From Eledone cirrhosa (taxonomy: Eukaryota): 64,000 nucleotides of DNA. The notes beneath the pieces were generated by a model that saw only the letters and a program-made list of their open reading frames with translations, ran no database searches and was not told the origin of the DNA. Below are positions 1 through 64,000 of this stretch, piece by piece; within the stretch, counting starts at the first letter, position 1, and each line of letters begins with the position of its first letter. The position numbers and the translations under genes are program-made. The stretch covers positions 139,748,001 through 139,812,000 of the forward strand of contig OZ024740.1 of NCBI GenBank assembly GCA_964016885.1, given 5' to 3'.

Positions 1-286
1 CAAAACAAAAACTACAGTCCCCTCACACAACTATCCCTCAACACGTCATATTATGTGTACTAAGTTACCAGCAATAACGATATCTTGGTTGATTTGAGTT
101 TGATAATTCTGCACTAGAAGGAACAGTGACCTCAATATATGGGGAAACTACAAACAAACATGATAATCTGAATGAGATACTGAGATATGTAGTAAGGTTC
201 ACTGGGCCATGATTACAGTGTTCGAAATAAATTTATAATAGATATAGTAAATATGTGTGTTTGTATATATATATATATATATATAT

Positions 287-480
287 AACGAAGGAAATGT
301 GGTAAGGAACCAGGTGGACCATAACGCACCAAAGTACTCAATACTTCGGGTAGTAGAGTGGGTAATAGGAACAAGTAAGACCCCGACGGCTGAGCTCAAG
401 CCGTTTCGACGGCTAATTCTGTACAGTACAGAATTAGCCGTCGAAACGGCTTGAGCTCAGCCGTCGGGGTCTTACTTGTT

Positions 481-485
<5 letters not shown>
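287..485 (-). mobile_element. Short TA-embedded PLE-type 3' end (family A) with partial hammerhead ribozyme and fold-back palindrome
   Basis: Flanked by (TA)n on both sides. 365-485 is a palindrome of 60-bp arms around a 1-nt centre (425). It contains GAAA-CGGCT-tgagctc-AGCCG-TC (443-465 on +, mirrored on -), the 3' half of a type I HHR. The same sequence recurs at 19951-20099, 63627-63788 and as fragments at ~62702-62740 and ~53073-53105. Confidence 0.75.
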
Positions 486-530
<45 letters not shown>

Positions 531-533
<3 letters not shown>

Positions 534-630
534 GTTGTCCCCACAAAATGTATACACATTTTGATTACCTGTACAAGCAATACTTATTAGAATGCTGTTT
601 AAGTGCGTATACATTTTGGGGGATTCTCTA
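531..630. mobile_element. ~100-bp Tc1/mariner-type MITE
   Basis: Imperfect terminal inverted repeats caggttgtccccacaaaatgtatacac / gcgtatacattttgggggattctcta with TA at both ends. They resemble the ta-CAGGGTGTCCCAAAA termini of Tc1/mariner elements. Confidence 0.55.
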
Positions 631-642
631 TATATAAAGAAA

Positions 643-645
<3 letters not shown>

Positions 646-739
<94 letters not shown>

Positions 740-764
740 ACACAAACACAAACACACACACACA
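646..764. repeat. (CA)n microsatellite
   Basis: Direct inspection. Confidence 0.97.
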
Positions 765-861
765 TATATATAGATGTGTACAATGTAAAAAAAAGGTCGG
801 AACAAATAACACAGAACAGTTTGTCTGAGGCTTTAACGATTCTACCCATCTACCACCCCAA

Positions 862-965
862 CACTTAAGTAGTACTGTATTTTATTAACCCCCAAAGAAT
901 AAAAAGCAATCTTGACGTCGGTACGATTTGAAATCAGAACGTAAAGTGACAGAAGAAATACTAAG
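862..965 (-). mobile_element. Degenerate Octopus-type SINE fragment
   Basis: Diverged match to the reverse complement of the SINE core (gatttgaa(c/a)tcagaacgtaaag) seen in better copies in this window. Confidence 0.55.
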
Positions 966-1428
966 GATATTTAATAATAAATGTTTTCATTAGTTGACTT
1001 TCGGCATACAATACATGAAATACATACAATACATGAAACTGAGAAGTAGGTATACGTCGGAGATCCGCCGAAGTTCGTCACTGCTGCACATGCGCAAACG
1101 ATTAATGTCGGATGGGCTGCAAAGTGGATAAAAGTGTCAATCATTTAGTGTACAAATATAGTAAAATGCCAGAAGATATAAGATATGATAGATAGGATAG
1201 ATATGCTGGGAGATCAGTGGGTAATTTGGGTTCAAAATAATGAAAAAAATATGATACGATCACCAGTCAAATGTTATCAAAATGATTGTTGTCAGATCTA
1301 GCGGGGTTCCTCAGTGCAAATTGACGTCATAGCAGTGTCACAGATATTAGATATGATCCTCTTAGTGTAACACTAATATTAGTCATTGAACTAGTGCAAA
1401 CCTTTCTTTACTACACAAATATTATTTA

Positions 1429-1460
1429 CTAGTGAAACCGCGCCGTCAAAATTGACGTCG
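1429..1460 (-). mobile_element. Putative Helitron 3' end
   Basis: On the - strand, hairpin cgtcaa-tt-ttgacg (1444-1457) lies ~11 nt upstream of CTAG (1429-1432), followed by T. This fits the canonical Helitron terminus pattern. Confidence 0.35.
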
Positions 1461-1738
1461 ATTCACATACTCTCGGGTTTCGAATAATCGCTCCCCCACC
1501 CGCTGCCGCGTAGAGTATATTATTACAAGTTATTCATATGCATGTTTTACGTGGGAGAAAAGGTCTACGGAGTTTACGCCCTGACAATGGATGAATTGAA
1601 ATGGAAGAGGTGGATGGAGAACTGGCTAATGAAATCGTTCAAATATACGTCATTAAAAATTAGAGTCAAATATTCCATTAGCGTTGTCTGATTTAATGTA
1701 AACGCTGTCACTTTTACTCTCTCTACTTCTCCTCTGCA

Positions 1739-1771
1739 TCTCTCTCTCTCTCTCTCTCGCTCTCTCTCTCG

Positions 1772-1832
<61 letters not shown>
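1739..1832. repeat. (CT)n microsatellite
   Basis: Direct inspection. Confidence 0.97.
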
Positions 1833-1834
<2 letters not shown>

Positions 1835-2983
1835 AAAAGCAGGGTGAGAGTGTTTCTTAGTAAAGTCGTAAGAATGAGAAAAAAGGGGAGATAAAAAGAG
1901 ATTTTTAAAATTCATGCTCAGAAAAATAAATATATACACTATAGTGTACGATGTGTATTATAATCTCGCTACGTTAAGTACGTCCGCACTAACATGACCA
2001 CTATTTTTCGTGTCGATCGCGTCCCTGTGTGGTTTCCTTCGGGGTTTTATTTTAAGTTATGACAACGCATACTCTTGTAGATTCAAGTACTTCTATATAG
2101 TGACTCTCCTATCACTAACCTAACAAGTATGGAGAGGGGGGGGGGGAGGAGGAAGATGACAAAAATACAGAAAAGGAATAGAGACAACAAAATTAAACAA
2201 AAGAACTGAAACAATAAATGTGAAATTTCTATCCAATTTGTTCCTTCTCAATCTGTTAGAATTCCCCCACAGCCGCCGCCTCCACCATGATTGACAATTA
2301 CAAACCTCTGGTATAGGGTTAGTTAAAGTAGGAAAGCCGGTGGCGGTAATTGTGACAGCGGTGGTAGTGGTGTTTGTGGGGCTTGTGGTACGGGCATCGG
2401 TAATGGTGACAGTGGTCGTTGTGTTTGGTGATAGTGGTGTTAGAGAGGGCATGGGAGGAACATTGTGAGATTATACTTCATGAGGGGGTGGGGATGGTTG
2501 TGTTTTTAGTGCTGGACAAAGGGACAGGGTGAACGATACAAGATGATGTGGGGTAGACATTTTTGTGCAAGCTTCTTTCCATACAAGTGTTTCATAGACA
2601 TTATTGTTATTCTTCCGGTGTTTCTCAGCTTCGGGGGAAGGGACTGGACTCGCCTGACCTATCGGAGAGTACACCAAGTGAACTATGCATGTGTGTGTCG
2701 GTCAAAAGAGGACGAACAAATCTGTTTTGTTGTCTTCATACGTCCCCACCGACATATTGACATTTTTGGTAGGGAGGGTGTGAGTAGAGTAGATGTTGAC
2801 GGTGACCGGGTGGTTAGGGGAAATGTTGTAATGTTGGCAGGGGTTATGGTGGAGTGGTCGGATTTAGTCGTTAGCATTTTTGTTTCTTTTGTTCTCTTTC
2901 CCCCTCTGTCTCTGTATTTACCGCTCTCTCTCTCTTTCTCTCTCCTTTCGCAACTGGAATGTGCCAAGTTATACACACACACA

Positions 2984-2986
<3 letters not shown>

Positions 2987-3065
<79 letters not shown>

Positions 3066-3246
3066 CTTACATACATACATGTTTGGACGCAAAACGAAAA
3101 AGAACCAATCAACACCTAATGTGAATGTAAAAGCTAAGAGAATGAATGAAACTACATCTCTCTCTCTCTACTCCCCCCCCCTCTCTCTCTCCCCCCGCCC
3201 TCTCTCTCTCTCTCTACATATATATATATATATATATATAATATAT

Positions 3247-3312
<66 letters not shown>

Positions 3313-3374
3313 TAAAAACGCGGAAAGACTCCTCGTTATAGGGTACTCTAACCCTGAACTAGGGAAACGGAAAA

Positions 3375-3430
<56 letters not shown>
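2987..3430. repeat. Cluster of (TA)n tracts with short unique islands between them
   Basis: (TA)n at ~2987-3061, ~3219-3307 and ~3377-3430. Confidence 0.9.
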
Positions 3431-3433
<3 letters not shown>

Positions 3434-3705
3434 AAAGTTATATCTATATATTTTACTCTATTGAAGTAACCAAGACTATGTAAATGTATAATGAATTTAC
3501 ATATTTTTAGTATATAAACATGTAAACATCCGGTTACATAAATTATAAATACCTTTAATCTAAAATGATTAAAGGTATTTATCAGGGGGTTTTCATATAG
3601 TTAGCGTGTTTACATATCTATATATTAAAATGTGCAAATTTATATATACCTTTGTGTTATCTAGGTTACCTACATTCTGTTTATATACAGATATAACTTT
3701 ATATA
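3431..3705. repeat. Old, diverged inverted repeat adjacent to (TA)n
   Basis: ataaagttatatct..gtaacc..atgtaaaca (3432-3529) mirrors tgtttacat..ggttac..agatataactttat (3607-3702). The centre is the hairpin aatacctttaatc/gattaaaggtatt next to atcagg, which reads CTGATAA on - (a possible decayed HHR core). Confidence 0.55.
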
Positions 3706-3732
3706 CTTCGGCTGATTAGCGCACAAATATAG

Positions 3733-3979
3733 GATTGGAGCTCTGAAATAGTGATGTATACATGAATGTATGTATAATATATTTGGCAATATACCGTATG
3801 TTTAATTAAAAACACTTAGAAGACTATACGCTATCAGTTTTAAAGAAGTGACTATGTCACTTCTTTCGCCGAATATAAGTAAGTGACATAGTCACTACTT
3901 TAAAACTGATAGCGTATGGTCTTCTAAGTGTTTTTAATTAAACATACAGTATATTGCCAAATATATTATACATACATTC

Positions 3980-3981
<2 letters not shown>
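3733..3981 (-). mobile_element. TA-associated fold-back element (family B) with partial hammerhead
   Basis: Arms 3762-3862 and 3881-3981 are near-perfect inverted repeats. On -, GAAA-GAAGTGAC-ata-GTCACTTC-TT (3867-3843) matches an HHR GAAA, stem III and UH site. A second family copy is at 57954-58208. Confidence 0.7.
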
Positions 3982-4031
<50 letters not shown>

Positions 4032-4649
4032 AATCGTAGGGGCGCCATCATGACATAGAACTTTTCTTGGACATTTTAAACCTGGCGGAACCCATCCCCT
4101 CCCCAGGTCTGAACACACCAGATTTCTTCCATAGAAGGAGAGAAAGTGGGCTAGACAGGAAATAAGAAAGAGGTATAGAGGAAGAATCTACCCCAGTAAT
4201 TTTGTTATCGGACTGAAATGGATGAAAGCAAGGGCCTTGTTTCAGAGGAGTACCAAGGGACAAATCCCCTCCACTTTTTCCCAATTAAAAAACAAATAAA
4301 ATCCCACTAACAAGTCATACATATGTATAATACATATTGTCACATGTTTATTTATGTGTATATATTTATATGAATATATATACCCCTAAGCTGCAATAGG
4401 TATTGAATTTTGTTCGATATTTACATCCATTTGCTAAAAATTGAAAATTTTGTTTATTTGATATAATAAATTCTTTTTAAGCTTATTTTTTTTAATATCT
4501 GAACTTCATTTGAATATATAAAATTTGATTAGCGTAAAATCTTATTTATGTGACAGGGTCCGGGAAAGGCACCATAAGCAATTTATGCTCCTTTAAGAAT
4601 CAACAAATGTTGGTTTGTCCCCCTCACATTTTTAAGGCAAACGAGGTCC

Positions 4650-4765
4650 CTGGATGACAGGCAAAGTTAAGCTCGGCGGGGTTTGAACTCGGAATGAAGG
4701 TAGCTGGAATGAATACTGCAAATCCTTTTATCCAATGTACTAACGACTCGGTGAATTCTCCTATA
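4650..4765 (-). mobile_element. Degenerate Octopus-type SINE
   Basis: ggatgacaggcaaagttaagctcggcggggtttgaactc matches the reverse complement of the SINE core. Confidence 0.65.
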
Positions 4766-5903
4766 TGTTGAAATATACTGGGTAAGAAAAACATTACTTT
4801 GTTTAAAGTAGTTTAGTTAATATGAAGCATTGTGAGATATCTAATAAATGACTGATAAGTATTTCCGAAAGCCAGTACAATGCAGTAGAAATATATAAAG
4901 GGTAAAGGATGGCAAATAAAACAAAACAAAGTAGTGTTTTTCTTACCCAGTATATTTCAACATAATATTTCATGGTTAATATCCCTTTTTCAAATGCTAA
5001 GCAAATAAAAACAAACGATGTAAAACAAAACGAACGATGTGTTCTTCCTGAACTGGTCCAAGTGTCAGGATTGCGAATGCGGGGATCAGTCATAGAAGTC
5101 ACTCTGTCCAATGTAGTTCTGATCTATTGTTTATTTGTGACTTCTGAGAGTTGATGATCACAGCCTCTTTAATTCTTAAATTTCTAACATTCCTTCCCGT
5201 CAATTATATGTCTCGTTTGCAGCATTTGTTAATATGTTTTTTGACAGAATCTCTCGTTGTCATGGGCTCCTTGATACATATGTGCAACATCCGGACAGTA
5301 CTTACGATGTACAAAGAGCTACATTGTCTACGTGTGATCCTGTAAACTACATACGCTTTCATGCACATTTCTGCATTCTTGATGGGACATTTAGGAAGTG
5401 TGCATATATCATTGTATTCAGGTAGGGGGTTGTAGAGTTGTCTTCTCAAGGAAGATCTCACGTGTGTCAGCTGTATGTTCAGGCTTTCCCTACTGATGGC
5501 TTGTCGGATGGCAGCGGTTGTCTTTTCATTGAAATGCGGCAGCTTTAGATAACATATGCTATCTCGATGAACACGCGACCTCCTTGTTCTTTAAGGTGAT
5601 GCCTTAGCATTTCAGCATTTGGTGAGAGAAAGGTGGTTAGCCATTCTCGGTGAGAATTCTTTAGAATTCCTCCATGCTGGTGTATTTGTTGGTACCTTCT
5701 CTGCATTTGTTGCGTATTCAGAAGATCTCATTCTGCTTTGTTTTACATCGTGTTTCTTTTTTTTTTCTTTGCATTTAAGAAAAGGGTATTAATATACTGG
5801 GTAAGAAAAACATTTTTTTGTTTGCTTTATTTGTCATCATTTGCCCTTCATATATTTCTACCGCTTTGAATCGATTTTCTAAAATACTTCCTCGTTTTTT
5901 CTA

Positions 5904-5905
<2 letters not shown>
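4765..5905 (-). mobile_element. 5'-truncated Penelope-like element with inverted copy of its 3' region
   Basis: Contains the GIY-YIG remnant listed next. The 3' region 4855-5030 is mirrored at 5735-5890 (inverted pseudo-LTR arrangement typical of PLEs), and 4765-4803 mirrors 4922-4963. Ends at the long (TA)n starting at ~5904. Confidence 0.75.
5099..5665 (-). pseudogene. PLE RT C-terminus/linker plus GIY-YIG endonuclease, decayed
   Basis: Manual translation: ILTENG*PP (decayed NGYP motif) ... CYLKLPHFNEKTT ... CTLPKCPI...C..AYVVYRITRRQCSSLYIVSTVRMLHICIKEP...SVKKHINKC..*..NLRIKEAVIINSQKSQINNRSE. This gives VVY/YIG-like motifs, the R-x-x-EH position, and the terminal E and N of GIY-YIG. In-frame stops are present. 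Confidence 0.85.
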
Positions 5906-6200
<295 letters not shown>

Positions 6201-6892
6201 TATTACTCCAAGATAAACTTAAAAAGGAATACAAGTGAAATCATAAACTCGCCACCTACGTAAACCCCTTGTTGAGTCAAACAACGCCGTACGCTAAAAC
6301 TATCCATAATACGAAGTATTCACAACCTCTAACTGGATTACCTATAACGATATTTTATTTTGTTATCCCTTATATATATATATATATATAATTAATTTAA
6401 TACAATAACAGAGATAGTTTAAAGCTAAACTCTGACTGGTAACCATCTCACTCAACAAACATTAGGTTATATTAAAATATAAACCCAATTTAAGTGTTTG
6501 GGGTGCTAACAATATGTATAATGTGGAAAAACCAGTTGTATTATTTTATGAGATATAATTAAAGATAAAGTATATCTCTCTTTCCAAACATTTGTTTCAT
6601 TATAAGTTTTCTACAAGTTTGGGAGAATGTTTCCAGTTTATGTAGAAGCCTAATATATAATCATGTAAGAATATATTTAGGTGGGCACTTATAAATCATC
6701 AGTGGAAGCCCATTAAACATTGATATAAGAAAACAATTTCTTACCGCTGTCAAAAATCATGTTCGTAAAGTAGCTCTCTCTCACCTCGAATGACCGCCAA
6801 ATTTGAAATTCCAGCAGTTTTTGACTGGGGAAGTATCATAGCGACACGAAGCGGGAAGGGGAGACAACCCACGATCCACGAAATGAGGAAAA

Positions 6893-7290
6893 AAAATATA
6901 ATATACACGCGGGTTAATTAGTTTTTTTGAAAACATTATCAATCCAACGTGTTTAAGAACTCAATTGAAAATAAAAAAATAAATATATGCTTGTATAAAT
7001 TACACACGCTTATAGATATTTTCTTAGGCTAAATCAGAAGTTGTACCCGAATAAGAACCGCTTCTCATAACCGCAGTAAATGCAGAAAGTTATGCTATAA
7101 AGGGCAAATGGGAATATAATTCTCCGGCCGAATTATTAAGAGTAAAATATAAAACACACGCGGGTTAATTAGTTATTTCAAAACCAATATTAATTCCTCG
7201 TGTAAAGAACTCAATTAATAAAAGAAAATAAATACATATATGCATGTAATTATATACGTAGGCATATATATATATTTTACTAGGCTAAAA
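6893..7290. repeat. Diverged ~250-bp-period tandem duplication
   Basis: aaaatataa..acacgcgggttaattagtt..aagaactcaatt..taggctaaa..agaagtt appears at ~6893-7045 and ~7144-7305. Confidence 0.7.
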
Positions 7291-7439
7291 AACAGAGAAG
7301 TTACAACCAAATATATATATATGTGTGTGGGGGGGGGGTGTAAGGTCATACCAGGTGTTGAACTTATCAACCATCTTCTTTGTCTTCTCTATTCTGAACG
7401 GAATAGAAATAAGGATATGGCTAATGAAACCAAGAAATG

Positions 7440-8172
7440 ACTTACAAGTCATACCACGCAGTGTGCAATTAAGTTTACTGTCTGCTTGAGTTTGTTTGGC
7501 AGAGCATGCTTTGTGGTTCTGTATTAGCCCACCTGCTGAGTGACACACTTTGGTATCGTTGCCACATGCAAAACTAAGGTGTACGGGGTACTGAAAAGTG
7601 TTATTTCCATGAGTATGACGTCTGCTATGGCTTAATAGCTCAGCCTTTGACATACATACACGTCCGAATACCTCACAATTAAGAGTCTCTTTCGAACCCT
7701 GTTCAGAGAGCGGACTAATATGCTCCATATATTTAACTGCTCACATTACTTCAACATAGGCTCTCAAAATCTTTTCAAATTCCTTAACACCGGTAGCAAT
7801 CAGATTGCTGGTGCAAGATTTTCCCATGTTACGGTGTTGACCTTCTTCAGGGTATCATTAAGGCAGTATTTAAAACACTTGTGGTGTTTACCTTGTAACA
7901 ATTCTCCATACAATGCTTGTTTTGAGAATCTTACTATGTGACCTGGCCACCAGAGACACTATTTCATAATCATGGTCTCGATGCTAAGCAGACAGGCCCG
8001 CTGCAGCACATCACTGTCTGTTGTATGACACCTCATGGAATCTTGAGGATGGAGCGCAAGAATTGTTAGTGGAAATGTTTGGGACGCGGGATATGCCGTC
8101 AGTATAAGTTGTCCATGTTTCACATCCATACATCAAGGTTGTAAGCGCTCATGCTTCATATACTTCAACTTA
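7440..8172 (-). pseudogene. RTE-clade LINE 3' fragment (RT C-terminal region plus C2H2-like zinc fingers)
   Basis: Frameshifted translation: TTLMYGCETWTTY ... TDSDVLQRACLLSIETMIMK*CLWWPGHIVRFSKQALYGELLQG..FKYCLNDTLK..TWENLA, then CEVFGRVCMSKAELLSHSRRH. These motifs are characteristic of RTE ORF2 C-termini. Confidence 0.85.
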
Positions 8173-8187
8173 CATGCGCATTCAAAC

Positions 8188-8921
8188 ACATATACATACG
8201 TACGTACGTACATTCATACATACATACGCACATACATACATACATACATACACACATACATACATACATACATACATACATACATACATACATACATACA
8301 TACATACATACATACATACATACATACATGATGGCTGCCCCCTCGTTATCGAGTATGGCCATTGCATGATATACCATTATTAATAATTATTAATTAATTC
8401 TATCGTGCAATGCCTGTGCATGATGATACTTTTTAAAGTGAGGAAAGACCGTGCACTGAACCAATCCCACTCTCTGAGTCGCCGACGATCCGACCATGCG
8501 ACAGGTTGTACTGTTGTATGTACATACATACATACATACATACATACATACATACATACATACATACATACATACATACATACATACATGGTGGCTGCCA
8601 ACTCGTTTTCGAGTACGGCCACTAATTTATATCCATGTAGGAGAACCCCTACTGATGCGCTGAACGAGTGTGACTTTTTAGTCCAGCCAGCAACTTGAAA
8701 ACTCTGGTACAAACACTACACTTGTGACAATTATTGACACATAGTGCTGGGCCCATGGTACCATGTGACGACAAGTGCAGAGAGATCTCCAGATATATAG
8801 CAATGCCTGTGCCGTGAAGCTTTTATAGTGAGCAAAGGCACTGCACAAAGCCAGTCCCACTCTCTTAACCAAGATGATATTTATATACATACATACATAC
8901 ATACATACATACATACATACA
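8188..8921. repeat. Three (CATA)n tracts separating two related unique units
   Basis: Units 8328-8515 and 8588-8880 both begin tg(a/g)tggctgcc..ctcgtt.tcgagta.ggcca and end with gcaatgcctgtgc..gtgag..tgcac..cca.tcccactctct. Confidence 0.8.
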
Positions 8922-9479
8922 AGTGGTGTGCGTGTGCGTGTAATATGTGTGAGTGTTTGAGCAGAGTGTAGACAGAAGTGTCTGTTAAAACTCTAACCTG
9001 AAGATATCGAGTTCATATCGAACAAAGAGAGAAGTGGTGTTAAAAGCAAATAGTTTGTTCTCATTACACGCTGTCAGATTGGTACTTGTCACTATGGCGT
9101 GTCTAAAAACCAACAAATGATGACGGGCCCTGATAATGATTATCATTATCATTGTTTCATTTTTATTGTTTATATATATATATGTTTCTATGTCTTTTTT
9201 AATAAAAATATTTACACGAACAAAATCCACGTCGTACCGCCCTGTACCGTCCTGTGCCGTCCTGTACCGTCCTGTGCCGTCTGTAATGTTTTTCTTGATG
9301 TCAGCCCTTGTGGCCAATAAAGAAATCATTATCATTGTTTTTTGTTATTATTATTATTGCGATTATTATTATTTGTTTAAACAATGTAGCTTTGTGATTG
9401 TGCGATGATGGGTAGTAGGAATATCTGTAACAGTGGTTACCTCTAATAGGGCTGGGGTTGATACTGCTGACGACCGTAG

Positions 9480-10620
9480 TGATGATGATATTTATGACGA
9501 CAACGACTACGATGATGGTGATGGTGATGGTGATGGTGATGAGGATGATGATGATGATGGTGGTGGTGGTGGTGGTGGTGATGGTGGTGGTGATGGTGGT
9601 GGTGGTGATGGTGGTGGTGGTGGTAGTAGTGGTGGTGGTGGTGGTGGTGGTGGTGGTGGTGGTGGTGGTGGTGGTGGTGATGGTGGTGGTGATGGTGGTG
9701 GTGATGGTGGTGGTGGTGATGGTGGTGGTGATGGTGGTGGTGGTGATGGTGGTGGTGATGGTGGTGGTGGTGGTAGTGGTGGTGGTGGTGGTGGTGGTGG
9801 TGGTGGTGGTGGTGGTGGGTTTGGTGGTGGTGGTGGTGGTGGTGGTGGTGGTGGTGGTGGTGGTGGTGGTGGTGATGGTGGTGGTGATGGTGGTGGTGGT
9901 GGTGGTGGTGATGGTGGTGGTGATGGTGGTGGTGATGGTGGTGATGGTGGTGGTGATGGTGGTGGTGATGGTGGTGATGGTGGTGGTGGTGGTAGTGGTG
10001 GTGGTGGTGGTGGTGGTGGTGGTGGTGGTGGTGGTGGTGGTGGTGGTGGTGATGGTGGTGGTGATGGTGGTGGTGATGGTGGTGATGGTGGTGGTGATGG
10101 TGGTGGTGATGGTGGTGATGGTGGTGGTGGTGGTGGTGGTGGTGGTGGTGGTGGTGGTGGTGATGGTGGTGGTGGTGGTGGTGGTGGTGGTGTTGATGGT
10201 AGTGGTGGTGGTGGTGGTGGTGGTGGTGGTGATGGTAGTGGTGGTGGTGGTGGTGTTGATGATGGTGGGGGGAGGGGGAGTAGTGGTTGGGGGGGGGGGG
10301 GGTGATGGTAGTGGGGGGGGGTGTGGTGATGATGGTGGTGGTGGTGGTGGTGGTGGTGGTGATGATGGTGGTGATGGTGGTGGTGGTGGTGATGGTGGTG
10401 GTGGTGGTAGTGGTGGTGGTGGTGGTGGTGGTGGTGGTGGTGGTGGTGATGATGGTGGTGGTGATGGTGATGATGGTGGTGGTGATGGTGATGATGGTGA
10501 TGGTGATGGTGGTGGTGATGGTGATGGTGGTGGTGGTGGTGGTGGTGATGATGGTGGTGGTGGTGGTGGTGGTGGTGAAGATGAGGAGGAGTAGGAGGAG
10601 GGGAAGGGGTGGTGGTGATT
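9480..10620. repeat. ~1.1 kb compound (GGT/GAT)n trinucleotide repeat
   Basis: Direct inspection. The poly-G/V/H/P ORFs here are artefacts of the repeat. Confidence 0.95.
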
Positions 10621-10735
10621 AGGGTGACATATGTTGATTTAACTGATCGTTTTATATAGCAAAATATTTTCAGACACGCACACATAAACACGGATATACT
10701 CAGACGCACACGTCCACACACATACATTGCTTCCT

Positions 10736-11552
10736 ACATACATACACACACACACATACATACACACATACACACATACACACATACATGCATACACACA
10801 TACATACATGCATACACACATACACACATACATACATGCATACACACATACATACACACATACATACATACATACATACACGCATACATACATACACACA
10901 TACATACACACATACACACATACATGCATACACACATACATACATACATACATACATACATACATACATACACACATACATACATACATACATACATACA
11001 TACACACATACATACACACATACACACATACACACATACATACATACATACATACATACATACATACACACATACATACACACATACATACATACACACA
11101 TACATACACACATACATACACACATACATACATGCATACACACATACATACACACATACATACATACACACATACATACATACATACACACATACATACA
11201 TACACACATACATACACACACACACACACACACAAACACACACATACACACATACATACATACATAGATACATACATACATACACACATACATACATGCA
11301 TACACATATACACACATACGTACATACATACATACATACACACACACATACATACACACACTCACACATACATACATACACACATACATACATACATACA
11401 TACGTACATACATACATACACACACACATATATACATACATACGTACATACATACATACATACACACACATATATACATACATACGTACATACATACATG
11501 CATACATACACACACACATACATACATACGTACATACATACATACATACATA
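10736..11552. repeat. ~0.8 kb compound (CATA/CACA)n microsatellite
   Basis: Direct inspection. Confidence 0.97.
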
Positions 11553-11931
11553 TGTACGTTATTCAACTTACACCGACACAGAAAACGAACCTCACACTAA
11601 CACACATATACAAATATGGATGTCATGGTAAATTACTCATTTACTTTATAATGATGCCATCTTTGACATGGAGGTCGAGGGTGGGTGCTGGCCTCTATGG
11701 GGGACATCGCTGGTCAATCTATCTATCTGTTTGATTATTTATTGTCTGGTTTTATATCTCTCTTCATGGTATGCTTCAGTGTGTGTGTGTATATATATAT
11801 ATATGTGTGTGTGTATGTGTGTGTGTGTGTGCGTTTTTGTGTGTGTGTCTCATTCACTCTCTCACTCTCCCTTTTCCTTTCTCTTCCGTTGTTTCTTTTT
11901 CTCTCTCGCTCTCTCTCTCTTTCACACACAG

Positions 11932-12062
11932 TACAGTGAAATTCCGTTATAACGAAATTCACGGAGTATAAAATATTGGTTGTAACGAAAAATTCTTTAT
12001 AACGTGATCAACCTAACACATCGGGCGTGTGGCCGAGGATTGAAATAAATTTCGTTATACTG
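11932..12062. mobile_element. pogo/Tigger-like MITE fragment
   Basis: ta-CAGTGAAATTCCGTTATAACGAA start, repeated (at)aacg motifs and an inverted atttcgttata at ~12049-12059. Confidence 0.4.
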
Positions 12063-12665
12063 AAAAAGTTATTGGGACACGTAGAATAGAGTGAAGCGAG
12101 CGAGACATGTAAACAAACAGAGGTGGTAATGCAACGGAAAGAGAGGAAGAGGGGAAACAAGTCTGTGATATCTGTGAACTTAAGTTCGATCAAATCAGAT
12201 GCGTCCGAGCCGTGTGAGATGTAAGCGAGAAAAGGATTTCTCACAGGTCAGACGGGAGGAAGTGAGTGAGGGGGAGTAGCAGAGAGTGAGTGAGTGAAAG
12301 TGTGAGGAAAAGGCCAGCTGAGAGAGAGTGACTGGCAGAGGGGGTGAAATGAAGGTGAGAGATACAGAGAAAGAGGATAGCTGTAAGAAAGAAACAGACT
12401 GGTCACAGCGGAGGGAAAAATGTAAATGAAAATGGCGTGCTGCGTTGTTGCAAATGGGATACATATGAATAAAAGTCCGTCATCAGTGGTTGCATTACCA
12501 TCTCTGTTTGTTTACATGTCTCGCTCACTTCACCCTATTCTACGTGTCCCAATAACTTTTTTAGTTATTGCTCGCACCAGCCAGAGGTATATGATCTTTA
12601 ATGCGAAGAAATACTATCTTTATTCACATGTGTCCCATTTGCAACAACTCAGCACGCCATTTTTC

Positions 12666-12668
<3 letters not shown>
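12063..12668. repeat. Interleaved pair of inverted repeats
   Basis: 12063-12134 mirrors 12489-12562, and 12425-12472 mirrors 12617-12668. The latter sequence (tgaaaatggcgtgctgcg..) is a dispersed TA-associated family that also occurs at 53163-53283. Confidence 0.75.
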
Positions 12669-12710
<42 letters not shown>

Positions 12711-12798
12711 TAGCAGTTTAAAAACGGTGAATACTAATGTTTCAAGCTTTTTATCCATCTTCTGTGACTTTACGCACTTAGTACTGAGGCTAAGATGA

Positions 12799-12832
<34 letters not shown>

Positions 12833-13076
12833 TCATCTTAGCCTCAGTACTAAGTGCGTAAAAGTTACAGAAGATGGATAAAAAGCTTGAAATATTAGTG
12901 TTCGCCGTTTTCAAACTGCTACTGATGTGGCTGTGATATGATCACCGCTTACGGAATCATATCAAGACTTATTTATGTAAATAATAGACAAAAATATGGC
13001 AGATGATTTCATATACGCCTATAAAGTACCAGTAATGCACTAGGATAATTGCTGGCCTTGTGCCCAAAGTAGAAAC

Positions 13077-13126
<50 letters not shown>

Positions 13127-13129
<3 letters not shown>

Positions 13130-14287
13130 TCGTATAACGGAAATAAAAGACCATGTGACCTCTGCGCCGCTGAGGCCCTGGAAATACTCTACGCCACAGA
13201 CCACATCTTAAACAAAAAATCTGAGGCAATTTCGGCTTGTAAACATAAATTGCACAAAACTTTCCTCTATTACAGCCCCACATTATACCCTAACGGATAG
13301 TACGATCTATATGCGGATATTTTACGTCTTGATGTGGTAGCTAAGTTTATGTTATGTTTATACAATTACTTATTTGTATAGGTAAGTATATATTACCTCT
13401 ATGTTTTGTGAAGGTACGTATACTTTCTCGTACGTATATTTGATTGCATGTGTTATGGCGTATATTTTATATATTCTGGTACATATGCTTTTGGTTATGT
13501 GTATACGTGAGTTTTGCGTCTGTGTGAGTATGCAGGTTCGTACGTATGTAGGGTGTGTGTATATGTGTACTTCATATTTTGGTTGACGTACGTCTCCGAA
13601 CATATGTGTATTTACATGTAGGTATGTGTGTGCGCTTGTTATATACGTATTTATTTATTTATATACGTTTATTTAAGTATTTGTATACACGCACACACAT
13701 ACACACACATATATACGTGTGTGTATTTGTATACCTATGACGAGTGTTTTCGCGTATGCTTGTGTATGTACGTATATGTACGTGTATGTACGTATATAAT
13801 TTCAATTACCTCTGTATTTTATTTACTTTATTCTTAACTCTGAAGCCGAGAATCATTCTGTCTCCTAGTTAGAATTTTTGTCTACGACTTCAGTTATACC
13901 ATTTACGTGGTTTTGTCTTTGCGTACAATTGTTCTCCACGCTCCACATATGACGTATTATCTTCGTTTTTTCCGTTCATTGCCAGAGAACGTCTCTATGA
14001 ACCACCTAATAGAATATTAATCTACGACTTCTTTTATACCATAAACGTGGTTTTGTCTTTGCGTGTAATTGTTTTTCACCGCTCCAATTAATGACGTATT
14101 ATATTCGTTTTTTCCCGTTCTTTGCCAGGGAACGTTTCCACGAACCAAAGTATCGTCTTCCTGTCTTCCTCCGGTTGCAACGTTTTTTGAAATATTCACT
14201 TCTGCGTTCACAGATTGACTTTGTTAGTTTCAGAAGATCCCGTTAAGGGTGAAAGCAGCGATTCTTTGCTTAAACTTTAATCTCTTA

Positions 14288-14293
<6 letters not shown>
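13127..14293 (+). mobile_element. 5'-truncated Penelope-like element (left arm)
   Basis: 13127-13300 encodes RSYNGNKRPCDLCAAEALEILYATDHILNKKSEAISACKHKLHK...*. A ~1 kb 3' region follows, with an internal ~140-bp tandem duplication (13881-14004 / 14021-14147) and a terminal HHR motif. Flanked by (TA)n. Confidence 0.85.
14226..14276 (+). ncRNA. Type I hammerhead-like motif with variant core (CAGAAGA)
   Basis: Stem I agttt/aaact; core CAGAAGA instead of CUGANGA; stem II ccc-gttaa-ggg; GAAA; stem III gcag/ttgc; UU site. An identical mirror copy lies at 14359-14409 on -. Confidence 0.6.
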
Positions 14294-14340
<47 letters not shown>

Positions 14341-14347
<7 letters not shown>

Positions 14348-15685
14348 TAACAGATTAAAGTTTAAGCAAAGAATCGCTGCTTTCACCCTTAACGGGATCT
14401 TCTGAAACTAACAAAGTCAATCTGTAAACGCAGAACTGGATATTTCAAAAAACGTTGCAACCGGAAGAAGACAGGAAGACGATACTTTGGTTCGTGGAAA
14501 CGTTCGCTGGCTAATAACGGGGAAAAACGAATATAATACGTCATTAATAGGAGCGGTGAAAAACAATTACGCGCAAAGACAGAACCACGTTTATGGTATA
14601 AAAGAGGTCGTAGACTAATGTTCTCTTAGGTGGTGCATAGAGACGTTCTCTGGCAATGAACGAAAAAAAACGAAGATAATACGTCATATGTGGAGCGTGA
14701 AGAACAATAGCACGCAAAGACAAAACCACGTAAATGGTATAGCAGAAGTCGTAGACTAAATTCTAACTAGGAGACCGAATGAATCTCCGCTACGGAGTTA
14801 AGAATAAAGTAAATAAATACAATACAGAAGTAATAGAAATAAATAAATACATACACGCAAACAAATACGTACATACACAAGCGAAAACTTACCATAGGTA
14901 AACAAAACCACGCACATATAAATATGTGTGTGTGTGTAAGCGTGTATACAAATAAATAAATAATTATATAAACGTATATAAATAAATAAATACGTATATA
15001 ACAAGCGCACACACATACCTACATGTAAATACACGAATGTTCGGAGACGTAAGTCAACCAAAACATGAAGTACACATATACACACGCCCTACATACGTAC
15101 GAACCTGCATACTCACACAGACGCAAAACTCCCGTATACACATAGCCGAACCATATGTACCAGAATATATAAAAAAATTATACGCCATAACAATCAAATA
15201 TACGTACGAGAAGGTATACGTACCTTCACAAAACATAGAGGTAATATATACTTACCTATGCAAATAAGTAAAGGTATAAACAAAACATATACTTAGCTCC
15301 CACATCGAGACGTAAAATATCCACGTATAGATCGTACTATCCGTTAGGGTATAACATGGGGCTGTAATACAGGAAAGTTTTGTGCAATTTATGTTTACAA
15401 GCCGAAATTGCCTCAGATTTTTTGTTTAAGATGTGGTCTGTGGCGTAGAGTATTTCCAGGGCCTCAGCGGCGCAGAGGTCACATGGTCTTTTATTTCCGT
15501 TATACGATCTAGCCCTAGCTAGGATCTCCCAGTGTAACTTATATTGGGTGTGGTTGTCTTTTAGACTCCAGATATAAGCTGAAAGTGACGTCATATTCCT
15601 TCTTAGAGGGTAACGAAAAGAATGGGCATGCATGTAAAGACGCTGCTTGAATCTATTGGATTTTAGTCTTCAAATTTATTATTAT
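14341..15685 (-). mobile_element. 5'-truncated Penelope-like element (right arm)
   Basis: Inverted relative of 13127-14293, ~175 bp longer at its 5' end, flanked by (TA)n. Confidence 0.85.
15337..15651 (-). pseudogene. C-terminal part of a PLE GIY-YIG endonuclease (CxLC...CxH type)
   Basis: [32 protein letters not shown]...LHWEILARARSY...CDLCAAEALEI...LNKKSEAISACKH fits the known PLE endonuclease tail pattern FKxR..H..SFR..T.LS.YIW.LK..W.IL..Y..C.LC..E..LNK..E..C.H. Confidence 0.85.
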
Positions 15686-15762
<77 letters not shown>

Positions 15763-15786
15763 TATAATATATATATATACATATAC

Positions 15787-15869
<83 letters not shown>

Positions 15870-17269
15870 TATAATTGTTTCTAGTTTGGGCACAAGGCCA
15901 CCAATTATACTAGTGCATTACTGGTACTTTATAGGCGTATATGAAATCATCTGCCATATTTTTGTCTATTATTTACATAAATAAGTCTTGATATGATTCC
16001 GTAAGCGGTGATCATATCACAGCCACATCAGTAGCAGTTTGAAAACGGCGGACACTAATGTTTCAAGCTTTTTATCCATCTTCTGTGACTTTTACGTACT
16101 TAATACTGAGGCTAAGATGAGTTATCACTTTTTCATATTTACGTATGAAAAATCCCATGGAGCTGTAACATAAACAGTTGTTCTAAATATTTTTGAACAT
16201 TTTTAGATCATGTTGACAGCAACGGACATGTTTCGATCTTGTTTGACTTCCTCGTTAATACATATTCATTTAGTAAGTTGGCTTCACTAGTATGGTCAAT
16301 TATATAGGAAAAGTGGCTTACAAGCGAAAGAAAAAATACTTATCACACATCATGGAGGTTTGATATGTATATGAGCGGTTTGATTCGGATGTGCGATATT
16401 GACATTTCATATATGCAAAACTTATCAGATTGACTGATCGCTTCACTGCAGAGATAGTAACAGCTTCTAAATATGGCTAATTGTCATTGAATATAAGGCT
16501 CGGTTTTGTTGTCCATTTGCTGAATCGGTAGTTTAACAACTGCTGATGAATTGGAGACGATCCTTTGTCGCAGTGTCCAGAAATAATGCTTTTTCCTTTC
16601 GTTAGAAATTTCGGTTGAATTAAATTTCAGTGGAAAATTATTAACAGCCAATGACAACAGTATAACAGCTCAATTTTCTTATTAAAGGATACAGCAAGCT
16701 GCTGCAACGTGCATTTTCTCAGTGAGATAAAGATAGCAATGGTGTGATCTGAGTGAGTGAGAACGGGTTTAGACGAGAATATTGGGTAGGCCATTTCTCA
16801 GCTCCAGATCCATCAAGATTAAACTGGTGGAGTTTTGTTTGTCCCCGAACATGAAAATGTGCATATGCTAAGTAAATCTTCCCTTTATATCAATGTGTAA
16901 GTTCCATCAAATTTATCGGGATACCATCTCCTGAGATATGAGTCGCCCTATTGACTACTGCCATAGAAAAACGGAGTTCTCTCGGTGGACAGGTGAAGTT
17001 AGTCCAAAAGTTAGAAGTGGGTTTCTGGGATGTAGCGTGCATAGGTGTATATTTTCTTTTACTAGTGTAGCGTTCAGTCGTAATGGTAATTGTTGTTGGT
17101 GCGTGTTGTTGTTGTTCTTGCTGATGTTGTTATGTATCACCAATACCCAACCTTAGTCCGTCCTTATCAGGCAGAGCTATGATTAAAAAAAACATACTCG
17201 CTATGACAATTTCATCTATAATTACGTTTTTCAACGAGTTCATATTTTTATATGTAAAACTAAAATGTT

Positions 17270-17310
17270 ATTTGAATGTGATTTAGCTGCAATTTCTGGA
17301 AGGGCGAATT
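17270..17310 (-). repeat. Fragment of a dispersed repeat (..ctagaaatagcagccaaat..ctcaaatcacacc..)
   Basis: Related copies on + at ~21445-21510, ~51045-51100, ~58995-59160 and ~60165-60215. Confidence 0.45.
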
Positions 17311-17949
17311 ACCATGTAAAGGCTTCCGTGTTAGCTGGATAGGTGGTTTGCGGTGGTAAAGCAATCACCATAACAACAACAACAATAACAACAGTAGTAG
17401 AGATGGTTTTTGTTGTGAAGGCATCTGTTTTGGCATGTGGGGTGGGGTACTGATGGTAGTAGTGGTAGTGATGGTAGTTGTAATGGTGATGTGTTGACTC
17501 AAATAACAATATTTTCTTTAGACCAATCACGTCGTGTCGGGCAAGAATGTTGTAATTCTTTGTCTTTACCGCCACCACTAACCACGCCAACAACAAAAAT
17601 AACAACAGCAATAACAATAACTACAACACAAGCTGCAACAACACCATCAACATCACTACTAATAACAACAACCAAAACGGTAACAGCAAAAATAACAACA
17701 TCGGCAACAAAACCACCACCACCGTCATCCCCACCACCACCAACAACAACAGCAGTAACAACGACAACACCATCACAACTACACTCTCTTATATACCATT
17801 TCTTTCCCTCTTTCTTTCTTTCTCTTTGTCTCGTATTCTTCCTCCTTCTCATATTCCTCTTTTATCTTATCCTCGCTCTCTTCATTTTTTCCTCTTCAAT
17901 ATCCGACATATTTCGTTTCTTTCTGAGGAAAGACACTAGAAAAAGGGAT

Positions 17950-18155
17950 TGGAACTCTGTATGTGTTCAACCTCCGTCGATTCTGGTGTCGGGTGTTCCA
18001 GTTGTTTTGACCAACCCAACAGCCCGCTCGTGAAATTAATATGCAAGTGGTTGAGCGTTCCAACGTCACTTGTAACCCTTAACGTAATTCCCAGAGAGAT
18101 TCGGTTTGATACTATGTATGGTAAGACGGGCTCTTTGAGTTACAGATACAACTCA
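17950..18155 (-). mobile_element. Second Octopus-type SINE family, fragment
   Basis: ctcgtgaaattaatatgcaagtggttgagc..cccttaacgtaattc.cag.gagattc.g is the reverse complement of the gctgaatctccctgagaac.acgttaaggg unit repeated at 23330-24897. Other fragments lie at ~52540-52690 and ~59460-59535. Confidence 0.65.
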
Positions 18156-18163
18156 TTATTTTT

Positions 18164-18462
18164 TTGGCAGTATCGGTAGAGGGTCGGACGCCATGCTTTC
18201 CAGCATAGTTACGTCCCTTTACGGTCTGAGTTCAAATCCCGCCGAGGTTGACTTTGCCTTTCATCCTTACGGGGTCGATAAAATAAAGTACCAGTAATGC
18301 ACTGGATAATTGCTGGCCTTGTGCCTAAAGAAGAAACAATTATTTTTAGTTCAAATCCCGCCGAGGTTGACTTTGCCTTTCATCCTTATGGGGTCGATAA
18401 AATAAAGTACCAGTAATGCACTGGTTAATTGCTGGCCTTGTGCCTAAAGTAGAAACAATTAT
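18164..18462 (+). mobile_element. Young tRNA-derived SINE plus tandem partial copy
   Basis: Head ttggcagtatcggtagag (A-box-like), gagttcaaatcc (B box), core tttgcctttcatccttacggggtcgataaaataaagtaccagt and tail ccttgtgcctaaag.agaaacaattat (18164-18343). The 3' part is repeated at 18349-18462. Confidence 0.9.
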
Positions 18463-19379
18463 TTTTCTATCCAAGTGAACAACGTGAAATAAAGTGTTTT
18501 GTTCAAGGACAAAATGCGCAGTCGGAACTAGAACTCATGATTTTACGCTCGTGTGCCGAACATCCTAACCGCTACACCACACGCTTTCATTCTTGTCACT
18601 GTAACCGTTCAACATAAGATGCATTTGAGGAAGACCAGATGAAAAAAGTTACTAAATGTTACTCTTAGAAATATAAACACGTCTATCAGGATCAATGTGG
18701 AGAGGGGATAGATGGCTGTTTAGTGGATGGTGGTTGACTGGTTGACTAGCTGACTGGTTGGCTGTCTGGCTGGTTACTCTTTGAATGACACTAACCGGGA
18801 TGACGGAGGTGTTTCTCTTTTTTTCCATATTGTCCCCCACTTTTTAAAAGAATGTTTGATGTAGAGTTGGATGTGGGAGCTATAGCCCCAGTCACACCCG
18901 CAGCTTCGTGTTCCCTAGCTGAGACACTCAAATATTGCTGTCTTTCTTCAAACAGTCGTCTGCAAAACCAAAGACTGTCTATCAGTTTCTTTCGACAGCC
19001 GTCGGACGGTTCATGGTAAACAAATACATTTTTTTGAGAGTCTGACAATAGTGGACAAGACGAGTGACATATTGAAAATAGAGTGAGGTTGTTTAGAGGA
19101 AAATGTCTCATAAATCCCGGCTAACAGATATGCTGTCTATCTTAACATTCGGAATGGTGCTTTAAAATCCAAGTGCTACTCCCGCTCTAAAGATGGTGTA
19201 GTGTTGTTTCTATCCATACATGGGCCCTTAACTTATGGTGGAGCCATAGGGATATCACCAGGGCATTTAAACATGGTGGTACACGTCCCTCTCTGTTGAA
19301 ACAGTTGATTTCTTCCAGATAAAGGGAAAGGAGAGAAAGAGAGAGAAAAAGAAAGGTAGGCGGCACACCGACTCCACCA

Positions 19380-19520
19380 CTGGACTGGTACTTTATTTAT
19401 AGACTTCGAAAGGATGAAAGGCAAAATAGATTTTGGCATGATTTGACATCAGAGCACAGAGAGCTGGAATGAATAACGCAAGACATTCTATCCGACGTTC
19501 TAATGACTCTGCCATTTTGA
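19380..19520 (-). mobile_element. Degenerate SINE
   Basis: actggtactttattt..gaaaggatgaaaggcaaa matches the reverse complement of the SINE core. Confidence 0.7.
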
Positions 19521-19900
19521 CGTATTGTATACTGTTTATGTGAAGGAAATTTTGTGACTACATTGAGAAGGTCGAACTATTCAAACACCCCATCCTTTGT
19601 TATATATGATGTTATTAGGCATTCCATTTTCACGCCCACTCCAATAAAACTGTCAATGGATGAAATAATTTAGCTTATCTTGTTCCCATGAATCAAAAGT
19701 ATTTTGTGGGACACGTGGGTATCTCGCCTTTCTCTAGCATTAAGAGTATGAATGACTTCCCGCCCCCAGTGTGCGTGTGTATGTAAAGTTTGAGGAACCT
19801 GTAGCACACTGGAAAAACACTAGCTACTGGTTCAGTTTCAATAAATTATTAATCTCTACTATGGTATTCAGTATTCATGTTTGCATTCGCCAATACTAGT

Positions 19901-19950
<50 letters not shown>

Positions 19951-19955
<5 letters not shown>

Positions 19956-20096
19956 AACCAGTAAGACCCCGACAGCTGAGCTCAAACAAGCTCAGCTGTC
20001 GGGGTCTTACTGGTTCCTATTACCCACTCTACTACCTCAAGTATTGAGTACTTTGGTGCGTTATGGTCCACCTGGTTCCTTACCACATTTCCTTCG

Positions 20097-20099
<3 letters not shown>
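19951..20099 (+). mobile_element. Family A element in (TA)n with fold-back at HHR stem III loop
   Basis: Arms 19951-19982 / 19989-20020 with spacer caaaca. The remainder matches the reverse complement of 287-365. Confidence 0.8.
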
Positions 20100-20141
<42 letters not shown>

Positions 20142-20153
20142 CATACACACACT

Positions 20154-20229
<76 letters not shown>

Positions 20230-20233
<4 letters not shown>

Positions 20234-20717
20234 TCTATCGAGCTATAGCTACCAGAAGAATTAATATCATATACTCTGTAATGCACTAAATACTATCAAC
20301 AGGAAAACCCTTTCTACCAGGGACCTTTCAAAGGGGATCTTAATCCTCATAGTGTCAGAGCCGTGATACAATATATATTGTTCGACAATCCTAAACTAGT
20401 CGAAAACACATCCACACAGTATTAAAGGCATGATACAATTAAATAATATGAAATTAATTACGCACCCAATATAGAGATACTAAGAGGACATTTGTCATTA
20501 GACCACAATTACCCTCAATACCTAATTCTTGTCAAGTTTTGGCTACCAGATAAACTGTGTACTGTACTAAATACTTAATCCTATCAACAGAAAAACCTTT
20601 TTTACCAGAGACCCAGTGCTGAACACATGTAAGCTAAATAAGCTATGCCTCAGAGCCTCATTTTTAAATATATATTTTTATCATTAATTTTTATTCTTTA
20701 ACACTAAATCATCAAAA

Positions 20718-20720
<3 letters not shown>
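20230..20720. mobile_element. Unclassified element inserted between (TA)n tracts
   Basis: Internal repeat ctatcaacag.aaaacc.ttt.taccag.gacc (20293 and 20581). A related copy lies at ~25180-25250 (taccagagacctttcaa..gatcttaa..cagag). Confidence 0.5.
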
Positions 20721-20782
<62 letters not shown>

Positions 20783-21051
20783 AGGACGGTGGAAGCATTT
20801 CTGAACTGGGTGGATGGGGGGCAAATTTGGTCAATTTAGTTGTAGTGATTAGTTTAGCTGTTATTATCAAATATCAATTAAGATATATAAAAAAAACTTT
20901 GATATGCAATAAACATAACTTGTACAAATTGTAGCGCATATACAAATAGATGTGTGGTTTGGTAGTATAGGGAGAAAAATATAATTTTTTTTTTTGGGGG
21001 GGGGGGGGGGCATATCCCCCCCACCCTGGCCCATCCAGTTCCACCGCCCCT
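20783..21051. mobile_element. MITE with short GC-rich TIRs (hAT-like by inference)
   Basis: TIRs aggacggtggaa / ttccaccgcccct. A longer relative sharing caaatttggtcaatttagttgtagtgattagtttagct and catatacaaatagatgtgtg lies at ~62079-62440. Confidence 0.6.
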
Positions 21052-21054
21052 CTA

Positions 21055-21155
21055 CGGGGCCGATAAAAATAAAGTACCAGTAATATACTAGGGTCGATTT
21101 GATCGACTTTCCTCTTACCCATAATTGTTGGCCTTGTGCCTAAATCAGAAACCAA
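21055..21155 (+). mobile_element. SINE 3' half
   Basis: cggggccgataaaaataaagtaccagtaa..ggccttgtgcctaaatcagaaac. Confidence 0.75.
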
Positions 21156-22011
21156 TGTTTTCATTTTTAGTTTAACTTATTTGCCAGCCTATTTTCAAAA
21201 AATACATATAAAAAATCTTCCTTGGATCCAATGTGGCCGTATGACCGACCGGAGGCCGAATGGAGCAGGGTTATATACAAACTTTCTAGCGACAGTCAGT
21301 TTATATTTGTTCACCTTTTAAAATGGAATCTTTCTCCTTCGCAATGGAATGAATGTTATCTCGCAGCATATCAACCTATACATAAGTGCACCAAACAGTT
21401 CTGGAGCTAATTGCTAGCATATATTGTATAGGCCAATGTAGTAGAGCCTCTACATGGTAGCTAGGCATAGTATAAATAGCAGTCAATACTCCCTCAAACT
21501 TCACCATATGTATTATGTATGCGTCACTCTATATCTATCTGTATATACATATACGTTTAAATTTGGTGGTTTACCACTGGGGAGAATTGGTCATTCTGCA
21601 ATGTTAACCATGACATAATATGAGAAAAGCACTCGACGTTATGCGGCTCATCCATCTTTGATGTTGAATCATGTTGGTGCGGGAACGGAGTCAAATATAT
21701 TATAAAGTACACTGACAGGAGGCCAGACAGGTTGAATTTTTTTGATTATTTATTTCTGCAAACACTACAATGCACATTTCAGTGGCAAGGTTGCGTAAGA
21801 ACTCGGTGACATCTTCAGGTGTAAATTGCATAATAGATTATACCAACGGAATGATGGTAAACACATTCAAAGAGGCTTTAAGGGAAAAAAGCAAAGAAAA
21901 AACAAAGAAGAAAAAAAGTGTATTTTTGTTTTTGACCCAGAGACGATCGAAGCAACATGTTGTTATTATGCTCTTGGCTATTGTTTGCTATGTTAAACTA
22001 AGTGACAGACA

Positions 22012-22440
22012 GATTACATCTACCACCCCAGATAAAACATATAGCGTTCAGACTTCTCCAAATATGATCACCCTCACAGAATTTGCCTACCACCCCAGAT
22101 CAAGAAATAATACAGCGTTCAAACTTCTCCAAAGACGGTCACCCTCACGAATTTCGTCTACAACCCCAGATCAAGAAATAATAAAGCGTTCAGACTTCCC
22201 GAAGGGTGGTCACCCTCATGGATTTCGTCTACCACCCCAGATCAAGAAATACAGCTTTCAGACCTCTCCAAAGGCGGTCACCCTCACGGAATTTATCTAC
22301 CACCTCAGATCAATATATATATATATATATAGCGATCAGACCTTTCCAAATGTCGTCACCCTCGGAATTTTTCTAGCACCCCAGATCAAGAAATACAACG
22401 TGCAGACCTCTCCAACGTGGTCACATTCACAGATTTTTGT
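22012..22440. repeat. Minisatellite, ~55-60 bp unit, ~7-8 diverged copies
   Basis: Recurrent ctaccaccccagatcaagaaata..agcgttcagacttctccaaa..ggtcaccctcac.gaattt. It accounts for the repetitive 243-aa ORF. Confidence 0.9.
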
Positions 22441-22709
22441 TTTCTACATTGCACTCACAAGGCTTTCAGGTAAATATTTATTATATTACACATGTATTTG
22501 AGACAAGTGTAATAATGTCATTTATATAATTTTAAAAGGTAGGCATTTGATAAATTTCTTTAGAATTTTGAAGGCGAATTTACGTTTTTTCTACGATAAT
22601 TTTATGTATTTTGAACGAATCTGACCTTAAAACCGTTACAAATTATTCTTTATATGTCTCCCACCAACCCCCAAATTTCATAACACCCGTCTCGTAGAAA
22701 TATATAATA

Positions 22710-23095
22710 AGGATTTCTAATTTAGGCATATGATCAGTAATTTTGGAAGAAGATTAAAGTTAAGGACCCAGTACTTCGCTGGTACAAAAGGCCGGACTTT
22801 CATCTGCTGAAGCCCTTAGCTATATGAAATTTGAGACCCTATTTTTTATGATTTAATGTTAATAAATAAAAATTAATGATAGAATAAAAAATATTTATTT
22901 CAAATATAGCCGCTGAGGGTTTGTGGCCCTAAGCTATTGCTTATTTTAGCTTATAGGTAAGTCCACTACTACCTGTATGTTTTTTTTTTATCGAACCCAG
23001 AAGGGTGAAAGACAAAGTTGACCTCGGTAGGATTTGAACCCAGAACGAAAAGTGACAAAAGAAATATTGCATTGTACATTGTCCGACGTGTTGTG
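22710..23095 (-). mobile_element. Degenerate SINE interrupted by a ~185-bp MITE-like insert (22788-22972)
   Basis: SINE pieces ..ccagtacttcgctggtac and ttttatcgaacccagaagggtgaaagacaaagttgacctcgg are separated by an insert bounded by ggccggactt / aagtccact. Confidence 0.5.
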
Positions 23096-23599
23096 CTCAA
23101 GAACACCACACACAACCCGGTCCAGGAATCGAAATCCGCAACATTACGATCCTAACTCCAACACACTTACCACTAGGCCTAGCGAGCTTCTTATCCTTTA
23201 AGTAATCTGAATTCTCTTTTTCGCGTTGTTCTAATAATGGAGAGCGGCTTTCTATGAATAGAAATCTTTGGCACGAAACTGAACATAATCGAAGAATTTT
23301 ACACCAAGAATTTGAGAGTTCTAATCTATATAGTGAAGGTGAGTAGCTTAATGGTTAAAGTGTTCGGCTTATGATCGTAACTCCGTGAGTTCGATTCCAA
23401 GCAACGCATTTTGTTCTTGAGCAACATACTTAACTTCACTTTATTCTCGCTGGTGAAAAACAATCAAACATACCTGAAATTTAAAATGCCAAGCTTGTCA
23501 CCCGCTGTGTCATAGTGAATCTCCCTGAAAACTCTTAAGAAGCACGTGTCGGATGAATGCTCGCCCTTTTGCATTATATTACATACATGTTTTCCTGCA

Positions 23600-23738
23600 T
23601 AGTTACGTCCCTTTGCAGTCTGAGTTCAAATCCCGCCGAGGTTAACTTTGCCTTTCATCCTTACGGGGCCGATAAAATAAAGTACCAGTAATGTACTGGG
23701 TAATTGATGGCCTTGTGCCAAAAGTAGAAACAATTATA
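23600..23738 (+). mobile_element. Young SINE (5'-truncated) nested in the array
   Basis: Near-identical to 18207-18343. Confidence 0.88.
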
Positions 23739-23871
23739 TTACATACAAGATAGACTCCACCTGTAATTCATATGGCCTGCCATGTCACATATAGTGTCAT
23801 GCTGAATCTCCCTGAGAATTGCGTTAATAATGCACGCGTTTCAACCATTTACACTATAATACAAGGAGGGA

Positions 23872-24300
23872 CATCATCATCATCATCATCATCGTTTAAC
23901 GTCCATTTTCCACGCTTCCATGGCTTAGACGGTTTGTCCCGTAGTGAGACAAGCCACGTCGGAGGACCGTGTTTTGCTGACACAGAACTGGTTCTGGTTT
24001 GGTCTCTACAGCTGGATGCCCTTCCTAACGCCAACCACATTTACAGTGTGGACTGGGTGCTTTTTGTCGTGACACCTAGATGACCACTTTATAGTGTGGG
24101 CTAGGGTCTTGGGTAGGAGGAGATGCATGGGGAGATAGATCTAATAGTGGGCTGTTAGGGCGTGGGAAGTGTATGGGAGGGGTGATGGGGGGGAAGGTGG
24201 TGCATACTAGATGTAAGCCTCAGCCCCTGCATATGGGAAGGCAGGTCTTTTATATTATTGCATAGCGCCAGAGATCACGGTCCTCAGGTGTAATTGTGCA
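23872..24300 (-). mobile_element. RTE-related LINE/SINE 3' end with (ATG)n tail
   Basis: (CAT)n followed by cgtttaacgtccattttcca..gctggatgcccttcctaacgccaaccac, resembling RTE 3'-end sequence. It interrupts the tandem array. Confidence 0.55.
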
Positions 24301-24894
24301 AGGTCAATTCAAAGGACCAGACCCGAAATGCTGAATCTCCCTGAGAACTCGTTAAAGATACACGTTTCTATAGACTATTTAATCACTTACACTGTAATAC
24401 AAAAAGGATTTCCTGTAAATCAAAGGGTCAGTTATGTCACACACTGTGTCATGCTAAATCTCCCTGCGAATTACGTTAAGTGTGCGCGTGTTTGTGGGAT
24501 GTTCAGCCATTTAACACTATAATACAAGACGGACTGTACCTGTAATTCAAAGGGCCAGCCTTTCATACACACTATGCCATGCTGAATCTCCCTGAAATCT
24601 ACGTTAAGTGTACACGTGTCTGTGGAATACTCAGCCACTTACACTGTAATACAAAAACACTTACACTAAAGTACATTATGGACTGTACCTGTAATTGAAA
24701 GAGTCAAATATGTCACATACTTTGTCATGCTGAATCTTCCTGAAAATTATGTTAATTGTACACATGTCTGTGGAAAAGTTAATCACTTACAATTGTAATA
24801 CAAAAACGATTGTTCCTGTAATACAAACACTGTGCCATACACTGAATCTCTCTGAGAACTGCGTTAAGGGTACATGTGCCTGTAGAATGCTCGC

Positions 24895-24961
<67 letters not shown>

Positions 24962-25589
24962 GGGGGGGGGCGCGCGCATGACTAATTATCACTACATCAT
25001 TAACACTAATATAAAAAATGTCATATACCAGGTGAAAGTCCAGCCCTGCAGAACTCTTTCAAATGAGAGGCATAATACAATAATAGATCACCTTTCCTTA
25101 TATAACCCTCCCCAGCAAGAAAATACAAGCTTAAACTAACTTTCAACATCTCACAGATTACAATTACCCAGTTAAATATAAAAACCATTCATACCAGAGA
25201 CCTTTCAACAGCGATCTTAACCCAGACAGTAACAGAGGCATGAAACAATTTTTTTTCCTGACAAAACTCTATGCACCTACTGAATACAACAAAGCTAAAT
25301 TAGCCAAAAGACACCACACAAAATACAATATACGCAATTACTGTTATTAAGAGGATGACCGTCATAAAACTGCAAGAGAGAGGGCGGGGTGAATAAGGAA
25401 GAATAGACGTCAGTGTTGGACTGGTACTTATCAAATCTGAAATGCAAATTCGATTTCAGTACAATATGAACTCAGAGCGTAGAGAGCTGTAACGAATTCT
25501 ACACGCCAATTCGACATCTTGGTGGACCTGACTACTAATGGTCCAGTATCCTTACAGATTCGAAAGAAGAACGATGTCAATTCAAGAGG

Positions 25590-25810
25590 GGTTCTTACTT
25601 AATTAAGGCACAAGGCCAACAATTTGGAGAGAAGAAGATGAATCAATTATACCGACCTCAATACTTGACTAGTACTCTATTTTATCGACCCCAGAAGGAC
25701 GAAAAACAAGGTTGACTTTCACAGGATTTGAACTCAAAACATAAATGGCCGTAACTAAATATCGCAAAACTGTTTATCCAAGGTTCATACGACGTACGAA
25801 TCTACTAATA
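25590..25810 (-). mobile_element. Older SINE copy
   Basis: ggcacaaggcc..tattttatcgaccccagaaggacgaaa..gatttgaactcaaaac. Confidence 0.7.
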
Positions 25811-25913
25811 CGACGTACGAATCTACTAATCCACCACTCTTTCTACCAGTCCGTCACATTTGTCAATAAAAGAATGATTTATTATAACATTACATTCACA
25901 AACCCATCCTATC

Positions 25914-25955
<42 letters not shown>

Positions 25956-26439
25956 TATTTATGCCTGTTTAGTTAAGTGGATACTCACATTCCACACACC
26001 TCATTAAGAGGCTGCATCAATAAATTACTATATTTGTTGTTTTGAATAGAGACAATTGTAATAAGATGGATGGCTGGTTGGAGGGTTGGAGGAGGAAAGT
26101 AAGAAAAGAGAAATAAAGAAATAAGAAAGAATAAGAATGATGAAAAGAAAGATAAAAGTGAATCAAGGGATAATGAAAGAGAAAAATAAAAATAAATGGC
26201 TAGATAGATAGATAGATAGAGAGAGAGATATATAGAGAGATAGAGAGAGATAGTTAGAGAGAGAGAGAGAGAGGGAGAGAGAGAGAGAGAAAAGGAAAGA
26301 ATGAAGGCAAGAAAGAATGTACGAATGGTGCAAAGAAGGGAGGTGTGAGGGAGGTCGCTTACAGAGTAAGAGTAATTATATGTATATATATATATATATA
26401 CAATCATAGTCAGAGAGAAGAGAGTAAAGATTGAAAAGA

Positions 26440-26547
<108 letters not shown>

Positions 26548-26760
26548 GTAGATGGGAATAGAGTGATGACAGAAACTGTGATTTAAGTAGGTTTATAGGC
26601 AATAAAAGTGAAGAGAGAATTGTAATAAAGCTTCATTAAGATACTCCACATAGACATGGAATTTCATCTATACCATGGTATTTTAGACTGGTCATACTGA
26701 ATATATTTCTCTTCCTCGCCTCTCTATCTCTCTCCGTCAACCACTGCTATATATATATAA

Positions 26761-27100
26761 GATAATTGTTTCTACATCTGGCACAAGGCCACCAATTATC
26801 ACAGTGTATTACTGGTACTTTATTTTATCGATCGCGTAAGGATGAAAGGCAAAGTTAACCTCGGCGGGATTAACTTTGCCTTTCATCCTTACGCGATCGA
26901 TAAAATGAAGTACCAATAATACACTAGGATAATTGCTAGCCTTGTATATATATATATAAGATAATTGTTTCTACTTTTGGCACAAGGCCAGCAATTACCC
27001 AGTGTATTACTGGTACTTTATTTTATCGACCCCGTAAGGATGAAAGGCAAAGTTAACCTTGGCGGGATTTGAACTCAGAATGGCAAGGCCCGTAACTCTA
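26761..27100 (-). mobile_element. Young SINE: fold-back copy (26761-26945) plus adjacent longer copy (26960-27100), each preceded by (TA)n-aag
   Basis: Arms 26783-26858 / 26870-26945. Both - strand copies begin tatatataagataattgtttctac. Confidence 0.88.
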
Positions 27101-27111
27101 TGCGTCAAAGC

Positions 27112-27488
27112 ATAATGGTTTCTAATTTTGGCAGGAGGCCAGTATTTTTTTGTAGAAGGAAATTCGATTATATCGATACCAGTACATGACTGTAACTTTA
27201 TTTTATCGACTTCGGAACTTTGAAGAACCAAGTGTTGACCTCGGTGGGATTTGAACTCAAAAAGTAAACAGCCTGAACAAATACTGCTAAACATTTGTCG
27301 ATATTCTAACAACTCTATGGATATTTCTGTAGTGGCGTGGCTTTCTGGATTTGACAAGCCTTTTACGTTCTGAGTTCAACTCCCGCCGAAGTTAACTTTG
27401 CTTTTCATCCTTACGGGGTCGATAAAATAAAGTACCAGTAATGCACTGGACTAATTGCTGGCCTTGTGCCAAAGGTAGAAACAATTAT
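27112..27488. mobile_element. Older SINE (-, ~27112-27320) and young SINE (+, 27364-27488)
   Basis: Matches to the SINE core in opposite orientations. Confidence 0.8.
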
Positions 27489-28235
27489 ATTAAAGTAAAG
27501 AAATCACAAAATGAAATATCTCGCTGCAAGTTCGTATCGTTCTCCCATCACGAAATGAATTTTGCCTTTAAATTATAAACAATTCCTACTCTGCGCCCCC
27601 TAGTAAAGATGCAATGGAGTATCCGAGAGTCTATGAGAAACAATGTTTTAGTTGAAAATCGATACGAATTTGAATCTCATCGAAGACGCGGTGCTGGGCC
27701 GTTTCAATCATATCTCTGCTTATCAATGGTTCATATCCTCTCTTTGCTTCATTATGTTGAGGTGTCACCATATTACAGAAAACAAGCGTTGTTGTAGTAA
27801 ATTAAATAAACCGCAAGTGTAAAGTCAGAAAGACGGCGGTTCGCTACAACCACCCACCCGTGGGGTGGGTGGTTGTAGCAGCGGATGTCTCTGACTATTC
27901 TGCGCGGGGCGTGGTTGAGGCACTGTTCAGACTGGGATGTAGTGAATATCCCCCCCCCCTCTCTCTCCATTCCTTTCGCCGCTTCATCCTTTTTTCTTTT
28001 CCCCCTTTTCATTTTCTTTTTTCTTCCTTTTCTTTTCACTTTAGTAGTGTGGTTTTTTTTATTGAAACTGTTCTTTATGTTGTTTTTCTGTTTAATAAAT
28101 AATACCTTCGAGCGGGGAAAAAATAAAAGTTCTTGCTTGTATTTAATATAAAAAAAATAATAAAACTACATGTCAGTGTGAAATCGTATCATGTGCATGC
28201 CAAACGCATAGTTTTCCTTTCTCATTCATTTGCAT

Positions 28236-31200
28236 ACATTGATAGATACATTAGTAAGTACTATACAGTGATAGATACATTAGTAAGTACTATACAGTGA
28301 TAGATGCATTAGTAAGTACTATACAGTGATAGATACATTAGTAAGTATTATACAGTGATAGATGCATTAGTAAGTACTATACATTGATATATGCATTAGT
28401 AAGTACTATACAGTGATAGATGCATTAGTAAGTACTATACAGTGATAGATGCATTAGTAAGTACTATACAGTGATAGATGCATTAGTAAGTACTATACAG
28501 TGATAGATGCATTAGTAAGTACTATACAGTAATAGATGCATTAGTAAGTACTATACATTGATATATGCATTAGTAAGTACTATACATTGATAGATACATT
28601 AGTAAGTACTATACAGTGATAGATGCATTAGTAAGTACTATACAGTGATAGATGCATTAGTAAGTACTATACAGTGATAGATGCATTAGTAAGTACTATA
28701 CAGTGATAGATGCATTAGTAAGTAGTATACATTGATATATGCATTAGTAAGTACTATACAGTGATAGATACATTAGTAAGTACTATACATTGATATATGC
28801 ATTAGTAAGTACTATACATTGATAGATGCATTAGTAAGTACTATACAGTGATAGATGCATTAGTAAGTACTATACAGTGATAGATGCATTAGTAAGTACT
28901 ATACATTGATAGATGCATTAGTAAGTACTATACAGTGATAGATGCATTAGTAAGTACTATACAGTGATAGATGCATTAGTAAGTACTATACAGTGATAGA
29001 TGCATTAGTAAGTACTATACAGTGATAGATACATTAATAAGTACTATACATTGATAGATACATTAGTAAGTACTATACAGTGATAGATGCATTAGTAAGT
29101 ACTATACATTGATATATGCATTAGTAAGTACTATACATTGATATATGCATTAGTAAGTACTATACAGTGATAGATACATTAGTAAGTACTATACAGTGAT
29201 ATATGCATTAGTAAGTACTATACAGTGATATATGCATTAGTAAGTACTATACAGTGATAGATACATTAGTAAGTACTATACATTGATAGATACATTAGTA
29301 AGTACTATACATTGATAGATACATTAGTAAGTACTATACATTGATAGATACATTAGTAAGTACTATACATTGATAGATACATTAGTAAGTACTATACAGT
29401 GATAGATGCATTAGTAAGTACTATACAGTGATAGATACATTAATAAGTACTATACATTGATAGATACATTAGTAAGTACTATACATTGATAGATACATTA
29501 GTAAGTACTATACATTGATAGATACATTAGTAAGTACTATACATTGATAGATACATTAGTAAGTACTATACATTGATAGATACATTAGTAAGTACTATTC
29601 AGTGATAGATACATTAGTAAGTACTATACATTGATAGATGCATTAGTAAGTACTATACAGTGATAGATGCATTAGTAAGTACTATACATTGATAGATACA
29701 TTAGTAAGTACTATACATTGATAGATACATTAGTAAGTACTATACAGTGATAGATGCATTAGTAAGTACTATACAGTGATAGATGCATTAGTAAGTACTA
29801 TACAGTGATAGATGCATTAGTAAGTACTATACGGTGATAGATGCATTAGTAAGTACTATACAGTGATAGACACATTAGTAAGTACTATACAGTGATAGAT
29901 GCATTAGTAAGTACTATACAGTGATAGATGCATTAGTAAGTACTATACATTGATATATGCATTAGTAAGTACTATACAGTGATAGATACATTAGTAAGTA
30001 CTATACATTGATAGATACATTAGTAAGTACTATACATTGATATATGCATTAGTAAGTACTATACAGTGATAGATACATTAGTAAGTACTATACAGTGATA
30101 GATGCATTAGTAAGTACTATACATTGATATATGCATTAGTAAGTACTATACATTGATATATGCATTAGTAAGTACTATACAGTGATAGATACATTAGTAA
30201 GTACTATACAGTGATATATGCATTAGTAAGTACTATACAGTGATATATGCATTAGTAAGTACTATACAGTGATAGATACATTAGTAAGTACTATACATTG
30301 ATATATGCATTAGTAAGTACTATACAGTGATAGATACATTAGTAAGTACTATACATTGATATATGCATTAGTAAGTACTATACATTGATAGATGCATTAG
30401 TAAGTACTATACAGTGATAGATGCATTAGTAAGTACTATACAGTGATAGATGCATTAGTAAGTACTATACATTGATAGATGCATTAGTAAGTACTATACA
30501 GTGATAGATGCATTAGTAAGTACTATACAGTGATAGATGCATTAGTAAGTACTATACAGTGATAGATGCATTAGTAAGTACTATACAGTGATAGATACAT
30601 TAATAAGTACTATACATTGATAGATACATTAGTAAGTACTATACAGTGATAGATGCATTAGTAAGTACTATACATTGATATATGCATTAGTAAGTACTAT
30701 ACATTGATATATGCAATAGTAAGTACTATACAGTGATAGATACATTAGTAAGTACTATACAGTGATATATGCATTAGTAAGTACTATACAGTGATATATG
30801 CATTAGTAAGTACTATACAGTGATAGATACATTAGTAAGTACTATACATTGATAGATACATTAGTAAGTACTATACATTGATAGATACATTAGTAAGTAC
30901 TATACATTGATAGATACATTAGTAAGTACTATACATTGATAGATACATTAGTAAGTACTATACAGTGATAGATGCATTAGTAAGTACTATACAGTGATAG
31001 ATACATTAATAAGTACTATACATTGATAGATACATTAGTAAGTACTATACAGTGATAGATGCATTAGTAAGTACTATACATTGATATATGCATTAGTAAG
31101 TACTATACATTGATATATGCATTAGTAAGTACTATACAGTGATAGATACATTAGTAAGTACTATACAGTGATATATGCATTAGTAAGTACTATACAGTGA

Positions 31201-34200
31201 TATATGCATTAGTAAGTACTATACAGTGATAGATACATTAGTAAGTACTATACATTGATAGATACATTAGTAAGTACTATACATTGATAGATACATTAGT
31301 AAGTACTATACATTGATAGATACATTAGTAAGTACTATACATTGATAGATACATTAGTAAGTACTATTCAGTGATAGATACATTAGTAAGTACTATACAT
31401 TGATAGATGCATTAGTAAGTACTATACAGTGATAGATGCATTAGTAAGTACTATACATTGATAGATACATTAGTAAGTACTATACATTGATAGATACATT
31501 AGTAAGTACTATACAGTGATAGATGCATTAGTAAGTACTATACAGTGATAGATGCATTAGTAAGTACTATACAGTGATAGATGCATTAGTAAGTACTATA
31601 CGGTGATAGATGCATTAGTAAGTACTATACAGTGATAGACACATTAGTAAGTACTATACAGTGATAGATGCATTAGTAAGTACTATACAGTGATAGATGC
31701 ATTAGTAAGTACTATACATTGATATATGCATTAGTAAGTACTATACAGTGATAGATACATTAGTAAGTACTATACATTGATAGATACATTAGTAAGTACT
31801 ATACAGTGATAGATACATTAGTAAGTACTATATATTGATATATGCATTAGTAAGTACTATACAGTGATAGATACATTAGTAAGTACTACACAGTGATAGA
31901 TACATTAGTAAGTACTATACAGTGATAGATGCATTAGTAATTACTATACAGTGATATATGCATTAGTAAGTACTATACAGTGATAGATACATTAGTAAGT
32001 ACTATACAATGATATATGCATTAGCAAGTACTATACAGTGATAGATACATTAGTAAGTACTATACATTGATAGATACATTAGTAAGTACTATACATTGAT
32101 AGATACATTAGTAAGTACTATACAGTGATAGATGCATTAGTAAGTACTATACAGTGATAGATGCATTAGTAAGTACTATTCAGTGATAGATACATTAGTA
32201 AGTACTATACAGTGATAGATGCATTAGTAAGTACTATACAGTGATAGATGCATTAGTAAGTACTATACAGTGATAGATGCATTAGTAAGTACTATACAGT
32301 GATAGATACATTAGTAAGTACTATACAGTGATAGATGCATTAGTAATTACTATACAGTAATAGATGCATTAGTAAGTACTACACAGTGATAGATACATTA
32401 GTAAGTACTATACAGTAATAGATACCTTAGTAAGTACTATACAGTGATAGATGCATTAGTAAGTACTATACAGTGATAGATGCATTAGTAAGTACTATAC
32501 AGTGATAGATGCATTAGTAAGTACTATACAGTGATAGATGCATTAGTAAGTACTATACAGTGATAGATGCATTAGTAAGTACTATACAGTGATAGATACA
32601 TTAGTAAGTACTATACAGTAATAGATGCATTAGTAAGTACTACACAGTGATAGATACATTAGTAAGTACTATACAGTAATAGATACATTAGTAAGTACTA
32701 TACAGTGATAGATGCATTAGTAAGTACTATACAGTGATAGATGCATTAGTAAGTACTATACAGTGATAGATACATTAGTAAGTACTATACATTGATAGAT
32801 ACATTAGTAAGTACTATACATTGATAGATACATTAGTAAGTACTATACATTGATAGATACATTAGTAAGTACTATACATTGATAGATACATTAGTAAGTA
32901 CTATACAGTGATAGATGCATTAGTAAGTACTATACAGTGATAGATACATTAATAAGTACTATACATTGATAGATACATTAGTAAGTACTATACAGTGATA
33001 GATGCATTAGTAAGTACTATACATTGATATATGCATTAGTAAGTACTATACATTGATATATGCATTAGTAAGTACTATACAGTGATAGATACATTAGTAA
33101 GTACTATACAGTGATATATGCATTAGTAAGTACTATACAGTGATATATGCATTAGTAAGTACTATACAGTGATAGATACATTAGTAAGTACTATACATTG
33201 ATAGATACATTAGTAAGTACTATACATTGATAGATACATTAGTAAGTACTATACATTGATAGATACATTAGTAAGTACTATACATTGATAGATACATTAG
33301 TAAGTACTATTCAGTGATAGATACATTAGTAAGTACTATACATTGATAGATGCATTAGTAAGTACTATACAGTGATAGATGCATTAGTAAGTACTATACA
33401 TTGATAGATACATTAGTAAGTACTATACATTGATAGATACATTAGTAAGTACTATACAGTGATAGATGCATTAGTAAGTACTATACAGTGATAGATGCAT
33501 TAGTAAGTACTATACAGTGATAGATGCATTAGTAAGTACTATACAGTGATAGATGCATTAGTAAGTACTATACATTGATAGATGCATTAGTAAGTACTAT
33601 ACAGTGATAGATGCATTAGTAAGTACTATACAGTGATAGATGCATTAGTAAGTACTATACAGTGATAGATGCATTAGTAAGTACTATACAGTGATAGATA
33701 CATTAATAAGTACTATACATTGATAGATACATTAGTAAGTACTATACAGTGATAGATGCATTAGTAAGTACTATACATTGATATATGCATTAGTAAGTAC
33801 TATACATTGATATATGCATTAGTAAGTACTATACAGTGATAGATACATTAGTAAGTACTATACAGTGATATATGCATTAGTAAGTACTATACAGTGATAT
33901 ATGCATTAGTAAGTACTATACAGTGATAGATACATTAGTAAGTACTATACATTGATAGATACATTAGTAAGTACTATACATTGATAGATACATTAGTAAG
34001 TACTATACATTGATAGATACATTAGTAAGTACTATACATTGATAGATACATTAGTAAGTACTATACAGTGATAGATGCATTAGTAAGTACTATACAGTGA
34101 TAGATACATTAATAAGTACTATACATTGATAGATACATTAGTAAGTACTATACATTGATAGATACATTAGTAAGTACTATACATTGATAGATACATTAGT

Positions 34201-37200
34201 AAGTACTATACATTGATAGATACATTAGTAAGTACTATACATTGATAGATACATTAGTAAGTACTATTCAGTGATAGATACATTAGTAAGTACTATACAT
34301 TGATAGATGCATTAGTAAGTACTATACAGTGATAGATGCATTAGTAAGTACTATACATTGATAGATACATTAGTAAGTACTATACATTGATAGATACATT
34401 AGTAAGTACTATACAGTGATAGATGCATTAGTAAGTACTATACAGTGATAGATGCATTAGTAAGTACTATACAGTGATAGATGCATTAGTAAGTACTATA
34501 CGGTGATAGATGCATTAGTAAGTACTATACAGTGATAGACACATTAGTAAGTACTATACAGTGATAGATGCATTAGTAAGTACTATACAGTGATAGATGC
34601 ATTAGTAAGTACTATACATTGATATATGCATTAGTAAGTACTATACAGTGATAGATACATTAGTAAGTACTATACATTGATAGATACATTAGTAAGTACT
34701 ATACATTGATATATGCATTAGTAAGTACTATACAGTGATAGATACATTAGTAAGTACTATACAGTGATAGATGCATTAGTAAGTACTATACATTGATATA
34801 TGCATTAGTAAGTACTATACATTGATATATGCATTAGTAAGTACTATACAGTGATAGATACATTAGTAAGTACTATACAGTGATATATGCATTAGTAAGT
34901 ACTATACAGTGATATATGCATTAGTAAGTACTATACAGTGATAGATACATTAGTAAGTACTATACATTGATATATGCATTAGTAAGTACTATACAGTGAT
35001 AGATACATTAGTAAGTACTATACATTGATATATGCATTAGTAAGTACTATACATTGATAGATGCATTAGTAAGTACTATACAGTGATAGATGCATTAGTA
35101 AGTACTATACAGTGATAGATGCATTAGTAAGTACTATACATTGATAGATGCATTAGTAAGTACTATACAGTGATAGATGCATTAGTAAGTACTATACAGT
35201 GATAGATGCATTAGTAAGTACTATACAGTGATAGATGCATTAGTAAGTACTATACAGTGATAGATACATTAATAAGTACTATACATTGATAGATACATTA
35301 GTAAGTACTATACAGTGATAGATGCATTAGTAAGTACTATACATTGATATATGCATTAGTAAGTACTATACATTGATATATGCATTAGTAAGTACTATAC
35401 AGTGATAGATACATTAGTAAGTACTATACAGTGATATATGCATTAGTAAGTACTATACAGTGATATATGCATTAGTAAGTACTATACAGTGATAGATACA
35501 TTAGTAAGTACTATACATTGATAGATACATTAGTAAGTACTATACATTGATAGATACATTAGTAAGTACTATACATTGATAGATACATTAGTAAGTACTA
35601 TACATTGATAGATACATTAGTAAGTACTATACAGTGATAGATGCATTAGTAAGTACTATACAGTGATAGATACATTAATAAGTACTATACATTGATAGAT
35701 ACATTAGTAAGTACTATACAGTGATAGATGCATTAGTAAGTACTATACATTGATATATGCATTAGTAAGTACTATACATTGATATATGCATTAGTAAGTA
35801 CTATACAGTGATAGATACATTAGTAAGTACTATACAGTGATATATGCATTAGTAAGTACTATACAGTGATATATGCATTAGTAAGTACTATACAGTGATA
35901 GATACATTAGTAAGTACTATACATTGATAGATACATTAGTAAGTACTATACATTGATAGATACATTAGTAAGTACTATACATTGATAGATACATTAGTAA
36001 GTACTATACATTGATAGATACATTAGTAAGTACTATTCAGTGATAGATACATTAGTAAGTACTATACATTGATAGATGCATTAGTAAGTACTATACAGTG
36101 ATAGATGCATTAGTAAGTACTATACATTGATAGATACATTAGTAAGTACTATACATTGATAGATACATTAGTAAGTACTATACAGTGATAGATGCATTAG
36201 TAAGTACTATACAGTGATAGATGCATTAGTAAGTACTATACAGTGATAGATGCATTAGTAAGTACTATACGGTGATAGATGCATTAGTAAGTACTATACA
36301 GTGATAGACACATTAGTAAGTACTATACAGTGATAGATGCATTAGTAAGTACTATACAGTGATAGATGCATTAGTAAGTACTATACATTGATATATGCAT
36401 TAGTAAGTACTATACAGTGATAGATACATTAGTAAGTACTATACATTGATAGATACATTAGTAAGTACTATACAGTGATAGATACATTAGTAAGTACTAT
36501 ATATTGATATATGCATTAGTAAGTACTATACAGTGATAGATACATTAGTAAGTACTACACAGTGATAGATACATTAGTAAGTACTATACAGTGATAGATG
36601 CATTAGTAATTACTATACAGTGATATATGCATTAGTAAGTACTATACAGTGATAGATACATTAGTAAGTACTATACAATGATATATGCATTAGCAAGTAC
36701 TATACAGTGATAGATACATTAGTAAGTACTATACATTGATAGATACATTAGTAAGTACTATACATTGATAGATACATTAGTAAGTACTATACAGTGATAG
36801 ATGCATTAGTAAGTACTATACAGTGATAGATGCATTAGTAAGTACTATTCAGTGATAGATACATTAGTAAGTACTATACAGTGATAGATGCATTAGTAAG
36901 TACTATACAGTGATAGATGCATTAGTAAGTACTATACAGTGATAGATGCATTAGTAAGTACTATACAGTGATAGATACATTAGTAAGTACTATACAGTGA
37001 TAGATGCATTAGTAATTACTATACAGTAATAGATGCATTAGTAAGTACTACACAGTGATAGATACATTAGTAAGTACTATACAGTAATAGATACCTTAGT
37101 AAGTACTATACAGTGATAGATGCATTAGTAAGTACTATACAGTGATAGATGCATTAGTAAGTACTATACAGTGATAGATGCATTAGTAAGTACTATACAG

Positions 37201-40200
37201 TGATAGATGCATTAGTAAGTACTATACAGTGATAGATGCATTAGTAAGTACTATACAGTGATAGATACATTAGTAAGTACTATACAGTAATAGATGCATT
37301 AGTAAGTACTACACAGTGATAGATACATTAGTAAGTACTATACAGTAATAGATACATTAGTAAGTACTATACAGTGATAGATGCATTAGTAAGTACTATA
37401 CAGTGATAGATGCATTAGTAAGTACTATACAGTGATAGATACATTAGTAAGTACTATACATTGATAGATACATTAGTAAGTACTATACATTGATAGATAC
37501 ATTAGTAAGTACTATACATTGATAGATACATTAGTAAGTACTATACATTGATAGATACATTAGTAAGTACTATACAGTGATAGATGCATTAGTAAGTACT
37601 ATACAGTGATAGATACATTAATAAGTACTATACATTGATAGATACATTAGTAAGTACTATACAGTGATAGATGCATTAGTAAGTACTATACATTGATATA
37701 TGCATTAGTAAGTACTATACATTGATATATGCATTAGTAAGTACTATACAGTGATAGATACATTAGTAAGTACTATACAGTGATATATGCATTAGTAAGT
37801 ACTATACAGTGATATATGCATTAGTAAGTACTATACAGTGATAGATACATTAGTAAGTACTATACATTGATAGATACATTAGTAAGTACTATACATTGAT
37901 AGATACATTAGTAAGTACTATACATTGATAGATACATTAGTAAGTACTATACATTGATAGATACATTAGTAAGTACTATTCAGTGATAGATACATTAGTA
38001 AGTACTATACATTGATAGATGCATTAGTAAGTACTATACAGTGATAGATGCATTAGTAAGTACTATACATTGATAGATACATTAGTAAGTACTATACATT
38101 GATAGATACATTAGTAAGTACTATACAGTGATAGATGCATTAGTAAGTACTATACAGTGATAGATGCATTAGTAAGTACTATACAGTGATAGATGCATTA
38201 GTAAGTACTATACGGTGATAGATGCATTAGTAAGTACTATACAGTGATAGACACATTAGTAAGTACTATACAGTGATAGATGCATTAGTAAGTACTATAC
38301 AGTGATAGATGCATTAGTAAGTACTATACATTGATATATGCATTAGTAAGTACTATACAGTGATAGATACATTAGTAAGTACTATACATTGATAGATACA
38401 TTAGTAAGTACTATACAGTGATAGATACATTAGTAAGTACTATATATTGATATATGCATTAGTAAGTACTATACAGTGATAGATACATTAGTAAGTACTA
38501 CACAGTGATAGATACATTAGTAAGTACTATACAGTGATAGATGCATTAGTAATTACTATACAGTGATATATGCATTAGTAAGTACTATACAGTGATAGAT
38601 ACATTAGTAAGTACTATACAATGATATATGCATTAGCAAGTACTATACAGTGATAGATACATTAGTAAGTACTATACATTGATAGATACATTAGTAAGTA
38701 CTATACATTGATAGATACATTAGTAAGTACTATACAGTGATAGATGCATTAGTAAGTACTATACAGTGATAGATGCATTAGTAAGTACTATTCAGTGATA
38801 GATACATTAGTAAGTACTATACAGTGATAGATGCATTAGTAAGTACTATACAGTGATAGATGCATTAGTAAGTACTATACAGTGATAGATGCATTAGTAA
38901 GTACTATACAGTGATAGATACATTAGTAAGTACTATACAGTGATAGATGCATTAGTAATTACTATACAGTAATAGATGCATTAGTAAGTACTACACAGTG
39001 ATAGATACATTAGTAAGTACTATACAGTAATAGATACATTAGTAAGTACTATACAGTGATAGATCCATTAGTAAGTACTATACAGTGATAGATGCATTAG
39101 TAATTACTATACAGTAATAGATGCATTAGTAAGTACTACACAGTGATAGATACATTAGTAAGTACTATACAGTGATAGATGCATTAGTAAGTACTATACA
39201 GTGGTAGATACATTAGTAAGTACTATACAGTGATAGATGCATTAGTAAGTACTATACAGTGATAGATACATTAGTAAGTACTATACAGTGATAGATGCAT
39301 TAGTAATTACTATACAGTAATAGATGCATTAGTAAGTACTATACAGTGATAGATGCATTAGTAAGTACTATACAGTGATAGATGCATTAGTAAGTACTAT
39401 ACATTGATAGATGCATTAGTAAGTACTATACAGTGATAGATGCATTAGTAAGTACTATACAGTGATAGATGCATTAGTAAGTACTATACAGTGATAGATG
39501 CATTAGTAAGTACTATACAGTGATAGATACATTAATAAGTACTATACATTGATAGATACATTAGTAAGTACTATACAGTGATAGATGCATTAGTAAGTAC
39601 TATACATTGATATATGCATTAGTAAGTACTATACAGTGATATATGCATTAGTAAGTACTATACAGTGATAGATACATTAGTAAGTACTATACAGTGATAT
39701 ATGCATTAGTAAGTACTATACAGTGATATATGCATTAGTAAGTACTATACAGTGATAGATACATTAGTAAGTACTATACATTGATAGATACATTAGTAAG
39801 TACTATACATTGATAGATACATTAGTAAGTACTATACATTGATAGATACATTAGTAAGTACTATACATTGATAGATACATTAGTAAGTACTATACAGTGA
39901 TAGATGCATTAGTAAGTACTATACAGTGATAGATACATTAATAAGTACTATACATTGATAGATACATTAGTAAGTACTATACAGTGATAGATGCATTAGT
40001 AAGTACTATACATTGATATATGCATTAGTAAGTACTATACATTGATATATGCATTAGTAAGTACTATACAGTGATAGATACATTAGTAAGTACTATACAG
40101 TGATATATGCATTAGTAAGTACTATACAGTGATATATGCATTAGTAAGTACTATACAGTGATAGATACATTAGTAAGTACTATACATTGATAGATACATT

Positions 40201-43200
40201 AGTAAGTACTATACATTGATAGATACATTAGTAAGTACTATACATTGATAGATACATTAGTAAGTACTATACATTGATAGATACATTAGTAAGTACTATT
40301 CAGTGATAGATACATTAGTAAGTACTATACATTGATAGATGCATTAGTAAGTACTATACAGTGATAGATGCATTAGTAAGTACTATACATTGATAGATAC
40401 ATTAGTAAGTACTATACATTGATAGATACATTAGTAAGTACTATACAGTGATAGATGCATTAGTAAGTACTATACAGTGATAGATGCATTAGTAAGTACT
40501 ATACAGTGATAGATGCATTAGTAAGTACTATACGGTGATAGATGCATTAGTAAGTACTATACAGTGATAGACACATTAGTAAGTACTATACAGTGATAGA
40601 TGCATTAGTAAGTACTATACAGTGATAGATGCATTAGTAAGTACTATACATTGATATATGCATTAGTAAGTACTATACAGTGATAGATACATTAGTAAGT
40701 ACTATACATTGATAGATACATTAGTAAGTACTATACAGTGATAGATACATTAGTAAGTACTATATATTGATATATGCATTAGTAAGTACTATACAGTGAT
40801 AGATACATTAGTAAGTACTACACAGTGATAGATACATTAGTAAGTACTATACAGTGATAGATGCATTAGTAATTACTATACAGTGATATATGCATTAGTA
40901 AGTACTATACAGTGATAGATACATTAGTAAGTACTATACAATGATATATGCATTAGCAAGTACTATACAGTGATAGATACATTAGTAAGTACTATACATT
41001 GATAGATACATTAGTAAGTACTATACATTGATAGATACATTAGTAAGTACTATACAGTGATAGATGCATTAGTAAGTACTATACAGTGATAGATGCATTA
41101 GTAAGTACTATTCAGTGATAGATACATTAGTAAGTACTATACAGTGATAGATGCATTAGTAAGTACTATACAGTGATAGATGCATTAGTAAGTACTATAC
41201 AGTGATAGATGCATTAGTAAGTACTATACAGTGATAGATACATTAGTAAGTACTATACAGTGATAGATGCATTAGTAATTACTATACAGTAATAGATGCA
41301 TTAGTAAGTACTACACAGTGATAGATACATTAGTAAGTACTATACAGTAATAGATACCTTAGTAAGTACTATACAGTGATAGATGCATTAGTAAGTACTA
41401 TACAGTGATAGATGCATTAGTAAGTACTATACAGTGATAGATGCATTAGTAAGTACTATACAGTGATAGATGCATTAGTAAGTACTATACAGTGATAGAT
41501 GCATTAGTAAGTACTATACAGTGATAGATACATTAGTAAGTACTATACAGTAATAGATGCATTAGTAAGTACTACACAGTGATAGATACATTAGTAAGTA
41601 CTATACAGTAATAGATACATTAGTAAGTACTATACAGTGATAGATGCATTAGTAAGTACTATACAGTGATAGATGCATTAGTAAGTACTATACAGTGATA
41701 GATACATTAGTAAGTACTATACATTGATAGATACATTAGTAAGTACTATACATTGATAGATACATTAGTAAGTACTATACATTGATAGATACATTAGTAA
41801 GTACTATACATTGATAGATACATTAGTAAGTACTATACAGTGATAGATACATTAGTAAGTACTATACAGTGATAGATACATTAATAAGTACTATACATTG
41901 ATAGATACATTAGTAAGTACTATACAGTGATAGATGCATTAGTAAGTACTATACATTGATATATGCATTAGTAAGTACTATACATTGATATATGCATTAG
42001 TAAGTACTATACAGTGATAGATACATTAGTAAGTACTATACAGTGATATATGCATTAGTAAGTACTATACAGTGATATATGCATTAGTAAGTACTATACA
42101 GTGATAGATACATTAGTAAGTACTATACATTGATAGATACATTAGTAAGTACTATACATTGATAGATACATTAGTAAGTACTATACATTGATAGATACAT
42201 TAGTAAGTACTATACATTGATAGATACATTAGTAAGTACTATTCAGTGATAGATACATTAGTAAGTACTATACATTGATAGATGCATTAGTAAGTACTAT
42301 ACAGTGATAGATGCATTAGTAAGTACTATACATTGATAGATACATTAGTAAGTACTATACATTGATAGATACATTAGTAAGTACTATACAGTGATAGATG
42401 CATTAGTAAGTACTATACAGTGATAGATGCATTAGTAAGTACTATACAGTGATAGATGCATTAGTAAGTACTATACGGTGATAGATGCATTAGTAAGTAC
42501 TATACAGTGATAGACACATTAGTAAGTACTATACAGTGATAGATGCATTAGTAAGTACTATACAGTGATAGATGCATTAGTAAGTACTATACATTGATAT
42601 ATGCATTAGTAAGTACTATACAGTGATAGATACATTAGTAAGTACTATACATTGATAGATACATTAGTAAGTACTATACAGTGATAGATACATTAGTAAG
42701 TACTATATATTGATATATGCATTAGTAAGTACTATACAGTGATAGATACATTAGTAAGTACTACACAGTGATAGATACATTAGTAAGTACTATACAGTGA
42801 TAGATGCATTAGTAATTACTATACAGTGATATATGCATTAGTAAGTACTATACAGTGATAGATACATTAGTAAGTACTATACAATGATATATGCATTAGC
42901 AAGTACTATACAGTGATAGATACATTAGTAAGTACTATACATTGATAGATACATTAGTAAGTACTATACATTGATAGATACATTAGTAAGTACTATACAG
43001 TGATAGATGCATTAGTAAGTACTATACAGTGATAGATGCATTAGTAAGTACTATTCAGTGATAGATACATTAGTAAGTACTATACAGTGATAGATGCATT
43101 AGTAAGTACTATACAGTGATAGATGCATTAGTAAGTACTATACAGTGATAGATGCATTAGTAAGTACTATACAGTGATAGATACATTAGTAAGTACTATA

Positions 43201-46200
43201 CAGTGATAGATGCATTAGTAATTACTATACAGTAATAGATGCATTAGTAAGTACTACACAGTGATAGATACATTAGTAAGTACTATACAGTAATAGATAC
43301 ATTAGTAAGTACTATACAGTGATAGATCCATTAGTAAGTACTATACAGTGATAGATGCATTAGTAAGTACTATACAGTGGTAGATACATTAGTAAGTACT
43401 ATACAGTGATAGATGCATTAGTAAGTACTATACAGTGATAGATGCATTAGTAAGTACTATACAGTCATAGATACATTAGTAAGTACTACACAGTGATAGA
43501 TACATTAGTAAGTACTATACAGTAATAGATGCATTAGTAAGTACTATACAGTGATAGATGCATTAGTAAGTACTATACAGTGATAGATACATTAGTAAGT
43601 ACTATACAGTGATAGATGCATTAGTAAGTACTATACAGTGATAGATACATTAGTAAGTACTATACAGTAATAGATGCATTAGTGAGTACTATACAGTGAT
43701 AGATGCATTAGTAAGTACTATACAGTGATAGATACATTAGTAAGTACTATACAGTAATAGATGCATTAGTAAGTACTATACAGTGATAGATGCATTAGTA
43801 AGTACTATACAGTGATAGATGCATTAGTAAGTACTATACAGTGATAGATGCATTAGTAAGTACTATACATTGATATATGCATTAGTAAGTACTATACAGT
43901 GATAGATACATTAGTAAGTATTATACAGTGATAGATGCATTAGTAAGTACTATACATTGATATATGCATTAGTAAGTACTATACAGTGATAGATGCATTA
44001 GTAAGTACTATACAGTGACAGATGCATTAGTAAGTACTATACAGTGATAGATGCATTAGTAAGTACTATACAGTGATAGATGCATTAGTAAGTACTATAC
44101 AGTAATAGATGCATTAGTAAGTACTATACATTGATATATGCATTAGTAAGTACTATACATTGATAGATACATTAGTAAGTACTATACAGTGATAGATGCA
44201 TTAGTAAGTACTATACAGTGATAGATGCATTAGTAAGTACTATACAGTGATAGATGCATTAGTAAGTACTATACAGTGATAGATGCATTAGTAAGTAGTA
44301 TACATTGATATATGCATTAGTAAGTACTATACAGTGATAGATACATTAGTAAGTACTATACATTGATATATGCATTAGTAAGTACTATACATTGATAGAT
44401 GCATTAGTAAGTACTATACAGTGATAGATGCATTAGTAAGTACTATACAGTGATAGATGCATTAGTAAGTACTATACATTGATAGATGCATTAGTAAGTA
44501 CTATACAGTGATAGATGCATTAGTAAGTACTATACAGTGATAGATGCATTAGTAAGTACTATACAGTGATAGATGCATTAGTAAGTACTATACAGTGATA
44601 GATACATTAATAAGTACTATACATTGATAGATACATTAGTAAGTACTATACAGTGATAGATGCATTAGTAAGTACTATACAGTGATAGATGCATTAGTAA
44701 GTACTATACAGTGATAGATACATTAGTAAGTACTATACAGTAATAGATGCATTAGTAAGTACTACACAGTGATAGATACTTTAGTAAGTACTATACAGTA
44801 ATAGATACATTAGTAAGTACTATACAGTGATAGATGCATTAGTAAGTACTATACAGTGATAGATGCATTAGTAAGTACTATACAGTGATAGATGCATTAG
44901 TAAGTACTATACAGTGATAGATGCATTAGTAAGTACTATACAGTGATAGATACATTAGTAAGTACTATACAGTGATAGATGCATTAGTAATTACTATACA
45001 GTAATAGATGCATTAGTAAGTACTACACAGTGATAGATACATTAGTAAGTACTATACAGTAATAGATACATTAGTAAGTACTATACAGTGATAGATGCAT
45101 TAGTAAGTACTATACAGTGATAGATGCATTAGTAAGTACTATACAGTGATAGATGCATTAGTAAGTACTATACAGTGATAGATGCATTAGTAAGTACTAT
45201 ACAGTGATAGATGCATTAGTAAGTACTATACAGTGATAGATACATTAGTAAGTACTATACAGTGATAGATGCATTAGTAATTACTATACAGTAATAGATG
45301 CATTAGTAAGTACTACACAGTGATAGATACATTAGTAAGTACTATACAGTAATAGATACATTAGTAAGTACTATACAGTGATAGATGCATTAGTAAGTAC
45401 TATACAGTGATAGATGCATTAGTAAGTACTATACAGTGATAGATACATTAGTAAGTACTATACAGTGATAGATGCATTAGTAAGTACTATACAGTGATAG
45501 ATGCATTAGTAAGTACTATACAGTCATAGATACATTAGTAAGTACTACACAGTGATAGATACATTAGTAAGTACTATACAGTAATAGATGCATTAGTAAG
45601 TACTATACAGTGATAGATGCATTAGTAAGTACTATACAGTGATAGATACATTAGTAAGTACTATACAGTGATAGATGCATTAGTAAGTACTATACAGTGA
45701 TAGATACATTAGTAAGTACTATACAGTAATAGATGCATTAGTGAGTACTATACAGTGATAGATGCATTAGTAAGTACTATACAGTGATAGATACATTAGT
45801 AAGTACTATACAGTAATAGATGCATTAGTAAGTACTATACAGTGATAGATGCATTAGTAAGTACTATACAGTGATAGATGCATTAGTAAGTACTATACAG
45901 TGATAGATGCATTAGTAAGTACTATACATTGATATATGCATTAGTAAGTACTATACAGTGATAGATACATTAGTAAGTATTATACAGTGATAGATGCATT
46001 AGTAAGTACTATACATTGATATATGCATTAGTAAGTACTATACAGTGATAGATGCATTAGTAAGTACTATACAGTGACAGATGCATTAGTAAGTACTATA
46101 CAGTGATAGATGCATTAGTAAGTACTATACAGTGATAGATGCATTAGTAAGTACTATACAGTAATAGATGCATTAGTAAGTACTATACATTGATATATGC

Positions 46201-49200
46201 ATTAGTAAGTACTATACATTGATAGATACATTAGTAAGTACTATACAGTGATAGATGCATTAGTAAGTACTATACAGTGATAGATGCATTAGTAAGTACT
46301 ATACAGTGATAGATGCATTAGTAAGTACTATACAGTGATAGATGCATTAGTAAGTAGTATACATTGATATATGCATTAGTAAGTACTATACAGTGATAGA
46401 TACATTAGTAAGTACTATACATTGATATATGCATTAGTAAGTACTATACATTGATAGATGCATTAGTAAGTACTATACAGTGATAGATGCATTAGTAAGT
46501 ACTATACAGTGATAGATGCATTAGTAAGTACTATACATTGATAGATGCATTAGTAAGTACTATACAGTGATAGATGCATTAGTAAGTACTATACAGTGAT
46601 AGATGCATTAGTAAGTACTATACAGTGATAGATGCATTAGTAAGTACTATACAGTGATAGATACATTAATAAGTACTATACATTGATAGATACATTAGTA
46701 AGTACTATACAGTGATAGATGCATTAGTAAGTACTATACATTGATATATGCATTAGTAAGTACTATACATTGATATATGCATTAGTAAGTACTATACAGT
46801 GATAGATACATTAGTAAGTACTATACAGTGATATATGCATTAGTAAGTACTATACAGTGATATATGCATTAGTAAGTACTATACAGTGATAGATACATTA
46901 GTAAGTACTATACATTGATAGATACATTAGTAAGTACTATACATTGATAGATACATTAGTAAGTACTATACATTGATAGATACATTAGTAAGTACTATAC
47001 ATTGATAGATACATTAGTAAGTACTATACAGTGATAGATGCATTAGTAAGTACTATACAGTGATAGATACATTAATAAGTACTATACATTGATAGATACA
47101 TTAGTAAGTACTATACAGTGATAGATGCATTAGTAAGTACTATACATTGATATATGCATTAGTAAGTACTATACAGTGATAGATACATTAGTAAGTACTA
47201 TACAGTGATATATGCATTAGTAAGTACTATACAGTGATATATGCATTAGTAAGTACTATACAGTGATAGATACATTAGTAAGTACTATACATTGATAGAT
47301 ACATTAGTAAGTACTATACATTGATAGATACATTAGTAAGTACTATACATTGATAGATACATTAGTAAGTACTATACATTGATAGATACATTAGTAAGTA
47401 CTATTCAGTGATAGATACATTAGTAAGTACTATACATTGATAGATGCATTAGTAAGTACTATACAGTGATAGATGCATTAGTAAGTACTATACATTGATA
47501 GATACATTAGTAAGTACTATACATTGATAGATACATTAGTAAGTACTATACAGTGATAGATGCATTAGTAAGTACTATACAGTGATAGATGCATTAGTAA
47601 GTACTATACAGTGATAGATGCATTAGTAAGTACTATACGGTGATAGATGCATTAGTAAGTACTATACAGTGATAGACACATTAGTAAGTACTATACAGTG
47701 ATAGATGCATTAGTAAGTACTATACAGTGATAGATGCATTAGTAAGTACTATACATTGATATATGCATTAGTAAGTACTATACAGTGATAGATACATTAG
47801 TAAGTACTATACATTGATAGATACATTAGTAAGTACTATACAGTGATAGATACATTAGTAAGTACTATATATTGATATATGCATTAGTAAGTACTATACA
47901 GTGATAGATACATTAGTAAGTACTACACAGTGATAGATACATTAGTAAGTACTATACAGTGATAGATGCATTAGTAATTACTATACAGTGATATATGCAT
48001 TAGTAAGTACTATACAGTGATAGATACATTAGTAAGTACTATACAATGATATATGCATTAGCAAGTACTATACAGTGATAGATACATTAGTAAGTACTAT
48101 ACATTGATAGATACATTAGTAAGTACTATACATTGATAGATACATTAGTAAGTACTATACAGTGATAGATGCATTAGTAAGTACTATACAGTGATAGATG
48201 CATTAGTAAGTACTATTCAGTGATAGATACATTAGTAAGTACTATACAGTGATAGATGCATTAGTAAGTACTATACAGTGATAGATGCATTAGTAAGTAC
48301 TATACAGTGATAGATGCATTAGTAAGTACTATACAGTGATAGATACATTAGTAAGTACTATACAGTGATAGATGCATTAGTAATTACTATACAGTAATAG
48401 ATGCATTAGTAAGTACTACACAGTGATAGATACATTAGTAAGTACTATACAGTAATAGATACATTAGTAAGTACTATACAGTGATAGATGCATTAGTAAG
48501 TACTATACAGTGATAGATGCATTAGTAAGTACTATACAGTGATAGATGCATTAGTAAGTACTATACAGTGATAGATGCATTAGTAAGTACTATACAGTGA
48601 TAGATGCATTAGTAAGTACTATACAGTGATAGATACATTAGTAAGTACTATACAGTAATAGATGCATTAGTAAGTACTACACAGTGATAGATACATTAGT
48701 AAGTACTATACAGTAATAGATACATTAGTAAGTACTATACAGTGATAGATGCATTAGTAAGTACTATACAGTGATAGATGCATTAGTAAGTACTATACAG
48801 TGATAGATGCATTAGTAAGTACTATACAGTGATAGATGCATTAGTAAGTACTATACAGTGATAGATACATTAGTAAGTACTATACAGTGATAGATGCATT
48901 AGTAATTACTATACAGTAATAGATGCATTAGTAAGTACTACACAGTGATAGATACATTAGTAAGTACTATACAGTAATAGATACATTAGTAAGTACTATA
49001 CAGTGATAGATGCATTAGTAAGTACTATACAGTGATAGATGCATTAGTAAGTACTATACAGTGATAGATACATTAGTAAGTACTATACAGTGATAGATGC
49101 ATTAGTAAGTACTATACAGTGATAGATGCATTAGTAAGTACTATACAGTCATAGATACATTAGTAAGTACTCCACAGTGATAGATACATTAGTAAGTACT

Positions 49201-50061
49201 ATACAGTAATAGATGCATTAGTAAGTACTATACAGTGATAGATGCATTAGTAAGTACTATACAGTGATAGATACATTAGTAAGTACTATACAGTGATAGA
49301 TGCATTAGTAAGTACTATACAGTGATAGATACATTAGTAAGTACTATACAGTAATAGATGCATTAGTGAGTACTATACAGTGATAGATGCATTAGTAAGT
49401 ACTATACAGTGATAGATACATTAGTAAGTACTATACAGTAATAGATGCATTAGTAAGTACTATACAGTGATAGATGCATTAGTAAGTACTATACAGTGAT
49501 AGATGCATTAGTAAGTACTATACAGTGATAGATACATTAGTAAGTACTATACAGTGATAGATACATTAGTAAGTACTATACAGTGATAGATGCATTAGTA
49601 AGTACTATACAGTGATAGATACATTAGTAAGTACTATACAGTAATAGATGCATTAGTAAGTACTATACAGTGATAGATACATTAGTAAGTACTATACAGT
49701 AATAGATGCATTAGTAAGTACTATACAGTGATAGATACATTAGTAAGTACTATACAGTAATAGATGCATTAGTGAGTACTATACAGTGATAGATGCATTA
49801 GTAAGTACTATACATTGATAGATGCATTAGTAAGTACTATACATTGATAGATGCATTAGTGAGTACTATACAGTGATATATGCATTAGTAAGTACTATAC
49901 AGTGATAGATACATTAGTAAGTACTATACAATGATAGATGCATTAGTAAGTACTATACAGTGATAGATGCATTAGTAAGTACTATACAGTGATAGATACT
50001 TTAGTAAGTACTATACATTGATAGATGCATTAGTAAGTACTATACAGTGTAGATACATTAA
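28236..50061. repeat. Satellite array, 29-bp unit TGATA(G/T)AT(G/A)CATTAGTAAGTACTATACA(G/T), ~752 copies
   Basis: tagtaagtac occurs at 28281 and at 50031; the difference is 21750 = 750 x 29. There are no unique spacers and no ORFs in the ORF track. Confidence 0.99.
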
Positions 50062-50093
50062 GAAGCAGACGTACATACACACATATAGTTAAA

Positions 50094-50125
50094 CTAGCCG
50101 AAAACCTCCCAGGGAGGCGGTATTT
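50094..50125 (-). mobile_element. Putative Helitron 3' end next to the satellite
   Basis: Hairpin cctcc-cag-ggagg (50105-50117) lies 7 nt from CTAG (50094-50097), followed by T on -. Confidence 0.35.
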
Positions 50126-50385
50126 CTGCTGATATATAACTATGGTTTACCTGAAATATTGTGACATAGACAGTTAGAATTGTTTTAGTACAATGCAAGA
50201 TACAAAAAGAAGTGAAAATTAGAGTAAAGTAAGACAAAATAAATAGTTTATACTTTTACCTTATATTTCATGGTGTTTCGAGACCATGACCCTTTTTAAA
50301 CAAATAGGAAAAGGGAGGGTTGATGGTAAAGACAAGTGACCTCTTTCTGTCATCGTTATCACACAATTGGTTTCATTGTGGTGGA

Positions 50386-50566
50386 TTGGCAGTATCGGTA
50401 GAGGGTCTGACGCCATGCTTTGACGTATAGAGTTACAGCCCTTGCCATTCTGAGTTCAAATCCCGCCGAGGTTAACTTTGCCTTTCATCCTTACGGGGTC
50501 GATAAAATAAGTACCAGTAATGTACTGGATAATTGCTGGCCTTGTGCCAATAGTAGAAACAATTAT
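50386..50566 (+). mobile_element. Young full-length tRNA-derived SINE
   Basis: Same head, B box, core and gaaacaattat tail as 18164-18343. Confidence 0.9.
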
Positions 50567-51519
50567 GAATATTTAAGCAGCGAACTTATTAACAGCTAGT
50601 CATGGTAGATGTGGCGGATTCATTTCATTGTCTTTACATATCGTCAGCGTGCGCTTACCTACATCTAGGTGTTGAAGTACGGAAGACAATATATTGTAAA
50701 TTTTGTAAAAAAAAGTATTCTGCAGAATCTTTGAGAGGACCTTCAGACTGTGTATTATGGATAGGTTACACAACTATAGGTTACACAACTATTTTACCTG
50801 ACAATGCTACTTCAGTTTATTACCAGTTTCTGATTATCCAGCGGGGGAGCCTAAATGTCAGCAGTTTCCATTCTGGTGTCTACTGATCCACGTTCAAAAT
50901 TTCAAGTACTTTGTTAAAGACATAATATACACTTACTATTGGATATCCGTTCTTTTATAGGTGTTCACATTTCTGTAGTGAGGTGTCCGAGGTAAAATTT
51001 ATTTACTTATAAGAACCCTGTGGTAATGAAAAGTTAGAGAACCACAACTCTGTGTGGTTGCTTGATCAGCTAGAAATAGCAGCCAAATATATTTTAAAAC
51101 TCTATAATCGCTCTCTCTTTCCAAACCAATATTGTCGTGCCCTGATTATCTTAAAATGCAGTTCCCTGATTAAACACTTTTGTAATACTTTTGATATCTT
51201 CAAGAACATTCCATGGGTGTCGACTAAATTCATGCACCAGAAATGATTTTTTGTTTTTTACTTTATACATATTTGCTGAATACATAGCTTCAATAAACGA
51301 CCAGGCCTACTTCTGAGTTATTTTGGGAAACAAGTGCAAATTATGAATGATTTATATTATTTTAATCGTTGTTTCTACTTTAAGCAGAGTACGAAATATC
51401 ATGAACATCTTTTCCCCTTTAATTCCTATTCGTTGACAAAGGATGAAATTCAGATGTTAAAATCTTTAAGATATTCTCTGACTGTTTCCTGTGGCTTAGA
51501 TCTCTGGAAAGACACCAGA

Positions 51520-51590
<71 letters not shown>

Positions 51591-51955
51591 CTCTCTCTCT
51601 CTCTCTCTCTATTTCTCAAGAAGGAGAAGAAGATGCAAAAGATATATCTTTGTATGGTTGTGTATATACATATATATATCATACTGTTATATTTTGCGGG
51701 GGGTGGGGGGTCATTCTGCCAATACAAACCACACATTGAGGCAACTAATCCATTCCTATTTATTCGTCAAATCGATTCTGTCACACATTCTCCTGAGAAT
51801 TAAAGTATATAAATATCTGTTTCAACGTGCAATTTCACATCAACAATCATGCTAAATATATACAAACCGAAGGATTATATCATACTTTCTCTACTTGAGT
51901 TATCTCTACTTGTCTCAATCCTCAATATAAACTTCGTTTCTATATACATCTGTGA

Positions 51956-52029
<74 letters not shown>

Positions 52030-52142
52030 GTAAAACTCTTATGGGGGACCTTGAGCCGATCCTCTGCGAAACGCGAGTAACAGGTCGATACACAATAAAT
52101 ATCTTTTATATGTAAACTAAACTTCCTCGTTTTCTTCTATTA
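52030..52142 (+). mobile_element. TA-embedded PLE-type tail with decayed HHR-like motif
   Basis: gacct..GAAAcgcgaGTAacaggtc (stem I gacct/aggtc, no intact CUGANGA). The tail cttcctcgttttcttctatta(TA)n matches 5888-5905. Confidence 0.45.
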
Positions 52143-52158
52143 TATATATATAAATAAA

Positions 52159-52218
<60 letters not shown>

Positions 52219-53102
52219 ATGAATGAATACATTAATATATATATACATATATACATTCATATTCCCAATAGTAGCTATTCCCACCAAACCCACTCACGTC
52301 ACCTTTCCAAACATTCCTACAGCGTATCACGGTGTCGCAGCTGACACCAATGAACTACACTTGACTGTCATGTCTTGTCTGAATGAATGATTGACCTAAT
52401 TGGAGCACCTGCTCTTCTGGACTTTATGAAAAGTACAGAGGTGTCATTGATCAGAAAGCTCTATTAGCTATCACAGCTTCAAGAGATTGGGCTGCTATTA
52501 GTTCAGTATGTACTCTTTAGCTGATCAGAAAACGTGATGAAGGATCGCCACCGTTTTCGACGATAAACATTCGGTTGTTCGATCGGCTGATGGTGCAACT
52601 TAATGTGTGAAATGTTGAATGAGTATCCTACAAACACGTGTAACCTTAACATAATTCTCAAACTAAATCAGCATAAGACAAACAGGTAGTCTATTCTTTG
52701 GGCTTCTATATAGTTTCCGTCTAAAATTCACTATCGAAAGAAATTTTCCATTTTTATTTTTGCAGAGTCCTCTAATGAATCAATAAATTCATGTATTCTT
52801 TTTATTTGGTGAATTGAGTACCTTACTTTAATTGCGGTTCCATATGTATTAATAATGACTACAGCACTCGAGCTACTCCTGTTAAGCACAAATACAGCAA
52901 CTGTCAGGTCTATCTATTTGAAATCAACTAGGAATCACTCATACAACTACATTCAGTACTTGTAATACTTGCTCGAAACTAATCCTGAGATTCGGACTGA
53001 AAATTTTCGCCCAAACTGTTAATAAAAATTCCCGATTTATTTTAATTTATTATATTTCAAAGAATGTTTACTTAATAGCCGTCAAAAAGGCTTGAGCCCT
53101 TT

Positions 53103-53162
<60 letters not shown>

Positions 53163-53166
<4 letters not shown>

Positions 53167-53283
53167 TGAAAAATGGCGTGCTGCGCTGTTGCGAATGTGA
53201 TACATGTGAAGTAAAAAGTAGAGCAAGAAACCAGGACTATCCGTCATCAGTGATCTTCTGGCTATCATCGGTTTTTCTTCGCA
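53163..53283. mobile_element. Short element between (TA)n tracts (same family as 12425-12488 / 12600-12668)
   Basis: Shares tgaaaaatggcgtgctgcg.tgttgc.aatg.gataca and tccgtcatcagtg. Confidence 0.7.
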
Positions 53284-53302
53284 TATATATATATATGTAT
53301 TG

Positions 53303-53338
<36 letters not shown>

Positions 53339-53383
53339 GTATATATATATATACATATATGTATATGTATATATATATATGTG

Positions 53384-53414
<31 letters not shown>

Positions 53415-53419
53415 GTATA

Positions 53420-53631
<212 letters not shown>

Positions 53632-53820
53632 TATAAATATATATATATATAAATATATATATACAAGCAAATTATAAACGTAAACATGTAAGTATGTTTT
53701 TGAAACGGTGCGTGAGTTTGAAATTAGAAATTAGAAATTATAAGCTTTCACCGTATTTTAGACTAAAGAAATTTCTAGCCTGATAGTGGGGTTTATAACC
53801 CTCGGAATAAATATATAAAA

Positions 53821-53888
<68 letters not shown>

Positions 53889-53889
53889 A

Positions 53890-54617
53890 AAATTGAAAAA
53901 TTGAAGAATAACATGGTCAACAGTACAAACAAGGAAATTTATTTACAGTCTAACAATCGTTTCTATGATAGAGTTGTCTAAAAATTGCTAAACACTGACG
54001 GCAGTGCCACTCAATTTAATATACATGTTATCTCTATCATTTCGTCAGAGACTGAGAGAAAATAAAAAAATTTATGCGTAACGGTAAATTTACAAATTCA
54101 AATTACCACATAGTAATACTAATAATAAAGATATAGAGAGAAACAAAGGAAGGAGGACGGATGGAAAGGAGGGGGGGGGGGCGAAAGAGAGAAAGAAAAT
54201 ACAAATAAATACGTAACCGGCAAAATTACGAGTTCAAACTATCACATCAAAATAGTATTAATAATAAAGATACAGATAGAAAGAAAAGAGGGGGGGATAG
54301 ATGTAGTAAAGGTAGAGAAGAGAAAGAAAGATGAAGGAAAAAGAGAAAAGAAAAACAGGTATAGAAGGAAGAAGACCGGGAAGTTATTACAGCTAAAAAT
54401 ACGCAGGCATGGACATCATATGAAAGATAGAAGAGTTAAGACGTGCGACCGGATGAGTGATTGTTGATAAATAAATGTCCATGCCTATGTAATTTTAACT
54501 GTAATAACTTCCCTTCTATACCTGTCTTTTCTCTTTTTCCTTCTTCATCTTTCTCTGTCTCTTTCTCTTTTTCCTTCTTCATCTTTCTTTCTCTTCTCTA
54601 CCTTTACTACATCTAGA
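53890..54617 (-). mobile_element. Family C PLE-type 3' end with intact HHR and fold-back at its 5' end
   Basis: Tail shared with 6043-6200; HHR at 53946-54054; internal duplication ~54075-54140 / 54210-54280; inverted repeat 54298-54416 / 54476-54615. Confidence 0.75.
53946..54054 (-). ncRNA. Type I hammerhead ribozyme motif
   Basis: On -: stem I cagtct/agactg (6 bp perfect); CTGACGA; stem II atgatagag/ctctatcat with a large loop; GAAA; minimal stem III cgattg; GUU cleavage triplet. Confidence 0.8.
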
Positions 54618-54664
54618 CATTTGCGCAAGTAATAAGACACCCAAATTCCAAGTCTTCCCATTTT

Positions 54665-55229
54665 ACCTTTGCGCTAACAATACAACAGAACAAATGCGAA
54701 TAAATAAGGAAAATATGTTTATTCAAAAATATAGACCAACATTAAATAAGGTTTAATATACATTATGTCAACACCATAATATGACATACACACACACACA
54801 TAACACCTTCTACTTTAGAAAATAAAAACCCGAACTAAATAAACCTTAACATACGTTTGTACTGACAATACAACAGCAAACACGAATAAGTAAGGAAAAT
54901 ATGTTCATTCAAAAATATTCCTACTAAAGGAATCACTTTCCTACGCACATACACACACACACAATATATATATATATATTCTCTTCATCTTAACATGCTA
55001 ACCATACTCCCACACACATAACACCCATACACACACATAACAACCCCCACACCCACAACTCCCTCCCCATTTCTACTAATAGAACCACTTTCCTACACAC
55101 ATATATATACACACACACAAAATATATATTCTCTCCATCTTAACATACTCGCACACACACACATAACACCCATATACACACACACACAACTCCCTCCCCC
55201 ATTTCTACTAATAGAATCATCTTCCAATA

Positions 55230-55284
<55 letters not shown>

Positions 55285-55912
55285 ACACACAAGCACACAA
55301 ATAAACATACATATCTTCACTTCAATAGAAAATCTGAACTCTGACACCCCAGCGAACTAACCATATTCACTGAACCAGAACAATTCTCCCAATGCCATTT
55401 CTCTTGACCACTATCTTTCCATTGTCATAACATTCGCTATAAAGACTACAGAATAGTTTTCCAAATAAGGGCGCAAAAATGTAATGAAAACTTGTTCACG
55501 TGACAGCCAAATTTCATTTATAACCAATCAAATCACGTTTATTAAAAAAAAGCCTTCGTGAGCCACCTTTTTTTAAAGTAAAGAAATTCAAACATACACA
55601 CACACACACACACACAAGTACACAAATAAACACACATATCTTTACTTTCTTTATTCAATAGAAAATCTGAATTCTGACACCCCAGCGAACTAACCATATT
55701 CACTGAACCAGAACAATTCTCCCATCCCTTTCTCTTGACCATTATCTTTTTATCAAAAAATTCTCTAAAAAGGCTACAGAATGGATTTCCAAATAAGGGC
55801 ACAAAAATTTAATGAAAATTTGTTCACGTGACAGCCATAATTTCATTTATAACCAACCAAAAAGAAGCCTTCGTGAGCCTCCTTTTTTCAAGTAAAAAGA
55901 AATTCAAACACT
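54665..55912. repeat. Series of diverged local tandem duplications
   Basis: 54668-54733 ~ 54855-54918; 54920-55090 ~ 55072-55230; ~55290-55600 ~ 55615-55912 (period ~320 bp, e.g. ctgacaccccagcgaactaaccatattcactgaaccagaacaattctccc occurs twice). Confidence 0.8.
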
Positions 55913-56298
55913 CATATATGAAAAAACAACCTGTGACAACCCCCCCCCCCTCTTATTTGAAGAACTATTGTAACGCGAACTGGCGCGAAATTTATTATAA
56001 TTATTGACAAACCAATCAAATTACTTCTCTAAAAACCTGGCATTTCGAGCCACTTTTTCCATATAAAACAAGTAACATTCAGAGACCAACCAGATGTGAG
56101 AAAAACCACAGACCCTCCATCTCAACTCACCTTTTGAAAAGCAGAAGAACTGCGAAACCGGTAAAGGAACCAAATAAATATATATATATTTTTTTTAAAT
56201 AAGACTCCAGTTGCATTTTCGATTTCATCTCTTTTTCTTTATACTTTCACTCGTGTAGGAACCTCGGTTATTTTTCATTTTGTAAAAAAAAACCTCAC

Positions 56299-57235
<937 letters not shown>

Positions 57236-57423
57236 GGTACGTTATTCCGGGTTGAATCGGAGGTAACCACAGTAAGTAAGGTACTCAATACATAGCAGAG
57301 TATAAAAGTTTTAATATAGATGAGATTCTACAGGACTAGAACTGTTTCATTCTTTAGAAATCATCAGGAATTCCTGATGATTTCTAAAGAATGAAACAGT
57401 TCTAGTCCTGTAGAATGTGATCT
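57236..57423 (-). mobile_element. TA-embedded element (family D) with head-to-head hammerhead cores in a perfect 92-bp palindrome
   Basis: 57325-57416 is a perfect palindrome centred on gaattc. Each strand reads CTGATGA-tttctaaagaat-GAAA-cagttctag-TC. The tail shares gtactcaatac with family A. Confidence 0.75.
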
Positions 57424-57834
57424 ATATATATATATATATTTATATAAGTATGTATACGTACATACATATATGTATACAGACGTACAGTAGTATGTATATA
57501 CATACATACATGCACACATATATATATGTACGTATTGGTTTACCGAACATTTATTATAATGTTCGGTTTGTTTGTAAACGAACAGCCCGAATGAAGCCGT
57601 ACAGTGTTCGGCAACCATCGTTGCCCTTTTGTTCAACACTGACAAAGGAACGATGAACTAGTTTCTAGCTTCTTAGCTGTCATCTGCACCGTATACCTTC
57701 CTGTCAATCGATTGAATGTTTGAAAGTATATACTTTCCTTATGCATATTAACGGGATAAGTTATCCCTGGATAACTTGAACCGTTAAGGTATATTATCCT
57801 TGGTTATGTCAAAATTTATAAAACACACTTCGTA

Positions 57835-57892
57835 TTTTATCTGATGATAGAGTACCAAACTTTTTGGTACCCTTGAAATATATATAATAGAA
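57835..57892 (+). ncRNA. Type I minimal hammerhead ribozyme motif
   Basis: Stem I ttttat/atagaa; CTGATGA (57841-57847); stem II gtaccaaa-ctt-tttggtac; GAAA (57875-57878); palindromic stem III tatata; AUA cleavage triplet. An AT-rich tail and TA follow. Confidence 0.7.
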
Positions 57893-57953
57893 CAAATATG
57901 ATTTTATAAATATAGTTTCTATTTATTTAATATCATTATATATAAAATTGAAA

Positions 57954-58208
57954 ATTAGAATAGGTGCTCTGAAATAGCGATGTATATATGAATGTATACA
58001 TAGTGCATTTGGTAATACACTGTATGCTTAATTAAAAGCATTGTGAAGACATTACACTATTGTTTTAAAGTAGTGACTATGTCACTTACTTCTCAAAAAC
58101 AATAGTGTAAGGTCTTCAAAATGCTTTTAATTAAGCATACAGTGTATTACCAAATGCACTATGTATACATTCATATATACATCGCTATTTCAGAGCACCA
58201 ATTCTAAT
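57954..58208. mobile_element. Family B fold-back element, second copy
   Basis: Arms ~57954-58065 / 58095-58208. The spacer contains agtgactatgtcact (HHR stem III). Homologous to 3733-3981. Confidence 0.78.
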
Positions 58209-58252
58209 ATAATTCTAATATATATATATATATATGATATATATATATGTAT

Positions 58253-58254
<2 letters not shown>

Positions 58255-58328
<74 letters not shown>
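58255..58328. repeat. (GA)n microsatellite
   Basis: Direct inspection. Confidence 0.97.
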
Positions 58329-58332
<4 letters not shown>

Positions 58333-58908
58333 GGTGCTTTTCGGGATGGTCTTAATAAATAGTGGAGTAAGTAACAGTAAATATCCTAAACAACCGACAC
58401 ACTGACTTGTTTATAGTTGTAATGGCTCGTGTGGGACTATTCACACTTTTTGATTTTGCTGATAGCAACGGTTAGTGCAAATACGCCACAAGACTGATGA
58501 ACAGCAGACCTCAGGCTTTCTGTTCAGAGTTTTCCATGTCATGGGGTGAGGCTCACACACACATCCATGCATCTACCCATCCATTATATTTTCTCCCAGT
58601 TTATACAAACGCAAACAGACAATACGAGCATACTAAAAGAAAAGAAAATGAAAAGATAAAGTTAATATATAAAAAGATGAAAATTAATAGATAAAATAAA
58701 AGTTAATGCATTAAAATATATTAAGTTAATGCATAAAAATATATACGTATATACGTACATGCGTATATATTTACATATTTACATATATATATATTCGTAT
58801 ATATATATATGTGTGTGTGCGTACGTGCGTGTGTGTTTGTGTATGTGTGTATGTATACTACTACATTATCATACACACATATATTAGTTATTTCACACAC
58901 GCCCCCTC

Positions 58909-58955
<47 letters not shown>

Positions 58956-59840
58956 CAATACTATTTTACTAATATAGATACAAGCGATAAAGAATAATTG
59001 AGCCGCTACGAAGAGCAGCAAAATATCCTTCGAATTACACCAGACACCTTTACAAAGAATGGACACATAGAAATAATACGGTGATAGGCAAAGTATCAAA
59101 GTGGGGAAATGTACTGATCAAAACTAGAGTATCTTTGAATCACATGTCTGCTCTATTAAGATTCATCCGAAGCAAAACTAAAGCAAAAGTTCTGTTGCCG
59201 GAAACATTTCTTCCAAAATGATAATTGTTTTCTTAGAGTTATCCCCCTTAGACCAAGCAAACGCCACTCATATTGCGTTTCTTTCTCGTTCGTGTTCATA
59301 ACTCCCTTTTATTACAAATCTAATCACGCGATACATTATAAGATATATATAGGTTTAGCTTAGCTGAATGGGCCTCCGTCGTTTTCAACGATGAATGTTA
59401 TATTTGTTTGATTAATGAAAGAGCCTGCTTGTGAAATGAATGTGGAAGTGACATAAATACGTTTAATCTTAACGTAATTTTTCGAAAGATTCTACTTGAA
59501 CAGTATGCGACAAGGCTGTCCCTTTGAATTACAAGTCCAACTATAAATCCTTTAAACAGCTTCCATCTACCCAGATTCACGGACATGGCTTTGGTTGACC
59601 GCCTCAATATGATCGTATCTTGGAACCTTATGACGTTAATTTCTTAAACATTCTGCCACGCATTGTTCACTGACTTCCGTACAGGACTGATATGTTTAAC
59701 GATAATGGCGGAATTTGAACGCAAAATGTAAATCACTGTAAATTAAATACTTCAGGGTATTTTTGTCCGACCCCAAATGATTCTGCTAAACTACCACCAT
59801 TACAATCAAATATATTTTCATACGCATACGTTTGTGTGTG

Positions 59841-59943
<103 letters not shown>

Positions 59944-60370
59944 TTACACACCCATTTCTATATTAAACATTATTTATATATATAATGTAGTCCTAGAAAC
60001 ACAATGGCTGAGAGAGAGCGTGAGCGATGATGTGATCACAACTGGAATACTTTATCAAGGTTGACTAGTAACTAAATAGGAACAACTATAACACAAGCCG
60101 CCCTGATCACTCGTCTCTCTTTAGCTTCTTTCTCTTGTTCTCACTCTGTTTCATAGCCCCAAAAGCGACTCGCAAGAAATAGTACCGATATCTTCCTCCA
60201 AATCACACCAACTCACAGTCTCAGAGAAGGACTTGTTGGATGACATCTTCCTGGGTTCCCTGCACATAGGAAAAAGAAAGTATGGTTCAGGTTGAAATGC
60301 CTGCCAATTTAGTCGATCATATCGCCCCTCAGAACTTCTTTTACTAGTTTCAGTCATTAGATCTGCTCTC

Positions 60371-60461
<91 letters not shown>

Positions 60462-60847
60462 TGGGCTAAATGAAAAGAAATTTACAGTTTACGCCTATAT
60501 AGAAGTAGCTGGCCACCTACGACGAGATCGAATTTCAATATGACGCCCCAATCCTATCATGAAACTCAATGTGATATGAAGCATCATGCTCAAGAACACA
60601 TGCTGCACAGTCCTGGAATCGAACTCATGCACTTTTGATTATGAGTCAAACAACCTAACTGTTATTCCAGGTGCCTTAATCACTCCAGGCTGGGGGGTCG
60701 TACAAAGTTTAGAGACGCTGACTAACTTTATATAAACATCAACATCAGAATATACATACACCACACCTATTAATACCAACATCATCACCACCCCGACTAC
60801 TATTACTTCCACCACCATTATCATTACCGCCACTAGTATCGTCAACG

Positions 60848-60887
<40 letters not shown>

Positions 60888-60994
60888 CTCCTCTATCAGT
60901 AACTTTTGTCGCCAACATTACGTTTAACAGCCCCACCGTCTACTGAATCATAATTATACTATATAACAATCATAATTTGACACGAGAATCGATA

Positions 60995-61073
<79 letters not shown>

Positions 61074-61222
61074 GTGAGAATAACGAAGCTCAGTTTATTC
61101 AAATATTCATTTATTATAGCTAAGTCGTGATCCGTGTTACTCTGAGGTTTCATCGATCTTAGCTATAGTAATGAAAAAAGGTGGCAAATGTTTATGTATG
61201 TCCGTGCTGGCTATATATATAT

Positions 61223-61276
<54 letters not shown>

Positions 61277-61278
61277 GC

Positions 61279-61320
<42 letters not shown>

Positions 61321-62553
61321 TTGTGTATGTGTACAGTCGGTTCTTTGGTAACGAATCCAATCCGTTCCAGGATAACGTTCGTTATCATAATCTTTAATTT
61401 CCTCATCATTTAAAAAAAATATATATTTAGGGACAATTCGTTCTCGAACCTCATCAAATTCCAATGGTCTACACGCAAAACATGCATTTAAGAATTAATA
61501 AAACGATAAAATATATGCTTATAATGTTTCCAACATCAATACAAGTATGAGTAATCAAAAAGAAAGAAAATCGCTTTTGATTTATCGTTTTATTTACATC
61601 CATTGTGTCTTGCCTCATATATATCGTTAACAGAAGAGTGTGAATTTATCTAACAGACACCAGATTATTGAAAGATGTTGGCCCAAATTCCTGCACCAGC
61701 CAACGTAATACAGTTCTCCGACTCACTATTGTACGTCTTAGAAGAAATAATTTTTTTTTTTTTTTTGCAACGATATAATTGATCATCTATAACGATAGTT
61801 TTTCTGGGACCATTTTATTTGAATATGACCCACGAATTTGGTATTTGATAATAACGTTGCTACATCCAACTTTGAAAGACAGAAATATCTTGCTCTAAAT
61901 AACATATATCGTATAATGTTCCTATGTTGGGTTCTTTGAACGTCAGAAAGTTATCACATTTCGACTAAATTTAAAGTAGGCACACTTTAAAAGAACAATC
62001 CTATAGAACAAACGCACAACATGTAAGCTAGCAGAAAAGAATGTCCTGTAAATGTTTAAACAATGATGATGGGTGTGCCAAATTTGGTCAATTTAGTTGT
62101 AGTGATTAGTTTAGCTCGTTGCACTCTAAAATGGTCAGAAAATAAAATTTGAGTCCAAGCAGGTCATATTACATTTACAGCTTTCAATCATTATAAAGTG
62201 ATTATACCAAAATGACCTATGAAATCTGTTTCTGAATGTACATACTAGCAATTGGCAAATAGTGATATGTGGAGAAAAAGTTATATGACAGAAAAAATTT
62301 ACTATGAAGGTCAACATGATATATCGAATATCAACCAAGATATAAAAACTTCGTTATGCGATAAACATAACATATAGATAAATTGTAGCTCATATACAAA
62401 TAGATGTGTGTTTTGGTAGTTTCGGGAGGAAAATATAATTGTATATATATATATGCGATGAAATACCCATGATCGTTTGGTAAATCACTGATGAGGGACT
62501 CATTTTATAACATGTTATCCATGTGCAACCAGCAGTATTCTTCTCACCCATAT

Positions 62554-62651
<98 letters not shown>

Positions 62652-62744
62652 AAACATATATGTGTATATATATATATACATATACATATATGAAAAGATT
62701 CAGGACCCCGACGGCTGAGCTACAGCCGTTTCGACAGCTACATA

Positions 62745-62799
<55 letters not shown>

Positions 62800-62803
<4 letters not shown>

Positions 62804-63172
62804 TATGTTGAGAACAAATCTGTTGTTCTATTTAGCTGCTATTTTTTTAGTAGTAATTGTAGACAGCAAGTCTTTGATTTTCCCGCTTTTACTTCGGTCC
62901 AGTTTACATACGGGTCACTTTTACGACCTTCCAGACCTTTATTTGCTGGTAGGAGGTCATATATTTTGTCGTTCCTGGGACGTTTAGCCCTAGGAAAGGA
63001 AAATGCTTCTCTGATGAGCTTTGGTTTTCCATCAGAAATCCATCGGATTTATGAGGTTTTACAAAGCGAAACTGATCAGTAAGGGCCACTAGGAGAGGTA
63101 AATATTTATATTATATTTTTTAATGTATTTTAAAGAATTGATTGAATTTTACTTGTTCTGCTTATCTTAATA
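62800..63172 (+). mobile_element. TA-flanked non-coding element (family E) with canonical HHR
   Basis: Begins after (TA)n, carries the HHR at 63007-63085, and ends in an AT-rich tail plus tatatata. Confidence 0.65.
63007..63085 (+). ncRNA. Type I hammerhead ribozyme motif
   Basis: Stem I ttct/aggg (2 G-U pairs); CTGATGA (63011-63017); stem II gctttg/caaagc; GAAA (63068-63071); palindromic stem III ctgatcag; GUA cleavage triplet. Confidence 0.82.
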
Positions 63173-63583
63173 TATATATTAAACTACCCTGCTTTTAAAT
63201 TCCCTTTTTGGCATATTAATCAGTGTGAATTTTGGCTATCCTGTTGAGCTCTGCTGAGGATCGAATTCCAACCGTGACCATCTTCACTGAAAGTTTTCGT
63301 GAAATAGTCTTTTCAAGACTATACAGAGCATTTGTAGTTGTTCCAAATTGAAGGATGAGTATTTTATACTTTATTTTATCATGAATTAAGGCTCTATTGA
63401 TTTTTTCCCTGGATTTCACTAAATTCTGTTGGATAAATCTATATCCTGATTCTTTTTGAATTGAGTTTGAATTATTTTTCCCACATCTTACGTTAACTAT
63501 TTTCCCATTTTGACGCTATAGTCGTCACTTATATATTATGGAATACAGTTGGCTTCTTGCTAACAATACTTTCTATACCTTTC

Positions 63584-63626
<43 letters not shown>

Positions 63627-63628
<2 letters not shown>

Positions 63629-63785
63629 AGCTCAAGCCGTTTCGACGGCTATTAGAAATAGCCGTTGAAACGGCTTGAGCTCTGCGGTCGGGTTTAAACA
63701 TTTTCCTATTACCCACTCTACTACCCTAAGTATTGAATACTCTGGTGCGTTATGGTCCATCTGGTTCCTTACCACAACTCCTTCG

Positions 63786-63788
<3 letters not shown>
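63627..63788 (+). mobile_element. Family A element in (TA)n with fold-back at HHR stem II
   Basis: Palindrome 63627-63683 centred at 63655. The tail is homologous to the reverse complement of 287-365. Confidence 0.8.
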
Positions 63789-63821
<33 letters not shown>

Positions 63822-63826
<5 letters not shown>

Positions 63827-64000
63827 AAAATGGCAATTTCTGTCTGTGTGTTTGTGAACCTAAAACTCAAAAACTACGAAACATATCTTGATGAAACTTG
63901 ACACGTGTGTGGGGCTTATGCCCATTTGATTTCTTACGTATATTTCATTTTAATCAAAATATATTTTCCCTTCGATTTATATGAAATTTAAACCATAAGT
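63822..64000 (+). mobile_element. Putative non-autonomous Helitron/DINE-like 5' region
   Basis: ataaaaatg..tctgtctgtgtgtttgt..aaaactcaaaaactacgaa..atcttgatgaaacttg resembles the 5' region of invertebrate non-autonomous Helitrons. It runs off the window end. Confidence 0.4.

Follow-up and report, generated by a model that had tools for sequence, protein, structure and literature searches.

The window analysed here, a 64,000-nucleotide stretch of Eledone cirrhosa contig OZ024740.1, contains a 3.3-kb palindrome (12830–16123) in which two copies of the 3′ end of a Penelope-like element (PLE) face each other, accompanied by an inverted copy of adjacent non-PLE flank. Including the left boundary, its parts follow the order (TA) A (TA) A′B′ (TA) P> (TA) <P (TA) B A, where P is the PLE and A and B are segments of the flank. 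We see about an even chance that the structure arose when a broken TA tract was repaired once by fold-back (self-priming) and the arms were later homogenised in patches. The palindrome is a big instance of something common in this window, not a new system.

Layout of the palindrome and identity of the P element

The left boundary is a pure (TA)n tract, TA1 (12669–12707; like the other tracts, without strand assignment), which shares AT microhomology of 2 nt with A. A third copy of A follows (12708–12799, plus strand), a direct copy of 16029–16121 with six substitutions and one indel, and then TA2 (12800–12829), a (TA)15 on which the A/A′ hairpin is centred; the source is without TA2 and has a mini-hairpin with a 3-bp stem, AGT-TATC-ACT, at the corresponding point. 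A′B′ (12830–13079, minus strand) is an inverted copy of the right flank 15874–16123, with eight substitutions plus a junction base and no indels, and includes a 5′-truncated SINE 3′ end (13021–13079, plus strand) whose last letters are TA. The pure (TA)24 of TA3 (13080–13127) shares 2-nt microhomology with an internal TA dinucleotide of P, and 179 bp are skipped there.

The left PLE arm, P(+) (13128–14292, plus strand), comprises the final 173 bp of an ORF (to 13300) and a 3′ UTR of ∼990 bp, which contains a low-complexity block, a 140-bp tandem repeat (13870–14147) and a putative Hydra-type hammerhead motif (14226–14276, plus strand; stems I, II, and III of 5, 3, and 5 bp). TA4 (14293–14342), a pure (TA)25 flanked by both PLE 3′ ends, is the centre of the palindrome. 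The right arm, P(−) (14343–15688, minus strand), is 5′-truncated near the YIG motif, holds 179 bp (15510–15688) more than the left arm, and encodes the putative C-terminus of a Hydra-clade GIY-YIG endonuclease, open for 110 codons (15337–15669, minus strand). TA5 (15689–15873), 185 bp long, is a (TA)n with interruptions that lies at the SINE tail. The source flank BA (15874–16123, plus strand) runs unbroken into the sequence on the right; B spans 15874–16028, with the SINE tail on the minus strand at 15874–15932, and A (16029–16121) continues into the right flank. The initial annotation had described this layout, and its coordinates hold: a (TA)n tract lies at each of the five junctions, the roughly 250 bp of duplicated flank is A′B′, and the ∼175 bp it found lacking from the left PLE is the 179-bp segment. 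The SINE tail it placed in B is a 59-bp SINE 3′ end matching six other places in the window at 88–95%. When the masked window was searched, there was no other match to A, to the non-SINE part of B, or to the right flank at 16124–17100; the window thus gives no sign that AB is a regular part of the PLE.

Judged from its sequence, P is the 5′-truncated 3′ end of a Hydra-clade PLE, and the annotated tail-to-tail orientation is right, with the 3′ ends facing each other across TA4. Residues C63, C66, E69, N82, C91, and H93 of the endonuclease C-terminus (CxxC..E..N..CxH) are invariant in all eight aligned sequences, matching the CxxC and CxH around conserved E and N in Hydra-clade PLEs, Hydra-1_Obim included (PMC8557442). 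Hydra-clade PLEs insert into (TA)n (Craig et al., 2021, PMC8557442), and TA tracts abut both ends of both arms here; 5′ truncation is also shared, and a candidate hammerhead of the ctgaagat..tgaa type lies near the 3′ end. An exhaustive search with the endonuclease fragment gave 3236 relatives at E ≤ 0.001. Pfam matched GIY-YIG in two of nine scanned relatives (one over the curated cut-off), a 696-aa relative has RT motifs upstream, and relative P0143 carries RW, DKT, and a CNC..C linker; P itself has lost to 5′ truncation the region in which the clade is marked by RWK and DKT motifs, a CxCX5C linker, and no CCHH. Pfam matched neither the endonuclease fragment, which covers the post-YIG half only, nor a second PLE-like ORF (0/2), and none of 16 candidates scored in a word-indexed search for longer relatives.

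Compared by eye, the hammerhead has an architecture like those in File S2 of PMC8557442, but core U4 is A in both arms, unlike in the Hydra-clade PLEs of that study. Rfam at gathering score gave no match in the whole window, hammerhead included, and the ribozyme fold is not the minimum-energy fold of a 75-nt hammerhead fragment (z about 0.7). The 72 sub-threshold Rfam matches in 11900–16500, mostly microRNA models on TA-centred hairpins, were judged to be chance. P differs from Hydra-1_Obim, by eye a different family, in the C-terminus, the hammerhead stems, and UTR length (about 990 vs. about 200 bp). The window holds only two copies of P's family. No Pfam match, and no host gene, was found among 76 of its 138 ORFs (low-repeat, ≥55 aa).

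Divergence between the arms

Across their whole length the arms differ at 78 of 1395 columns. The flank arms had seemed closer to each other than the PLE arms; they have no indels against 12 in the PLE arms, but the contrast in substitutions (8/248 vs. 70/1146 sites) is not significant (Fisher p = 0.092, or p = 0.19 with the low-complexity block left out). Divergence instead varies as a mosaic along the arms: A and the UTR stand at about 6%, B′ and the ORF end at about 1%. A is 5.4–6.5% diverged in a three-way comparison and the UTR minus the low-complexity block differs at 48/782 sites, against 3/155 in B and 3/173 in the ORF end (ORF end vs. UTR, p = 0.015). Per branch, A equals the PLE UTR (8/276 vs. 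48/1564, p = 1.0) and is more diverged than B plus ORF (8/276 vs. 6/656, p = 0.035). Uniform divergence was rejected by permutation, with three substitutions in a 316-column stretch whose size was picked after the data were seen (p = 1.5e-4; p = 9e-4 minus the low-complexity block). The partition {A,UTR} vs. {B,ORF}, chosen post hoc, was the best of four (lnL 147.0 vs. 144.8, 142.2, and 141.6). A 139-bp run identical between the arms coincides with the conserved endonuclease core.

Arm differences are also asymmetric: left A/T vs. right G/C occurs 31:15 (p = 0.026), and left A vs. right T 16:3 (p = 0.004). This AT-ward excess suggested that the left arm is simply older, which polarisation against internal repeats does not bear out, assigning 10 changes to the right and 5 to the left (not significant, p = 0.30; three calls in misaligned columns dropped and four unpolarised left out). 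All three B differences are right-derived; at the three arm-to-arm differences in the SINE, the B′ copy has the base that predominates among the other SINE copies in the window. The three A copies are mutually distinct, differing by transitions only except for one junction base and one indel, and CpG decay is visible at 10 of 58 sites. Mutation spectrum did not discriminate between models (transition/transversion 26/51 vs. 22/37 in control fold-backs plus flank, p = 0.52).

Proposed fold-back at a TA tract and its alternatives

Fold-backs anchored at TA are routine in the window, a point the initial annotation overlooked: eight of nine other tight fold-backs end ≤20 bp from a TA tract, against a baseline of 5.5% of unmasked positions within 25 bp of one. 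Where the fold-back involves a short element that targets TA, some of this closeness is to be expected. Two of these fold-backs are compound patchworks punctuated by TA and resemble A(TA)A′ (6043–6196, and a SINE at 26762–26944). Across 13 joins of copied sequence to TA, picked by hand, microhomology averages 2.08 nt vs. 0.91 by chance (p = 0.002; p = 0.014 for a subset of 10 more independent joins); the junction at 57954–58208 was left out, its source end being unanchorable. At the palindrome's secondary joins, microhomology is 2 nt for TA1/A, 2 nt for TA3/P, and 1 and 0 for TA2. Both inversion junctions have self-complementary sequence, TA4 at the centre and, in the source, the 3-bp-stem mini-hairpin at A/A′. 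The window has 49 TA clusters. Several PLE remnants are gathered at TA tracts at 57236–58208, and three copies of another family stop at an identical base before TA.

The favoured fold-back model would start from a locus L (TA) <P (TA5) B A R, with a 5′-truncated Hydra PLE already in the TA tail of the SINE remnant. The TA tract at P's 3′ end may have been cut by a TA-targeting PLE endonuclease or by TA-cruciform cleavage. Its right-hand (TA)n 3′ end would then have folded on itself and copied its own strand through P, which is the geometry observed. The copy jumps from the TA internal to P to TA5, dropping 179 bp, presumably during this same synthesis, which would have proceeded through B and A. 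Meanwhile the left (TA)n end may have annealed to A via AT microhomology and copied it, the A copy meeting the fold-back strand at the natural 3-bp mini-hairpin; a TA tract without source counterpart lies in the loop of that mini-hairpin and would have been laid down at this step. Some ∼300 bp around TA3/TA5 would later have been homogenised arm to arm. The polymerase may have belonged to host repair or have been the reverse transcriptase of the PLE, and the product would be an inert, decaying palindrome, yielding long dsRNA only if read through.

We favour fold-back because the palindrome is centred on a TA tract that is self-complementary and lies just where the source element has its 3′ end, one arm passes without a break into the right flank, the joins show TA/AT microhomology, and eight of the nine other tight fold-backs end near TA, two being similar patchworks. 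A single event is favoured because A and the UTR share their per-branch divergence and no partition fits better than {A,UTR} vs. {B,ORF}. The steps have precedents in fold-back at breaks (PMC10622511), in MMEJ repair of TA-repeat cruciform breaks (PMC13645644), and in the tail-to-tail PLE repeats predicted from 3′-end self-priming (PMC3846280). Against this, uniform divergence is rejected, so the model needs an extra, unobserved conversion step; the asymmetric differences count against it, since copies of the same age should differ symmetrically, as does the identical run in the endonuclease core, since selection in separate lineages would give the same result. TA2 requires an extra jump, and the arms of the other fold-backs are far shorter (27–113 bp vs. 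1.46 kb here), which weakens the case. Of the two models put forward in the initial annotation, DNA-level fold-back at TA fits better and read-through transduction less well; a third was missed.

That third model, which we consider rather unlikely, has two separate insertions of the same Hydra family plus snap-back copying at a 5′ junction. The left P would enter L(TA)BA, the cDNA end looping back to copy the attached flank strand and giving A(TA)A′B′, and the right P would land separately, in opposite orientation, in the adjoining TA tract. The differing 5′ truncation points would then need no deletion, and the model predicts in advance an ORF end less diverged than the UTR, as found (3/173 vs. 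48/782). The 12 indels between PLE arms, vs. 1 among flank copies, and the asymmetric substitutions also fit, as do the PLE remnants gathered at 57236–58208. Snap-back onto nearby target DNA is described for R2 and locally templated genomic insertion for L1 (PMC11371274; PMC11702581). However, of the 49 TA clusters in the window, a single one must have received both of the only two family copies, oppositely oriented; divergence in A exceeds that in B plus ORF despite an expected equal age (p = 0.035), and the fit is 2.3 lnL units below the conversion partition. Also against the model, the transition/transversion ratio does not differ from that of control fold-backs plus flank (p = 0.52), and the polarised changes (10 right vs. 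5 left) are not significant (p = 0.30).

Read-through transduction we think improbable. A transcript A′B′(TA)P starting in the right flank would be reverse-transcribed by PLE protein and inserted inverted at the source's own 3′ TA tract, with twin-priming yielding A(TA)A′. It produces the same final layout, and priming a second time from the left end would account for the loop base kept at TA2. Reinsertion must fall exactly at the source site, however, and a flank promoter has to be postulated; the 179-bp skip and later conversion are required just as under fold-back. The left arm is not more derived (5 left vs. 10 right changes, and right-derived differences throughout B), and no editing trace appears in the left PLE arm (0/70 left-G/right-A), although none is required. 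The copy adjoins its source, and a target-site duplication is unreadable inside (TA)n.

TA tracts and palindromes are hard to sequence. An artefact of fold-back chimeric reads or haplotypes joined at TA tracts is nonetheless very improbable, even with the assembly problems noted at such PLE structures (PMC8557442), given arms that differ at 78 columns, three distinct A copies, visible CpG decay, and the three copies of another family that stop at the identical base before TA.

Known systems and wider meaning

The canonical inverted PLE copy is 5′-truncated, at the 5′ end, and head-to-head (PMC8557442), whereas the copy here is tail-to-tail and includes flank. The PLE palindromes of Adineta vaga likewise have inverted repeats, palindromic junctions, and captured host DNA, and the same study expects tail-to-tail repeats where a 3′ end primes itself on a sense template (Arkhipova et al., 2013, PMC3846280). 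In that species the captured DNA is part of mobile units, many of them flanked by target-site duplications, whereas here the copied flank sits beside the sequence it came from and all joins are TA tracts. At R2 snap-back 5′ junctions (PMC11371274), and at L1 sites with locally templated insertions and inverted duplications (PMC11702581), synthesis is likewise primed by a DNA 3′ end, templated by that end's own strand or by flank close by, and then joined through microhomology. Those cases come from cultured human cells and non-LTR elements, with no TA anchoring; the present case is fixed in an animal genome, with a 1.46-kb arm. Among host processes, the likeness is to fold-back inversion at double-strand breaks, where a self-complementary end primes an inverted duplication (PMC10622511), and to TA-repeat cruciform breaks repaired by MMEJ, in which TA repeats are both break sites and microhomology source (PMC13645644). 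In yeast, fold-back leads to a dicentric chromosome, whereas here the copying went no further than about 1.5 kb and the new strand was connected locally to the opposite end. Literature searches returned nothing on PLEs combining transduction, inversion, and template switch, or on octopus-genome palindromes with microsatellites.

The locus looks non-functional. Of 1165 left-arm nucleotides, 1093 pair with the right arm, and a long hairpin is predicted if the region is transcribed; the role as ADAR or small-RNA substrate raised in the initial annotation is speculative. The locus matters because it is the largest specimen of the window's process and because it warns of pitfalls in annotating and assembling repeats. 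We give only a small chance to a broader reading, in which a Hydra-type PLE enzyme of this TA-rich genome, related to telomerase, cuts (TA)n, self-primes the broken ends on the flank, and lays new (TA)n at the joins. How PLEs build tandem and inverted structures and prefer microsatellites is an open question in PMC8557442. Three junction clues could be counted genome-wide: tail-to-tail copying with flank included, a TA tract without template counterpart, and the rule, general across the window, that microhomology joins the ends of fold-back arms to TA. Such counts would distinguish synthesis driven by PLEs from host repair at fragile TA tracts. If the PLE-enzyme reading is true, the enzyme would produce both TA microsatellites and perfect hairpins throughout the genome, hairpins of non-element DNA included, and in a coleoid cephalopod host it would continually supply long dsRNA to the animal's extensive A-to-I editing.

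Layout of the palindrome and identity of its element

The layout claimed in the initial annotation was borne out by global alignments and by comparing the repeat-masked window with itself. The palindrome spans 12830–16123 (3.29 kb) and is built around P, the 5'-truncated 3' end of a Penelope-like element (PLE). From left to right, a (TA)n tract (TA1, 12669–12707) is followed by a left copy of flank segment A (12708–12799), TA2 (12800–12829), the inverted flank copy A'B' (12830–13079), TA3 (13080–13127), the left, plus-strand arm of P (13128–14292), TA4 (14293–14342), the right, minus-strand arm (14343–15688), TA5 (15689–15873), and flank segments B and A (15874–16121). The stretch of ~175 bp described as missing from the left arm corresponds to the 179 bp at 15510–15688. 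A 59-bp SINE 3' end within B is common to six other places in the window, and A, the non-SINE part of B, the extra 179 bp and the right flank (16124–17100) had no other match in the masked window. We conclude that the palindrome is real and correctly described; its ingredients are ordinary, its size and orientation unusual.

The right arm carries a 110-codon open frame (15337–15669, minus strand). Over the first ~28 bases of the right PLE (15660–15688), the sequence around the expected YIG codons is degenerate, and the 110 codons that follow are open. An exhaustive search recovered 3236 relatives at E ≤ 0.001 (best 2e-26); GIY-YIG was matched by two of nine scanned relatives, one exceeding the curated cut-off, and a 696-aa relative contains RW, DKT, and RT motifs plus a CNC..C linker. 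CxxC, E, N, and CxH are invariant in an eight-sequence alignment, which is the signature by which the available sections of PMC8557442 characterise the Hydra clade of PLEs; (TA)n is almost always that clade's insertion target. Both P arms contain a hammerhead-shaped motif, ending 16 nt short of the 3' TA junction, that agrees by eye with the Hydra table in the same sections; its U4 is A, it was not called by Rfam, and it is not the minimum-energy fold. Identity with the published Hydra-1_Obim family was rejected by by-eye comparison. In behaviour, the element is a Hydra PLE. The appearance of the SINE, together with the density of TA, suggests an octopus-like cephalopod as host.

Divergence between the arms and origin of the palindrome

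Between the PLE arms there are differences at 70 of 1146 sites and 12 indels; between the flank arms, there are differences at 8 of 248 sites and no indels (Fisher p = 0.092). The initial impression of flank arms closer to each other than the PLE arms is therefore not established. The divergence pattern is a mosaic. The three copies of A are 5.4–6.5% mutually diverged, while differences number 3/155 between B arms, 3/173 at the ORF end of P, 48/782 in the P UTR without its low-complexity block, and 19/191 within that block. Poisson fits gave lnL values of 141.6 (uniform), 142.2 (flank vs. PLE), 144.8 ({A,B,ORF} vs. UTR), and 147.0 ({A,UTR} vs. {B,ORF}). A 316-column stretch that takes in B', TA3, and the beginning of P, its size picked post hoc, contains three substitutions (permutation p = 1.5e-4, or 9e-4 once the low-complexity block is removed). 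Each of the three B differences is a transversion with the derived state in the right copy, and they cluster in 26 bp of the SINE tail (13044–13069 vs. 15884–15909) next to the TA tract.

Left-A/T vs. right-G/C differences number 31:15 (p = 0.026) and left-A vs. right-T 16:3 (p = 0.004), asymmetries that count against a single same-age duplication. The transition ratio did not differ between the P arms and control fold-backs plus flank (p = 0.52). Among changes that could be polarised in the internal repeats, 10 fell on the right and 5 on the left, no significant bias (p = 0.30), leaving out three calls from misaligned columns and four unpolarised. The left PLE arm bears no trace of editing (0/70 left-G/right-A). 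If the region is transcribed, 1093 of 1165 left-arm nucleotides would pair with the right arm, the longest unbroken helix being 139 bp.

The joins of TA1 to A and of TA3 to P each have a 2-nt AT or TA match with the source. Nothing in the source corresponds to TA2: a mini-hairpin with a 3-bp stem lies at that point, and its last loop base is kept on the top strand. At least one TA tract was therefore added at a point where the template lacks one.

This geometry and these microhomologies can be read directly from the sequence. The best model, which we hold at about even confidence, is fold-back copying after breakage of the TA tract that adjoins a resident P at its 3' end; we infer the break, the enzyme, and the conversion. 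After the break, the (TA)n 3' end would fold onto itself and copy P, and copying would skip 179 bp via TA microhomology before proceeding through B and A. The left end would copy A, with the join made at the mini-hairpin, and later conversion would homogenise ~300 bp. Two insertions of P, with flank copied at the 5' junction of the left one, would agree with an ORF less diverged than the UTR and with the asymmetric arm substitutions, but require coincidence, and A looks older than B plus ORF (p = 0.035); both models fit the window, and we consider this one the less likely. Read-through transduction with reinsertion at its own source, raised initially beside DNA-level fold-back at TA, appears improbable, and an artefactual palindrome highly improbable.

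The available sections of PMC10622511 describe fold-back priming where DNA breaks, and those of PMC13645644 describe MMEJ at broken TA cruciforms; together they supply a DNA-level route for fold-back copying. Comparable excerpts already describe inverted PLE structures and TA targeting (PMC8557442), discuss the capture of host DNA and the tail-to-tail products arising from 3' self-priming (PMC3846280), and document snap-back onto nearby DNA for R2 (PMC11371274) and local templated insertions for L1 (PMC11702581). The canonical inverted PLE form is head-to-head, whereas the arrangement here differs. The structure of this palindrome is not described in the available portions of PMC13282606 or PMC4209133, and our literature search, with most subscription journals and Repbase outside its scope, returned no direct precedent.

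Fold-backs and TA tracts across the window

A scan for tight fold-backs (arm ≥20 bp, spacer ≤60) returned 17 rows, corresponding to nine sites outside the palindrome. Eight of the nine have their ends no more than 20 bp from a TA cluster; among unmasked positions, 5.5% lie within 25 bp of one (binomial 2e-7, taking 0.11 per site). For short TA-targeting elements, part of this proximity is inherent. Their arms measure 27–113 bp, making the palindrome the largest case by more than tenfold.

Two sites are TA-punctuated compound patchworks resembling A(TA)A' (6043–6196 and a SINE at 26762–26944). The region 6043–6370 holds two inverted pieces of adjoining sequence, each TA-bounded, with related sequence at 53894–53932. 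At 26750–27113, a SINE 3' part with a fold-back arm lies between TA tracts and adjoins a longer SINE copy with two variants in common; this is either a PLE-free local duplication or a mobilised SINE bearing PLE-like ends.

By eye, two small families resemble hammerhead 3' halves whose tails end in TA. A short family has three TA-flanked copies (288–482, 19954–20097, and 63627–63786) and a fragment (62704–62740); the copies have an identical last base before TA, each is truncated in the apparent hammerhead 3' half with a fold-back arm of 27–57 bp, and two of the arms stop at the same internal TA. At one fold-back site (57319–57422), the folded-back sequence is a whole Hydra-type hammerhead. It lies in a cluster of PLE-like remnants (57236–58208) with a second hammerhead (57841–57892), a third, weaker motif (57686–57650), and a 113-bp-arm fold-back related to 3725–3960. 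Another PLE-like fragment (4764–5900, minus strand), which by eye looks Neptune/Nematis-like, has a cysteine linker and a degenerate GIY-YIG, no Pfam match, and its 3' part repeated inverted at its 5' end.

The left flank (11930–12668) is presumably the end of a pogo/Tigger-like DNA transposon, judging by its terminal motif, and is related to a TA-flanked piece at 53164–53282. Its inverted pieces (12059–12135 vs. 12489–12565 and 12425–12473 vs. 12619–12663; ~5–10% divergence) may stem from the same break event as the palindrome or a separate one. A 21.8-kb satellite array (28234–50060; 29-bp unit, 753 copies, 95% matches) has recurring variant blocks that suggest higher-order structure. Pfam matched none of the 76 ORFs searched among 138 low-repeat ORFs, giving no sign of a host gene.

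At 13 hand-picked copy-to-TA joins in the window (one further join was dropped as unanchorable), microhomology averaged 2.08 nt vs. 0.91 at random breakpoints (p = 0.002; p = 0.014 for 10 more independent joins). The boldest reading, in which the PLE enzyme makes TA tracts and hairpins, seems distinctly improbable. More useful as leads are a rule seen across the window, by which fold-back arms terminate in TA through microhomology, and the single TA tract without a template.
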